From positions 3,814 through 67,813 of the forward strand of contig JAOUJW010000014.1 of NCBI GenBank assembly GCA_029882975.1: a DNA stretch of 64,000 bases, given 5' to 3'. Every line of letters starts with the position of its first letter. The stretch's first letter is position 1. This document shows, in pieces, positions 1-64,000 of this stretch. Below the pieces are notes generated by a model, which searched no databases, had not been told where the DNA came from, and was given only the letters and a program-made list of their open reading frames with translations. The stretch is from Gammaproteobacteria bacterium (GTDB taxonomy: Bacteria; Pseudomonadota; Gammaproteobacteria; SZUA-152). The position numbers and the translations under genes are program-made.

Positions 1-616
1 GCAATAACACCGGTGTACCGCCGGCTTTGGCAAAAACTTTGCCACCCAGGCCCGGAATCCGCATTTTCAGGCCTTTTAGGTCTTCAACGGAATTGATTTT
101 TTTGTTGAACCAGCCGCCCATTTGTACGCCGGTGTTACCCAGGGGGAAGGGGACCAAATTGTGTTTGGCGTACAGTTCCTGCCACAATTTGTGGCCACCG
201 CCGCCGTAGAGCCAGGCATTCATGCCTTGGGCGTTCATGCCGAACGGCACTGCAGTAAAAAATTGCGCGGCAGGAATTTTTCCGGCCCAGTAATAGCCGG
301 CGCCGTGACCCAGTTGAACCGTTCCTTGGGATACGGCAGCAAAAGTTTCCAAGGGCGGTACCAGTTCACCGCCGGCATAGACTTTGATTTTTAAGCGCCC
401 ACCGCTCATGGTGGTCACGTCTTTGGCGAAGCGCTCTACACCTTCCTGGAATATGGGGAAATTGGGCGGCCAGGTGGTGACCATTTTCCACTCGTAGGTT
501 TTAGCGGTCGCTGCGGCTTGTTTGTCGTCAGATGGATTTGCCGGTGGTTTGTTGCAAGCGCTGAGAGTAAACACGCTTAGCATTAGTACGGCTGCTAATC
601 TTGTTATTGTTTGCAT
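1..616 (-). CDS. TRAP transporter solute-binding subunit (DctP family), partial; C-terminus lies beyond the window edge
   Basis: Absent from the ORF track because it runs off the edge. The reverse complement from the ATG at 616-614 reads MQTITRLAAVLMLSVFTLSACNKPP (lipobox LSAC). It continues ...GHGAGYYWAGKIPAAQFFTAVPFGMNAQGMNAWLYGGGGHKLWQELY...GNTGVQMGGWFNKKINSVEDLKGLKMRIPGLGGKVF, a DctP-type periplasmic binding protein signature. Confidence 0.8.
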   Translation of the reverse strand, partial: MQTITRLAAVLMLSVFTLSACNKPPANPSDDKQAAATAKTYEWKMVTTWPPNFPIFQEGVERFAKDVTTMSGGRLKIKVYAGGELVPPLETFAAVSQGTVQLGHGAGYYWAGKIPAAQFFTAVPFGMNAQGMNAWLYGGGGHKLWQELYAKHNLVPFPLGNTGVQMGGWFNKKINSVEDLKGLKMRIPGLGGKVFAKAGGTPVLL

Positions 617-745
617 AACAAATTTCCTTGTTTGAGTTTATAGAAACGTTAGCGGAAGCGTTTTAAAAACTAGAGATGTCGCTTGGTAGCCGCCTTTCTT
701 GGTAATACCGAGATCACGATTTAGAAAATTCGTGCTAACGGCTTC

Positions 746-2911
746 CTACACGGTATGCGCTGCTTCAAGGTTGGCATAAGCGACCACTAACCATTTACTG
801 CCTACTGCATCGAAATTGATTTGTATCCGGGCATGGCTGCCGCTGCCTTCACAGCTCAATACCACGCCTTCACCGAAAGTGGCATGTTGCACTCTTTGCC
901 CCAGGTAAAACCCTTCCGACTGATCGGAAACCGGGCCGGTGCTATGGCGGTAAACGGGCGCGGAAACAGAGCTTTGTAAACGGACTTCATGTATCAGCTC
1001 GGTCGGTATTTCCCGAATGAATCGTGATGGTCGGGGAAACGATTCGTTGCCATACATGCGTCGTGTCTCTGCGTGGCAAAGATACAGTTGTTCCCGTGCG
1101 CGGGTGATACCCACGTAACACAGGCGTCGTTCTTCTTCGAGTTGTTCCGGGTCTTGTGTGGAACGCTGGTGTGGGAACAATTCCTCCTCCATGCCACACA
1201 AAAATACGCGTGGAAATTCCAGCCCTTTGGCGGAGTGAAGGGTCATGAGCTGTACACAGTCCTGTTCCGGTCCGCTTTGCTGTTCACCGGCTTCCAATGC
1301 GGCGTGAGACAAGAACGCTGATGCCATGTCCATTTCTTCGTCCTCGTCATATTGGAAGTACTTGGCGGCATTGATCAGTTCTTCCAGGTTCTCTATGCGA
1401 CCTTGGCCCCGTTCGCTTTTGTCTTTGTCGTAGTGATCGTACAAGGTGCTTTGGTGAATAATCTGTTCCAAGGTTTCGTGCAGGGGCAATCCATCGGTCT
1501 GGGTTTGCAGTGCTTCAATCAAGTCCAGGAAGGCCTGCAGTGCAGCGGTGGCGCGTGCGGGCAACTGCCGGGCGTTGATGAGTTCACCGGTCGCCTGCAT
1601 GAGCGAAGCGCCATTGGCGCGCGCTTGGCGGCGGACGTGTTCCAGGGTTTTTTCACCAATGCCCCGGGTGGGTGTATTAACGATGCGCTCAAACGAGGCG
1701 TCGTCCATGTGGTTCAACACCAGGCGTAAATATGCCAGCGCGTCCTTGATTTCAGCCCGTTCGAAAAAGCGTAAGCCGCCGTATACCCGGTAAGGTATGT
1801 TTTGTCGGATCAATGCTTCTTCCAACACACGGGACTGGGCATTGGAACGGTAGAGCAAAGCGTTATCGCTGTAATTGCCGCCTCGTTCAATGCAGAGCTC
1901 AATCTGTTCGGAAATGAAACGCGCTTCGTCTTGTTCGTCAAAAGCGCGATACAAATGGATCGGTTCACCTTCGCCGTCATCGGTCCACAGGTTCTTGCCC
2001 AGGCGTGAATAGTTGTTGGCGATCAGGGCATTGGCGGCAGAAAGAATGTTACCGCTGGAACGGTAATTTTGTTCCAGGCGCACAGTCTTGGTATTGGCAA
2101 AATCTTTGGAAAATTGCTGGATGTTTTCTATGCGTGCACCGCGCCAACCGTAAATAGACTGGTCATCATCACCCACACTGAATACATGGGCGCTGTCGCC
2201 TGCCAACAGGCGTATCCAGGCGTATTGGATGGTATTGGTGTCTTGGAACTCGTCCACCAGAATATGCTGAAAGCGGTTGCGGTAATGCTTCATCAAAGCC
2301 GGTGTTTGTAAGAAAAGTTCGTGGGCCCGCAACAACAGCTCGGCAAAGTCCACCAACCCTGACCGACGGCAGGTGTCTTCGTAGGCTTGGTACAGTTTTA
2401 CCATTTGTTTTTCGAAAGGTGCGTCATAGTGCTCGATCTGATGCGGTCGCAGGCCTTCGTCTTTTTTCTCGTTGATATACCATTGTGCCTGCTTGGGGGG
2501 CCAGTTGGATTCATCCATGCCCAGTTCTTTCATTATGCGGCGGATGGTACGGTATTGGTCGTCGCTGTCCAGAATCTGAAAGGTCTGGGGCAGGCCGGCG
2601 TCGTGCCAGTGCAGGCGTAATAGACGATGAGCCAGGGAATGAAAAGTGCCCACCCACATGCGTTGCATGGGTAAATGGATCAGCGCTTCTATGCGGCTGC
2701 GCATTTCTGCGGCGGCCTTGTTGGTGAAAGTGACCGCTAAAATACTATGGGCCGAGACGGCTTCAGCCTGGATCAACCAGGCGATGCGATGGACCAAGAC
2801 TCGGGTTTTGCCACTGCCGGCGCCCGCCAGTACCTGGAGGTGTCCCGGTGGGCTGCACACCGCTTCACGTTGGGCTTCGTTGAGATTGTCTAGAATTCGG
2901 GAAACGTCCAT
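746..2911 (-). CDS. uvrD: DNA helicase II (UvrD, SF1 helicase)
   Basis: 721-aa ORF. N-terminus is LNEAQREAV...VLAGAGSGKTRVLVHRIAWL (Walker A), followed by DEFQDTN, VGDDDQSIYGWRGA, QNYRS and the C-terminal VGITRAR motifs. Confidence 0.95.
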   Translation of the reverse strand: MDVSRILDNLNEAQREAVCSPPGHLQVLAGAGSGKTRVLVHRIAWLIQAEAVSAHSILAVTFTNKAAAEMRSRIEALIHLPMQRMWVGTFHSLAHRLLRLHWHDAGLPQTFQILDSDDQYRTIRRIMKELGMDESNWPPKQAQWYINEKKDEGLRPHQIEHYDAPFEKQMVKLYQAYEDTCRRSGLVDFAELLLRAHELFLQTPALMKHYRNRFQHILVDEFQDTNTIQYAWIRLLAGDSAHVFSVGDDDQSIYGWRGARIENIQQFSKDFANTKTVRLEQNYRSSGNILSAANALIANNYSRLGKNLWTDDGEGEPIHLYRAFDEQDEARFISEQIELCIERGGNYSDNALLYRSNAQSRVLEEALIRQNIPYRVYGGLRFFERAEIKDALAYLRLVLNHMDDASFERIVNTPTRGIGEKTLEHVRRQARANGASLMQATGELINARQLPARATAALQAFLDLIEALQTQTDGLPLHETLEQIIHQSTLYDHYDKDKSERGQGRIENLEELINAAKYFQYDEDEEMDMASAFLSHAALEAGEQQSGPEQDCVQLMTLHSAKGLEFPRVFLCGMEEELFPHQRSTQDPEQLEEERRLCYVGITRAREQLYLCHAETRRMYGNESFPRPSRFIREIPTELIHEVRLQSSVSAPVYRHSTGPVSDQSEGFYLGQRVQHATFGEGVVLSCEGSGSHARIQINFDAVGSKWLVVAYANLEAAHTV

Positions 2912-3111
2912 AGGGCGGATTTTACCAAAATCGATGGGGGATACCAGGGTTGACTTACGCGAATGCTATCTCACCGGCGCTATTGTAGTTTACACTTGAT
3001 GCATAAAAACGGCAGCTGAGACGTTGATGGGTAAAGCGGATAGGGATTTTTGGATAACCAGCGAGGTTCAAAATAGAGGGAAGTTAATTGTTATGGGCCA
3101 GTGGGGGAGAA

Positions 3112-3399
3112 ATGTACGCGGTCATATTTCGAGCAACCGTTAACACGCTAGACCGGGAATATTCAGCTACGGTAGAACGACTGCATGTTTTAGCGCAGGA
3201 ATATGGGTGCCGGAGCCTGCATTCCGTAATGCAGGGCGATGAGGAGGTCACGCTGAGTTATTGGGATGATTTGGAGCAGATCAAAGCCTGGCGCCAGGAC
3301 CCCGAGCATAGGAAAGCACAGGAGTTGGGTCGGTCCCGTTGGTATGCGCATTATGAGGTGCAAATCTGCCCCATAGAGAGGGGCTATTCCTGGCCTTGA
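3112..3399 (+). CDS. Antibiotic-biosynthesis-monooxygenase (ABM)-like small protein
   Basis: The ORF track starts at TTG 3088. The ATG at 3112 is preceded by GGGGGAGA. The ~95-aa sequence MYAVIFRATV...EVTLSYWDDLEQIKAWRQDPEHRKAQELGR resembles the ABM ferredoxin-like fold. Confidence 0.55.
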   Translation: MYAVIFRATVNTLDREYSATVERLHVLAQEYGCRSLHSVMQGDEEVTLSYWDDLEQIKAWRQDPEHRKAQELGRSRWYAHYEVQICPIERGYSWP

Positions 3400-3537
3400 T
3401 TCGGTATGGCAGTTTCGGGCAATGAATTTGGTGCGGCAAGGGAGACGGGTTTGATAACGGGCGCTCGTTTTAATGTGGGAGCGGTGGAATCGATGGCCAC
3501 CGGGTGCGCAAGCGGTATGACAGGTAAAGTATAAAGT

Positions 3538-6500
3538 ATGATAACCCGGTTTATTGAGTATTTCGTCGATCGTCATTTGCTGACGAATCTGTTGTTTCTG
3601 TCCATTATCGTCGGTGGCCTGCTGGCGTGGCAGCAAATCAAAAAAGAAGAGCGCCCGGATGTCACTTCCGATTTTGTGCGAGTCTCTGCCGTCTATCCAG
3701 GTGCTACCGCCGAAGAGGTTGAGCACTTCGTCACCCGAGAGTTGGAGGACGAAATCAAAGGAGTTGACGGCGTCTACCGCATCACCAGTTCGGTGAACCG
3801 GGGCAGTACCCGGATAAACGTTGAGTTGGAGCGCAATCTCCCTAATAAAGAAGAAGTGATTACAGAAATTCGCAACGCCGCTCAGGCGGCGGACTTACCC
3901 CCCGAAGTGCGCGACAAACCCAAGGTTCGAGTCTATAAAAGCTCCAAAAAAGCCATTCTGGATATTGCCCTGATTTATACCGGGGCGCACCTGCTCAACA
4001 ATGCGCAACGGGAAGAGTTGCAACGTTTTGCCGGTATATTGGAACTGCAATTGGTCAATTTGCCGCAAATCAACAGCATCAATCGCAGCGGTTATTTTCA
4101 ACCGGAGATACAGATTAACGTCGATCCGCGCAAGTTGGTGCGCTACCAGATTCCCATGAGCCAGGTGGTGGCGGAGGTAAAAAATAACCACATACGCCAG
4201 CCTGCCGGACACATAGAGGCCAAAGACGAGCCCGGCGTGACCATCAATGCCCAATTGGACAGCGTGGACAAGCTCAATCGTTTATATGTACAGGCAGGTT
4301 TCCAGGGGCAAGCCATTTCTCTGGGTGAGATTGCTGAGGTAAAAACGGACTTTAATCGGGAAAAGGAAATTATCAAGGTTAACGGCCATCAGGCGATTAT
4401 GTTCAATGTCGTAAAAAATGTTTCTTTCGGCATAATCGAATCTTTGGAAGCCGTACAAAAAGTGGTGGACGATTTCAGAGAAAACCACCTGCAGGGTACT
4501 CCTATAGAGCTGGTCCTGTTGGATGATGAATCTTACGATGTGCGCAATCGCCTTTCCATTATTGCCATTAACGGCAGTATTGGCTTTGCACTTATTCTGA
4601 TTACCCTGTTTATTTTTCTGAATAAACGAGCCGGTTTGTGGGTGGCCATGGGCATCCCCTTTACCATATGCCTGACCTTAATAAGTAGCTGGGCGTTGGG
4701 TTACACCATTAACAACGTTACCCTGGCTGCGGTGATTATTGTTATGGGTATCGTAGTGGATGATGCCATCGTTGTGGCGGAAAACGTGTCACGCTTTCGG
4801 GCGAAGGGTTTAGGGTTTCGTGAAGCCGCTATAAAGGGTACAGGACAGGTGTTTCTCCCGGTAATGGCGAGCATCGTCACCACCTGTGTGGCGTTTGTGC
4901 CTTTGTTTTATTTCTCCGGGCGTTTCGGTGGTTTTGTCAGCTTTATTCCACCCATTGTGTTTATTATGTTGTTGGCCAGTTTGGTAGAGGCCTTGATCAT
5001 CCTGCCGGGCCACTTGCACTTTCAGTTGCCGCCTTGGCTGCGTCGGGGCCGCGCCGTGGAAGCGGTGCCGAGCAAGCATTGGTTCGATCGGGTAGAGAGC
5101 TGGTACGGCAATATGCTGATTCGTATATTAAAGTACAAAGTCATTATCCTCATTGGGTTTGTCGTAGTTCTGGTTGCGTCTTTTAAGTTAGCACAGGACA
5201 CCATGCGGTTTGTGTTGTTCCCACACACCGAAACCCGTGAAATTGTCTTGCAGGGTACGGCAGATAAGAAAGCCGACCGCTATGAAACCGCAGCCATTAG
5301 TCGTCAAATCGAAGAGTTGATTCTGCCCTATGTGGGTAAAGAAGTCGTGGGGTTGCGCACAGAGATTGCGCGCAGCCGCCACGGCCGCGTGGCGCAGGAA
5401 AACAAATTTCGCATGATCGTGGAAATTGTGCCCAAGGAAGACCGCGCTGTGTCGGCAGACTATTTGGCGAATATTTGGAAAGCCGAAGGACAAAAAATCC
5501 CGGGCATTAAAAAACTAATTGTGCAAAAAAGCCGCTGGGGCCAATCCTCCGGTTCGGCGGTGGAAGTCATTATCTTGGAAAATGACGATAAACGGCGTCA
5601 ACAGGCCGCCGAATCCATTTTGGCCGCCATGCAAAAGCACCCGGATTTAGACAACGCGGAAATTGATCAACCGTTGGAATTGATAGAATACAAAATTGAT
5701 ATTGATCGTAACAAGGTAAAACGCTTGGGGATAAATCCCAAGGATATTTCTTCTACTTTCCGGGCCAGCCTGGAGGGGGCTGTTATTTACGAGCTACCGG
5801 ATGGGCACGAGCACATCGATGTGCGTTTGTCGGTAAGCGAAGATGCGAAGCGCGATATACAAAGTATTTTGATGATACCCGTGGAAAACCGCTCCAGCTA
5901 TCTGGCGCCCTTAAAGGATTTGGTCAGCGTGGAGAAAACAAAGGCACCCATATCCATTTCCCGACGCGAAACTCGCCGTGTGAGCTCTGTTATGGCAGAC
6001 CTGAAAAAAGGCGCAGGAAAAACTCCGCTGGAGATTGCCGTGGACTTGGAAAACGGCGTGTTCAAAGAAGTGGTCCGGCGCCAGCCCACAACCGCTTTAG
6101 GATTTGACGGAGAGGTGGCCGATACCCGAGAGTCTAAAAACGATTTTCGTAACTCCACTATATTGGTATTGTTGCTGATTTTCGCCATCCTGGCAGTGCT
6201 GTTCAATTCCATCAGTCGTCCCCTGTTGATTATGCTGGCCATACCCTTCGGTGCAGTGGGCGTCATCCTGGCGTTTTGGATGCACGGTCAGCTTCTGATT
6301 GGTTTTTTTGCGGCGATTGGAACGTTGGGAATGGTCGGGGTGGTTATAAACGATGCCATCATAATGGTTACCAAGCTGGACCAGGAATATGAAGAGCCCT
6401 CAGCGGACAAAGAGCCCTCAGCGGAAAAAGAGCCCTCAGCGGACAAAGAGCCCTCAGCGGGTAAAAAACCCTCAGCGGGTAAAACCGACAGCAATTTGTG

Positions 6501-6756
6501 TATGTATGAGCGTATCGCACGAATTGCCCAAACTCGGCTCAAGGCGGTATTGTTAACCACGATTACCACGGTCGCCGGTGTACTACCCACCGCCTACGGT
6601 TTGGCCGGGTACGATGCCATGTTGGCGGAAATGATGCTGGCGTTGGCCTGGGGGCTGATGTTCGGCACGCTGATCACCTTGTTACTGGTGCCTTGTTTGT
6701 ATGCTCTGGCAGTGCAATGGTTGCCACGTAGTAGTGTAAGGAAGTTGGAATCATGA
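3538..6756 (+). CDS. RND efflux transporter permease (AcrB/AcrD/AcrF family)
   Basis: 1072-aa ORF with typical RND N-terminus (FIEYFVDRHLLTNLLFLSIIVGGLLAW), two large periplasmic loops and two 6-TM bundles (VVDDAIVVAENV..., INDAIIMV...). It carries an atypical repeat insertion, listed as a separate feature. Confidence 0.9.
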   Translation: MITRFIEYFVDRHLLTNLLFLSIIVGGLLAWQQIKKEERPDVTSDFVRVSAVYPGATAEEVEHFVTRELEDEIKGVDGVYRITSSVNRGSTRINVELERNLPNKEEVITEIRNAAQAADLPPEVRDKPKVRVYKSSKKAILDIALIYTGAHLLNNAQREELQRFAGILELQLVNLPQINSINRSGYFQPEIQINVDPRKLVRYQIPMSQVVAEVKNNHIRQPAGHIEAKDEPGVTINAQLDSVDKLNRLYVQAGFQGQAISLGEIAEVKTDFNREKEIIKVNGHQAIMFNVVKNVSFGIIESLEAVQKVVDDFRENHLQGTPIELVLLDDESYDVRNRLSIIAINGSIGFALILITLFIFLNKRAGLWVAMGIPFTICLTLISSWALGYTINNVTLAAVIIVMGIVVDDAIVVAENVSRFRAKGLGFREAAIKGTGQVFLPVMASIVTTCVAFVPLFYFSGRFGGFVSFIPPIVFIMLLASLVEALIILPGHLHFQLPPWLRRGRAVEAVPSKHWFDRVESWYGNMLIRILKYKVIILIGFVVVLVASFKLAQDTMRFVLFPHTETREIVLQGTADKKADRYETAAISRQIEELILPYVGKEVVGLRTEIARSRHGRVAQENKFRMIVEIVPKEDRAVSADYLANIWKAEGQKIPGIKKLIVQKSRWGQSSGSAVEVIILENDDKRRQQAAESILAAMQKHPDLDNAEIDQPLELIEYKIDIDRNKVKRLGINPKDISSTFRASLEGAVIYELPDGHEHIDVRLSVSEDAKRDIQSILMIPVENRSSYLAPLKDLVSVEKTKAPISISRRETRRVSSVMADLKKGAGKTPLEIAVDLENGVFKEVVRRQPTTALGFDGEVADTRESKNDFRNSTILVLLLIFAILAVLFNSISRPLLIMLAIPFGAVGVILAFWMHGQLLIGFFAAIGTLGMVGVVINDAIIMVTKLDQEYEEPSADKEPSAEKEPSADKEPSAGKKPSAGKTDSNLCMYERIARIAQTRLKAVLLTTITTVAGVLPTAYGLAGYDAMLAEMMLALAWGLMFGTLITLLLVPCLYALAVQWLPRSSVRKLES
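6394..6483 (+). repeat. Five tandem 18-bp units (GAGCCCTCAGCGGACAAA and variants) in frame inside the RND gene
   Basis: Units lie at 6394, 6412, 6430, 6448 and 6466. They encode EPSADK-EPSAEK-EPSADK-EPSAGK-KPSAGK. Confidence 0.95.
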
Positions 6757-8189
6757 TGACGTCAAAAAATACGCTACTGAGAAGCCTGGCCTCCGTGCTG
6801 TTGTTGTCGCTGATGCTTCCTGTCCGGGCGGGAGATACGAAACCGCAGGGGCAAACACCCCAAAAGTTGTCCCTTAAGGAGTTTGTCGTAAAAGCAAGCA
6901 CCAACGATGTGGGGTTTGAAGCCATACTGTTAGACCGTCTGTCGCTGCAATACCGGCGTGATGTTTTGTTACCGGAGCGGGATATTATTCTGCAAATCAA
7001 ACAACAAATGCATTTTTTTGAAGGTGGGCGCAGAGACGGCTCCAGCGCCATATCCTTATCCAAGCTATTTCCGGATACCGGTACTCGCTTGAGTGCAACC
7101 TATGACAAGGGGGCGTCCTTGTCCGGCAATGACACGGCCAGTATGCAGGTTTTGATCGCTCAGCCTTTAGCGCAGAATGCCTTCGGTAAAGCCATTCAAC
7201 TGCAAGACAGTTTAATCGGTGTAGAGAATCAAATCAGCCACTATCAGATTGTGGAAGCCTATGAAGACTATTTGGCGGCGTTGACCACCGTTTGGTACAA
7301 CTGGTATTCCGCCTTTGAAAATCTCAAAGTGGCACGCACCGCGGTGCAATCCGGTGAGCGGTTGTTAAAAAATATTCTGGAACGCCAGCGGCAAAAAATC
7401 GCCTTGCCGGTGGATGTGAATAAAATGAAATTGTCCCTTATAGCCAAAAAAGAAAACCGGGTGGTGTTACAGGAAATCTACGACAACCTAAGCAATTTAG
7501 TCTACAGCGCGATGCGCTACCGACCTGTAGGTCAGGCGGGGAACGGTGGTTTTGTTCCCGATGCACCGGGGGATACCGCGAAGCTATTTGACTTTGAGCA
7601 GGAGTATGAACACTTTGTCAGCAGCAGTCGCACTTATGCGATTTTAAATTTATTGGATAAACAGGCGGGCTTGGCCTTGGATCAGGTGGCCGATGATTTA
7701 TTGCCATCTACTGAATTATTGCTGGCTTATGATGTGGACGCCCAGGAGTGGGGCACAGGTAGCCGGGACAACCGTTTTACTGCCGGCATTGCTGTAAGCT
7801 GGCCCATCGGTCGTCGTGTGGATAAAGCCCGCTACGAAATTGAACAACTGCAGCGTAAGAAAACCCGGTTGTCCAATCAAAGTAAACTGGAAGATTTGCG
7901 CACCAATTTGGGCAATTTGTATTTACAGATACAACGCGAACAAGAGCTCATGGAAATATCTCAACAGAAGATCCAATTGGCACAAGCGGTTTTAAAGGAC
8001 GAAAAGGAAAACTATTCCTTCGGCAAAATCAGCCTGAACGACTACATCAGTGCCGTTAACAATGTGGATGAGAATCGTTTCAGCTATACCCGTCATGTAG
8101 TACAGCTGAACAAATTAATGTTGGAGTGGATGCGGTTGGCTGATCGTTTGGTGGACGAGAAGGAAATTATTGACGTTTCGACACATTAA
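6753..8189 (+). CDS. Outer-membrane efflux protein (TolC/OprM-family OMF)
   Basis: 478 aa. The ATGA overlap with the RND stop implies translational coupling. It has a signal peptide (LLLSLMLPVRAGD) and a two-fold repeated coiled-coil/beta-barrel pattern typical of OMFs. Confidence 0.8.
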   Translation: MMTSKNTLLRSLASVLLLSLMLPVRAGDTKPQGQTPQKLSLKEFVVKASTNDVGFEAILLDRLSLQYRRDVLLPERDIILQIKQQMHFFEGGRRDGSSAISLSKLFPDTGTRLSATYDKGASLSGNDTASMQVLIAQPLAQNAFGKAIQLQDSLIGVENQISHYQIVEAYEDYLAALTTVWYNWYSAFENLKVARTAVQSGERLLKNILERQRQKIALPVDVNKMKLSLIAKKENRVVLQEIYDNLSNLVYSAMRYRPVGQAGNGGFVPDAPGDTAKLFDFEQEYEHFVSSSRTYAILNLLDKQAGLALDQVADDLLPSTELLLAYDVDAQEWGTGSRDNRFTAGIAVSWPIGRRVDKARYEIEQLQRKKTRLSNQSKLEDLRTNLGNLYLQIQREQELMEISQQKIQLAQAVLKDEKENYSFGKISLNDYISAVNNVDENRFSYTRHVVQLNKLMLEWMRLADRLVDEKEIIDVSTH

Positions 8190-8193
8190 AAAA

Positions 8194-8219
8194 GGCGCGA
8201 TCCCTTCCGGAACCGCGCC
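8194..8219. terminator. GC hairpin between convergent genes
   Basis: GGCGCG (8194-8199) pairs with CGCGCC (8214-8219). The hairpin is flanked by an A-run on the left. Confidence 0.45.
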
Positions 8220-8234
8220 AGGGGAGGTAATGAG

Positions 8235-10286
8235 TTAATCGTCTTCGCTTTTTTTCCTACCTTGCCACTGCGGTACGATTTCCATCCACCGGGTGGTTCC
8301 CAGGCTATCTTTACTTGAGCCGGCGCCACTGCTGCTGACGTAGCGTCCGCCGCACCCGAAACAATAGGTATCATTTGTGGGAAGACTGGGTAGGGCATCC
8401 GCGCCGGGGCCTCCGGCGACAAAGGATAGCAAGTTGGAATTGGCTTGATTGGAGATTCTGGCGGTGCTGTAGCTGGTTGGGTCGGCACTGATAACCGTAA
8501 TGGTTTTGTTTCCCGCTTCTATAAAAAATCCATCACGCACCATAATTCCGCCGTTGATAAATTGATGTGTTCCATTGTTTTTCGCTTCCAACTCCAAGGC
8601 CTGGGGTACATAAACCAATCCGGAAATATTCACGTGATCGTGCATGTCAACCAGACCGCCGGTATAGAGATAAGCCGGTATATCTTCAAACTCTTCGCTG
8701 CGAATATCATTGGCTTTGAGTAAACCCAACACGCCGGGGGGTAGTCCAAACTTGGGACAGGTCGAACCGTCAGACTGTAGACATCCTGCCGGGGGAAGTG
8801 TGGCCCAGGTTGCGGCGCTGAGCTGTAGCTTGTCGAATGCTTCTGCCCAGCTATCGGCGTATCCGGACGACATTAGCAAATGGTATTGGCTGGCGGGGTT
8901 TAAGTTGGAAAATTCGGTGCTCAAGTCTTTGCCGGTTTCATATTTAAACTGATCTTTTGAGGATTGGTGGATATCAGCCAAGTTAATGCTCGGAGTGAGT
9001 ACGCCGGCTTTTTGTTTGTTGCTGATGGCATCAATCACCGGTAAATTGTCCATGGTGCCATTGTCATCGGCATCGTGGGTGCCGTTAACGATGATGGGGA
9101 TTTCCACTTTAAAGTAGAGTTCTTTGGGGGCAAAAGGCAGTTCATCCAGAGCGATGGGTGAGGCGGTGATATGGTCCACAAAGTCCCACATTAAAGTACC
9201 TTTGACTTTGATTTTGGCAGTTGCCGGTAAAGTAACGCCGCACAAGGTGGTATTGTTGGCAATAGTCGTGAAATGTCCGCCGCCTAAGCCAGGGGCGCAG
9301 GCGCATTCACCGGCACTGGTCGTATTGCCACAAAATCCATATAAGTTGGATGCGACTACCGTTTGTCCCAAGGCGTTTTTGACGCAAGAGGCGCCGGTAC
9401 ACTGACCTTTTTCCAGTCCGACCTTAACTCGCACAATACCGTACATGGTGCGATCATTGGCAATATTGTCCAGAAATTGTTTGAAACTTATGCTGCCGTA
9501 AGTGCCGACCGGGGTTAGCAAAGTGTTTACATTGGCGCTCAGCCAGTCGGCGGTGCTGCGCAATCGATTGAGTTCAAACATATGCTTGCCTCCCGCAAAA
9601 TAGTTCAGCTGGCTTGCGGTCCCGAAATTGTTGTTGGAAACATTGTCTGCCTCCGCTCCAATTTGCAGCATGAGTTGGTGGGGAGTGTTGGCACTGTTGC
9701 GACTCATGGTTTGGTAGTCAGGTATGTTAATGGAGTTGCCCCCAACTCCGGTTTCAATGGTGGTCTTGTTTTTGTCGCAACCTGGAAAAAATGCCAAATT
9801 GGATTTAATGGCATGAACACCCGGTGTGGCGGTGTTATCTATGATAACGGTCCCTTTACTAGTGGACGCGCAAGAAGCAGTGGCTTCGCTCACTTTAACG
9901 GTCACTGTGGCTTTCTCGGTTCCGCAACTGACTTCCAGCGTGATGGTTTCTTTTGCGGAGCCCAGTTTGCCGTGCATGGTTTGCATGTGGGTGTAGCTAA
10001 ATTCACCGGTTCCGGCAAAGCCCGCCCCCATGGCCATAGAGCCGTGTCTGGGTTGTTTTTTCATGGAATAGCTGTAGGCACCACCGCAGCTTCCACCGGT
10101 GGTTGTGGCGGTAAAAGTGATGCTTTCACCCAAAGACATGGCTACGTCTCCGGCCGGTGATATATCCAACATGAGCGCAGCGCCGGCCGGATTGACCGGG
10201 GCGACACAGAGCCAAATGGACACTGCCAATAAAGCGGCAATACGTGTGTGGCTGTTGGGTTGTAAGGTACTCATGGTCAATCTCAT
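8235..10286 (-). CDS. Large secreted Cys-rich protein of unknown family, in the PilY1 position of the minor-pilin operon
   Basis: The ORF extends to 10370. Internal Met codons at 10286 and 10274 avoid overlap with the upstream gene and precede a signal peptide (RIAALLAVSIWLCVAPVNPAGA). It is the last gene of the pilin operon. I could see no PilY1/PilC propeller signature. Confidence 0.6.
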   Translation of the reverse strand: MRLTMSTLQPNSHTRIAALLAVSIWLCVAPVNPAGAALMLDISPAGDVAMSLGESITFTATTTGGSCGGAYSYSMKKQPRHGSMAMGAGFAGTGEFSYTHMQTMHGKLGSAKETITLEVSCGTEKATVTVKVSEATASCASTSKGTVIIDNTATPGVHAIKSNLAFFPGCDKNKTTIETGVGGNSINIPDYQTMSRNSANTPHQLMLQIGAEADNVSNNNFGTASQLNYFAGGKHMFELNRLRSTADWLSANVNTLLTPVGTYGSISFKQFLDNIANDRTMYGIVRVKVGLEKGQCTGASCVKNALGQTVVASNLYGFCGNTTSAGECACAPGLGGGHFTTIANNTTLCGVTLPATAKIKVKGTLMWDFVDHITASPIALDELPFAPKELYFKVEIPIIVNGTHDADDNGTMDNLPVIDAISNKQKAGVLTPSINLADIHQSSKDQFKYETGKDLSTEFSNLNPASQYHLLMSSGYADSWAEAFDKLQLSAATWATLPPAGCLQSDGSTCPKFGLPPGVLGLLKANDIRSEEFEDIPAYLYTGGLVDMHDHVNISGLVYVPQALELEAKNNGTHQFINGGIMVRDGFFIEAGNKTITVISADPTSYSTARISNQANSNLLSFVAGGPGADALPSLPTNDTYCFGCGGRYVSSSGAGSSKDSLGTTRWMEIVPQWQGRKKSEDD

Positions 10287-10323
10287 TTTTATATTTTCAT
10301 TTATAGCTATCTGCCGGCCTTGA

Positions 10324-11115
10324 TTATGGGTTACGGGCAATATTACTGGCTTCGGACAAGGCTGAAACAAAGCCCAACCTCTGAGAGGACTGATAAGTAC
10401 CTACATACCGTTGTAAAAACCGCTTAGCTCGTTCTACTTGCGCTACGGTCTGGACAAATAAATCAACCGAGTCGGCATCGTGCGGGTTTTGGGTGATTTC
10501 CAGCCACACCGCTGCTCGATTACCACTGGTTTCGCCGTCCCAGTTTTTTGCGGTGCTGCTAACAACACGACCGTTTTCATTCAAGGTGTAAAGCACCGGA
10601 TGGAATGCGGTACCGAACATGTCAGGAATGCGTAAACGTTGTCGACTTGCAGGTATTTTTTGTGTGGTTAAAGGGGTGACGGGTGCATTCGAAGCTTCAC
10701 CATCGGCCAGTTTTTGCAATAAAGACGGTTGGTTGACATCCAGGCCACCGGTTTTACTCACATAAAACATATAGCTGAACAGAAACGCATCCGGTGTATT
10801 CATGTTTTTCTGCAACAGGGCTCCTTCACAGGCATCTTGTGTGGTGCCATTGGCATCGATGCAATCGTTGCTGCGCACACTGACATCGGTGTCCAATCGG
10901 TTGGTGACAAAGCGGATTCTCAAGTGTTCCAGCGCGCTTTCTGCCATGAGCAGCGCTTTGTCCTGGTCACGTACGGAGCCGGAAATTTGGGTGCTATCAC
11001 TGCTTCGGGAAAATAGTTGCGAAGCGGCCACGCCCAGGATCAACAAAAAAATGGAGGCCAGTAACAGTATGTAACCGGTTTGTTGTCGACGTCGGTTGTA
11101 GAGTATTTGTGCCAT
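10324..11115 (-). CDS. pilX: PilX-like type IV minor pilin / pilus assembly protein
   Basis: 263 aa. The N-terminus RRRQQTGYILLLASIFLLILGVAASQL is a PilX_N-type hydrophobic helix without Glu5. It sits after the pilW-like gene. Confidence 0.5.
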   Translation of the reverse strand: MAQILYNRRRQQTGYILLLASIFLLILGVAASQLFSRSSDSTQISGSVRDQDKALLMAESALEHLRIRFVTNRLDTDVSVRSNDCIDANGTTQDACEGALLQKNMNTPDAFLFSYMFYVSKTGGLDVNQPSLLQKLADGEASNAPVTPLTTQKIPASRQRLRIPDMFGTAFHPVLYTLNENGRVVSSTAKNWDGETSGNRAAVWLEITQNPHDADSVDLFVQTVAQVERAKRFLQRYVGTYQSSQRLGFVSALSEASNIARNP

Positions 11116-11131
11116 CGTGCTTCATCTGGGT

Positions 11132-11716
11132 TCAGTTACGCGGCAATACATAGCCCTGGAATACGGTTTGTGACGGGGCCATGTCCGATTTTAGTGTAGC
11201 CAAACTGGCCAGTGTCAGTTCGAAATATTTACCGCCCGCTATGGGTTTAACCTGAAAATTGGTAATGCTGGTTTCCATGCTGGCAGCGTGACCCACTAAA
11301 GTTTCCAAGACTGCAGAATTCAAGCCAGATAAGCTGGCAGCCTTACCGATACGTAATTCATTGGGATGGTTAATGGTGTTGCCATTTTCCCACTGGATAC
11401 GAATCGCATTATCCGAATAAGGCGAAACATCGTTGGGCCAGATGGGGTAGCCTGCCGGTATGGTCAGATCAAGAATGGTGCTGGTATCTGTGGTGGTGAT
11501 TTTAACGCTGCTGCGCTGGGATTGTCGCAGCAAACGGCTGACCATATCAAAGGCCGCTTTACCTTCCTCATTGGCCTTGGTTTTCAGATTGTGGCTGACA
11601 ATAACATTGCTACTGGTGCTGAATGTGGATACCACGGCCAGCGACAAAATGCTGGCGACCGCAATGGAAACCATTGACTCGACAAATGACATACCTAGGG
11701 ACTTTTTCATCTTCAT
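11132..11716 (-). CDS. pilW: PilW-like type IV minor pilin
   Basis: 194 aa. The prepilin-type N-terminus is KKSLG/MSFVESMVSIAVASILSLAVV (Gly-1, Glu+5). It overlaps the pilV-like stop by 4 nt. Confidence 0.5.
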   Translation of the reverse strand: MKMKKSLGMSFVESMVSIAVASILSLAVVSTFSTSSNVIVSHNLKTKANEEGKAAFDMVSRLLRQSQRSSVKITTTDTSTILDLTIPAGYPIWPNDVSPYSDNAIRIQWENGNTINHPNELRIGKAASLSGLNSAVLETLVGHAASMETSITNFQVKPIAGGKYFELTLASLATLKSDMAPSQTVFQGYVLPRN

Positions 11717-12174
11717 GGCTTATTCACATAGAAAGTAAACGGAGCATGGATAGACTTGGGTCCCCGAAGGGTAACGAAAGTTACTTTAACGCCGACCGTA
11801 ATTGGGGAGATCCAGGTTTCCGGTTTGGGCTTGCCTTTTAGAAGATTGGTGCCGGCATCGTCAAAGGCCTCGGCAATGCTGATGGTAAACTTGTCCCTAT
11901 CGCCGTTGTTCAGTACTTCGATCCCTGGCGCAAAAGCGAGAATTTGGTTTTTAAAATCCTCAGGATTGTTATTTGCAGCCAAGTATACCGGTATCAAAAT
12001 TTGTGATGCGGTATTCAACGATACAGAGCGATTGTTATTGTCTACACTGCTGCGTAGGGCGCTGGTGGAGATTTTGCTGATGCCTATCAAACCAATGGCA
12101 AACACAGCCAGGGCGATTAAAACCTCCAGCAGTGCAAATCCTTGGTTTGTTTTTGAGCGCATCAACTTCATCAT
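11713..12174 (-). CDS. pilV: PilV-like type IV minor pilin
   Basis: 153 aa. The N-terminus RSKTNQG/FALLEVLIALAVFAIGLIGI is typical of PilV. Confidence 0.6.
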   Translation of the reverse strand: MMKLMRSKTNQGFALLEVLIALAVFAIGLIGISKISTSALRSSVDNNNRSVSLNTASQILIPVYLAANNNPEDFKNQILAFAPGIEVLNNGDRDKFTISIAEAFDDAGTNLLKGKPKPETWISPITVGVKVTFVTLRGPKSIHAPFTFYVNKP

Positions 12175-12179
12175 GGCGA

Positions 12180-12614
12180 CTATTGGGACAAAATCTGTCC
12201 GGACAGGGTGGCAATGGTGATGTTTTTTCTCAGCGCCGGGTCATATGTGGACTTCAGAGAAATAGTGCCGGTATTATTGACTGTACCAAAGCCGTTAAAA
12301 CGATAGCTGGCGCTGTCTACAGCCGTGACCCGCGACAGAGATATGGTTTGAACCACGGTGTCATCCGGTAGGCTTAAAGTGATTGCGCCGCTGTTCTGGA
12401 TAAAGTTTACATTAATGTTGGTGTTTTCCGTGCGAGCCAGTGTTTTAGCTTTGCGCAGTGCCAGAGCTGTAGTTTCGGCGGCATCTTTGAGTGCTGCTCG
12501 AGCCATGGTGGTGGCCAGGTCCGGTAAGGCTATAGAAGCGAAAATGCTGAAAATGGCAACCACAATGATCAGTTCGATTAAAGTGAAGCCGTGACTGGTG
12601 TTTTGGTTTGTCAT
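12180..12614 (-). CDS. FimT/FimU (GspH-like) type IV minor pilin
   Basis: 144 aa. The N-terminus is NTSHG/FTLIELIIVVAIFSIFASIALPDL, followed by ARAALKDAAETTALALRKAKTLA, the GspH/FimT pattern. Confidence 0.6.
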   Translation of the reverse strand: MTNQNTSHGFTLIELIIVVAIFSIFASIALPDLATTMARAALKDAAETTALALRKAKTLARTENTNINVNFIQNSGAITLSLPDDTVVQTISLSRVTAVDSASYRFNGFGTVNNTGTISLKSTYDPALRKNITIATLSGQILSQ

Positions 12615-12636
12615 GCGCCCCTCCTGCTATATCGAA

Positions 12637-13071
12637 TCAGCACGACGTGCTGGGCGATAATATCCAGCAGTTTTTGCTTAAAACACTGCCGTCAAAAGAT
12701 GTTGTGGTTTTGGTACCGTGGTGATCAATGGTGAACTGGAAGTCACCGCTGAGCCCCAGTCCCACATTGGCTTTGTTACTGGCAGTCCAGGTAAAGCTGT
12801 GGGCGGCTCCGCTGCAAGCGAAGTTGAAGTGTTTATTGGCCGGTGCGGCGACAGCGCAAGTGCCATCGGCCTTGATGTAACTATGTTCATCCTGGTAGTG
12901 TTGGCTGCTGAGCAATTGCAATTCACCCAGGTGGCTCGTGGCTTCCGTGATCTTGGCGCGTTTGACATGCCAGGCGTAGCTCGGGTAACCCAGTGATACA
13001 ATCAGTGATATGAGCGCTACTACGATGATGATTTCAATCAGGGTGAAGCCGTGCTGGTGTTTGTGATTCAT
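12637..13071 (-). CDS. pilE: PilE-like type IV pilin
   Basis: 144 aa. The N-terminus is HKHQHG/FTLIEIIIVVALISLIVSLGYPSYAWHVKRAKITEA, with C-terminal Cys residues. It is the first gene of the operon. Confidence 0.65.
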   Translation of the reverse strand: MNHKHQHGFTLIEIIIVVALISLIVSLGYPSYAWHVKRAKITEATSHLGELQLLSSQHYQDEHSYIKADGTCAVAAPANKHFNFACSGAAHSFTWTASNKANVGLGLSGDFQFTIDHHGTKTTTSFDGSVLSKNCWILSPSTSC

Positions 13072-13320
13072 TTTGCAATTCTTTAATTGAAGTCTGTCAC
13101 AATATTAGAAATCTGGATGAATTTTAGCCATACCACTGGTCCATACAACTGGGCCCTTAATCGTATAAGGTGTAAAAAACAGATTATGATATAGTGAATA
13201 CCGATATAAAAAATGGTCTTGTTTGGGGCTTCTCACAGCGAATAAACGTTGTAAAATTCGTGTCTTGCGAACTTGCAGGATTCTGGGTCGCGTATTGAAA
13301 CAAAACAGGGGAGAAAGTTA

Positions 13321-14220
13321 ATGCGGAATAGAAATGTGGTGCGATGGTTAATACTGGCACTGGCGGGTTCTGTCAACGTGGCGTGCGTTTCCCAGTCCAG
13401 TTATGACGAAGCGGTAGCCGCCCATGAGGCCACGAAAGAGGAAAAAATGGAGCTGAGCAAGAAGCGCGGAGCTTTGGAGGCCAACAATCTGTTTTTGCAA
13501 AATCGCCTTAATGACCTGGAAAAAGAATTTGAGCGTTTGGGGCTCGAGTTGAACCAGAAAACCAATACTCTCAGTGTAAAAAACCAGGAGCTGGCCAAAA
13601 AAAGTGAAATGTTGGGAGCCAAGAATGCCGAGTTGGATAATGCCAGAAAAGAATTGGAATCCGCATCGGCGAATTTAGCCGCCATCAACAAAGAACTGGC
13701 AGAAAAACAAGCGGTGCTTAACAAAACCCAGGATGAATTACGTAAAGCCAGTGAATACATTAAGAAAACTCATAACCTCTATGACTCATTGGTGGGTGAA
13801 CTGAAAAACGAGCTGGAGTCCAAGCAGGTTAAGATCAAACAAATGAAAGACGGAATCGATGTGAACATGTCTGAGGAGATATTGTTTCCCTCCGGGTCTG
13901 CCAAGTTGAACCCATCAGGTGATGCGGTGATTAAAAAAATCAGCGAACGTTTAAAGGATAAAACCTTTCAGATTTTGGTGACGGGCTTTACCGACAACAT
14001 TCCCATTCGCGGAAAGCTGGCTAATCGTTATCCGACCAATTGGGAATTGGCCGGTGCCCGGGCCGCTAGCGTGGTTCGATTATTAATCGCTTCCGGTGTG
14101 CCCAAAGAGCAGCTGGTGGCTGTGTCTTATGCAGAAAACCAGCCTGTTGCCACCAATGAAACCGACGAGGGGCGAGCGCAAAATCGTCGTATTGAGCTGC
14201 GTCTGCGGCCTTTACAATAA
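13321..14220 (+). CDS. OmpA/MotB-domain protein with a long coiled coil
   Basis: The ATG at 13321 is preceded by GGGGAGA; the ORF track starts at 13273. It has a signal/anchor sequence and a ~150-aa heptad-rich region. The C-terminal peptidoglycan-binding domain is FPSGSAKLNPSG...VTGFTDNIPI...NWELAGARAASVVRLL...NRRIELRL. Confidence 0.75.
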   Translation: MRNRNVVRWLILALAGSVNVACVSQSSYDEAVAAHEATKEEKMELSKKRGALEANNLFLQNRLNDLEKEFERLGLELNQKTNTLSVKNQELAKKSEMLGAKNAELDNARKELESASANLAAINKELAEKQAVLNKTQDELRKASEYIKKTHNLYDSLVGELKNELESKQVKIKQMKDGIDVNMSEEILFPSGSAKLNPSGDAVIKKISERLKDKTFQILVTGFTDNIPIRGKLANRYPTNWELAGARAASVVRLLIASGVPKEQLVAVSYAENQPVATNETDEGRAQNRRIELRLRPLQ

Positions 14221-14254
14221 TTGCCTGCGGCCCGGTCCTTATAGCGCCGCAACT

Positions 14255-15616
14255 TTATTCACTGTTCAGCGGCACACCGATGAGATCGTGCTCGGTGGCG
14301 CCGCTGATTTCCACTTCCAAAAAATCGCCCGCTTGGGCCGTGTCTGCGCCATCCAGAATAACCACGCCATCAATCTCCGGGGCATCGGCGGTGGTGCGAG
14401 CCAGCAACAAATGATCTTCGGATAGTCCATCGACCAATACCGTCATGCGTTGTCCGATTTTTTGCCGGAGTTTGTCGGCGCTGATTTGTGCCTGTGCTTC
14501 CATGAAATGTTGCAGCCGTTCCTGTTGCAATGTCTCGGGTACGGGGTTGGGTAATGCGTTGGCTTTGGCTCCTGCAACGGGAGAGTAGGCGAATGCGCCC
14601 ACCCGATCCAGTTGGGCTTCCTGTAAAAAATCCAACAACATTTGAAAATCCTGTTCTGTTTCTCCGGGGAAGCCCACAATAAAAGTGGAGCGTAAAGTGA
14701 GTTCCGGGCAGTGTTTGCGCCAGGTTTGAATGCGATCTAAAGTGCGGTCGATCTTGCCCGGACGCTTCATAGCTTTTAGTACATTGGGGCTGGCGTGTTG
14801 CAGTGGCATGTCCAGATAGGGAAGAATTTTACCTTCCGCCATAAGAGGTATCAGTTCCTCCACATGAGGATAGGGGTAGACATAATGAAAGCGAACCCAA
14901 ACGCCCAATTGGCTTAAACCCTTGGCCAGGTCGGTCATATGGGTCTTAAAGGCCTGGTTATTCCAAAATTGTGTTTTGTGTTTAATATCCAAACCGTAGG
15001 CGCTGGTATCCTGAGAGACCACCAGTAGTTCTTTGGTGCCTGCCTGTACCAGATGGTGGGCTTCCTGCAACACTTTATCCACAGGCCGGCTGGCCAGGGG
15101 CCCTCTTAAATCGGGGATAATGCAGAAAGTGCAGGTATGGTTACAGCCTTCGGATATTTTTAAATAGGCATAATGTTTAGGTGTCAGTTTAATCCCGGAT
15201 TGCGGGACCAAGTCCATAAACGGGTCATGGGGTTTAGGCAGGTGCCGGTGAATTGCCTGCATGACTTCTGCGGTGGCATGAGGCCCGGTAACGGCTAATA
15301 CATTGGGGTAGCGATCTTGCACCAGACTATCACGCGCACCCAGGCAACCTGTGACAATGACTTTGCCGTTTTCATCCAGGGCCTCGCCAATGGCTTCCAG
15401 CGATTCTTCCACGGCGCTATCAATAAACCCGCAGGTATTCACCACCACCAATTGGGCTTCATCGTAATCTGTGCTGATCGCATAACCTTCAGCCCGCAGC
15501 TGCGTAAGGATGTGTTCCGAGTCCACCAGGGCCTTGGGGCAGCCCAAGCTGATAAAACCCACCTTGGGTGCCTGGTTGGTTTTTTTCGATTCAGAATTGG
15601 GGTCCGATGAATTCAT
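14255..15616 (-). CDS. rimO: Ribosomal protein S12 methylthiotransferase RimO (radical SAM)
   Basis: [20 protein letters not shown] is the N-terminal UPF0004 domain. [10 protein letters not shown] is the radical-SAM CxxxCxxC motif, and a C-terminal TRAM domain follows. The likely start is Met at 15616; the ORF extends to 15658. Confidence 0.9.
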
Positions 15617-15686
15617 AGCGCCGACTGACAGGTGATCAAAAGACGGGCATTTTAGCATACCCGCGTGATCAAATACGCAATGGTTT

Positions 15687-18242
15687 TTATTGATTTTGTA
15701 GCGCAGCTTGAATTTTGCGGATTTCCTGGGTGATGATGTCAGAATCGCTGCGTAACCATTTTTCCAAGTGGCTGACCTTTAGGGGTGGGCTGAGAAAATA
15801 GCCTTGGGCGGAGTCGCAACCTAACACTTGCAGGGCTCGGTATACTTCCGGTGTTTCCACTCCCTCGGCGACAACACTGAGCCCCAGGTCGTGTGCCAAC
15901 TCTATGGTTGAGCGGACAATGAGTTGATCGCTTTCATTTTTCTCCAGTCCCATAATGAAAGACTGATCGATTTTGAGCTCGTCAACCGGTAACTGGTTCA
16001 AATAGGTTAAGGAGGAGAATCCGGTACCGAAATCGTCAATGGCCAGTTTGACGCCCATGCGGTCCAGTTTTTTCAGGGTCTCAATGGCCTGTGCGGGATT
16101 GGCCATCATAGAACTTTCGGTGATCTCCAGCATTAGATTTTCCGGAGGCAGTTCCTGTGCGCGAAGGCACTCTTGAATATGTCGCACCAGTTCCGGGTCG
16201 CGCAAGTTGTAGACAGACAGATTCACCGCCACACTGAGGTCGAAACCGGATTTTCTCCAGGCGGCACACTGAGCGGTGGCAGCTCTGATGATCCATTGGG
16301 TTAGGGCGTTGACCAGGCCGGTTTGTTCTGCCAAGGATACGATTTGATCCGGTGGGATGGCGCCGAAACTGGGATGTTCCCATCGCAACAGGGCTTCCAC
16401 GCCCATCACGGTACCGTTATCCATGGAAAACTTGGGCTGATAATTCAGTTCCAGCTCGTTTTCATCAATGGCGACCCGCAAATCCCCCATGAGTGACAGG
16501 CGACCCACGCTGTAGTCGTCTTCCCGGGTATCGTAAATGCTATAGCCACATTTATTGCGTTTAGCGACGTACATGGCCACGTCGGCATGTTGTAGCAGGG
16601 TATCTCCATCTTTGCCATTGTCCGGGTAGTTGGCAATACCAATGCTGGCATTGATAAATAAGTTAACTTCATCCACCGTAACGGAGGATTCCAGTTCCGT
16701 GAGGATTTTCTTGGCAATGGTAATGGACTGTTCCAAGTCTGTGTTGGGAAGCAGAATGGCAAATTCGTCACCGCCTAGGCGGGCAACAGTATCCATCTCT
16801 CTCAAGGTGTCACTCAAGCGGCTGCCCACCTCTTTAAGCAATTTGTCGCCCACATGGTGGCCCAGAGTGTCATTGACTTCTTTGAATCCGTCCAAATCCA
16901 TCATGAGTAAACACAAATGCTGGTGGGTGCGTCTGGCAATATGGATTGCATGGGTCATGCGGTCATGCAGTAATGCGCGGTTGGGTAGCTTGGTTAAATC
17001 ATCATGCAATGCTTGATGTTCCAGCTGGGTTTGGCGCAAACGAATCTGGTTGCGCATTTCCGTAAAGGCATCAATAAGATCCTGCGTTTCCTGCGATCTG
17101 GGTACGGGTAGAGTCACGTCATGGCCAAAGGCTTCGGCTTTTAACGCCTGAGTAATTGCGTCGATTGGATGGAAGATAAGGCGGCGCAAGGATAAGGCGG
17201 ACAGGAAGAGAAATACCAAACCGAAGCTGGCGATGATAAACAAAATTTGGGTTTGTAGGCCAGCGACATCGGAAAGGGTACGGAAGTCCTTACCGGCGGT
17301 ATCTTTGATCTCTATGTCCACCAATTGCAGTAAGCGCGAAATATTTTCCAGATGGGGTTCTATACGTTCCTGAATTAATTCGGCATCTGCGCGCCAAGCA
17401 CCGCTATGAATGGTTTTGACCTGCTGAAAGCCCTGATGCCATTGTTGCATTTTATCGCGCATGGTTTTCAGGGCTTCACTGGCTTGAAAGCCCAGGCGGC
17501 CTTTTTTATCCAGGGCGTTTAGGTGTTGTATGGACTGTTCCAATTGGGAGTAAAGAGTTTCAATCGCATGCTCTTGTTGTTTTAGACCTTCTTCATTGTA
17601 AGAGCCCAGACGGTTGGCCAGGTAGAGTCGAAACACAGAAATAACCTGGTGCCACAGATAGCGAGTCTCCACAAAACCACGATAAGCCACGGAGTTACGG
17701 TTATTGTAACCACTCTCCTTGATTTCGTTCATGGCCAGCGTCAATGCGGTGCTGAAATGTTGTTGTGAGGGCCCCAGGGTGGAACGACCGACACCCAAAG
17801 CAGGGAATTGTACGGCGGCGTCCATACGGGTCTGAAATAAGTGATCCATATCCAGCCGTAACGAATGCAAGCCATGGGAGACTTGTTGCATAACATTGGT
17901 TTGGCCCCGAACAACGAACCAAACATGTTGTTCCAGGGCGGTGCTGCGTTCGAGAGCTTTGTCCAGCCAGAGAAAGGCTTGTGTGATGTATTCCTTTCGG
18001 GTTGCGTCGAACAAAAACGCATCCATGGCTTTGTAGCTTTCAAATAAATCGGAGCGAATACCATTGATGCTATAGGACAACTCACTGCGGTGAATAAAGT
18101 TGGTTTCCGTATCCTGGCTGATACGACGTACGTTTTGGTGTCCAACTAAAGCCACAGCCACAACCAATACGCCCATGAGTCCCGCGAAAATGGTGAAACG
18201 GCCTTTTAAGCTGTTCAGGAATGTAGAATTCAGCGGCGGCAT
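15687..18242 (-). CDS. Membrane sensor diguanylate cyclase/phosphodiesterase (GGDEF-EAL)
   Basis: 851 aa with an N-terminal TM segment, a periplasmic sensor region, a second TM segment and a HAMP-like linker. The GGDEF domain contains [11 protein letters not shown]. The EAL domain contains [14 protein letters not shown] and DDFGTG. Confidence 0.9.
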
Positions 18243-18383
18243 TATCAGTTAAGTGGTTGAAATAGGATATAATTAGTATTCCCATATCCTATCGGCCAGT
18301 AAGGTATTTTCTTGATAAAAACCGCTGATCGGGTGCGCGCATTTGGACTCGTGTCACTATAATGAATATAAGAAGGAGGCCTT

Positions 18384-18857
18384 ATGAACAGGTGGCGCAG
18401 ATTAAACTGGAAGACCGTCAGTGTAAGTGGGTTGGTATTGCTGATTTTTTCCGCTTTGTTGTGGGCAGATACGTTGCACCGCCTAAGCACAGAGGCATTA
18501 AAACAATCGGCCTTCCTCAGTGGAGAGAGCGGTGACAAACTGTTGTTTGAATTCCAGGGAGCAGATCCAAGTAAAGCTTGGCTAAAGCAGAATGGGCAGT
18601 GGCAGATCGAAGCTTGGGTGCGCCACAATCATTTTCGCTGCGGCCACTATCAGTTGGGCGTCCGATTTGGTCAGGGTGAACCGGCTTGTTTAAACGTCAA
18701 GTGGTTGACCGATCCCGTATTTATCAGCAATAAACGACAATGTAATAACTCAGTGATCCACCACAAAGGTTCTGAGTCTAGTGAGGAACTGGAGAAACTG
18801 TTTTCGAAAATCACCTGCGCCGAACAGGTGATCAAATGCGTGGGCATATGCGACTAG
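18384..18857 (+). CDS. Hypothetical secreted protein
   Basis: 157 aa. AGGAGG lies upstream of the ATG. The N-terminal hydrophobic segment is VSVSGLVLLIFSALLWA. I recognised no family. Confidence 0.45.
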   Translation: MNRWRRLNWKTVSVSGLVLLIFSALLWADTLHRLSTEALKQSAFLSGESGDKLLFEFQGADPSKAWLKQNGQWQIEAWVRHNHFRCGHYQLGVRFGQGEPACLNVKWLTDPVFISNKRQCNNSVIHHKGSESSEELEKLFSKITCAEQVIKCVGICD

Positions 18858-18947
18858 CAACAAGATGCTAATTACCGAACGCAGACAATAAATTAGCGCT
18901 GGTTTTGGGTATAATCATCCTTCTTCTATTTCCCAAGGAGCGGATCC

Positions 18948-19289
18948 ATGTCTGATACCATTTTTGGAAAAATCATCAAGCGGGAAATTCCAGCAGATAT
19001 TGTCTATGAAGACGATGACTGTCTGGCTTTTAAAGACGTCAACCCCCAGGCTCCTGTCCATATTTTGGTCATTCCCAAAAAACCCATTGCCAAGCTGATT
19101 GATGCGGAAGCCGGCGACCAGGCCGTGTTAGGCCATTTATTGCTTAAAGCTTCCCAGGTGGCGCGGGACCAGGGAGTGGGAGATGCCTTTCGTCTGGTGG
19201 TTAATAATGGTGCGGATGTGGGCCAGACGGTTTTTCATTTACACATCCATATCCTGGCGGGTCGCCCTTTCCGTTGGCCGCCGGGTTAG
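18948..19289 (+). CDS. HIT-family (histidine triad) nucleotide-binding protein
   Basis: 113 aa. TIFGKIIKREIPADIVYEDD...HILVIPK...HLHIHILAG contains the HxHxHxx triad. Confidence 0.85.
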   Translation: MSDTIFGKIIKREIPADIVYEDDDCLAFKDVNPQAPVHILVIPKKPIAKLIDAEAGDQAVLGHLLLKASQVARDQGVGDAFRLVVNNGADVGQTVFHLHIHILAGRPFRWPPG

Positions 19290-19345
19290 AAATAGAGATT
19301 TCTTAGAACTTACGAAGTACACAAGAACTAAAAAAAGGAGCATTT

Positions 19346-19903
19346 ATGGTTAGTTTGGAAACTCCGGTTTGCGATTTTGATTTGGATGCAATTGATTTTT
19401 CGCTGCCGGGCGTGGATGGAAAAACCTGGACCTTGGAACAGTGTAAAGGCGAAAAGGGTCTGTTGGTGATGTTTATTTGTAATCATTGCCCTTATGTGAA
19501 GGCTATTCGCGAACGCATCGTGCGTGACACGGCTGAATTGACGCTATTGGGGGTGAACAGCGTGGCGATCATGTCCAACGATCCAGCGCTTTACCAGGAA
19601 GATTCTTTTGAAAACATGGCTAAGGTGGCGCAGGAGTTTGCTTTTCCATTCCCATATCTATGGGATGAGTCCCAGGAGGTTGCCAAAGCTTATGGCGCCG
19701 TGTGTACCCCCGATTTTTTTGGCTATAACGCTGATTTAAAACTGCAATATCGGGGGCGTTTGGACGCCAGTCGTAAGGATACTGCCCCCGCCGATGTGCG
19801 CCGTGACTTGTTTGAAGCCATGTCCCAGGTTGCTGTGAGTGGACATGGTCCAAGCGAGCAAATCCCCAGCATGGGATGCTCTATTAAATGGCGTGAAGAA
19901 TAG
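19346..19903 (+). CDS. Thioredoxin-fold protein (AhpC/TSA-like thiol-disulfide oxidoreductase)
   Basis: 185 aa with the motif FICNHCPYV, and AAGGAG upstream of the ATG. Confidence 0.7.
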   Translation: MVSLETPVCDFDLDAIDFSLPGVDGKTWTLEQCKGEKGLLVMFICNHCPYVKAIRERIVRDTAELTLLGVNSVAIMSNDPALYQEDSFENMAKVAQEFAFPFPYLWDESQEVAKAYGAVCTPDFFGYNADLKLQYRGRLDASRKDTAPADVRRDLFEAMSQVAVSGHGPSEQIPSMGCSIKWREE

Positions 19904-20375
19904 CTTAGATGGTTTTTTAGTCAGCCATTTATTCGTGTAAATGATGAGGGTATTGATCTAATATTGCTTAAAATCAATAAATTAGGGTCAATATCCCCTG
20001 TCCTATTGCTCTAAGCCCCTCGATGAGAGAAAATACGCAGTCCTTTAATGGGCCGCGTCTACCTTCACAAACTCAATCCGCGCCGGGAATTACGAAACGT
20101 TGGTGGGATAAAAATAACAATCAACACTTGTGAGGTGGAAAACGAACGGTCCTGGAATTAGGTTGATCTAGGGGAGGAAGGGGCTGCGCTCCTTTTAAGA
20201 CGAAGTCGTTCTTTTAGACGGAAATTGCTCAATATTACAATAATTTGAGGGCTCTAATGCTGGCAACAGCACGAGTCGAATTTAGTGTCTCCGTTGATCA
20301 GACCACAGTTTTTTTACCTGTGCCGCGAAGGGCAGGTCGCAGATTTTTATCTATTTGGAACTTGAGGAGAAATAC

Positions 20376-23406
<3,031 letters not shown>

Positions 23407-23447
23407 GCGAAACATTGTCCGGTTTTTTTGCTGGATGTATAGCTAAG

Positions 23448-23478
23448 ACAGGGTGGGCGGGTGCTCACCCTGTTTATT
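23448..23478 (+). terminator. Rho-independent terminator after gap
   Basis: ACAGGGTG (23448-23455) pairs with CACCCTGT (23466-23473), followed by TTATT. Confidence 0.55.
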
Positions 23479-23625
23479 GGCAGACGGACAACAAAAAGCG
23501 ATTCGCCAAGCCACAGCCCATGGTTAGCAGCTTTATATTGCTAACTCATTATCGACAAACTCATAGTTGGTAATTTAGGTTTGGCCAATCGTTTTTCAAA
23601 ATTTAAATCTCAGGAGAGTTCTATC

Positions 23626-24807
23626 ATGTCATTTATCAAGCTGACCGATTTGGATCTGGCCGGTAAGCGCGTTTTGATCCGCGCCGACCTTAATGTTCCC
23701 GTAAAAGATGGTAAGGTGACTTCCGATGCCCGCATCACTGCATCCATGCCCACCATAGAACACTGCATGAAAGCCGGTGCTTCTGTTATGGTTATGTCAC
23801 ACCGCGGTCGTCCTGAAGAAGGTAAGGCCGACGAAGAAAACTCCATGGCGCCGATTGCAGCCGATATGTCCGCCAAGCTGGGCAAAGAAGTGCGTTTGAT
23901 CAAAGATTATCTGGATGGCGGTTTCGAAGTTGCCGGCGGCGAATGTGTGCTGCTTGAAAATGTGCGCTTTAACGCCGGCGAGAAGAAAGATAATGAAGAT
24001 TTAGCCAGGAAATATGCTGCACTGTGTGATGTGTTCGTGATGGACGCCTTTGGTACAGCTCACCGGGCCCAGGCTTCTACTCATGGAGCCGGCAAATTCG
24101 CACCCATCGCTTGTGCCGGTCTGTTACTGGCAGATGAGTTGGACAACCTGGCACAGGCGCTGGCCAATCCGGCTCGCCCCATGGTGGCCATCGTTGGTGG
24201 CTCCAAAGTGTCAACCAAACTGACGGTTCTCGAAGCCTTATCTGAGAAAGTTGACCAATTGGTCGTCGGTGGTGGTATCGCCAATACTTTCCTCAAAGCA
24301 ATGGGGAATAATGTGGGTAAGTCTTTGTGTGAAGACGATTTGGTGGACACGGCCAAAGCCCTGGTTGAGAAAATGAAAGAACGCGGTGCTAACATTCCTA
24401 TTGCCGTTGATGTGGTGGTCGGTAAAGAATTCAACGAGAACGCGGAAGCTACTCTGAAAAATGCCGGTGATGTGTCTGACGATGACATGATTTTCGACAT
24501 CGGTCCTCAATCCGCACAGGAACTGGCTGACATTATCAGTAAAGCCGGTACCATTGTTTGGAACGGCCCGGTTGGTGTGTTTGAATTTGATCAGTTCGGT
24601 GAAGGCACCAAAACCGTTTCCATGGCTATTGCCAATGCGGCGGGTTTCAGTCTGGCAGGTGGTGGTGACACCATCGCTGCTATCCAGAAGTACAATATTT
24701 ATGACAAGGTGAGTTACATCTCCACCGCAGGTGGAGCATTCCTGGAGTATTTGGAAGGAAAAACTCTCCCTGCCGTTGCCATGTTAGAACAAAGAGCGAA
24801 AGACTAA
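23626..24807 (+). CDS. pgk: Phosphoglycerate kinase
   Basis: The ATG at 23626 follows CAGGAGAG. Motifs are [18 protein letters not shown] and GGGDT. Confidence 0.95.
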
Positions 24808-24827
24808 TTCAGGCTGGAGTTAACGAA

Positions 24828-26282
24828 TTGCAGAGACGAACAAAAATAGTGGCGACCCTGGGGCCGGCTACCGATGATCCAAAAATGTTGGATAAAATCA
24901 TCGAAGCCGGTGTGGATGTGGTGCGATTAAATTTTTCTCACGGTACCGCAGACGATCATCGATCCCGCGCTGAAAAAGTACGAAATCGTGCCCGGGCTCA
25001 TGGCCGGCAGGTGGGGGTTTTGGCTGATTTACAGGGGCCAAAAATTCGCATTGAACGCTTTAAAGATGGGCCAATACGGCTTGAAGAGGATGACACTTTT
25101 ATCCTTGATTTGGCCTTGGACGCTCATGCGGGGAATAAAGAGCGTGTTGGAGTCAGTTATAAGAGTCTGAATGTTGACGTTAAGCGTGGCGATACCCTGT
25201 TACTGGATGACGGTAAGATCGTATTGTGGATTGATGAGGTTGAGGGTGACGAGATTCGTTGCCGGGTTAAAACCGGTGGTCCGCTGTCAGACAGAAAAGG
25301 TATCAACCGTCAGGGCGGGGGTTTGTCGGCTCCGGCACTCACGGATAAGGATCGAGAGGACATTAAGATTGCCGCCAGTATCAAGGCGGACTATGTTGCA
25401 GTGTCCTTTCCCAGAACGGCTGAAGACATTCTGGAGGCGCGGCGCTTGTTGCTGGAAGCCGGTGGGCATGGCGGTATTGTCGCTAAGATCGAGCGTAGTG
25501 AAGCCCTTGAAGCTATTGACGAAATTATTGCGGCCTCGGACGTGATCATGATTGCGCGCGGGGATTTGGGTGTGGAAATCGGAGATGCTGCGTTACCTCC
25601 GGTACAGAAAAACCTGATCAAAACCGCCCGAAACATGAACCGAGTGGTCATTACGGCAACTCAGATGATGGACTCCATGATTACCAGCCAGATTCCTACT
25701 CGGGCTGAGGTCTTTGATGTGGCCAATGCGGTATTCGATGGTACGGATGCAGTGATGCTGTCAGCTGAGACAGCTTCAGGTGATTATCCCGACAAAGCAA
25801 TTGCTGCCATGGACCGGATCTGTCGGGTGGCAGAACAACAACCCGTGGCCACAGTGTCGGATCATCGAATTAATACAGCGTTTGGACGGGTGGACGAGGC
25901 TATCGCCATGTGTACCATGTATGCTGCTAACCACCTGGAAGTAAAAGCCATTGCGGCTTTGACCGAATCCGGCTCTACACCCTTGTGGATGTCGCGAATT
26001 AGTTCGGGTATACCTATTTACGCATTGACCCGCCATGTTTCTACGCGGCGTAAGGTGACATTGTATCGTGGGGTATCCCCTATCAGTTTCGATATCACTA
26101 CCAACGATCATGCCACGGCCAACAAGGAAGCGGTGGATGAGTTAAAACGTCGGGGTGTTGTCAGGGACGGTGATCTTGTTATTATCACCAAAGGTGATTT
26201 GATGGGAATACACGGCGGCACCAATTCTTTGAAAATAGTGAAAGTGGGGGATGACCTGATTCCAAATGACGCGTCAGTTTGA
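24828..26282 (+). CDS. pyk: Pyruvate kinase
   Basis: TTG start at 24828 with GGAG upstream. Motifs are RRTKIVATLGPA, VVRLNFSHG and MIARGDLGVEI. Confidence 0.95.
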   Translation: MQRRTKIVATLGPATDDPKMLDKIIEAGVDVVRLNFSHGTADDHRSRAEKVRNRARAHGRQVGVLADLQGPKIRIERFKDGPIRLEEDDTFILDLALDAHAGNKERVGVSYKSLNVDVKRGDTLLLDDGKIVLWIDEVEGDEIRCRVKTGGPLSDRKGINRQGGGLSAPALTDKDREDIKIAASIKADYVAVSFPRTAEDILEARRLLLEAGGHGGIVAKIERSEALEAIDEIIAASDVIMIARGDLGVEIGDAALPPVQKNLIKTARNMNRVVITATQMMDSMITSQIPTRAEVFDVANAVFDGTDAVMLSAETASGDYPDKAIAAMDRICRVAEQQPVATVSDHRINTAFGRVDEAIAMCTMYAANHLEVKAIAALTESGSTPLWMSRISSGIPIYALTRHVSTRRKVTLYRGVSPISFDITTNDHATANKEAVDELKRRGVVRDGDLVIITKGDLMGIHGGTNSLKIVKVGDDLIPNDASV

Positions 26283-26354
26283 GCGGTTATTTGTGTTAGG
26301 CAACAAACCAAGAGATTTTTGTAATTAATTTTTTTCTTATGGGAGAGTATACAC

Positions 26355-27392
26355 ATGGCACTGATATCCTTACGCCAATTGCTTGACTACGCAGCAGAAA
26401 ATAACTTCGGTATGCCTGCGTTTAATGTTAATAACATGGAGCAGGTTCACGCAATCATGCAAGCGGCCGACGCAGTGGACAGTCCGGTCATTATGCAGGG
26501 TTCTGCCGGGGCTCGTTCTTACGCGGGCGAACCGTTCTTGCGCCATTTGATTTCTGCGGCTATTGAACAGTACCCGCATATTCCCATCGTTATGCATCAG
26601 GACCACGGTTCCGAGCCGGCGGTTTGTTTGCGCTCCATTCAGTCCGGTTTCAGCTCCGTTATGATGGACGGCTCACTGATGGCTGACATGAAAACCCCAT
26701 CTTCCTATGAGTACAATGTAAACGTCACCAAAACCGTTGTGGATATGGCTCACGCCGGTGGTGTTTCCGTTGAGGGTGAGTTGGGCTGTCTGGGTTCTCT
26801 GGAGACCGGCGAAATGGGTGAGGAAGACGGTCACGGTGCCGAAGGCAAGCTGTCTCATGACCAATTGTTGACTGATCCCGATGAAGCGGCTGATTTTGTC
26901 GCCAAAACCGGTGTGGATGCCCTGGCTATCGCCATTGGTACCAGCCACGGTGCGTACAAATTTACCCGTCCTCCTACAGGCGACATTCTGGCGATTGATC
27001 GTATCAAGGAAATCCACGCGAAACTGCCTAACACTCACTTGGTTATGCATGGTTCGTCTTCCGTGCCGCAGGATTGGTTGAAAATTATCAACGAATACGG
27101 CGGTGACATGGGCGAAACCTATGGCGTGCCTGTCGAAGAAATTCAGGAAGGCATCAAGCACGGTGTACGTAAAGTTAACATCGACACCGACTTACGTATG
27201 GCTTCAACCGGCGCCATTCGTCGCCACTTGGCAGACAATAAATCCAACTTCGATCCACGCAAATTCCTGAAAGCTTCTACCGAAGCGATGCGGGATATTT
27301 GTAAAGCGCGTTTTGAAGCTTTCGGTTGTGCCGGTCACGCTTCCAAGATCAAGCCAGCCTCACTGGAAGACATGATTAAATACTACAAGTAA
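26355..27392 (+). CDS. fba: Fructose-bisphosphate aldolase, class II
   Basis: 345 aa. Motifs are [42 protein letters not shown] and GTSHGAYKF. Confidence 0.95.
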
Positions 27393-27410
27393 GTGTTTGA
27401 TCTATTAAAT

Positions 27411-27442
27411 AAAAAGGAGCCTGATAAGGGCTCCTTTTTTTT
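27411..27442. terminator. Bidirectional rho-independent terminator (fba / trmB)
   Basis: An A-run is followed by GGAGCC (27416-27421), a loop, GGCTCC (27429-27434) and T8. Confidence 0.7.
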
Positions 27443-27464
27443 GCTCCAATTTTGCTGGGAGCAG

Positions 27465-28169
27465 TTAGAGTTTTTGGTATAGAAGATCCCAAACATCGTG
27501 TCCGAGCCTTTGGCCTCGTTGCTCAAACTTGGTGAGTGGACGCTGCGGCGGCCTGGGACTGTAGGGTGGGGTTGGCGCCAGGTTACGGAATAACGCCGTG
27601 GGTTCGGAATCTTCCAGGGTGCTGAAAGCGGCAACGCAATGTTCTGCATAATCCTGCCAATCGGTTGCAATATGAACAATGCCCTCTGGCTGAAGTTTGC
27701 GGGCCAGCAGGTGCAGGAACGGAGCTTGAATCAATCGACGTTTGTGATGGCGCTTTTTGTGCCAGGGATCCGGAAAGAAAATTTGTACGGTATGCAGTGA
27801 TTCGTCGGCGATGCACTGCTGTAATACTTCTACTGCATCGGCGCAATAAATCTTTATATTTTCAATATGTTCCGCAGATATGCGTTTGAGTAAATGGCCC
27901 ACGCCGGGTCGGTGAACTTCAATCCCAACAAAGACTTTTTCCGGGTCGTTTTTGGCCATCTGGACCAAGGAATCTCCGGTGCCGAAACCGATCTCCAATA
28001 CCATGGGTATTTGCTCGGCACGGCACAGAGGTATATGGGGATCCAGGCCGTAAAGGGGCCAAAGGTCGTTGAGTGCTTTGGCTTGACCTGCCGTAAGCCG
28101 TCCGTCGCGGCGCACAAAACTTCGCACAATCCGCTTGTGTATTACCCGTTTGTTCTCTTCAGGAGTCAT
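27465..28169 (-). CDS. trmB: tRNA (guanine-N7)-methyltransferase
   Basis: 234 aa. Motifs are LEIGFGTGDSLV, FVGIEVH and FPDPWHKKRHHKRR. Confidence 0.9.
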   Translation of the reverse strand: MTPEENKRVIHKRIVRSFVRRDGRLTAGQAKALNDLWPLYGLDPHIPLCRAEQIPMVLEIGFGTGDSLVQMAKNDPEKVFVGIEVHRPGVGHLLKRISAEHIENIKIYCADAVEVLQQCIADESLHTVQIFFPDPWHKKRHHKRRLIQAPFLHLLARKLQPEGIVHIATDWQDYAEHCVAAFSTLEDSEPTALFRNLAPTPPYSPRPPQRPLTKFEQRGQRLGHDVWDLLYQKL

Positions 28170-28197
28170 GCGATGGTGCAGTAAGAAAACGAAACGG

Positions 28198-28992
28198 TTA
28201 GAAAAACGTGCCTTCCAGCGGTGAGGACGCCGATGCGTAGCGTTTTTTAGGCACTCGGCCAGCCAGATACGCTTCTCGGCCCGCTTCCACAGCCTTTTTC
28301 ATGGCCGACGCCATGAGGACGGGATTTTGAGCCCCGGCGATGGCGGTATTCATCAGGACGCCATCACAACCCAGTTCCATGGCGATAGCAGCGTCTGAGG
28401 CGGTGCCTACGCCCGCATCCACCAGAATGGGTACGTTGGCCTGCTCGATGATGGTCAGCAGGTTGTAGCGGTTCTGAACCCCCAGTCCTGAACCAATGGG
28501 GGCTGCCAACGGCATAACTGCCACGCAACCAATATTCTCCAATTCCTTGGCTACAATGGGGTCATCACTGGTGTATACCATGACTTCAAAACCCTCTTTA
28601 ACCAGAATTTCGGCGGCTTTAATGGTGGCACGAATATCGGGGTATAGGGTTTTTTCGTCGCCCAGAACTTCAAGTTTTACCAGTGTATGGTCGTTCAGCA
28701 GTTCTCTGGCCAAGCGGCAGGTGCGCACCGCGTCTTCTGCCGTATAGCACATGGCAGTATTAGGCAGGATGGTGTATTCGTTGGGAGATATGACATCCAG
28801 CAAATTGGGCTCTTTGGCGTTTTGACCGATGTTAGTACGACGCACGGCAACGGTAATGATTTCTGCGCCACTGGCTTCGGTGGCGAGCCGGGTTTCTTCC
28901 AGGTCTTTGTATTTGCCGCTGCCTACAAGAAGCCGGGAATTGTATTGGTTGCCGGCTATAATCAAGGGGCTGTCGTTCTTTTCGTTTGACAT
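28198..28992 (-). CDS. thiG: Thiazole synthase
   Basis: 264 aa. Motifs are [30 protein letters not shown] and VLMNTAIA. Confidence 0.95.
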
Positions 28993-29074
28993 GTCCTTTC
29001 AAAATCCTCAATTAGTGCTTAAATTTAAACTCGAATGGAGTTATGCGATTGGGGCTGTGTAACTGGGGCTGGAG

Positions 29075-29275
29075 TCAGCCACCACCGATAGCATGAACAA
29101 TTTCTACATTGTCGTTTTCTTTGATAATAAATGATTCATAGGTACTGCGTGGTACAATTTCAAGATTTACTTCCACGGCCAAGCGTTTTCCGCCCAAGCC
29201 CAGGGAATCTATGAGCTGCGCTGCTGTCAATTCACTTGAGAATTGTGCTGGTTCACCGTTAAGCGTAATGTTCAT
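29075..29275 (-). CDS. thiS: Sulfur-carrier protein ThiS
   Basis: 66 aa with a C-terminal GG, immediately upstream of thiG. Confidence 0.85.
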   Translation of the reverse strand: MNITLNGEPAQFSSELTAAQLIDSLGLGGKRLAVEVNLEIVPRSTYESFIIKENDNVEIVHAIGGG

Positions 29276-29437
29276 ATAGGTTAAACAGATAGGTGTTAAA
29301 CAGGATGCCCAAAGGGCTATAAGTTTAAGTGTTTACGCCGGCTAATCCTAGTCCTTTGACTGATTTAAACCGCAAAAAAACTTCAGGGCGTGGTTGGGCC
29401 ACCCATGATTAGAGCCGAGAAGGTGTTGAGAATCGAC

Positions 29438-30316
29438 ATGACCGTTGTTAAATTATTGTTCCCCCTATTTTTGTGTACGGTATTGAGTCCGGTAATGGCG
29501 CTGGATCTTAATCCGGAGCGGATTCCATGGAAAAAATTGCAATTTTCAGCGTCATTTTTGTTTGTCTCAGCAACCGCGGACGTGAGCTGGGAACCCATAG
29601 ACAAGCAGCGGGTGAACAAAGTCCTGTTACCAGTGGATAAAGGGGTGCCCATCACCGAGCAACCCTTATTTTATATGACGCTGGAGTCTCGCGCCTTTAA
29701 TCGTAATTCTCAGGTGAAGTTCTGGTTTCAACAGGACGCAACAGCACTACAACGGGAGCAGTTGGACTGGGGGAAAAGGCAACGTTTGAAAACTTATCGC
29801 TTTGCTACAGATAAGGCGCAAGCCATTCAGTGGACACCTTTGGAGTCGGAAGCCGAACTGGCCCCGGAAAAATGGAGTCGAAAGGAGACTTTTCAGTTTA
29901 AATACCCCAAGGTGGCCCGTGGGATACCCATAACAGACAATGCCGCATTGTTCTATGTTATTTCTGCGGCAAACTTGCGACAGGTCGGTGATTCGCTGGT
30001 CATTCACAGCTTTGGGAAACAGACAGTTAACAAAATTACCATACGTGTTGCTGCCGAGGTCTACTTGGAAGTCAACTACAAGAAAAGAACGCAATCCGCG
30101 CTACGTTTTGTCGAGGAAGAAACCACGGCTCTGGAGCTGCGTTTGGAAATTGTACCCTTGGGGGAGGAAGCCGATGAGGGCTTCGAATTTTTAGGGTTGA
30201 AAGATGATGTGCGGATTTACTTGGAAAAATCCAACTTAGTCCCTTTACGTATTAGTGGAAAAGTAGACTACTTAGGCTGGACTGCAGTGGACATGGTTGA
30301 GGTGGAAATGCGTTAG
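29438..30316 (+). CDS. Hypothetical secreted protein
   Basis: The likely start at 29438 gives MTVVKLLFPLFLCTVLSPVMA, a signal peptide. I recognised no family. Confidence 0.45.
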   Translation: MTVVKLLFPLFLCTVLSPVMALDLNPERIPWKKLQFSASFLFVSATADVSWEPIDKQRVNKVLLPVDKGVPITEQPLFYMTLESRAFNRNSQVKFWFQQDATALQREQLDWGKRQRLKTYRFATDKAQAIQWTPLESEAELAPEKWSRKETFQFKYPKVARGIPITDNAALFYVISAANLRQVGDSLVIHSFGKQTVNKITIRVAAEVYLEVNYKKRTQSALRFVEEETTALELRLEIVPLGEEADEGFEFLGLKDDVRIYLEKSNLVPLRISGKVDYLGWTAVDMVEVEMR

Positions 30317-30329
30317 TGTAAGGATGGGC

Positions 30330-31046
30330 TTACTGATGTAAGCCCAGATAAATACGTTGACAGACAAATTGCAGGTCCTTGATGGTGAATTGCGCATTCT
30401 TAAGGTCGTTGACTCGAATTTGGTATTGTAACACCCGGCTGTAGTTTTCCAGCGATGGATAGCCAAAAGAATTGCCGTTAATGTCTTTGGCGACTTCCAA
30501 TAGCTCTAGCCATTGCTCGGTCTTAAAGAGCTTTCGAATCAAATTGAGTTTGGCGGGCAGCGAACTGACAAATCCCTTCACTTCTTCAGCCATTTGCGGT
30601 TTTTTATCGAGCAAATTGGAACGAATGGGACTGTTGCGTCCGGCAGGGCTATTGCAGGCCAGATACGGTTTCAAGGCGTTATATAACACAGTTTGATCCA
30701 CGGGTTTGTTGCAGATAGCATCGCATCCGGCATCAAGAAACAACTCACCGTCCGATGATTCGTCATGCACAAGCACTACTATGGGTTTGGTGAATTCCTC
30801 CTTACGTAAAGTTTCAATTAATTTGGTGGCATCTACGAACTGCATGATCGAATCAATGATAACAGCGTCAAAATGTCGTTTGTCCATACACTCCAGGGTT
30901 CGTTCATCGGCGAAAATAACCTCGGTAGTCAACCCGATTTTACGCAACAACAAATGTATGATTTGTTGCTGAATCGGATCGTTTTCAATTATTAGCACGT
31001 TACCATACAAGGGGGGTGCATAGGGATCGCTGGATATTTTAAACAT
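30330..31046 (-). CDS. Response-regulator receiver protein with a C-terminal HPt-like domain lacking the phospho-His
   Basis: 238 aa. The receiver region is VLIIENDP...DAVIIDSIM...CNKPV (Asp65 and Lys114-Pro present). The C-terminal LLEVAKDINGNSFGYP aligns with the HPt motif LKEVLHTLKGTAGGLGYP of the upstream kinase. Confidence 0.65.
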   Translation of the reverse strand: MFKISSDPYAPPLYGNVLIIENDPIQQQIIHLLLRKIGLTTEVIFADERTLECMDKRHFDAVIIDSIMQFVDATKLIETLRKEEFTKPIVVLVHDESSDGELFLDAGCDAICNKPVDQTVLYNALKPYLACNSPAGRNSPIRSNLLDKKPQMAEEVKGFVSSLPAKLNLIRKLFKTEQWLELLEVAKDINGNSFGYPSLENYSRVLQYQIRVNDLKNAQFTIKDLQFVCQRIYLGLHQ

Positions 31047-33094
31047 TAGGATAACCCGCTACTGAATTCACTAAAACTTCGAGTTAATTGCATCCCTTCA
31101 AAAATTCGATTGAACAACCTCTTTAGGTCTATGGAAAGACTATCAACGGCGTCGTAGTTTTCACTGATAAGTTGAAACTCGATTTTACCGGCCAAATCGG
31201 TCAGCACGGGATAACCCAGGCCGCCTGCAGTCCCTTTGAGGGTATGGAGTACCTCCTTCAATTCTTGCCAGTTCTTAGTTCGCATCAGCATTTCTATTGT
31301 GCCTTGGGTGGTATGTAAATCGTTTACGAACTTTTCCACCAGATCAGCAAATTCCGGTTCATGTTGCAGTAAGGAAGAAAAAATGGGTTCCGGCATGAAG
31401 TCCTCCGCAGCGGCCGGATGCAAATATCTTGCACACACCTGCTCAAACTGGCTACGTAGGATGGGTTTGGCCAAAAAGTCATCGCAGCCGGCTCGCAGGC
31501 ACAAATGACGGTATTCCGAGGTGGCGTTTGCGGTCAATGCGACAATGGGTTTGCTATAACCGATTTCTCGAAGTTTTTTTACCGTATCCAATCCGGACAG
31601 TTGCGGTAGATGCATATCCATGTAAATGAGATCGAAGTTTTTGTACACGGTTTCTTTCAATGCGCTGATTCCGCTGTCCGCAATAGTGACAGACACCCCC
31701 AGGCGGCGCAAAAACAATGAAAACAACTGTTGGTTGGTTTCATTGTCATCCACCAGTAACACGTCGCCATGCAGTCGAATATGATGGTCCCGGTGGCTGG
31801 ATTCCACGATACTTGACTGCTGCCATTGCTCCATGTTGTAGATAAGTGTACTCGTGTCCAAAGGGCTTAGGTTTAGGCAAATTTCAAATGTGGAGCCCTT
31901 TTTCAGTGCACTGTAAATGTTGAGGCTTCCACCCAGCAGCTCAATCAGGTGATTGGATAAGGGAAGTCCCAAGCCAGTGCCGCCGTATTTGCGACTGGTA
32001 GCCGCTTCGGCCTGCTGAAATGGGTCTAGACAATCCTGAATTTGTTGTTCGCTGAGTCCAATGCCGGTATCTATGACCGAAATGCGGAGCACTTCTTCCT
32101 GCGGGTCGCAGCGAAACTGCACCAGAACAAAGCCTTCATTGGTAAACTTAATCGCATTACTGCACAGATTAATTAAAACTTGTTTTAAGCGCAGAGGGTC
32201 TGTAGCGATGGAGCGGGGTAATGGTGGAATGTATTCCAGTTTAAAGACAATATTTTTTTCAACGGCTTTGCGTTTGACTAAATCTTCCACTTCCCGGGCC
32301 AGGTTGAACAAGTCGGTATCGAGATATTCCAACTCCAATTTACCGGCTTCGATTTTGGAAAAATCCAGAATGTCGTCCACAATAGCATGTAGATGAGCAC
32401 CGTTTTGAACAATGGTTTTCAGCCCCGCCATACGTTCCTGCATACTTTGGTCGCTATCCAACGAGGCTTCGGCAAAACCAATGATGGCAGTCAATGGCGT
32501 GCGAATTTCGTGGCTCATATTGGCAAGAAATTCACGTCGTGCTTTGTTGGCTTGACGTGCTTCTCGGGTTGCTTGTTCCAGTTTGTGCAAGAGACTGCCT
32601 ATATAGTACGGTAATACAATTAACCAAGCTAAAACTCCGAGGCTAAGGGTTAGGTTTTGTTGCCAGTAAGGGGTAGTGAGTATAACGCTCACAAAACCCA
32701 GAACACCGGTCACGACGGCAAAATTCATGTGGTTACGGCCAAAACGTAAACCGTTACCAATGGCGATTAAGAGAAACATACCCAGAAAACCGGCAGTGGC
32801 CGCACCGGAAGTCATGGCGAATGTGGCGGTACATGTGTCCAGACAAATACCCAGCTTAGACCGTACTGGCATTCGTTCTGGTGCCAGGATAGCTCCGGTC
32901 AAGATGAGTAATGTGCCGGCGAGATAGCTTATGGCAACAATACCAATCCAATGCCAGTTGCTTAATTCGGATAGCCACAAAAAGCAAAATAAACCCAAAC
33001 CGCCGATAATCGGTCGGGCCACAGCGGCCTGTTCCAACTCAGGATCCCGGTCGGACAATTTGCTTAAAAAAACATTAAGATAGGAGAAAACCAC
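31046..33094 (-). CDS. Hybrid sensor histidine kinase (multi-TM sensor, HisKA, HATPase, receiver, HPt)
   Basis: 682 aa with a GTG start. SHEIRTPL is the H-box, and GTGLGL is the G-box. The receiver region is VLLVDDNETNQ...DLIYMDMHLP...KP. The C-terminal HPt motif is HTLKGTAGGLG. Confidence 0.9.
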   Translation of the reverse strand: MVFSYLNVFLSKLSDRDPELEQAAVARPIIGGLGLFCFLWLSELSNWHWIGIVAISYLAGTLLILTGAILAPERMPVRSKLGICLDTCTATFAMTSGAATAGFLGMFLLIAIGNGLRFGRNHMNFAVVTGVLGFVSVILTTPYWQQNLTLSLGVLAWLIVLPYYIGSLLHKLEQATREARQANKARREFLANMSHEIRTPLTAIIGFAEASLDSDQSMQERMAGLKTIVQNGAHLHAIVDDILDFSKIEAGKLELEYLDTDLFNLAREVEDLVKRKAVEKNIVFKLEYIPPLPRSIATDPLRLKQVLINLCSNAIKFTNEGFVLVQFRCDPQEEVLRISVIDTGIGLSEQQIQDCLDPFQQAEAATSRKYGGTGLGLPLSNHLIELLGGSLNIYSALKKGSTFEICLNLSPLDTSTLIYNMEQWQQSSIVESSHRDHHIRLHGDVLLVDDNETNQQLFSLFLRRLGVSVTIADSGISALKETVYKNFDLIYMDMHLPQLSGLDTVKKLREIGYSKPIVALTANATSEYRHLCLRAGCDDFLAKPILRSQFEQVCARYLHPAAAEDFMPEPIFSSLLQHEPEFADLVEKFVNDLHTTQGTIEMLMRTKNWQELKEVLHTLKGTAGGLGYPVLTDLAGKIEFQLISENYDAVDSLSIDLKRLFNRIFEGMQLTRSFSEFSSGLS

Positions 33095-33203
33095 TAGAGG
33101 AAAAACCGCAACAATCTGTTTACAATAGCTCTAGATCGGTTCAAAACCGTAAAAACTTTAACACATTGTGTCTTGAGGCCGTCGGTCGCCTGGATCGGAC
33201 CGT

Positions 33204-34943
33204 TTATCGATGTGCTGCTGAAATCTCTAACACAGGGGGGGCTGTCAATTTATGGCTGCTAATATCCCAGACATTGGTTTCGGGAGCATAGCCTAACTGG
33301 CGAATACTTCGCGAGGCGATTTTCAAGGCAATATCCGGGGCGACACTTTGTTCCAGCATGGACTCGAAAAAATATTCCATACCCACAATGGTGTCCGCCA
33401 ACAGCTCCAGTTCATGGGAGTCCGGTGGCAGGGTATCGTCTTGAAATGTATCTTGCATATAGCGGCCGATGGCATCGGCAAGGTTGGCTTGAGCTGTATA
33501 ACCGAGTATTTCCATGGCGCCGCGAATATTGCGCAGCAGGTCGGGCGCCTTATGCATTACGGTAATCGACCCGGTTTGAATAAACTCGAGTAAGGCCTTT
33601 TTGAGTGATCCCAGTTCTTTAATAACTTCTGTTGCTATGAGTTTAAGTAGTTTTCGATACTCGGCTGCCGGTAAGCCACCTTTTCGAGTTCCTTTTACGT
33701 CTATACCCAAATCCGAGATCGAAGCATCCACATGAATCAATGCGGCAGCCAAGCCCATTAAGTCATTGTCGGCCAGTTGCTCACCGGCGGCGACTTTGGG
33801 GGCTAAAAACACTGCGTATTCATGCAGCAAGTTTTTCAAATTACTCATACCCAGCATACCTAGTGCTTCGGCCACCGAATTCAGGCTGGTTAAAGCCGCT
33901 GCTAAGGGCTTGGTGGTATTTGTGTTGGTGGCTCTGACCGAAACCTCCAGTGCGTCTTTTATGTCTTCCAATTCCTGCTTGATTTGTTTTGATACGGTTT
34001 CGATGAGGTGGACATTAAAACTTCCCAGGCTCTCACGCGATTTTTGTATGCTGTTGTCGTCAGGAAAATCCATTCCAAAAGCGGTTTTGATTTCAAGGAC
34101 ACGTTGATTGTCCGATTTGGATTGGGAAATGTAGTACAAAAGGTTCTTACAGATTTTATCAGGCGGCTGCTGTACCAGCGCCTTTTCGCCATGAACGATC
34201 AGGAGTTTTATCTGCTGGTCAATTCGACCCAACAAAATCTTTACAGCGATATTGGCTTCCTGCCCCTGGTCATACAAAGAGTCCATCAGTCCTGAGGCCA
34301 GCCACCACAGCTGTTTACCGGCTTTACTGCGGCTACAGTGCATCAAGTTGTCTACAACTGTTATGAGCTTTTCCAGGCTTTCAGTGGTGTTGTGCTTTTT
34401 GATTAGGCCTAACAAGCCTGAAAGATAGCCGGGGCGCAGGCGTCGTGCGACTTCCGAGATGTGTCCGTTGACCAGGCATTCCGCGTCTGGCTGTGGCGGA
34501 ACCGCGATTGTCAGGTCGGGTGAAAAAAACTCGCCCTCGGTCAACAGCTGTTTATCTTGTGCGGCGAGCAAATCATTGAGTTGGGGGAGTAGCACCAGAG
34601 GGACGTCCGGTTGACCGTGGTATAGGCTTTCCAAGTAGGCGCTCAATTGTAATATGGCTGTCGCCATCGCTTCGGTCGCCGCTTGCTTATGGCGGATATT
34701 ATCCAGCAGTAAAGCGTCAGCCAAATTCACCATTTCCGAGGAAAGAAGCGTTGCCCCTCGGATTCCCACCATTTTTAAGGCCCCACGTACACATCTGAGG
34801 GGCTCCAGGCACTGTTCCAATGGGGTCGTGTCACGAAGATTCTTAGAGTACTGTTCGCAGGCCGGCAACACACCCTCAAGCGTTTGCTCAATTTGGGTTT
34901 TTATCCAAACTAGAGTTTTTCTGTCAACCGAGCCCTGGTACAC
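33204..34943 (-). CDS. FimL / ChpA-N-terminal-like scaffold with degenerate HPt domains
   Basis: 579 aa with a GTG start. The N-terminus LVWIKTQIEQTLEG...LEQCLEPLRCVRGALKMVGIRGATLLSSEMVNLADAL follows the ChpA/PilL/FimL pattern, with Arg where the HPt His is expected. A second such motif is LLRNIRGAMEILG. There is no kinase domain. Confidence 0.55.
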   Translation of the reverse strand: MYQGSVDRKTLVWIKTQIEQTLEGVLPACEQYSKNLRDTTPLEQCLEPLRCVRGALKMVGIRGATLLSSEMVNLADALLLDNIRHKQAATEAMATAILQLSAYLESLYHGQPDVPLVLLPQLNDLLAAQDKQLLTEGEFFSPDLTIAVPPQPDAECLVNGHISEVARRLRPGYLSGLLGLIKKHNTTESLEKLITVVDNLMHCSRSKAGKQLWWLASGLMDSLYDQGQEANIAVKILLGRIDQQIKLLIVHGEKALVQQPPDKICKNLLYYISQSKSDNQRVLEIKTAFGMDFPDDNSIQKSRESLGSFNVHLIETVSKQIKQELEDIKDALEVSVRATNTNTTKPLAAALTSLNSVAEALGMLGMSNLKNLLHEYAVFLAPKVAAGEQLADNDLMGLAAALIHVDASISDLGIDVKGTRKGGLPAAEYRKLLKLIATEVIKELGSLKKALLEFIQTGSITVMHKAPDLLRNIRGAMEILGYTAQANLADAIGRYMQDTFQDDTLPPDSHELELLADTIVGMEYFFESMLEQSVAPDIALKIASRSIRQLGYAPETNVWDISSHKLTAPPVLEISAAHR

Positions 34944-35388
34944 TTCGCGCCCCTTTTGCGACCAGTTAGTGTTTATAAAAGTGGTGTTAAATTAGGAAAC
35001 TCTAATTTGCTCAACGAACGGTTCCCATGAGCTTGAAATCAAATCAGAAGTTCCTGCAGTGTGCGTCATTTCAGGGTGGAATTCCGGCTAACACCGGAAA
35101 CCATCAGAGAAATCAACACTGCGACACCGTAAGACACGACTTATTTCGCTATGTCTGTTGCCCGACGATGCGTAGACGGGGTTACGCCCTATTACTTTTC
35201 TATTGTTATCACAGCTGGTGAAGCTTGTCTATTGGTTTAATCATGAATTGTATATGGGCGCAATATTTTTTTAAAAAAAACAGAAAACTTCTTTGAAATA
35301 TTACTCTACGTAGGAATTATCTGAAAAGCGACGGAGGCCGGGGTCAAATTCGTTATAGAGATAAACACGGTCATGGGGGATATTAGAA

Positions 35389-35817
35389 ATGAAGAAATTA
35401 CTTATTTTATTGCTGGGAGTCGGCTTGCTACCTTCCGTCGCACCAGCACACAATTTAGGCGAAAAGTATCTGGCCGGTAATCGGGTAACGGTGGCACTGA
35501 GCAAAGATTTCGTAAACAACGAACGCGCGTTGGCGCGAAACTTCGTCAAACACAAAGGGGTGGAACGTTTGTACAGGAATCTGGTTCGTCACTTCAAGGA
35601 GTATCGTATCCGTCGGTCGCTTAAGGTTGATGTATTAATTACGGAGTTTTACTCCGGTCCCGGGCGTGAGCGTTTAATGGCAGATGTGATTGTGACTGAG
35701 CGTGGGGAGCCGCTGGATAACTTTATTGTGGAGGAAACTACCGCTCTGCACCCGAAGATCAGACGTTTAACTCGAGGTTTGTCCAAACGCATTACCAAGC
35801 GCGCCAGGATGATGTAG
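35389..35817 (+). CDS. Hypothetical secreted protein
   Basis: 142 aa with signal peptide MKKLLILLLGVGLLPSVAPA. Confidence 0.45.
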   Translation: MKKLLILLLGVGLLPSVAPAHNLGEKYLAGNRVTVALSKDFVNNERALARNFVKHKGVERLYRNLVRHFKEYRIRRSLKVDVLITEFYSGPGRERLMADVIVTERGEPLDNFIVEETTALHPKIRRLTRGLSKRITKRARMM

Positions 35818-35869
35818 AGCCAAGGTTGTTTGCAGGATTTTCCTTGTTTGAGGGGGAAGGAAGCCGGCG

Positions 35870-36295
35870 TTAGTGCTCGGCTTCCTCTCCTTCCACGACA
35901 TCGTATTGGCCGCTGATTTTCTTGCGAATAAACGACCAGCTGATACCGGTGGTTAAAATCCAGCTGATAATCAGTTGAACCACATAGGTGAGTGCTTTGA
36001 CACTGTTAGTGGGTATCCAGCCCAGGTCTATGACGACCCAGGTCAAGGATCCGAAAAAAGCCACAGCCAACGCGATGCCGATGAATCCTAAGGAATGCAA
36101 GGTTGCGCGTATATAGATAGTCCAGCCAATTAACAAAACCACTCCTACAAATAATTTCAAGGGAAGGTCTGCTTGAATGTTGAGTATGCCCCAATGATAA
36201 AAGGAGTATCCCTCCGGGTTATAGGTGCAGAAAACCAGGGTGAGTGCGAAAAACAATCGAACCGCAAATCCTGTCCAGCTAAGTGAGTCGGCCAT
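35870..36295 (-). CDS. Hypothetical integral membrane protein (about 4 TM)
   Basis: 141 aa with four hydrophobic segments and an acidic C-terminus. Confidence 0.5.
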   Translation of the reverse strand: MADSLSWTGFAVRLFFALTLVFCTYNPEGYSFYHWGILNIQADLPLKLFVGVVLLIGWTIYIRATLHSLGFIGIALAVAFFGSLTWVVIDLGWIPTNSVKALTYVVQLIISWILTTGISWSFIRKKISGQYDVVEGEEAEH

Positions 36296-36546
36296 AAATA
36301 AGTAACCTGTATAGCGGTGTTATAACTAAGGTGTCATAACTAAAATGTTGTGTTATTGGTCAGAGCCATCCGGCGGATGCAGGGCCCATTATAATGCTGT
36401 AACTGCGTAAATGATAGCGCTGTCGATGGTGTTATAGTGGTTGTCATAATTTGTCATAATTAGTCGTTGGATTGACAGCGCTCATCGGTGTTAGGCCATT
36501 TACGCTTTCTATAGTTATTTCCAGAATCGAATGCTGGAGATGAATC

Positions 36547-37026
36547 ATGAAAGTGTTATTTGTAGTGCCTAAAGATGATGGTGAACACAGTCCGTTAAGT
36601 CAGTTTGCCCAATGCCGAGTGCTCCCGCCAATCGGTTTGGCACGAATGGCCGGGCTGGCCGGTCGTTTGGGAGCGGTACAAGTGCTTGATGAGCGACTGC
36701 ACGATATTAAGTATCCACAAAAATCCGATATAGTGATTCTGTTTATCAATCATTATAATCAGTATCGGGCTTATCAATTGGCGGCACAATACCGCGCCTT
36801 GGGTTGTGTAATTGTATTTACCGGTCCCATGCTTACTCATACAACAGAGCAAGCCAAGCCGCATGCCGACAGTCTATTTATCGGCTCCGGTGAGACAAAT
36901 TTACCGGAATTTCTTTGGGACTACCGATTTGGTCGGGTGAAATCGCAGTACCATAACGAAACCGGCGTTGATAATGTGTCTCACGGAAAAACTCAGCGGC
37001 CGGCTCTGGCCTTGTTGGCTGGGTAG
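36547..37026 (+). CDS. B12-binding-like N-terminal domain protein; possibly a truncated class-B radical SAM gene
   Basis: 159 aa. The sequence MKVLFVVP...PPIGLARMAGLAG...DIVILF...VIVFTGPMLTH...ADSLFIGSGETNLPEF resembles the N-terminal Rossmann/B12 domain of B12-radical-SAM enzymes. The radical-SAM core is missing. Confidence 0.35.
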   Translation: MKVLFVVPKDDGEHSPLSQFAQCRVLPPIGLARMAGLAGRLGAVQVLDERLHDIKYPQKSDIVILFINHYNQYRAYQLAAQYRALGCVIVFTGPMLTHTTEQAKPHADSLFIGSGETNLPEFLWDYRFGRVKSQYHNETGVDNVSHGKTQRPALALLAG

Positions 37027-37325
37027 GCAAGGTTTGGGTTTTGTCGTGGAGTTCGGCCGAGCCTCTGCTTGTAACCATGACGATTGTGCGAATGGCAGGT
37101 TTGCAATCAGAGGTTCAGTCTTAGCAAAAAACGTAACTTGCACGGATATGAATGGAACTCCAGCGGGTTGGCTTTAATAAGCATTAAAACGCCTTAACAC
37201 ACGACACAAAATTGACACGTTTGGGTTGGCAAATTATAGAAAAATGCTTCGGGGTGAGTCTAAAGAGTTTGGGTCCAAAGACGTTAAGTTTTTCATCATC
37301 ATTTAAAACGCGTATCAACAGAACT

Positions 37326-38573
37326 ATGGGCCAGTGTGACAAAACTCACCTCAAGAACATACGTTTGAGATTAGCTCCAACAATAAGTCGGAATATGCAG
37401 CTTAGTTTACTGGTGGCGGCCATGGCGGTACCCAGTCAGTATTCAATAGCCGACCATACGGAGTCTCATCAACTCAATAAGTTTATGGGCGCAAAAAAAG
37501 CTGCGGATTTAGAGCTGTTGCGTCGCAATGAAGAAGTTCGTGAGGCCTACGACAAATTCAAAAAAGTGACTGCGGTCGTCTGGGGGAATGAAGCGGTAGT
37601 ACCAAGCGCGGATATTGAAGTCACCTACCGCGACAACTTAAGCCAACGCAGTGTCGTAAATTACGAACACGGGACGGTGAAAGTGGAGTTGGCAGTAAGC
37701 CCGACAAAAGCAAAATACCAGGATGGTGTACAGCAAAAAATGGCGGGAGCGGTACAAGCTACTATCGTTCAACCACCGGATGATCGTTCTATTGTTGAAA
37801 TGGCCAAGCAGCCCGAGCCTCCGCCCAGCGAAGGTGAGCCCATGTTGAAGGGTTTGGTCGCAGGCCAAGATGGTAAGCCTCTATCCCCGGATAAGATGGA
37901 TGCGTTTAGGAAAGAACAGCTCAAAGCTGTTACACAGCGCGACATAGAAGGGTCAGATGGGCGCAAGCGTACGGTATTCAGTACCGAGTTTAAGTTAGTG
38001 CCAGACCACATTCGAATACGGGCGAAAAAATATCGGCATATGGTGGACAAAAACTCTGTACGTCACAATATTCCAGCACACTTAATTTATGCCATTATTG
38101 AAACGGAAAGTTTTTTTAATCCTCGAGCAAAGTCCCCCGTGCCTGCTTTTGGCTTAATGCAATTGGTGCCTCAAACGGGAGCTCGTGATGCATACCGGTT
38201 TTTGTATGCCAGGGACAAAATTGTTAAGGATACCTATTTATACAAACCCAATAACAATATCAAATTGGGTGTTGCCTATTTGCATATGCTGCATTTTCGG
38301 TATTTGAAACGCATAAAAGATCCTGTGTCTCGCCAATGGGCGGCAATCGCCGCATACAATACCGGAGTGGATAATGTTATGGGGTCTTTTGCGGGTCAGT
38401 ATTCCAAGAAGAAATTCACCAATCGCTGGATCTGGAAAGGGAAGGCATTGAAAAAAATCAACAAAATGAATCCTGAGCAAGTTTATCAACATTTACGAAA
38501 ATATTTACCTTATGAAGAAACCCGAGAATACATAAAAAAAGTCCGGGATCGCATGCACAAGTACCAAACTTAG
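37326..38573 (+). CDS. Lytic murein transglycosylase (MltC-like, SLT domain)
   Basis: Motifs are AIIETESFFNPRAKSPVPAFGLMQLVP (catalytic Glu) and AAYNTGVDNV. The start is uncertain: 37212 (ORF track), 37326 (basic n-region plus hydrophobic core) or 37395. Confidence 0.75.
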   Translation: MGQCDKTHLKNIRLRLAPTISRNMQLSLLVAAMAVPSQYSIADHTESHQLNKFMGAKKAADLELLRRNEEVREAYDKFKKVTAVVWGNEAVVPSADIEVTYRDNLSQRSVVNYEHGTVKVELAVSPTKAKYQDGVQQKMAGAVQATIVQPPDDRSIVEMAKQPEPPPSEGEPMLKGLVAGQDGKPLSPDKMDAFRKEQLKAVTQRDIEGSDGRKRTVFSTEFKLVPDHIRIRAKKYRHMVDKNSVRHNIPAHLIYAIIETESFFNPRAKSPVPAFGLMQLVPQTGARDAYRFLYARDKIVKDTYLYKPNNNIKLGVAYLHMLHFRYLKRIKDPVSRQWAAIAAYNTGVDNVMGSFAGQYSKKKFTNRWIWKGKALKKINKMNPEQVYQHLRKYLPYEETREYIKKVRDRMHKYQT

Positions 38574-38801
38574 CCCTTCCAGGTCGCACCTGCGCAGTCC
38601 CTTCTAATAATTTGCTATATTGCGTGTAGGAATTTTCTTAAGTTTTATTGATTTTTGGCAGATTTCTCTGTAAAAAATACTTATATAAAAATAATCCTAA
38701 GAATAGTACCGTGTCTACGGATTTTGGGGGTGGACGTGTTGGAGAGCGTCCTGGGTATGGAAAAAAGGTTATGTTAAGGAGGCGGCAACCTTTTATTCGG
38801 C

Positions 38802-40739
38802 GTGCAACTTTTGTTGCGCAAGATTATGGGTATGTCTGATAGCAAATCACATGCTGCTTACACGGATGCAAAATCCGGGTTAAACGGATTTGAGTCCAAC
38901 GTACAGTTTAAGTCCTTGGAAGAAAAAGAAAATATATCTAAATTGGTGCAAGATGAAGAGGTTGATAGCGGCCCTCTTTCCAATTTTATATATGGACTAA
39001 TTATTTTCGCGCTGGTTTACGGTGCGGTTGTCTATCTGCAAAAAACCTTCTTTGAAGAACCGGAACAGAGCGGGAGCCATCCAGTTGGTGGATTGGCCGA
39101 TAATCCTGTTCGTCCCTCCGGTCAGACACCGGTCCCTCAAATTGATCAAATTGCTTTAAATCTGATTCGTACCAAAGATTGGGATGTACAGAAACTGTAT
39201 TTTTTCAGACGCACTTGGTTGTCCTTGAAGCCTGCTCAGCAAGCAGCTTTGTCGCAAAGCGCATGGATTGCAGATCTGGAGTCTGCGCTGGAAGAACAAA
39301 TGGGTCGCCCCAGTTTGGTAGAGGTGTTTACGGACGAAAAAGTCATTCTCAAACAAAACGCAATGGTAGATATTAAAACCTTAATAGACCGCTCCAAACA
39401 GATGCACTTAACCGGGGTAGACCCCAATATTCAGCGCCCCGCTGTGGCCCCCGTCACGCAAAAATCACCGGCTGGGCTTGCTGCTGAGACAAAACCGGTG
39501 CCGGATTTCAATGATGGTCTCGTGGCAAAATTGGATCAACTCGTAGAAGAGCAGACCAAACTGGAGCGTGAGGAACAAGCGCAGCAAGAACGCGAGTCGC
39601 AGGCCCAACGAGAGCGAGAAGAGCTGGCTCAAAGAGAACGGGAGGCTCAGGCCCAACGAGAGCGTGAAGAGCTGGCTCAGAGAGAACAGGAGGCCCAGGC
39701 TCAACGGGAGCGTGAAGAGCTGGCTCAGAGAGAACGGGAGGCCCAGGCTCAACGGGAGCGTGAAGAGCTGGCTCAGAGAGAACGGGAGGCCCAGGCTCAA
39801 CGGGAGCGTGAAGAGCTGGCTCAGAGAGAACGGGAGGCCCAGGCTCAACGGGAGCGTGAAGAGCTGGCTCGGATAGAACGCGAGGAGCAGGCCCGACGCG
39901 AGCGTGAGGCACAGGCGCAACGGGAGCGCGAAGAAAACATCAGGCGCGAACGCGAAGCGATTGCACAGAGAGAGCGGGAAGAAAAAGCCAGGCGGGAGCG
40001 TGAAGAAAAGATGGCGTTACAACTTGCTGCGGAGGCGGCCGCGAAGGCACAGCTGGAGAATGAGGGTCCCGGATTGGAAAACATGCAAGTGGTATCCAGT
40101 GAGAATTTTTCAGTCGACCGAAGTAGCGGTAAGATTGTTTCCGTGAAGACTAAGGTGCGCAAACCGACTCAAGAACCGACTAAGCCCAAACCGGTAAAGC
40201 CAAAAGAAAGCAAACCTGCATTCGTTGCTAAAGCTGATACAGGGGTATCGACTAAACAGCTGGCGTCTAAAAAGCCTCTATATTCCACAATAAAATCACA
40301 GTCTACGGAACTGGGTAATGCCGGGGTACAAAAAAAATACTATTACGTAAATGGTGTTACCGAGTTTTCGAAAAGATCCAAAAAAACCCCAACCATTGCA
40401 GAGTTGAACAATCTGACAGTTCAGTTAATCAGTGCCTATGAGGCGGGTGATCTGGAGCGGTTTACTTCCTTGTTTGATGATGATCCGGAGAGCGAGTACT
40501 ACGAACAATTGGAGCAAGTCAAATCAGAATATCAAGATTTGGTTTACCAGACCTCTGACCGACAAATGTTCATTCGAGATATGAAATGGACCTTTAAGGA
40601 CAATGTTGCTATTGGTAAGGGTACTTTGACATTGGTCACTTTGTTCAGTAGTCAATCACAAATTCTTAACCGTAAAAAAGTTTTGGAAATGGTTGCGCGA
40701 AAGGTCGAGAATAAAATCTTAATTACGCGATTTGAATAG
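38802..40739 (+). CDS. Bitopic membrane protein with a long E/R-rich repeat helix and a C-terminal globular domain
   Basis: 645 aa with possible starts at GTG 38802, ATG 38826 or ATG 38832. It has one TM segment (FIYGLIIFALVYGAVVYL) and about 170 aa of REREELAQREREAQAQ-type repeats. The ~150-aa C-terminal domain ends ...ILITRFE. Confidence 0.7.
   Translation: MQLLLRKIMGMSDSKSHAAYTDAKSGLNGFESNVQFKSLEEKENISKLVQDEEVDSGPLSNFIYGLIIFALVYGAVVYLQKTFFEEPEQSGSHPVGGLADNPVRPSGQTPVPQIDQIALNLIRTKDWDVQKLYFFRRTWLSLKPAQQAALSQSAWIADLESALEEQMGRPSLVEVFTDEKVILKQNAMVDIKTLIDRSKQMHLTGVDPNIQRPAVAPVTQKSPAGLAAETKPVPDFNDGLVAKLDQLVEEQTKLEREEQAQQERESQAQREREELAQREREAQAQREREELAQREQEAQAQREREELAQREREAQAQREREELAQREREAQAQREREELAQREREAQAQREREELARIEREEQARREREAQAQREREENIRREREAIAQREREEKARREREEKMALQLAAEAAAKAQLENEGPGLENMQVVSSENFSVDRSSGKIVSVKTKVRKPTQEPTKPKPVKPKESKPAFVAKADTGVSTKQLASKKPLYSTIKSQSTELGNAGVQKKYYYVNGVTEFSKRSKKTPTIAELNNLTVQLISAYEAGDLERFTSLFDDDPESEYYEQLEQVKSEYQDLVYQTSDRQMFIRDMKWTFKDNVAIGKGTLTLVTLFSSQSQILNRKKVLEMVARKVENKILITRFE
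39612..39899 (+). repeat. Six tandem 48-bp units, in frame
   Basis: Units start at 39612, 39660, 39708, 39756, 39804 and 39852. Units 3-5 are identical and unit 2 differs by 1 nt. Each encodes EREELAQREREAQAQR. Confidence 0.95.
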
Positions 40740-40896
40740 TTTTCAGCCCTCATCTGTCGATATTTTAGCCTGGCTCATCGAGTAAGGTCTAATACTTGCA
40801 GCTTAAATTCGATTACACAATCTTTACGCGGTGCCTGGACTTTGGCACAAGTTGGTGTTATTTATTCTGAGAGCAGGGCAATTTAGAGAGAATGCT

Positions 40897-41406
40897 ATGA
40901 ACCAGGAACAGTTTCACTATTTGTATTCCAACTGCAACAATCTGCTTGATATAGCGATGAAACAGGCTTATTCAACCTTGGTACCGGAAAGTACGAATTC
41001 GCAATCGAGTGAAAAGCAAGCAGAATCATCAGGTTTGGATGGTGGCACCTTGGCCGGTCTTAACCTGGATGTGTTGGCTCGCCTAGGGGTATCAACACAA
41101 GAGAGTGTTGAGGCTGTAGAAGGATTGGATGAGTTCGATCCGGAAGAAGGCATCTATACGGAGGAAGCCGGTGAGCAAGCTTCATCCCAATGGATTGACA
41201 GCCAATTGTTTGGTCGGGTTGATATATCCTATTTGGAGACTATTCTTCAGCAATTACCTCAGAACCTACCCACCTTAACTGCCGAGTTGACGAGCGCAAA
41301 TCTTCAGCTTTGGTCAGATGTTCAAAAGCAACACAACCGACCCTTAAATGAACTATTACAGTATATGCGGCGATTGGCTGTTGAAAAGGACACCGTAGCC
41401 GGTTAA
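40897..41406 (+). CDS. Hypothetical acidic protein (no signal peptide)
   Basis: The ATG at 40897 gives about 170 aa; the ORF track starts at 40831. I recognised no motif. Confidence 0.4.
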   Translation: MNQEQFHYLYSNCNNLLDIAMKQAYSTLVPESTNSQSSEKQAESSGLDGGTLAGLNLDVLARLGVSTQESVEAVEGLDEFDPEEGIYTEEAGEQASSQWIDSQLFGRVDISYLETILQQLPQNLPTLTAELTSANLQLWSDVQKQHNRPLNELLQYMRRLAVEKDTVAG

Positions 41407-41449
41407 GACCTAAAGGGTCTCCAGAAATTAGTCTGGTGCTAATCCAGTA

Positions 41450-41480
41450 GGCACGGGATTGTATTCTACAATCCCGTGCC
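41450..41480 (+). terminator. Perfect 14-bp-stem hairpin downstream of the 40897-41406 ORF
   Basis: GGCACGGGATTGTA (41450-41463), TTC loop, TACAATCCCGTGCC (41467-41480). There is no clear T-run. Confidence 0.45.
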
Positions 41481-41613
41481 GATCCTGCTTGCCATAATTC
41501 ATCATTATATTCCTTAGAATTGTCCTTTTTTATACCTCGGTCGGCCATTACTACGGCCAATAATAATTCTAACAAAGCACATTAAACCAAATTTTACATA
41601 CAGGAGAACGATC

Positions 41614-42306
41614 GTGGCTATCGTAAAAAGAAGTGGTATTTCCTATGCAGTTACCTTGGCGTTGTTACCAGCAGCTCTGATTGTGGGCTGCGCCGGAAAC
41701 GACAAACTCACCCGGTTGGATTCGAGTGAACTCAAGACCCCAGAAGTAGTGACGGATGCTGTGACCAATGAGACCGTAGAATTACAAGATAACTTCGCGT
41801 TTGTGCAAATAGCGCCACCGCTGGTTGGGCATGGCGTGAATAGTGAGATTTCAGTGAACGATGCGGAACTGTCCGTACAAGAAGAACCGCTTGCGAAAAT
41901 GGTAGCAGAACAGGAATTGGTGGATGTGGTACTTACCCCTGCAGAACCTGAATATCCGCAGCAGTCCATTATACGATTTGCGGTGGACCAATACGATATT
42001 GTTGATTCTGATCTCGATGGGTTAAAGCAGCATGCTTTGTTTCTACAAAATAATCCAGATATGGAATTGAACATCAACGGGTATGCGGATAGTCGCGGTT
42101 CTGCCCAATACAATTTCCAACTCAGCAAGAAGCGTGCAGATCAGATTGAAGCAATTTTACTCACCCTGGGAGCCTCTCCAACCCAGTTGAAAGTCAATAG
42201 CTATGGCGAGAGTTTTCCGGTTAAGGATGAAAAAAACTGGGACGAAAATCGCCGAGTGGAACTGCAATATAAAGAGCGCGAACAACCCGTGATGGCTCAG
42301 TACTGA
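41614..42306 (+). CDS. Pal-like OmpA-domain lipoprotein
   Basis: GTG start after CAGGAGAA, with lipobox LIVGCAGN. The C-terminal domain is FAVDQYDIVDSD...INGYADSRGSAQYNFQLSKKRA...NRRVELQY. Confidence 0.8.
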   Translation: MAIVKRSGISYAVTLALLPAALIVGCAGNDKLTRLDSSELKTPEVVTDAVTNETVELQDNFAFVQIAPPLVGHGVNSEISVNDAELSVQEEPLAKMVAEQELVDVVLTPAEPEYPQQSIIRFAVDQYDIVDSDLDGLKQHALFLQNNPDMELNINGYADSRGSAQYNFQLSKKRADQIEAILLTLGASPTQLKVNSYGESFPVKDEKNWDENRRVELQYKEREQPVMAQY

Positions 42307-42361
42307 GCGGGAAAGCGCATACAAGTCGCCCTCCATGCACTGCATTCGCGGTGTACTTAAT

Positions 42362-42392
42362 GGCCAACCGGAATCTCGGTTGGCCTTTTTTT
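42362..42392. terminator. Rho-independent terminator between convergent genes
   Basis: GGCCAACCG (42362-42370), 6-nt loop, CGGTTGGCC (42377-42385), then T7. Confidence 0.7.
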
Positions 42393-42411
42393 AACCCGAT
42401 CTCAATGTAAA

Positions 42412-43410
42412 CTAGAATTGGTGTTTGTAGCCCAGTGAAAAACCGGATACCTGCAAATCGCTATTCAACAACTCCCCTTGATAGTAGAGATTGTAAGCGC
42501 CGTGTAGGGTTGCAAATCGGTTCAAGCGATATTCTGCACCGGCACCAAGTCCAAGACCGAATTGACTGCTTTTCTCTTCGGAATACGAAGGTGTGGCGCA
42601 GTTGGACCGGTCGCTGATAAGAGTTGCGCTGCCCTGGAACAACCCGATTGAGCCGGTCAGCTCAAAATCTGCTTGAACGTTAAATATGCCTTTGAGGTTG
42701 GCGCCTAATACTGTGTCATTGGAAAATGTTTCGCGATAGCAGCCGTTTGTTCGGTCAAAATCCGCTATGCCCGCGCCAACAACTCCTTCCACCGCCAAAA
42801 AAGGCAGCAAGCGCTTACCTGCTCTGACAATTACGCCGGTAGTGTTCCAGGATCCGGAGGTAGTGCCGCTCAATTTGGATGTAAAAAAAGCTATTTCCGG
42901 TAATGCGTACCAGTTACCTGGGTTAAAGCTTCTCTTGTGAGAGGAGTCGACGGGTTTGGGTTCAACATCGGCATCGGCAGTTTTGCGTGCTGGCGCAGGC
43001 ACAACGTCAACTAACAGCGGTGAAAACGAATAGCCGTGCAACAATGAATTACCTGAATTGTCGGTCGCCTGTATGTAGTACTCAAAGCCGGGTTCGGATA
43101 CATCATGAGTCAATGTCGCGCTGTAGATGTCCGATTTGGCTCTGCGTTGCATTACCATGGTCTTATATTTTTCCGTGCCTTTTGCACGGTAATACAAGGT
43201 CACGGATTTGACCCCCATATTGTCCACTACCGTAGCTTCTATGGTCAGGTCTGTACCGGCTTCATGGGCTTTGCTTGAGGTTTCGTGGGTAACGCTGGGC
43301 GCCTCTAGATCGGCCGCAGGCAGCGAAAGTTGGTCTGCGAAGGTTGTTCCTGAAATACTTATTAGCGGCGCAAAGCAAATAGCCAGCGGCCCACTGCGTC
43401 GAATTTGCAT
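42412..43410 (-). CDS. Outer-membrane beta-barrel protein with an N-terminal beta-sandwich-like module
   Basis: The start at 43410 follows GGGGGGAGAGGAAAC. The signal peptide is LAICFAPLISISGTTFA. The C-terminal region has alternating beta-strand patterns and ends GYKHQF (terminal Phe). Confidence 0.6.
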   Translation of the reverse strand: MQIRRSGPLAICFAPLISISGTTFADQLSLPAADLEAPSVTHETSSKAHEAGTDLTIEATVVDNMGVKSVTLYYRAKGTEKYKTMVMQRRAKSDIYSATLTHDVSEPGFEYYIQATDNSGNSLLHGYSFSPLLVDVVPAPARKTADADVEPKPVDSSHKRSFNPGNWYALPEIAFFTSKLSGTTSGSWNTTGVIVRAGKRLLPFLAVEGVVGAGIADFDRTNGCYRETFSNDTVLGANLKGIFNVQADFELTGSIGLFQGSATLISDRSNCATPSYSEEKSSQFGLGLGAGAEYRLNRFATLHGAYNLYYQGELLNSDLQVSGFSLGYKHQF

Positions 43411-43647
43411 GTTTCCTCTCCCCCCAAGGAAGTTTTTCTTCCAAAAATATGTTGGAACGCTATCAGATAGGTGTGTATAAATCAATCTAAGCTATCCAGT
43501 CTACTATGCTTAACGTTACCCTGGGGTTGCGTACAAGTGCTTGTTAAAAAGCCACCTAAGAAGGAGTCGGCTTAGATAAATCGCTGAATAGGGGCGTGTT
43601 TGTGGAGCCGGAAAGGGTGGTCAGTCTTCCGCTTTGAATCTGAAAAC

Positions 43648-43812
43648 CTAGAAAAATATACTATTGATAGTGGCCACCAGACCGAATATGGCTGCGATAA
43701 TCATCCAGGTTTTACGCGCAGGCGTCATGGTGGGGCCCTTTCGTATATGGTCCACCACAGCCAAACAGGCGAATAATGCGCTACACAGAAACAAAATCAA
43801 GATAGTTTTCAT
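43648..43812 (-). CDS. Unannotated 54-aa two-TM small protein (paralog A)
   Basis: Below the ORF-track length cutoff. My translation is MKTILILFLCSALFACLAVVDHIRKGPTMTPARKTWMIIAAIFGLVATINSIFF*. Conservation with the copy at 49329-49493 supports it as a real gene. Confidence 0.55.
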   Translation of the reverse strand: MKTILILFLCSALFACLAVVDHIRKGPTMTPARKTWMIIAAIFGLVATINSIFF

Positions 43813-43959
43813 GGGTTGTGTTAATTAAACAACGTTGAGGGATATTGTGAAAATGTATTCAGGTTTAATTGTCGGTCCGAATTCGTAATATTGCAAGTCC
43901 ACAGCATGAAACTAGAACTTGTATTGAACGGTGTTGTTTAACTGGGAGATATACCAGGA

Positions 43960-43986
43960 GAGTGCGCCGGATTTACCGGCGCACTC
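43960..43986 (-). terminator. GC-rich hairpin just downstream of the 44008 stop
   Basis: GAGTGCGCCGG (43960-43970), ATTTA loop, CCGGCGCACTC (43976-43986). Confidence 0.5.
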
Positions 43987-44007
43987 GTGACGTTTAGGTG
44001 GCATTCC

Positions 44008-45438
44008 CTAGTACAGCAGATTCCATATTACCCTTTTCTGTATGTGGCTGCCATCCAGGAGCAGAATATTGAATTCTACTGTGTTGACTTCCGACATTAG
44101 GAACTGAGAGTATCCGGGACACATCAATACCTGGTGCCCTTTGGAGTTAGGTGGCAAGGTAAAGCACCTGGGCAGATCCATAAACATACCATTGCTTGTC
44201 GATAAAGTAGCATGGAAATCGACAATCGGTGCCAGGTCGGGTTTGAGTATAACCGCGGCATCAAACTGTTGACCGGGTATAAAGTAACCATCGGCAGGGG
44301 ACACTTTGCTTTGTTCCGCAGGTTTTAAAACGGTTACTGCAGCGACTACCGAGTACCAATCACCGTTAGGGGCGGTGCCACTGAAGTATATGTCATAGAA
44401 TCCTCCTCCGCTAATGCTGGGTGGATTGTCCTTGATCTGATCGGAAGACAACATTAGGCCGGTATCGTCATGAAGATACATACCGATGTCTTCGACCGTT
44501 GTGCCGTTGGGTAGAGGAAAATTTTGTCCCCAACCATAGACCATGTATGTATCATTGGGATTACCATTATACAAGTTAACCGTCATGGGGACACTTTGGG
44601 AGTTGGTTCTAAAATTGAATCCGCCTGCATCTATATTAAAACCATAACCACTTCCATCGGGGCTGTGCTCGAAGAATCCATAATCGGGAGTTGGGTCTCT
44701 ATCAGCCAAGGTTTTATCATAGCTGTAGGTGCCGGAGATAGATTGACCTGCCAGCAGTTTTCCTTCCAATGCACCTGACGGATCCCAAACATCCCGGATC
44801 ACTGCTTCCAATTGCAGTGTGACCAGCCTAGGGTTAGGCGCGGGCCCGACCGAGGTGTCGCCTGTTAAGCTATCCAGATTGGCCACTACAGAAAAGTAGT
44901 TAAAGCCCGAAGCATCGGTTCCGGAGATGTAAATGCTACGCTGTTCAAACGCATAGATATTTGGTGCTGTTGCGGAGAGCGAGGTGCTATTGAGCGCCGT
45001 TCCTGTCATATCATAAAGGTCAAAATTGATATCATCAATTTTGACTCCATCGTATAAAGGCGTGTTACCCCAGCTGCCGATATGGAAGAAGTCAGAGTCG
45101 AAATTGGATATGTGTATATAATGCATATGTCCGGGTACGCTGGGGTCCGTTTTGAGTGACACTGTACCGGCGATCAGGTCAAAGCCGACGGCGCCCCGGT
45201 TGGCTTGATTGTAATTCGCCCACTCCATAGACGGATCTTCATCCGGTGCTGTAGTGTCAAACTGGTAGGTACCTGTAATTGGGGTGCCAAGCGCCATGCG
45301 TCCCTGAAGTACGTTCCCGGGATCATATACGTCGGTGACAGTGGCATTAATGCTATAGACGGCGTAACCCGCCTGCGCGGCACTGACAGTAAATATCGCT
45401 GCAATCACTAAACCGTGTGTAAAAAGTTTACGCAACAT
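44008..45438 (-). CDS. Secreted protein with an internal tandem domain duplication, unknown family
   Basis: The start at 45438 follows GGAGGAAGGA, and the signal peptide is MLRKLFTHGLVIAAIFTVSAAQA. Two ~180-aa modules align: TVTDVYDPGNVLQGRMALGTPITGTYQFD against VIRDVWDPSGALEGKLLAGQSISGTYSYD. Confidence 0.6.
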   Translation of the reverse strand: MLRKLFTHGLVIAAIFTVSAAQAGYAVYSINATVTDVYDPGNVLQGRMALGTPITGTYQFDTTAPDEDPSMEWANYNQANRGAVGFDLIAGTVSLKTDPSVPGHMHYIHISNFDSDFFHIGSWGNTPLYDGVKIDDINFDLYDMTGTALNSTSLSATAPNIYAFEQRSIYISGTDASGFNYFSVVANLDSLTGDTSVGPAPNPRLVTLQLEAVIRDVWDPSGALEGKLLAGQSISGTYSYDKTLADRDPTPDYGFFEHSPDGSGYGFNIDAGGFNFRTNSQSVPMTVNLYNGNPNDTYMVYGWGQNFPLPNGTTVEDIGMYLHDDTGLMLSSDQIKDNPPSISGGGFYDIYFSGTAPNGDWYSVVAAVTVLKPAEQSKVSPADGYFIPGQQFDAAVILKPDLAPIVDFHATLSTSNGMFMDLPRCFTLPPNSKGHQVLMCPGYSQFLMSEVNTVEFNILLLDGSHIQKRVIWNLLY

Positions 45439-45640
45439 TCCTTCCTCCATTTGGGTGATATATAAACAAGTCAAACTGCAAAAGCGTACGATAGCGTGCA
45501 TATTCCATGCACAGATGCGCTTCAGGATAAATAGGACACTAAGTCGCTAGTTGTTTGAATGGGATGCTGGTTGGTAGTGGTGAAATATATAATAGAGTAA
45601 GGTTTGAGGTGTTTGCGCGTGACGGTTAGTTGGCGCGCAT

Positions 45641-46081
45641 TTAGCGTCGATGGTTGTGTGCAGTTTTGTTTAAGAATTCAAACAATCTGACGTTAATGTT
45701 TGTCTTGGTGAAAATGAGTCTATTGTTCGCGTCGAAATACAGTACGATTTGTTTGTCCTTTTTATCAACGATGTCTTGTTTGAATTTTTCGGTGTAGTAC
45801 GTGTAAACAGAGCCAATGAAAGCCCTTTTTTCGCCGCGAGTGTAAAGCGATGTCTCGTAATCCGTAGAGCCTAAGTTTTCCTTGATGTCATTCAAACTAT
45901 CACCAATATCAATATTGGATAGTTTATTTTTAAAGAACACCTGCTCTTCCAATGGCATTTGGTAATAGTAAGTAATAGCGGGAGGGGGTGGTGTAGGAGT
46001 TTTCTTTACGGTTTGTACCGTAGATTTACAAGCCGACAACAAGACACACAATATAACTAAACAATATGGTTCCAATTTCAA
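45641..46081 (-). CDS. Hypothetical lipoprotein
   Basis: Lipobox VLLSACKS. The likely TTG start at 46081 follows GGGGGGAAG; the ORF track starts at GTG 46096. Confidence 0.5.
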   Translation of the reverse strand: MKLEPYCLVILCVLLSACKSTVQTVKKTPTPPPPAITYYYQMPLEEQVFFKNKLSNIDIGDSLNDIKENLGSTDYETSLYTRGEKRAFIGSVYTYYTEKFKQDIVDKKDKQIVLYFDANNRLIFTKTNINVRLFEFLNKTAHNHRR

Positions 46082-46340
46082 ACTGCTTCCCCCCACTTAG
46101 GACTGTCAAGTGAAGTGTGTAGTGTAACGTAGAGTGTTGGGATCCATATAATTCAAAACCATGAACTCATTCGCACATTTGGTCTTTACATAACCTACAT
46201 GCTGAGCTAACTACCGTGTTTGGTGGCACAGATTGATAAAAACTTACAACAAAAGTTGGTTATTGCCAGGTGCTTGTATAGGAGCGACGATGTGGCAGTT
46301 GCCTGCCACGTCATCATAAAGTCGCATAAAAAGGAAGATA

Positions 46341-46850
46341 TTAGCTAAGAGGTAGCAAGAGGCATTTACACTTTCCTACTGAAAAAGTATGGTTTGGCCA
46401 GACGATATTGGAGCTCGTTGCTTCGATGGCGTGATTCCCCGACGGTACGACAAGATTGATTGCGCCTTTTGTGTTTCCTTCACAACTGGGGCTGTCATCA
46501 GGAAAGTAACTGTTTAGGCTGCCAACCAAATGGCCGTCCAGCTTTACATCAATGCCGCTGTGTGCTTTGCTGTTTGTTGAAAAAACAACTATAAGGCCGG
46601 TATCGTCAGAATCGCATGATTCCAGCTTAGGTCCCGCATTGGCAAATGGGGAGTGGGGATTGGAAAACAATTGATCCGCAGCAGATTGCAGCGGGCCCGA
46701 AACTTCACGTAGCAAAAGGGCACCGTTGGTCGTTGTTGCCTGACCGCCTGTTCCGGCTCCGGCCAGTGTGAACAGGTCATCACTGCTATTACAAGAACAG
46801 AGCAGTAGCGACACTGCGGCCATCAATATTTTGTTCGATTTAAGTATCAT
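46341..46850 (-). CDS. Hypothetical lipoprotein
   Basis: The ATG at 46850 follows GGGAGGG. The sequence MILKSNKILMAAVSLLLCSCNSS contains a lipobox. Confidence 0.55.
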   Translation of the reverse strand: MILKSNKILMAAVSLLLCSCNSSDDLFTLAGAGTGGQATTTNGALLLREVSGPLQSAADQLFSNPHSPFANAGPKLESCDSDDTGLIVVFSTNSKAHSGIDVKLDGHLVGSLNSYFPDDSPSCEGNTKGAINLVVPSGNHAIEATSSNIVWPNHTFSVGKCKCLLLPLS

Positions 46851-47373
46851 ATTCACCCTCCCGCGTATCATTCAGGACATCAGAGTTATTATGATTAAGT
46901 CTTAGAATACACTAGCAGCCAACAAACCTAAAAAAATTGAACTGGTTCATGTTTTTGACAGGGCAGCCAGTTACACCAATGTAAATGCTTGATGGTTCTC
47001 TTTGGTGTTGTGTCTTGCGATTAAGGTCAATGATAAGTATAAACAGCATAATGAACTTCGTGTGACATCTTCACATTAGTACCTAAAAATTCATGTATCT
47101 TGACCGCGGGCGCGCTATACCACGACACAACCACCCCTGCTTGGCCCCTGAAACAAACCCGATCAACGTTAAACTTACATTAACTGCGCTTATACTGAGA
47201 TTCAAAATCCTAGGTGGCTATTAACTAGCTAAGTTGGATACTATGTTGTCCTCTCATAAAGCAGAGTTTATTGTTAACAACTGCGTGTTTCATTGCAGGT
47301 GCCGCACACGGCGTTAGACAGAGTCCAAGTTAGATCCCATAAGTAGAAGAAGTAACATAACAGGAGTAGTTGA

Positions 47374-47991
47374 ATGAAGTTTGACAGTAATAGTCGGAAA
47401 TTATTAAAGCGCGCGCTGTTGATTAGTGCGCTGGGGGTAGCCGGTAACGTAAGTGCCGATGACGATAAAAACCGTGTTGGGGTGTATTTGGATAATTGTG
47501 CCAACCTGCCATTGGTCAGTTCAATTATCTCCGGCAACCCTAATACTAACGTATGTGTGGATGCGCCGGTTGCGCTGGAAAAAGCCAATGTTGTTTTTGA
47601 TTTGAACTCCGATGCTGTAGATTCCAAAGGTCGACATACGGGACTGCGCCACATGTGGATGGTGGCTACGTCGATTAAAGCGCGCTTGAATGCAGGGTTG
47701 ATGGATCCTGAGGACATAAACATTATTGGTGTCTTGCACGGTTCGGGCATTAACCTTGTGTTGGGAGATACCAACAGTCCCATTACCAAGGATTTAGTGG
47801 AAAAGATATTCGCCATGAAAAATGTCGGCGTTAATATCAATTTGGAAGTTTGTGGCGTAACCATGCATGGCAGAGGTTTGAGCAACGCCGACCTGTACAA
47901 CAGTGACAATGGTATGGTGCATGTTAACCAAGGTGCAATTGGGCGTATCATCAATTTGCAGCAAAAGAAGTTTGTACTTATTAAAGAATAA
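47374..47991 (+). CDS. Periplasmic DsrE/DsrF-like (COG1416-type) protein
   Basis: 205 aa with AGGAG upstream and a signal peptide (ALLISALGVAGNVSA). The segments ANVVFDLNSD...LRHMW...IIGVLHGSGINLVL...VNINLEVCGVTM resemble DsrE-like family members. Confidence 0.45.
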   Translation: MKFDSNSRKLLKRALLISALGVAGNVSADDDKNRVGVYLDNCANLPLVSSIISGNPNTNVCVDAPVALEKANVVFDLNSDAVDSKGRHTGLRHMWMVATSIKARLNAGLMDPEDINIIGVLHGSGINLVLGDTNSPITKDLVEKIFAMKNVGVNINLEVCGVTMHGRGLSNADLYNSDNGMVHVNQGAIGRIINLQQKKFVLIKE

Positions 47992-48004
47992 TTTCGAAAC
48001 GATC

Positions 48005-48031
48005 AAAGGGCCGGTTCTTGGCCCTTTTTTA
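48005..48031 (+). terminator. Rho-independent terminator
   Basis: AAAGGGCC (48005-48012) pairs with GGCCCTTT (48020-48027), followed by a T-run. Confidence 0.65.
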
Positions 48032-48290
48032 GTTGTCCTTTCAGTTTCTCTGATTACCGTCTTTTAAATTACCAGGTTTACCAACCAATAGTCGTCTTTC
48101 GAATCCCGGTTTGGGGAAAGGAATTGAAGCGAATGACGGTCTACCCGTAATGCAATGAAATCTTGGAGGGCCACAGTATCTTGGATGGTGTGCGATTGGT
48201 TTGCGATAAATGATCGATTTTACGAGAAACTCAAACGAAACCATTAAGGGTTTATACTTAACCTATCTAGCCTATCCAAGGAGAACGCTT

Positions 48291-49202
48291 ATGGGGAATG
48301 CAGGCTTGGGTCCCATTGGACATGGTTCAAATTGCCCTGAAATCGACTCACAAACCTTGTCGTTGACGCTGAACATTTCTCCGGGTGCGCTGGGGCTATG
48401 CGATAGTGATAATCGTTTGGGTTCAGCGAACGTTGCGACCCCCGTTCTGGTGGAAAACCAGCTGGGGATGATGGCGGTCTTTTATTTTGCTAACAACAGT
48501 TTTGTGTTGAACCGATACAATGACAATGCCTTGAAACGGTTACACCAAAAATTGATAGCGATAAAAGACGATATTCTGACAATTAGAGTGGATGGCCATG
48601 CGTCGTCGGAGGGAAAGTCCGTCCAAAATCAAAAATTGAGTAAAAATAGGGCGTATATGGTTTCGAGTCTATTGGGTCTGGAATCGCTTAGGTTAAATGT
48701 GGAGACGCACTACTACGGTTCCAGCAAGCCCGCAGAGGACGAAACGGGGAAAAGGGTAGAGCTGGAGGATAAGCGCATAAAAAACCGTCGGGTAGAGGTG
48801 TTCGTGTTTCGCTTGTCAGAGGTGGTGAAAAAACCGGCGACTATTAATCTCTTTCCGCGTGAAGTTTTCGATCAATTGCCGGATACGGCGTTGATGCAGT
48901 ATATGCTGAGCTTGCCTTCAGTGTCCGATTTTAAAACCGATATCGTCGCTGAAAAATACCTGTATAGATTATTTGATGAACTGTATGATCCCGGGCTGGG
49001 AAAACTGGATAAGGCGCTGATGCGATCCAAAGTGGGGGATGTTTTGAAGTTTTTTGGTGTAGACAACCTCAACGGGCCGGTTCGGGGTGCAGTACTGAAT
49101 CAACTGTATAGTATAGGTGACCAATCCAATTTGGATCCCAAAGCAAAAGAAGCATTGAAAGCTATTATTGAGTCGTTGTCTAAAACTAACTTCGGGCGCT
49201 GA
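48291..49202 (+). CDS. OmpA-like peptidoglycan-binding domain protein without an evident signal peptide
   Basis: The ATG at 48291 follows AAGGAGAA. The central domain is FYFANNSFVLN...VDGHASSEGKSVQNQKLSKNRA...NRRVEVFVF. The ~130-aa helical C-terminal region is of unknown family. Confidence 0.6.
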   Translation: MGNAGLGPIGHGSNCPEIDSQTLSLTLNISPGALGLCDSDNRLGSANVATPVLVENQLGMMAVFYFANNSFVLNRYNDNALKRLHQKLIAIKDDILTIRVDGHASSEGKSVQNQKLSKNRAYMVSSLLGLESLRLNVETHYYGSSKPAEDETGKRVELEDKRIKNRRVEVFVFRLSEVVKKPATINLFPREVFDQLPDTALMQYMLSLPSVSDFKTDIVAEKYLYRLFDELYDPGLGKLDKALMRSKVGDVLKFFGVDNLNGPVRGAVLNQLYSIGDQSNLDPKAKEALKAIIESLSKTNFGR

Positions 49203-49328
49203 CAATTCTGAAATGTGCTCTCGGCGTGTCGGTGGCTCTGAGATAAAAGCTCAATTCTTGCCTATAATCTTTCGAAAGATAAACCGAACGGGTTATCAAA
49301 TCCCCTTCTACTGAATCATAAGAAACCT

Positions 49329-49493
49329 ATGAAAATCGAATTAATTTTTTACCTGTTCAGCGCCTTGTTCGCCAGTTTGGCAGTCGTGGATCATATAAGA
49401 AAAGGGGGAGGCATGACGCCGGCGCGTAAAACCTGGATCATTATCGCTGCTGTTTTTGGCTTGATGGCGGTCATTAATACGTTGATGTTCTGA
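49329..49493 (+). CDS. Unannotated 54-aa two-TM small protein (paralog B)
   Basis: My translation is MKIELIFYLFSALFASLAVVDHIRKGGGMTPARKTWIIIAAVFGLMAVINTLMF*. By manual alignment 39 of 54 residues are identical to the minus-strand ORF at 43648-43812. Confidence 0.55.
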   Translation: MKIELIFYLFSALFASLAVVDHIRKGGGMTPARKTWIIIAAVFGLMAVINTLMF

Positions 49494-49886
49494 GTATGGT
49501 GGGTGCCCAAGGTCCCTGGGTCCAAGGTACAGCTGCAATCCATCTCTTTGGCATTTCGGAAAAACAAGCCATCGGCAGACTGATGAAGAATAGCATCCGG
49601 CAAACGCTCTCAAAATACACACACAATATTATGGACTCAAGGTTGCGGGAACGAACCGTGCGGTTAGGAATTCGTTGTAGCAAATCTGACGTCTTTGCTT
49701 TGTTATATCGGCCTTTGTCCGCAAATGGCCTTAGGGAAAAAACCGAGGTCCTGACAGATTAATCTGTCCTCGGTTGCTAATTTACAAGGCACAACGTTCG
49801 ATATAACTTATAGTGCAGGACAAATACTAAAAGTAAATCCCATTTTGGATTTATGCAGCAACGCACCACAGCGCTAAAGGCCGGCA

Positions 49887-51083
49887 ATGGAAACACACGA
49901 CTATTTTCTGTCTTTATTGATTATTCTGCTGACGGCAAGAATTTTCGCCGAACTGGCCGCCCGTTGGCACTCCCCGCCGGTAATCGGTGAGTTACTGGCG
50001 GGTGTTGTGCTGGGCCCCAGTCTGCTTGGTTGGATAGAGCCGATGGAGGCCATAAAATTAATGGCTGAAATCGGTATTATCCTGCTGCTATTCGAGGTGG
50101 GATTAAAAACCGATGTAAAGCGTCTGGTACGGACTGGCGTGAAATCTGTGGTTGTCGCTTTGTGCGGTTTTGTCCTGCCTTTGGCGCTTGGATTCGCACT
50201 GGCTTATTGGATATTCGGGCTGCCGTTACTGGTATCCCTGTTTATAGGAGGAACCCTCACTGCCACCAGCATCGGTATTACCGTGAGAGTACTGTCCGAT
50301 TTAAACCGGCAACAATCACCGGAAGGTCAAATAGTATTAGGGGCGGCGGTTCTGGATGATGTTCTGGGCGTGGTGTTACTGGCCCTTTTGTATGAGTTCT
50401 CCATTGGCGGTGGAATCAGCCTGCTCAATGCCGGTAAAGTATTAGTCTTCGTTGTTGCTTTTTTTCTCGTAGCCCCCATTGCGGCAAAAATAATTTCCTT
50501 GATTATTAAGCGCATTGATGCCAGCCACCATCTACCCGGTTTACTGCCGACGACTATTGTATCTTTGGTTCTGTTTTTCGCCTGGTTGGCCCATGCACTG
50601 GGCGCTCCCGAGCTGCTGGGCGGTTTTGCCGCAGGCCTGGCCCTGTCTCGACGTTTCTTTTTGCCCTTAGGTATAGCGTTTCGCACCGATGAGCGGTTTG
50701 CCCATCGCATAGAAGACCGAATGAAACCCATAGTGCAACTGTTTACGCCAATTTTTTTCGTCTATGTTGGTGTGTCGCTAAACTTGCATCAAATTGACTG
50801 GAGTTCCGTTTTTATCTGGGGCTTTTCCATATCATTATTGGTTGTCGCCATTATGGGTAAACTGATTGGCGCCTTGCTAATACAAGAACCCTGGAGTACC
50901 CGGACAATCATAGGGTTGGCAATGGTCCCTCGCGGCGAAGTAGGATTAATATTCGCCGAACTGGGGCGGGCCAGTAATATATTCAGTAATGAAATCTATG
51001 CAGGTATGGTTATCGTCATTGCCCTAACTACGTTGCTGCCACCGTTTGTTATGAAATGGTTTTATGGGTCACTAGAAAAATAG
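49887..51083 (+). CDS. Cation:proton antiporter (CPA2/Kef-type Na+/H+ exchanger family)
   Basis: 398 aa with about 11-12 TM segments. The N-terminus is LLIILLTARIFAELAARWHSPPVIGELLAGVVLGPS. Confidence 0.85.
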   Translation: METHDYFLSLLIILLTARIFAELAARWHSPPVIGELLAGVVLGPSLLGWIEPMEAIKLMAEIGIILLLFEVGLKTDVKRLVRTGVKSVVVALCGFVLPLALGFALAYWIFGLPLLVSLFIGGTLTATSIGITVRVLSDLNRQQSPEGQIVLGAAVLDDVLGVVLLALLYEFSIGGGISLLNAGKVLVFVVAFFLVAPIAAKIISLIIKRIDASHHLPGLLPTTIVSLVLFFAWLAHALGAPELLGGFAAGLALSRRFFLPLGIAFRTDERFAHRIEDRMKPIVQLFTPIFFVYVGVSLNLHQIDWSSVFIWGFSISLLVVAIMGKLIGALLIQEPWSTRTIIGLAMVPRGEVGLIFAELGRASNIFSNEIYAGMVIVIALTTLLPPFVMKWFYGSLEK

Positions 51084-51164
51084 AAGAGTCGAATTACCGG
51101 ATATGCTGATTACTTTGGATGCACAACTGTCCTGGCCTCTGTTTTATGCCAACGAATCTGGGCC

Positions 51165-51452
51165 CTATAGGTGGATGTTTACGTCTATGTGCTTGTGGAG
51201 GATTCTGGCAATTATAAGTTGGTTTTTATCTGTCAATTTGTAAAAAATTATATGGCTACCCTGCGGAAATTTTCTGTACCCAGGAGAAATGTAATCGCAG
51301 CTAACACCTGCTGAGGGGCTTTCTGCTAATGAATGAAAGGTCAGGTCAAATTGTTTCAGGTAAATATTTCGCTGTTGTTTCCCCCAAACTTTTTCTGTGT
51401 ATTTAGCTATTCTCAGGTCTGATTTTGCTTTATTCGATAATAGAAAAATCAT
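51165..51452 (-). CDS. parE: Type II toxin, ParE/RelE family
   Basis: 95 aa. The segments AKSDLRIAKYTEKVWG...YRKFPQGSHIIFYKL...IIARILHKHID are ParE-like. It overlaps the antitoxin stop by 4 nt. Confidence 0.85.
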   Translation of the reverse strand: MIFLLSNKAKSDLRIAKYTEKVWGKQQRNIYLKQFDLTFHSLAESPSAGVSCDYISPGYRKFPQGSHIIFYKLTDKNQLIIARILHKHIDVNIHL

Positions 51453-51688
51453 TGATTTTCATCGTCGAGTTGAGCGATAAACTCATCGTAGGAGTAGTCG
51501 GCAATACCGCTATCTTCCCCTTCTTTTAAAAGTTGTCGCAAAGTTTCCAGCTTGGCTTCGTTGTCTTCCAGCAGCCTTAAACCGGCGCGGATCACTTCGC
51601 TCGCTGAGCCATACCGACCGCTATCTAATTGTTTTGCAACAAATTCATCGAAATGATCGCCAAGGGAAATACTTGTATTTTTGGGCAT
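51449..51688 (-). CDS. parD: Type II antitoxin, ParD family (RHH)
   Basis: The start at 51688 gives MPKNTSISLGDHFDEFVAKQLDSGRYGSASEVIRAGLRLLED. Confidence 0.85.
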   Translation of the reverse strand: MPKNTSISLGDHFDEFVAKQLDSGRYGSASEVIRAGLRLLEDNEAKLETLRQLLKEGEDSGIADYSYDEFIAQLDDENQ

Positions 51689-51703
51689 GATAGTCTCGCC
51701 GGT

Positions 51704-51728
51704 TACCAAATATTAATATATTTTGGTA
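51704..51728. promoter_or_regulatory. Inverted repeat TACCAAA-N11-TTTGGTA just upstream of parD; candidate ParD operator
   Basis: The arms lie at 51704-51710 and 51722-51728, 16 nt upstream of the parD ATG. The function is inferred from TA autoregulation. Confidence 0.35.
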
Positions 51729-51946
51729 TATGCCTGCCTATTCGTCAACAATCCATTTTAAAACTGTCCGATGGAAATGAATGAAGTGAAAGTATTATGA
51801 AGCAAGCGACTTGACCCCTAGGTCGTGACCCCTAGGTCCTTCCTTTTGGTATATGCCTGCCTATTCGTCAACAATCCATTTTAAAACTGTCCGATGGAAA
51901 TGAATGAAGTGAAAGTATTATGAAGCAAGCGACTTGACCCCTAGGT
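51721..51946. repeat. Direct duplication: a 103-bp perfect copy at a 123-bp period
   Basis: By manual comparison, 51721-51823 is identical to 51844-51946. Confidence 0.95.
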
Positions 51947-52014
51947 TCTCTTGACCCCTAGGTTCTAGGTCTGTTTTGACCCCTAGGTCTGAAGCAAGCG
52001 ACTTGACCCCTAGG
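51799..52014. repeat. Array of six TGACCCCTAGG motifs (three extended as GAAGCAAGCGACTTGACCCCTAGG)
   Basis: Motif starts are at 51812, 51826, 51935, 51952, 51977 and 52004. Each contains the palindrome CCTAGG. Confidence 0.9.
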
Positions 52015-52134
52015 CTAGGTCGTTCGCAGTGTGGTGCACTTCCAGATTGAATGTGGCTGTTTACTGTTCTCAATGGCTTTTATTGTACGAATCATTTTTC
52101 GTTTCTATGCCAAGGGCGGGTAATTGGAGACGCC

Positions 52135-52317
52135 TTAGTCAATCTCGAGGTTTTGCTTTTTCCTGCACGATTGAGTGGTTTCCGTACAGTCTTTTTGATG
52201 GCCAGTGCCGGTAATTCCACCTTCTTGATCGGTATTGGACACGGAAGCGCAAGCGGATATCAGCAGACAGGTTAATACCGCGATTGTGGCAAACAAATTA
52301 CGGTAGGTACATTTCAT
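52135..52317 (-). CDS. Small putative lipoprotein
   Basis: 60 aa with lipobox LLISACAS. It has an ATGA overlap with the upstream gene. Confidence 0.45.
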   Translation of the reverse strand: MKCTYRNLFATIAVLTCLLISACASVSNTDQEGGITGTGHQKDCTETTQSCRKKQNLEID

Positions 52318-53120
52318 TTGTTATGTTTCCCTTCAAAATAGTAAATGCCAATACCTATTCGGGCATAGCGTTTATGTTTGGATGCGTTTGATTTGGGGAT
52401 GGCGTATTTAGCAAGCAGGTTGTCCACTGATTCCAGATATTGCTGATTCCTTTCACTGAGAACGTGTTTCAGTGTCTCCAGGTCTGCTTCCGGGATAAAG
52501 TTGTAACTGACTTTTCTTTGGAAGCGAGGAGAGTCAATCTGTTTTAAATTGTGATCTATGGTGTCAATGAGGTCGGACACATCGCTGCCCAAGATGGTTA
52601 GTCTTTCAATTTCGTTGTTGTTGGCAATATAAGCTCGGTTGTTTAAGTGGATTAACCCGGTGGCAGTGGTTGATATGGCGTCCACACGGATGAGCTCGTC
52701 AGCAATGGTTCTTGCCGTGATATCACCACTATAGCTCTTAACCAGTGAACTAAAGCTGGTGTCTCCCTCAAAAGGTAGATCGGCAGGGCTGTTGTCTTTG
52801 TTCAGGTAAGCCTTGTCGCGCATCCAGGCGCTGATCACGCGTGCGGCACGGTTGATTTTGCTGGTATCCAAAGAGTCGCTTGGGGGTAGATTTTCCAGGC
52901 GTGCCACTTCTTTGCGTGACAAGCCGGTGAGCGTGGATATGCGTGAAGAGGTTTGTTTTCGTCCGGCAATGGCGAACTCTGTTTTAGCGACTTCGAAATA
53001 GGATTTTTTTGCAAGTTCTGAAAACGCGGAATAGGTAATACCGAAGCGCAGTAATAATTTAACTAAAGGGTTAAGGATATGTTGTAGCGCTTTGAGTGCG
53101 TTGCTAGCGGCATCAGCCAT
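52314..53120 (-). CDS. DUF6502-like protein with a probable HTH segment
   Basis: 268 aa. The segment LVKLLLRFGITYSAFSELAKKSYFEVA...RKQTSSRISTLTGLSRKEVARL matches my memory of DUF6502. I could not verify the family. Confidence 0.4.
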   Translation of the reverse strand: MADAASNALKALQHILNPLVKLLLRFGITYSAFSELAKKSYFEVAKTEFAIAGRKQTSSRISTLTGLSRKEVARLENLPPSDSLDTSKINRAARVISAWMRDKAYLNKDNSPADLPFEGDTSFSSLVKSYSGDITARTIADELIRVDAISTTATGLIHLNNRAYIANNNEIERLTILGSDVSDLIDTIDHNLKQIDSPRFQRKVSYNFIPEADLETLKHVLSERNQQYLESVDNLLAKYAIPKSNASKHKRYARIGIGIYYFEGKHNK

Positions 53121-53254
53121 TATTAGGTTCCAGGTGGTTTATGAGATGCTACACATTGTAACCGAAATGGGCTTGTTTTCCCATAATTATGGGACTATAC
53201 TCCCATTTATAAATGGGAAGAAGTTCCCATATTTGGCTGGAATTGGAGGTAAAT

Positions 53255-54694
53255 ATGCGTATTAACAATGGGTTACTGAGAAAGTTGCGAGATTTCAAGT
53301 TTCTGGGTTGGGTTTTTGTGTACCAAGGTTTTCTTGGTGGCTGCAGTACAGGTTCCATGCAGGTGGTTCAGCAAAGCCTGGAGCAGGATCGCATGGTTCC
53401 TGCGGCTGTAGTCGCACAGGAAGATTTTCTCAATCAATACAGCCATCCTTTACCGAGTCCCAAGCAATTATTGGATGTGGACCTGACATTGGAGCGTACC
53501 TCTGTGATGGCCGAAGGAGACCAAGTGTTTCTTCAGGTTGGCGTAGTTACCAAGCCTGCCGAGCTGCAATCGTTGGATTTACATATACTTGTGTTTAATC
53601 CGGATCACACGCCGCAAAATCAGCTGAAGCAAATGTACAATGTCATCCAAGCTGCGGTAGCCAATAAGCTACCGCAAGGATCCAGTCTCACGGTAGACAG
53701 CTTCCGCCCTATGGCGAAACTAACGCAAACGCAAACGCAAACGCAAACGCAAACGCAAACGCAAACGCAATTAATTGAAGGGCACAGTACCGGTTCACTG
53801 GTAGCTTTCGTCAAGCAATATGCGCGTCTACCGGAAAAGAGAGTGAAACAACACTATATCCTTATGCTGGGTGATATGAGTGAATCACAGGAGCAACTGC
53901 AAAACGTCGTGGATCTAGCCTCTGTGCTTCGGGTTAAAGGTGCCGGAATGTCTGTTTTTTCCGTCGCGGAAAAACCGGAGGTCAGTTTTGCCAGTCAATT
54001 GGCTGCCAATGGCAAGGGGCAGGCATCGTTCTTGACGGAAACATTCAATTACCAGGCTTGGTTACAAGAAGAGATATACCGCATCAGTGCCGGCGACATT
54101 ACTGATATTCAGGTGCACATCCAAACCAAATTCGGTGCAACTGTGGCGGAAATAACGTCTCCCTATGCGCCCGTCCAAGCAACAACAGAGTATGTACATA
54201 CAATAGAGAACATGGTGCAGGGCGAGCAGTTTATTATTATGGCCCGGATCAATACGCCGGTCTACGATGCCACAACCTATAACGAAATAGTTGCCGTAGA
54301 AGTGCAATATTTCGACTCGCGCAAGCGTTCGTACGGGAAAATTCGCAAAACCGCTCAAGTGGACTATGTGCTGGACCGCAATCGTGTATTTGACCGAAAC
54401 TGGTTGGTGGAAAGGTCACTGTTGATACTGGAAACTCAGAAAACGCTCGCGGAACTGGAGCCGTTAATTTGGCAAAAACGATACTACAAAGCCGTTGCCA
54501 AACTCAATGAGCACGCTGGGAACCTGTCACGCTACCTTCAAAAGCATAAAGATGATCAGCTGCAACGAGACGTAAGTATCTTGAATGCATACTCTGAACG
54601 TTTGTATGATTTCTCCGAGAAAGCGTTTCAGTCTTTCCGAATTTGGAAAGACCTGTCCTGGGACAAAAATCGTTTAACGGACGAGTATCTTTGA
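53255..54694 (+). CDS. Lipoprotein, YfbK-like (vWA-related) architecture, with a (TQ)8 linker
   Basis: The ATG at 53255 follows GGAGG, with lipobox FLGGCSTGS. The N-terminal QEDFLNQYSHPLPSP resembles the YfbK-type vWF N-terminal motif. The family assignment is tentative. Confidence 0.45.
   Translation: MRINNGLLRKLRDFKFLGWVFVYQGFLGGCSTGSMQVVQQSLEQDRMVPAAVVAQEDFLNQYSHPLPSPKQLLDVDLTLERTSVMAEGDQVFLQVGVVTKPAELQSLDLHILVFNPDHTPQNQLKQMYNVIQAAVANKLPQGSSLTVDSFRPMAKLTQTQTQTQTQTQTQTQLIEGHSTGSLVAFVKQYARLPEKRVKQHYILMLGDMSESQEQLQNVVDLASVLRVKGAGMSVFSVAEKPEVSFASQLAANGKGQASFLTETFNYQAWLQEEIYRISAGDITDIQVHIQTKFGATVAEITSPYAPVQATTEYVHTIENMVQGEQFIIMARINTPVYDATTYNEIVAVEVQYFDSRKRSYGKIRKTAQVDYVLDRNRVFDRNWLVERSLLILETQKTLAELEPLIWQKRYYKAVAKLNEHAGNLSRYLQKHKDDQLQRDVSILNAYSERLYDFSEKAFQSFRIWKDLSWDKNRLTDEYL
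53723..53770 (+). repeat. Hexanucleotide microsatellite (ACGCAA)x8, in frame
   Basis: There are eight perfect units. They encode TQTQTQTQTQTQTQTQ. Confidence 0.95.
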
Positions 54695-54822
54695 GCTGGG
54701 TTATAGAGAGGCCGGCTTTTTGCGGTCGAATCTATTGAAAAACAAGCCTGACCTTTAAGGTCTCCACCATACCCTGATCCTATTTTATGGTCGAAGTGAC
54801 GCAATGAGTGATTGTCGCCACA

Positions 54823-56076
54823 CTAAACGCCAAGAGATTTCTTCTGGCGTTTGCCTGGGGCTCGCACATTGAATACGGGTTCTTTGGGATTACGGATTGC
54901 AAGCTCTAACGCGGCGGCGGCTCGCTGGCGCTGGTTGCCGGTTTTTAAAATGTTGCGGCAATGTGGTTCCGTTATTGGGCTACCGGCTAGATAGCGCGTT
55001 CCTTCGATAAAGTTGGATTTATTCGCTTTCCACCAGAGACTGACCAGTGCAGGCTCCGGCCAAGGCAGGTCTTCATCCGGGTCCATGGCAACGTTTGGGT
55101 CTTTGGGGTCTTCGGTAGGGCCGGTTTCCAGTCCTTCGGGCCAATCGGCTTCAAAATTGTGTTCTTCCAGGTCAACTCCGGTAATCATGCTGAAGGCTTC
55201 GCCGGCAACTCTTGCCACTTCCTGGTCCGCCATTTGTTTGATAATCCAAGGGATGTACATTGGGTCGCCAATAATCCCGGCGCCGATAAGCAGGTGACGC
55301 AAGGTATCCGGGAACTGAGACAGAGACTGTAACCAACTCTGTGCGGTGGGTACATCCAATGCTCTAAGAGACAATTGCAGGGTGCGCTCAAAATGCGGTG
55401 AATCCATCACGAAAAACGGCAATAGATTGTTTATTAAAGATAAGTTACCCAGGAGTATGGATGACCAAGCCGACCAAAACCGGTTAGCCTCGTTGTCGCA
55501 ATGAAAAAATTCTTCCAGGTCGGGTTTTAGGTCCTGGCGCTTTAGTTCGCCAACGGCTCGAATAGCGCGTGCTTGGATCAAAGGATACGGATCATGTATG
55601 GCCTGGTTCAGAATTTCTCCTGGGTCGGCTCGGTGCACAGCGTACGCGGCGATGCTCAAATAGCGGTAAGGGTCCGCGTTTGCGTTTGCCATGCTGTGGA
55701 GCATGGATTCGATTTTTTTAAAAGGAATCCATCCTAGAGCCGACACCAGTGCTTTAAGGTTTTCCAGAGTATGTGCGCCTTTGGAAATGACGTAATCGAT
55801 TTGATCGCCTTTGCCACTTTCAAAAGCCAAAAGCGCTGCCTGAAATACTTCACCGGGTTCCTCTTTTTCCAGAGCCTGAAGGCACATTTCCCAAGCGGGG
55901 CTTCCGGCAATTCGTATACCGCCGAGAGCGGCATCCACCCGCTGGTCCAATTTCGCTAGATCGTCCAGGTTGCAGTGGGGTTCGTTTACGGCAGAAGCGC
56001 GAAGCAGCCACAGAAACGCGCAGTCATCCACATACTGATTAATAATAGCGGGAATGATCGGTGTTTCTTTTTTCAT
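54823..56076 (-). CDS. TIGR02270-like (HEAT-like repeat) protein, last gene of the vgrG island
   Basis: 417 aa. The N-terminus INQYVDDCAFLWLLRASAV...LAKLDQRVDAALGGIRIAG matches my memory of the TIGR02270 family. Confidence 0.45.
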   Translation of the reverse strand: MKKETPIIPAIINQYVDDCAFLWLLRASAVNEPHCNLDDLAKLDQRVDAALGGIRIAGSPAWEMCLQALEKEEPGEVFQAALLAFESGKGDQIDYVISKGAHTLENLKALVSALGWIPFKKIESMLHSMANANADPYRYLSIAAYAVHRADPGEILNQAIHDPYPLIQARAIRAVGELKRQDLKPDLEEFFHCDNEANRFWSAWSSILLGNLSLINNLLPFFVMDSPHFERTLQLSLRALDVPTAQSWLQSLSQFPDTLRHLLIGAGIIGDPMYIPWIIKQMADQEVARVAGEAFSMITGVDLEEHNFEADWPEGLETGPTEDPKDPNVAMDPDEDLPWPEPALVSLWWKANKSNFIEGTRYLAGSPITEPHCRNILKTGNQRQRAAAALELAIRNPKEPVFNVRAPGKRQKKSLGV

Positions 56077-56186
56077 GGTGTCAGCGTTTTACTAAATTGT
56101 CCCCATTATACTTCGATACGGGTTTCTTATAGTAATCTCGGGGGATCGAGAGTTTTTCAATATCTGCTCCATTTGCAGTATCCGCA

Positions 56187-57668
56187 CTACGAATCGTTTT
56201 TACAGCTTTCCAGTAAACCCCAGCGCGTCAAAATGTCCACCGTTTGATCGACTGAGCCAATCTTAAAGTCTGCCTGTATTTCTTTGCTGGTTACGGTTCC
56301 GTCCAGGGTCCTAGCTATTTCCAGCATGTGGCTATCCAACTGCAGGGGAAGGTGGTAGGGGGTGGTCAACGGTCTGCCGCAGTCGAGTTCGTAGCGGGCC
56401 AGGGCGTGGAGTTTTGGCTTTGAAGGAGCCAGCGTATACTGTGGCGGTTCCCAAAGGCGTAAATCCACCACGCCGGACTCAAATAAAATCTTCAGCTCCT
56501 CTAATAATTGCGATCGCGCGTCGTGCTCGACCTCGTAGTCATGGGCATTGAGGAGTTTGCAGGCTTCGCTAAATAGTCGATCCAACTTCATACCAAAAGG
56601 CCATTGGGCTGAAAGCAACAGTACAGCGGATTTGGTAATTGCTGCGTCCAAAGTGATCTCTTGCTCCTGTTGTCCCAGGAAAGGTTGCACCAAGCCATGG
56701 GTGAGGTCTATTGGATCGTTTGTGGGTCGTAAGCAGGTGGCAATATAAACTCTACCCATCAAGGTGTCGCGATCAACGGGTGACTTTAGTGCATCTTTGC
56801 GGCACAAAATAGACGCGTGAAAAAAACGTCCGCAAAGTAAATCGGCTCTTTCTTCCTGTTCCACTTGGGAGAGATTTTGTTTGGCAAGCGATTGTTTTAG
56901 GGATCGCGGTATCTGGCCCTCTGGGCGGCAAAATTGTGCGTCGGCAACATAATCTAATCCGTATTTATTTGCTTGTTCGACGAATTCGCTTAGCCAAAAG
57001 CCGTCGTTGTATTCTGTTAGGTATTCGTGGAAAACATAATACTCTTCTGATTGGATAACATGTTCCAGTTCTGTAGCTAATAGTTCTCCATGTGCGTAGT
57101 TTCTGGGAAGGTCGTTTTTTAGCTTTGAGGCTAGTTCTTTGGCTATTTTGGCCTTGCTTTTAATGGAGGTATTCTTGGTTTCTGGAAACGTTAGGAAAAT
57201 GTCCCTTATAAGTCTTCGAGTAGTCCACCCAGGTTGAGCATTGTAAGAGATATAAGCCAACCCGTCAGAGGCTAGAGTGTCCTGGCAGAATCTTAGAACC
57301 GCTTCTTTTGTCTTATTCGGGACCCAAGAAAAAAGTCCATGTGCAATGATGTAATCGTTTTCGGTAGATTCAGAAGGTTTCAGATTGCATATGTCTCTGA
57401 GCAAAAAATTGATGTTCTTCAATCCAAGTAGGCTCGCCGAGTAACGCGCATCCGCTATCGCTCGTTTGGATAAATCGATTCCTGTGAAATTACTATTTGG
57501 ATGATAGAAGGCCAAAGCCAAAAGGTTTGCTCCATTTCCACACCCAAGTTCTGATATGTGGATCTTCTTTTGGAATTGTTGGATGTGGGTATTCTTATTT
57601 GCGCATAATGCTAAATGTATGGGAAGTGAGTTAGGTATGATCTTGCTCTGATAATATGCTGTATGCAC
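56187..57668 (-). CDS. Class I SAM-dependent methyltransferase with a C-terminal methyltransferase-regulatory-type domain
   Basis: 493 aa. Motif I is ISELGCGNGANLLALA, followed by FTGIDLS. The long C-terminal domain resembles the regulatory domain paired with Methyltransf_12. Confidence 0.75.
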   Translation of the reverse strand: MHTAYYQSKIIPNSLPIHLALCANKNTHIQQFQKKIHISELGCGNGANLLALAFYHPNSNFTGIDLSKRAIADARYSASLLGLKNINFLLRDICNLKPSESTENDYIIAHGLFSWVPNKTKEAVLRFCQDTLASDGLAYISYNAQPGWTTRRLIRDIFLTFPETKNTSIKSKAKIAKELASKLKNDLPRNYAHGELLATELEHVIQSEEYYVFHEYLTEYNDGFWLSEFVEQANKYGLDYVADAQFCRPEGQIPRSLKQSLAKQNLSQVEQEERADLLCGRFFHASILCRKDALKSPVDRDTLMGRVYIATCLRPTNDPIDLTHGLVQPFLGQQEQEITLDAAITKSAVLLLSAQWPFGMKLDRLFSEACKLLNAHDYEVEHDARSQLLEELKILFESGVVDLRLWEPPQYTLAPSKPKLHALARYELDCGRPLTTPYHLPLQLDSHMLEIARTLDGTVTSKEIQADFKIGSVDQTVDILTRWGLLESCKNDS

Positions 57669-57671
57669 AGT

Positions 57672-58346
57672 CTAAGCACTTACTGCGGCTGGGTTAAGGA
57701 TATCAATATCTTCATTAAACAGCTCGTTGAATAATAGCTGAACGAGCGTAAAATCTTCCCGGTCCTCACCTATACATAGTTCTTTATTTGTAATGTTTCT
57801 AGGAAGGCGTATGCTTAACGACTCTTGATGAATCGGATGAAATCCACTTCCTTTAAAATATAATTCACATGCCAAGATCACAGGCAAGAAATCATTTAAC
57901 CGATCGTTCGCTGGAGTGCATTCTATCCAGTTTTGATTAGATTTATCAATTTCCCACTTTTCGATTGCCATCAAGTACACTGGGGATATTACGCTTATTT
58001 CCACTACTAACACCCAAATCGGTTTTCCCAACTTATTAAGTAATTCTATATCGTTGCCGGTAAATACTGCTCCCTCAGTAAGCAAAATCTTAATTTCTGC
58101 GGACCATTTTCCTTCCTCGAAACCTATTATGTCGTTGTATTTGTAATCAAGGCTTGCGATTTCACTTTCGAGAAACTCTCTAAAAGGCGTTAGTATTTGA
58201 TCGCATCGTTCACGCAATTGTGTTTGTATCGATTCTACTTCGTCATTTGGAGTGGTGGGGCGCAATAGAGGTTTGAGGCGTTGCCGAATGTCATTGTATA
58301 AATGTTCGTTATCGATTCCATCGACTATGTTCGAATCTTGTTTCAT
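57672..58346 (-). CDS. Hypothetical 224-aa protein; candidate immunity or accessory protein
   Basis: Its start codon overlaps the stop of the PAAR-like gene by 1 nt. It has no signal peptide or TM segment, and I recognised no family. Confidence 0.4.
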   Translation of the reverse strand: MKQDSNIVDGIDNEHLYNDIRQRLKPLLRPTTPNDEVESIQTQLRERCDQILTPFREFLESEIASLDYKYNDIIGFEEGKWSAEIKILLTEGAVFTGNDIELLNKLGKPIWVLVVEISVISPVYLMAIEKWEIDKSNQNWIECTPANDRLNDFLPVILACELYFKGSGFHPIHQESLSIRLPRNITNKELCIGEDREDFTLVQLLFNELFNEDIDILNPAAVSA

Positions 58347-59083
58347 TAGTGCCTACCTCGTCTTTGACTCGATTTGAGTTTGTCAATTTTATCAGAAGCT
58401 TGTTTTGTAAGTTTGATTACGACCTTTGAGCTTTTATCATTTTGACCCGCGAGTTCGCATAATGTCTTATCGAAGTCATCTGAGGTTACATCTTTTTGTT
58501 TTCGAAAAGTGCCTAAGCCTTCTTTTATTAGTTCCGAAGGTTTTTTGTCACCTTTTTCATTGAGATTTCCTAAGTTTTTATGATGTTGGCCACACTTCGA
58601 ACATTTGGGAGGTTCTTTTTTTTCTGCTTCAGTTTCGGTTGCGCTTGTTTCTGGATCTTGAATATCTCCCATCATAGTTGCTGAATTGGCTGGAGTGCCA
58701 CTACCCCCACCATTGTTTGTCATTATATCTGCCAATAGGTGTACATTTTTCCCTTCAAACTTTACGTCCATTGAGCCTGGGCTTATAAATTTGCAAGGTC
58801 CATGCGTGTTTGCGGATACTAGGCCACCACCCGTCCCTTTGCTGGCCATATCCCCTATGCTTTTGAAGCTTGCACCTTTCACCGCCACCGTCTTTTTTTC
58901 GACTTTGACTTTCTTTGTGTATCCTTTTGGGCTATCGCCGGACTTTCCAATATTGGGAAGAGGTGCGGGTACAAATGGTGCCGGTGGGCCTGGCATTTTG
59001 CACACATTGGGTAATGTAGCAGTTGCTATGCCGTTGCTGCCTTTAGTAACGGGAGTTTTTGGAGGGTTGACGCCAACACTCAT
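58346..59083 (-). CDS. DUF4150 PAAR-like protein with a C-terminal extension (candidate T6SS effector)
   Basis: 245 aa. The N-terminal ~125 aa are VTKGSNGIATATLPNVCKMPGPPAPFVPAPLPNIG...VKFEGKNVHLLADIMTNNGG, the DUF4150 pattern. An acidic linker and an 87-aa Lys-rich tail follow. Confidence 0.7.
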   Translation of the reverse strand: MSVGVNPPKTPVTKGSNGIATATLPNVCKMPGPPAPFVPAPLPNIGKSGDSPKGYTKKVKVEKKTVAVKGASFKSIGDMASKGTGGGLVSANTHGPCKFISPGSMDVKFEGKNVHLLADIMTNNGGGSGTPANSATMMGDIQDPETSATETEAEKKEPPKCSKCGQHHKNLGNLNEKGDKKPSELIKEGLGTFRKQKDVTSDDFDKTLCELAGQNDKSSKVVIKLTKQASDKIDKLKSSQRRGRH

Positions 59084-60141
59084 TATGCGGCTTCCTCAAG
59101 GGGTAAGTTTAATAATGTGGCGGCTCGTGTTCCTGCTTCGGAACTGTTCCAAATCAAGTAATGGTTTCCCTTTGCGCTTGATTGTAAGCCTGCAACCACC
59201 GCCAAAATAACAAATAAGGGGGCGGATGCTGCGCCCATGTCTCCCCAGCAACTGGCTGGGATTTCATAATCCGTTGGGTCGACGAAAGACTCTGCCAGTC
59301 TTAAAAGGGTGAAGCCCCATTCTTCGCCTCGATAGCGTTCTCCGTTTATGTCGCAGATGATGCCCTCTACCATAGCGTTTATGGAATTCAATGTTGACAC
59401 GGTGTTTCTAATGGATTCTGTCAGGCCGTCTCCGGTGCAGACTGAGTCGGTTTTAATCAAGTTCTGTTCTATGGCAATGCTGGGGTATTGGATGGTTGCC
59501 AATGAATTTAGGTTGAGGCGTTTTACAACGGACTCTGGAGCTATGGCAAACGCACCTGCGCCTTCCCCTGGAAAGAACGCGCCCCGGTGGTAGGAAGTAG
59601 CCAGTTGCTTGTTGTCGTCCAGCCATCCCAGTGTGTCTATGTTGATATAACTATCCACGCCTGCGACGATGCAAACATGCGCTTTCCCGGAATGGAGTTC
59701 ATCACAGGCTTTTTGTAGTGCGCACAAGCCTGCTGCGTGTCCCTTACTGACCGGTTTGATTTTTTCCAGCGTAAACGCATAGTCTTCCTGCGCCAGCGCC
59801 AGGCAAACGGCTTGCGCATTTTCTGGGTTCCAGCCCGGTCTGGGTTCTGGTAAACCTAAATAAACCGGAACGCTTTGTACTTTTGCTTGTATGGGTTCCA
59901 ATTGTTCAAACAATTCGTCCAAGGCGGATTTGGCCAGCTGTTTGAAGCGTTCCAGGTTGGGTAAGTCCGGTTCGAGGATATGGTCTTGGGCCAGTAGTAC
60001 CGGTTCTCCAATTCTGTCAACGATAAAGGGATGTTCTTCAAATCTGGTGATGTTAGCGCTCACGGCAGCGCAGCTCGATGCGGCGTCCAGGCCCAGCGGC
60101 GTGCGGGCTCCATAGGCGATGATGTGAATCGGTTCACTCAT
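59083..60141 (-). CDS. Thiolase-fold (beta-ketoacyl synthase-like) protein, apparently non-catalytic
   Basis: 352 aa. It has KAS-like segments (IIAYGARTPLG, VCIVAGVDS, GDMGAASAP). It is translationally coupled on both sides. Confidence 0.6.
   Translation of the reverse strand: MSEPIHIIAYGARTPLGLDAASSCAAVSANITRFEEHPFIVDRIGEPVLLAQDHILEPDLPNLERFKQLAKSALDELFEQLEPIQAKVQSVPVYLGLPEPRPGWNPENAQAVCLALAQEDYAFTLEKIKPVSKGHAAGLCALQKACDELHSGKAHVCIVAGVDSYINIDTLGWLDDNKQLATSYHRGAFFPGEGAGAFAIAPESVVKRLNLNSLATIQYPSIAIEQNLIKTDSVCTGDGLTESIRNTVSTLNSINAMVEGIICDINGERYRGEEWGFTLLRLAESFVDPTDYEIPASCWGDMGAASAPLFVILAVVAGLQSSAKGNHYLIWNSSEAGTRAATLLNLPLEEAA

Positions 60142-64000: not shown

Follow-up and report, generated by a model that had tools for sequence, protein, structure and literature searches.

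A T6SS spike-tip protein with a short basic tail

The locus described here raises the question of what a short, Lys-rich C-terminal tail does on a PAAR-like spike-tip protein. The 245-aa protein has three parts, a PIPY/DUF4150 core, an acidic linker and the tail, and lies in a 64,000-nucleotide stretch of DNA, to which we refer as the window (Table 1). A preliminary description had proposed positions 58346-58708, which correspond to approximately aa 126-245 plus the stop codon (58346-58348), as a candidate new or minimal toxin. Both strings on which it drew, DIQDPETSATETEAEKKE and PPKCSKCGQHHKNLGNLN...TLCELAG, are present in the 245-aa translation. The protein scored 63.5 bits against the Tox-PAAR-like/DUF4150 model (PF13665), for which the cutoff is 31. 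The PIPY signature motif in the lineage of the window reads P-L-P-N instead of P(I/V)P(Y/F), and the PIPY part of the full-length AF2 model had a pLDDT of 30-38. In the sample that was aligned, aa 1-139 were 76-91% identical to N-termini that bear other C-termini. The linker was 11-39% identical across members of the tail family.

Table 1. Features of the spike-tip gene cluster in the window
Feature	Position	Strand	Properties and matches
PIPY/DUF4150 PAAR-like protein with tail	58346-59083	-	245 aa; core, acidic linker, Lys-rich tail
PIPY/DUF4150 spike-tip domain, aa 1-139	58667..59083	-	Pfam PF13665, aa 21-125, E 2.3e-17
Acidic variable linker, aa 140-157 (DIQDPETSATETEAEKKE)	58613..58666	-	pN 0.41-0.48; AF2 pLDDT <50
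Orphan basic helical tail, aa 158-245, candidate toxin domain	58349..58612	-	pN 0.08-0.22; AF2 pLDDT 72-82
Acidic partner, 224 aa, candidate cognate immunity protein	57672..58346	-	always directly downstream of the tail
VgrG spike protein, 704 aa	61151..63265	-	Pfam Phage_GPD E 5e-111, Gp5_trimer_C, Phage_base_V; TIGR03361 E 5.5e-199
DUF2169 chaperone (TvpA-type), 336 aa	60138..61148	-	Pfam DUF2169 E 4.4e-80
Thiolase/ketoacyl-synthase-like PRK06147 protein (TvpD-type co-chaperone), 352 aa	59083..60141	-	PRK06147, ketoacyl-synt
Methyltransferase, 493 aa, recurrent accessory gene	56187..57668	-	Pfam MethyTransf_Reg; weak PKMT winged-helix match
TIGR02270/HEAT-repeat protein, 417 aa	54823..56076	-	TIGR02270 E 1e-112; HEAT_2

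The tail is a constrained domain without known relatives

Counted from P158, the tail comprises 88 residues, 17 of them Lys and 4 Arg, with a net charge of +9 and a pI of 9.7. It contains a CxxCGxHH knuckle (aa 161-168), Cys211 and a C-terminal R-R-G-R-H. Seven copies were found in total (the window, L001, L002, L009, L010, L012 and L013), all from uncultured organisms and all metagenomic or MAG sequences. The six homologous copies outside the window retained 66-87% identity, with synonymous sites saturated (pS ~0.9-1.0). Nonsynonymous divergence (pN) was lower in the tail than in the linker (Table 1) or in the product of the gene that follows, which we call the partner (0.32-0.45), and purifying selection on the tail was as strong as that on the PIPY domain. 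With these results, we conclude that the 88-aa tail is a genuine constrained domain, more than chance sequence. The copy in L001 is separated from its PIPY domain by an in-frame TAG, and may be a pseudogene, a case of read-through or an assembly error. We rejected the idea that this tail is an independent gene, because both open reading frames are in the same frame, the TAG and two codons apart, as in an interrupted fusion and not a designed split. A transmembrane or pore-forming tail was ruled out by its hydropathy, the maximum 19-residue Kyte-Doolittle mean being 0.01.

Searches with the tail returned no family. Against Pfam-A (hmmscan, E<=10) the only match was CFAP298 (E 0.011), and nothing was judged real; NCBIfam gave no family, the best PHROGs match had E>=0.16, and the best match among PDB sequences, a profile search included, had an E of 0.7. 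A word-indexed search of 5.8 billion proteins with the tail profile recovered P0121 alone. Exhaustive HMMER searching of 1.84 billion representatives yielded a single match, a repetitive 474-aa protein (E 2.5e-4) that we judged spurious. The tail was absent from GTDB species genomes and from plasmids, and was present once in JGI metagenomes (L012). AF2 predicted an all-helical tail with helices at aa 172-177, 182-189, 201-204, 208-212 and 217-242. This fold, and any metal site, is provisional because the alignment over the tail is shallow, with five sequences (only 5 of its 25 rows reach beyond aa 139). Foldseek comparison of the full-length AF2 model with PDB and BFVD found neither a His-Me finger nor any other fold relative of the tail. 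The tail is thus unclassified, having no Pfam, PDB-sequence or Foldseek relative.

The gene cluster resembles that of Tse7

The genes of the cluster are all on the minus strand, in the order vgrG, DUF2169, PRK06147-like, PIPY, partner, methyltransferase and HEAT, and the open reading frames overlap or abut as far as the methyltransferase. DUF2169 proteins act as chaperones (PMC11883445, PMC13373197). The 352-aa protein matched NCBIfam PRK06147 at E 2.1e-60, below the curated cutoff, and Pfam ketoacyl-synt at E 4.9e-7; the stop of its gene overlaps the start of the PIPY gene. PA0098, also a PRK06147 protein, is TvpD in PMC13373197, and the TIGR02270/HEAT gene corresponds to the 'armadillo-like repeat' gene, a conserved accessory of synteny type A clusters (PMC11883445). 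By its gene content, the cluster is of synteny type A (PMC11883445), or Tvp class II (PMC13373197), and Tse7-like.

In the vgrG1b cluster of P. aeruginosa, tsi7 is the immunity gene directly after PA0099/tse7, and the C-terminus from aa ~135 swaps together with the immunity gene (PMC9846239). Tse7-Tsi7 (PA0099-PA0100) and the window have in common a variable C-terminus behind a DUF4150/PIPY N-terminus of ~135-140 aa, VgrG, DUF2169 (TvpA) and PRK06147 (TvpD) upstream, HEAT/armadillo TIGR02270 downstream, and an immunity slot immediately after the effector gene. They differ in three respects. Tse7 ends in a Tox-GHH2 nuclease of ~180 aa, whereas the 245-aa protein ends in a helical orphan domain of 88 aa that matches neither GHH2 nor HNH. 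The window, unlike the Tse7 cluster, has no open reading frame for DUF6484 (TvpC) between vgrG (ends 61151) and DUF2169 (starts 61148); this gene is present in the sister loci L002, L004, L005 and L014 and could lie outside the window. Finally, the window has an extra PKMT-like methyltransferase gene between the partner and HEAT genes. The same gene occurs in L003, L004, L005, L009 and L014; it is frequent in these clusters and goes unmentioned in both of the papers on T6SS accessory proteins that were searched. Tde2, with the DUF2169 protein Tap2 (A. tumefaciens, Tvp class I), and PefE (P. mirabilis) likewise have PIPY/DUF4150 fused to an effector C-terminus and need a DUF2169 chaperone or conserved cluster genes, but the thiolase-like and HEAT genes are missing from class I (Tde2/Tap2). 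The unclassified C-terminal domain of the preliminary description is a constrained one, with no family match, in a cluster syntenic with that of Tse7.

The tail and its partner gene are exchanged together

The partner gene lies directly downstream of the tail in all seven tail loci, and the partner family has no members other than these seven. Sister loci built on the same VgrG-DUF2169-PRK06147 scaffold have different C-termini, and their downstream genes are unrelated to the partner. A comparison of L009 and L014 placed the borders of the exchange: DNA homology (82%) ends at codon ~156 (KKEP|C) and picks up again in the methyltransferase gene. The recombination borders lie at the start of the tail (the 3' end of the linker) and between the partner and methyltransferase genes, and the methyltransferase gene bounds the exchanged cassette on its right. 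In L001, this tail and partner follow a PIPY domain that shares only 46% identity with that of the window.

The N-terminus is shared by 1743 homologues, among which the tail is shared by P0002-P0005 only. Among the best 112 homologues there are at least 19 unrelated kinds of C-terminus. One alternative is DNase_NucA_NucB, followed by an SMI1_KNR4 immunity gene; in ten close homologues that were scanned there was no Pfam match beyond the PIPY domain. Tsd1-TsdI1, which occupies the tse7 locus in clinical isolates of P. aeruginosa, is a precedent in which C-terminus and immunity gene were replaced together on a constant DUF4150 (PMC9846239), and such an exchange is what we see between L009 and L014 and across the 19 C-terminal families. 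Tsd1 differs in being a cytidine deaminase with HAE/PCxxC motifs, while the tail of the window has no recognizable motif. Taken together, we conclude from this genomic behavior that the tail and partner form a putative polymorphic toxin/immunity cassette in the Tse7-Tsi7 slot, with the tail as the predicted toxic moiety. The behavior is that of a polymorphic toxin and its immunity gene, with the downstream 224-aa open reading frame as the candidate cognate immunity gene.

The acidic partner is a candidate immunity protein

The partner ATG overlaps the TAA of the tail (TAATG) in the window, with a GAGG Shine-Dalgarno sequence inside the RRGR codons. A TAATG or TGATG overlap, again with the Shine-Dalgarno sequence within the RRGR codons, was found in 6 of the 7 loci. 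Members of the partner family, which is as rare as the tail, are 212-235 aa long with a pI of 4.2-4.5; the window partner has a pI of 4.5 and a net charge of -18, and is 50% and 36% identical to its homologues in L002 and L001, respectively. Its N-terminus is hydrophilic, and no signal peptide is obvious by eye. In toxin/immunity pairs, the payload typically evolves slowly and its partner faster. AF2 modeled the partner as an alpha+beta protein (pTM 0.74). It matched nothing in Pfam or NCBIfam, and Foldseek of the model against PDB returned nothing significant and nothing enzyme-like (best E 0.08). No sequence or fold match to the T6SS adaptor and chaperone families DUF1795 (Eag), DUF4123 (Tap/Tec) and DUF2169 was found; the comparison with DcrB, which we take to belong to the DUF1795 family, gave a Foldseek E of 2.6 and a TM of 0.12-0.16.

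Because the tail is real, conserved, very rare and always paired with one acidic partner gene, the pair most likely represents a small, new toxin and its antidote, and not an HNH-type nuclease. More specifically, we lean, with slightly better than even confidence, toward the 245-aa protein being a specialized T6SS effector whose payload is the tail, which would be toxic, and for which the 224-aa protein would provide immunity. Some features count against a toxin. The tail has 88 residues, about 10 of which may belong to a generic junction knuckle; this would be very short for an enzyme, and no catalytic motif can be named. The L001 copy is interrupted by a stop codon, and a chaperone or cargo relationship would likewise be expected to pair the tail strictly with an acidic protein.

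One alternative is that the tail is a non-toxic adaptor that docks the acidic 224-aa protein, as the real cargo effector, onto the spike. The small size of the tail and its lack of a catalytic motif suit this idea, as do the 1:1 co-occurrence and charge complementarity, which would be seen in any tight complex; in addition, the class III Tvp effector is a separate VgrG-associated protein and not a domain of the PAAR-like protein (PMC13373197). A toxic 224-aa protein, however, would require an immunity gene of its own, and no further candidate follows it: the next genes are a conserved accessory gene, methyltransferase or HEAT (the window, L002 and L009), or a second DUF2169 gene (L001). Moreover, the position of the 224-aa protein is exactly that of Tsi7 (PMC9846239), and the protein evolves fast and has no enzyme-like fold match. 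We therefore disfavor the adaptor and consider it improbable.

The tail could also be a non-toxic structural extension or a degenerate remnant, such as a cavity filler or tip stabilizer, with the partner as a dedicated chaperone and no payload at all. A PAAR-attached moiety that partly fills the baseplate cavity is an idea discussed in PMC13373197, the L001 copy is broken by a stop codon, and the tail is the shortest C-terminus among close homologues, tail-bearing proteins being 243-248 aa long in total compared with 255-418 aa for most others. Yet the tail is under purifying selection equal to that on the PIPY domain and is swapped with its partner as a unit, like the recognized toxin/immunity cassettes of the same slot, and a filler would have no need of a private, co-varying and translationally coupled partner. 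We assign this explanation, too, a low probability.

The CxxCG-H motif probably belongs to a junction element

In the PIPY lineage of the window, a leading Cys opens 17 of 19 unrelated C-termini and is therefore a feature of the junction. The CxxCG-H motif at the start of the tail is probably a small metal- or disulfide-stabilized knuckle that forms part of a junction element shared by most of these C-termini, and not the catalytic center of an HNH nuclease. DUF4150 lacks the PAAR zinc site (PMC11883445). A Zn site made of CxxC and Cys97 of the PIPY domain was rejected for lack of association, CxxC being present with C97 in 39/69 cases and with T97 in 19/40; C28 and H94 are possible ligand candidates for the CxxC.

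The first half of the tail aligned to the C-terminus of P0006 with an hhalign probability of 72%. We rejected a sub-domain common to the two: once the linker and CxxCGxxH were removed, shuffles gave p = 0.33, 0.0015 (in a different register) and 0.10. What the P0006 C-terminus and the tail have in common is the junction motif only.

Likeness of the tail to an HNH-type nuclease is not supported

The preliminary description had loosely likened the CxxCG-HH-N...LC skeleton of the tail to the beta-beta-alpha-metal, or GHH-type, nuclease cores. Read this way, the tail would be a minimal His-Me finger (HNH/Tox-GHH-like) nuclease, with CxxC...C as a structural Zn site, HH as the catalytic dyad and N175 as the HNH Asn. 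The resemblance is one of motif: a short His-His motif near Cys in a basic domain, as in the HNH and Tox-GHH/GHH2/SHH/AHH cores, with G-x-H-H adjoining the CxxC and with N175 and C211 invariant. Tse7, in the homologous slot, does have a Tox-GHH2 domain (PMC9846239). The skeleton is indeed present in the window, but the first His of the HH pair is Pro in L012, which reads K-P-H-K. The invariance of the skeleton residues has no statistical weight alone, because the seven tails are close relatives in which 45-51 of ~92 alignment columns are invariant.

The profile match, predicted beta-beta-alpha topology, invariant HH and distal ligand expected of a His-Me finger are all missing from the tail. 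HNH-type Pfam models were unmatched even at E<=10, and PDB sequence and fold searches were equally without a match. DSSP assignment of the AF2 model gave helices only over aa 156-242 and no beta-hairpin, albeit from a shallow alignment. The helix that follows the motif has no conserved His/Asn/Asp ligand, E188 being Q in P0005, and aa 169-244 contain no conserved His. Furthermore, C-x2-C-G-x2-H, with one His, also opens the otherwise unrelated C-terminus of P0006, and a junction Cys is found in 17 of the 19 C-terminal families, as described above. We conclude that the likeness to these nucleases is not supported, and that such an activity is very improbable.

The least credible of the alternatives, to which we give almost no weight, is that the tail is a secreted metal-binding (zinc-scavenging) module and not an antibacterial toxin: T6SS-exported metal-binding proteins are known and the start of the tail is rich in Cys and His (C161, C164, H167/H168, C211), but these are only 4-5 potential ligands, such effectors need no cognate co-varying cytoplasmic partner, and the spike tip to which the domain is attached is fired into target cells.

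A model for the tail and its partner

For the favored reading, a T6SS effector with a toxic tail and an immunity partner, we propose the following model. The PIPY (DUF4150) cone would cap the VgrG trimer, aided by the DUF2169 (TvpA) and PRK06147 (TvpD) chaperones, and the flexible acidic linker would tether the 88-residue basic helical payload. In the producer, the acidic and presumably cytoplasmic 224-aa protein, translationally coupled to the tail, would bind and neutralize it and so confer immunity. After firing, the tail would act in the cytoplasm of the rival bacterium. Its target may be a polyanion (DNA, RNA or the ribosome), perhaps through stoichiometric binding rather than a classical active site. 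We infer a polyanionic target because the tail is ~10 kDa, has a net charge of +9 and contains no hydrophobic segment, and because the partner has a net charge of -18.

A bolder version of this model is speculative, and we think it unlikely, if somewhat less so than a long shot. The tail would be the first of a new and minimal class of T6SS toxins, all-helical, knuckle-capped and ~10 kDa in size, and would kill without catalysis, binding stoichiometrically to a polyanion or a machine of the cytoplasm (ribosome, nucleoid or RNA polymerase). In addition, the opening Cys of almost all C-termini in the lineage, often as Cys...His, would be an unnoticed metal or disulfide staple that fastens payload to spike-tip cone.

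Implications

New polymorphic C-terminal domains are a frequent finding and this one is represented by seven environmental sequences only, so that its practical importance is modest. The tail-partner pair has clear borders and lends itself to testing. A toxic tail would add to the T6SS arsenal a new and unusually small toxin family along with a new family of immunity proteins, and the pair could point to a killing mechanism that is not enzymatic or to a new target in the cytoplasm. The pair also draws attention to a sediment-dwelling PIPY lineage that bears at least 19 C-terminal families and shares an unexplained junction cysteine.

A rare and constrained tail on the PIPY protein

The 245-aa PIPY protein matches Tox-PAAR-like/DUF4150 in Pfam over aa 21-125 (E 2.3e-17), and its conserved core ends at about aa 139, where an acidic stretch, DIQDPETSATETEAEKKE, comes next. 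An 88-residue tail runs from P158, opening with PPKCSKCGQHHKNLGNLN and closing with RRGRH. The tail contains 17 Lys and 4 Arg, has a net charge of +9 and a pI of 9.7, and lacks any hydrophobic segment (its highest Kyte-Doolittle mean over 19 residues is 0.01). The ORF, DUF4150 core, acidic stretch and Lys-rich tail were recovered where the preliminary description had placed them, and its statement that the tail has no assignable family also held: Pfam at E<=10 gave a sole match by chance, to CFAP298, NCBIfam gave none, PHROGs matches were no better than E 0.16, and neither the protein nor the family profile found a PDB sequence at better than E 0.7. Antisense to the PIPY gene runs a Pro/Leu-rich ORF of 174 aa, most likely just a shadow of the coding strand; we did not count it as a gene.

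Coordinates of the spike-tip cluster and of other features in the window
Feature	Position	Strand	Remark
VgrG	61151-63265	(-)	
DUF2169 protein	60138-61148	(-)	
PRK06147 / ketoacyl-synthase-like protein	59083-60141	(-)	
PIPY protein, 245 aa	58346-59083	(-)	
Pro/Leu-rich 174-aa ORF	58686-59210	(+)	antisense to PIPY gene
C161-C164 of the tail	58592-58603		
R-[RK]-G-R-H codons of the tail	58346-58363		
224-aa ORF (partner)	57672-58346	(-)	matches no family
Methyltransferase with MethyTransf_Reg	56187-57668	(-)	
TIGR02270 / HEAT-repeat protein	54823-56076	(-)	
493-aa ORF	53213-54694		
AACGCA array	53722-53770		
123-bp unit, two repeats	51721-51963		
ParE and ParD	51165-51709	(-)	

A search of 5.8 billion proteins yielded 1743 homologues of the 245-aa protein, only four of which have the tail (P0002-P0005; 243-248 aa, 72-82% identical). 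A tail-only profile search added one protein, P0121, and a metagenome scan one further copy, at locus L012. Among 1.84 billion cluster representatives, searched exhaustively with HMMER, the only match was one repetitive protein, clearly spurious, and 185,579 species-representative genomes contained zero copies. As judged by these searches, the tail is an orphan family of seven sequences. We then aligned codons of the window with those of three other tail loci (L002, L009 and L010). Synonymous sites were saturated (pS about 0.9-1.0), and pN was 0.08-0.22 in the tail, 0.07-0.16 in the PIPY domain and 0.41-0.48 in the acidic linker, which shows strong purifying selection on the tail despite its rarity.

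For AlphaFold2 we used a 25-row alignment, only five rows of which reach beyond aa 139 into the tail. Modelling of the PIPY core failed (pLDDT 30-38). From the five tail-covering rows, aa 156-242 were modelled at pLDDT 72-82 as helices (172-177, 182-189, 201-204, 208-212 and 217-242) with strands absent, and a Foldseek search of PDB and BFVD turned up no similar structure (best E-values 6 and 4).

The tail and its downstream partner are exchanged together

Directly downstream of every tail copy (7/7) lies a member of one family of 212-235-aa proteins, full-length or nearly so in the window, L001, L002, L009 and L012; at L010 and L013 the contig stops inside the partner N-terminus. Searching with the 224-aa protein recovered only partners beside tails. 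The window partner is 50% identical to that of L002 (E 5e-77) and 36% identical to that of L001 (E 5e-49), and no similarity was found to the genes downstream of PIPY proteins that have a different C-terminus. The partners are all acidic (pI 4.2-4.5; net -18 in the window) with hydrophilic N-termini. At six of the seven loci the tail stop codon overlaps the partner ATG (TAATG or TGATG), and the conserved R-[RK]-G-R near the end of the tail is encoded by codons that double as a GAGG/GGAG Shine-Dalgarno sequence for the partner gene. These codons vary synonymously among loci, so the amino acids are constrained too, which places the closing R-[RK]-G-R-H motif under dual constraint. AlphaFold2 modelled the partner at pTM 0.74, with pLDDT about 90 over aa 40-175, as two long helices, a five-stranded antiparallel sheet and one more helix. 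Foldseek found nothing significant for this model; the best matches (E 0.08-1.3) were to non-enzymes, among them capping protein, Crl and TipC2.

The scaffold VgrG-(DUF6484)-DUF2169-PRK06147-PIPY...(methyltransferase)-HEAT is retained at sister loci (L003, L004, L005 and L014), which have other C-termini followed by unrelated downstream genes, and at one of these loci a recognisable DNase_NucA_NucB C-terminus is followed by an SMI1_KNR4 immunity gene. The DNA of L009, which has the tail, is 82% identical to that of L014 up to the KKEP at about codon 156 in the PIPY gene, just before the first Cys; past this point the C-terminus and downstream gene are unrelated, and homology picks up again, at 71%, within the methyltransferase gene. 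L001 has the same tail (66-73% identical) and partner behind a divergent PIPY domain, only 46% identical to that of the window, with a canonical PVPY motif. At the tse7 locus, too, C-terminus and immunity gene are described as being replaced jointly while the DUF4150 scaffold stays constant (PMC9846239). We conclude that the tail and the 224-aa ORF behave as a cassette of the polymorphic toxin/immunity type that occupies the Tse7/Tsi7 position.

In L001 (989-1690 of MAG GCA_964524595.1) the tail ORF was called separately, with a GTG start. The PIPY domain and tail are in the same frame, with only a TAG and two further codons between them (...KKFHNH*NTVNLAGD...). We read L001 as an interrupted fusion, resulting from a nonsense mutation, read-through or an assembly error, rather than as a designed split.

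The cluster is of the Tse7 type

The genes from VgrG to the HEAT-repeat protein all lie on the minus strand and abut or overlap; the source is an uncultured bacterium from a sediment metagenome. In published classifications the cluster falls into DUF2169 "synteny type A" (Sachar et al., PMC11883445) and Tvp "class II" (Monlezun et al., PMC13373197), although it differs from the definition of class II in that no DUF6484 (TvpC) gene lies between vgrG and DUF2169 (junction 61148-61151), whereas L002, L004, L005 and L014 have one there. The sole DUF6484 signal in the window cluster is a weak match within the VgrG OB-fold region. The model example of both groups is the P. aeruginosa vgrG1b cluster, with PA0096 TvpC, PA0097 TvpA, PA0098 TvpD and Tse7 (PMC11883445, PMC13373197), in which PA0099/tse7 encodes DUF4150 (aa 1-135) fused to Tox-GHH2 and the next gene, PA0100/tsi7, its immunity protein (PMC9846239). 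The comparison with Tse7 made in the preliminary description is therefore apt at system level.

A methyltransferase of about 450-500 aa is found repeatedly after the immunity slot and ahead of the HEAT gene, in the window, L003, L004, L005, L009 and L014, and is absent from the L001 and L002 clusters. It has class I methyltransferase and MethyTransf_Reg domains and a weak PKMT winged-helix match. Neither of the T6SS accessory-protein papers compared here contains the word "methyltransferase". Possibly the enzyme is an accessory factor that has gone unrecognised and might, for example, modify lysines of the very Lys-rich spike-tip protein.

A proposed function for the tail and partner

We propose that the tail and partner are probably a toxin/immunity pair. 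Following the cited literature, the PIPY cone would mount on VgrG with the help of the DUF2169 and PRK06147 chaperones. The tail would be the payload, and the translationally coupled acidic partner would neutralise it in the producer, as their position, their charge and the behaviour of the cassette suggest. Judged by eye, the N-termini of both proteins lack an obvious export signal, and neither protein has a membrane segment, which suggests a cytoplasmic target. The small size and +9 charge of the tail and the -18 charge of the partner hint that this target may be polyanionic (DNA, RNA or ribosome), possibly bound rather than catalysed upon; we hold any particular target with much lower confidence than the toxin/immunity reading.

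The tail could instead be an adaptor that recruits the 224-aa protein as cargo, but no further immunity candidate follows that protein, and we consider this unlikely. Similarly improbable is a non-toxic filler with a private chaperone, given the strong constraint on the tail and the cassette exchange.

The Cys/His motif probably belongs to a junction element

The tail had also been likened to a beta-beta-alpha-metal (HNH/GHH) nuclease core, a resemblance that was not borne out. No HNH-type Pfam model matched the tail at E<=10, the AlphaFold2 model has helices where the hairpin is needed, L012 has K-P-H-K in place of x-H-H-K, and the helix after the motif carries no conserved distal His/Asn/Asp ligand. 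With these motif tests failed, a minimal HNH nuclease is very unlikely. A metal scavenger is the least credible reading, since it would not need a cognate partner.

To place the motif in context, 112 close homologues (P0001-P0120) were clustered by C-terminus body into 19 unrelated families. In 17 of these the first Cys falls 13-27 residues past the PIPY core. At the background Cys frequency of 3.1%, a 15-residue window has a Cys about 38% of the time, and a binomial estimate of the excess, taking clusters as independent, gives p about 4e-6. A His lies within 8 residues of the junction Cys in 9/19 families and the junction has CxxC in 4/19. P0006, whose C-terminus is otherwise unrelated, opens with the same C-x2-C-G-x2-H, and the start of the motif is not specific to the tail. 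The recurrence of the Cys argues that C161, and perhaps H168, are part of a lineage-wide junction element rather than a catalytic centre. The Cys may serve as a staple, through a metal or a disulfide, or be part of a recombination junction. The PAAR zinc site is reportedly missing from PIPY domains (PMC11883445), and the junction Cys showed no correlation with cone Cys97/Thr97.

Other features of the window and of the scaffold

The overlapping ORFs of ParE (95 aa, PF05016 E 6.7e-15) and ParD (86 aa, PF03693 E 1.4e-33) make up a type II toxin-antitoxin pair. Just past its ParD end lies a repeated 123-bp unit (96% match), within which TGACCCCTAGGTC recurs as a short repeat. In the 493-aa ORF, for which we found no confident Pfam family, a (TQ)n run is encoded by a perfect array of the hexanucleotide AACGCA (x 8.2).

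The largest C-terminal family on the scaffold (about 370-400 aa total; for example P0010, P0014, P0019, P0054 and P0114) has CPxC...H near the junction, an "MIGVVHC" segment, C[AV][AE]Q and a C-terminal PPCxTC, a pattern reminiscent of zinc-dependent deaminases; Pfam matches only its PIPY domain. Besides the tail, ten C-termini of close relatives of the PIPY protein have no Pfam match.

Taken together, the system is of an already familiar type: a specialised PIPY effector, encoded in a class II Tvp cluster, whose C-terminus/immunity cassette can be exchanged. What is new is the two protein families, tail and partner, for which we detected neither relatives nor fold matches; the tail is also unusually small. 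Among polymorphic toxins, new C-terminal domains are common.
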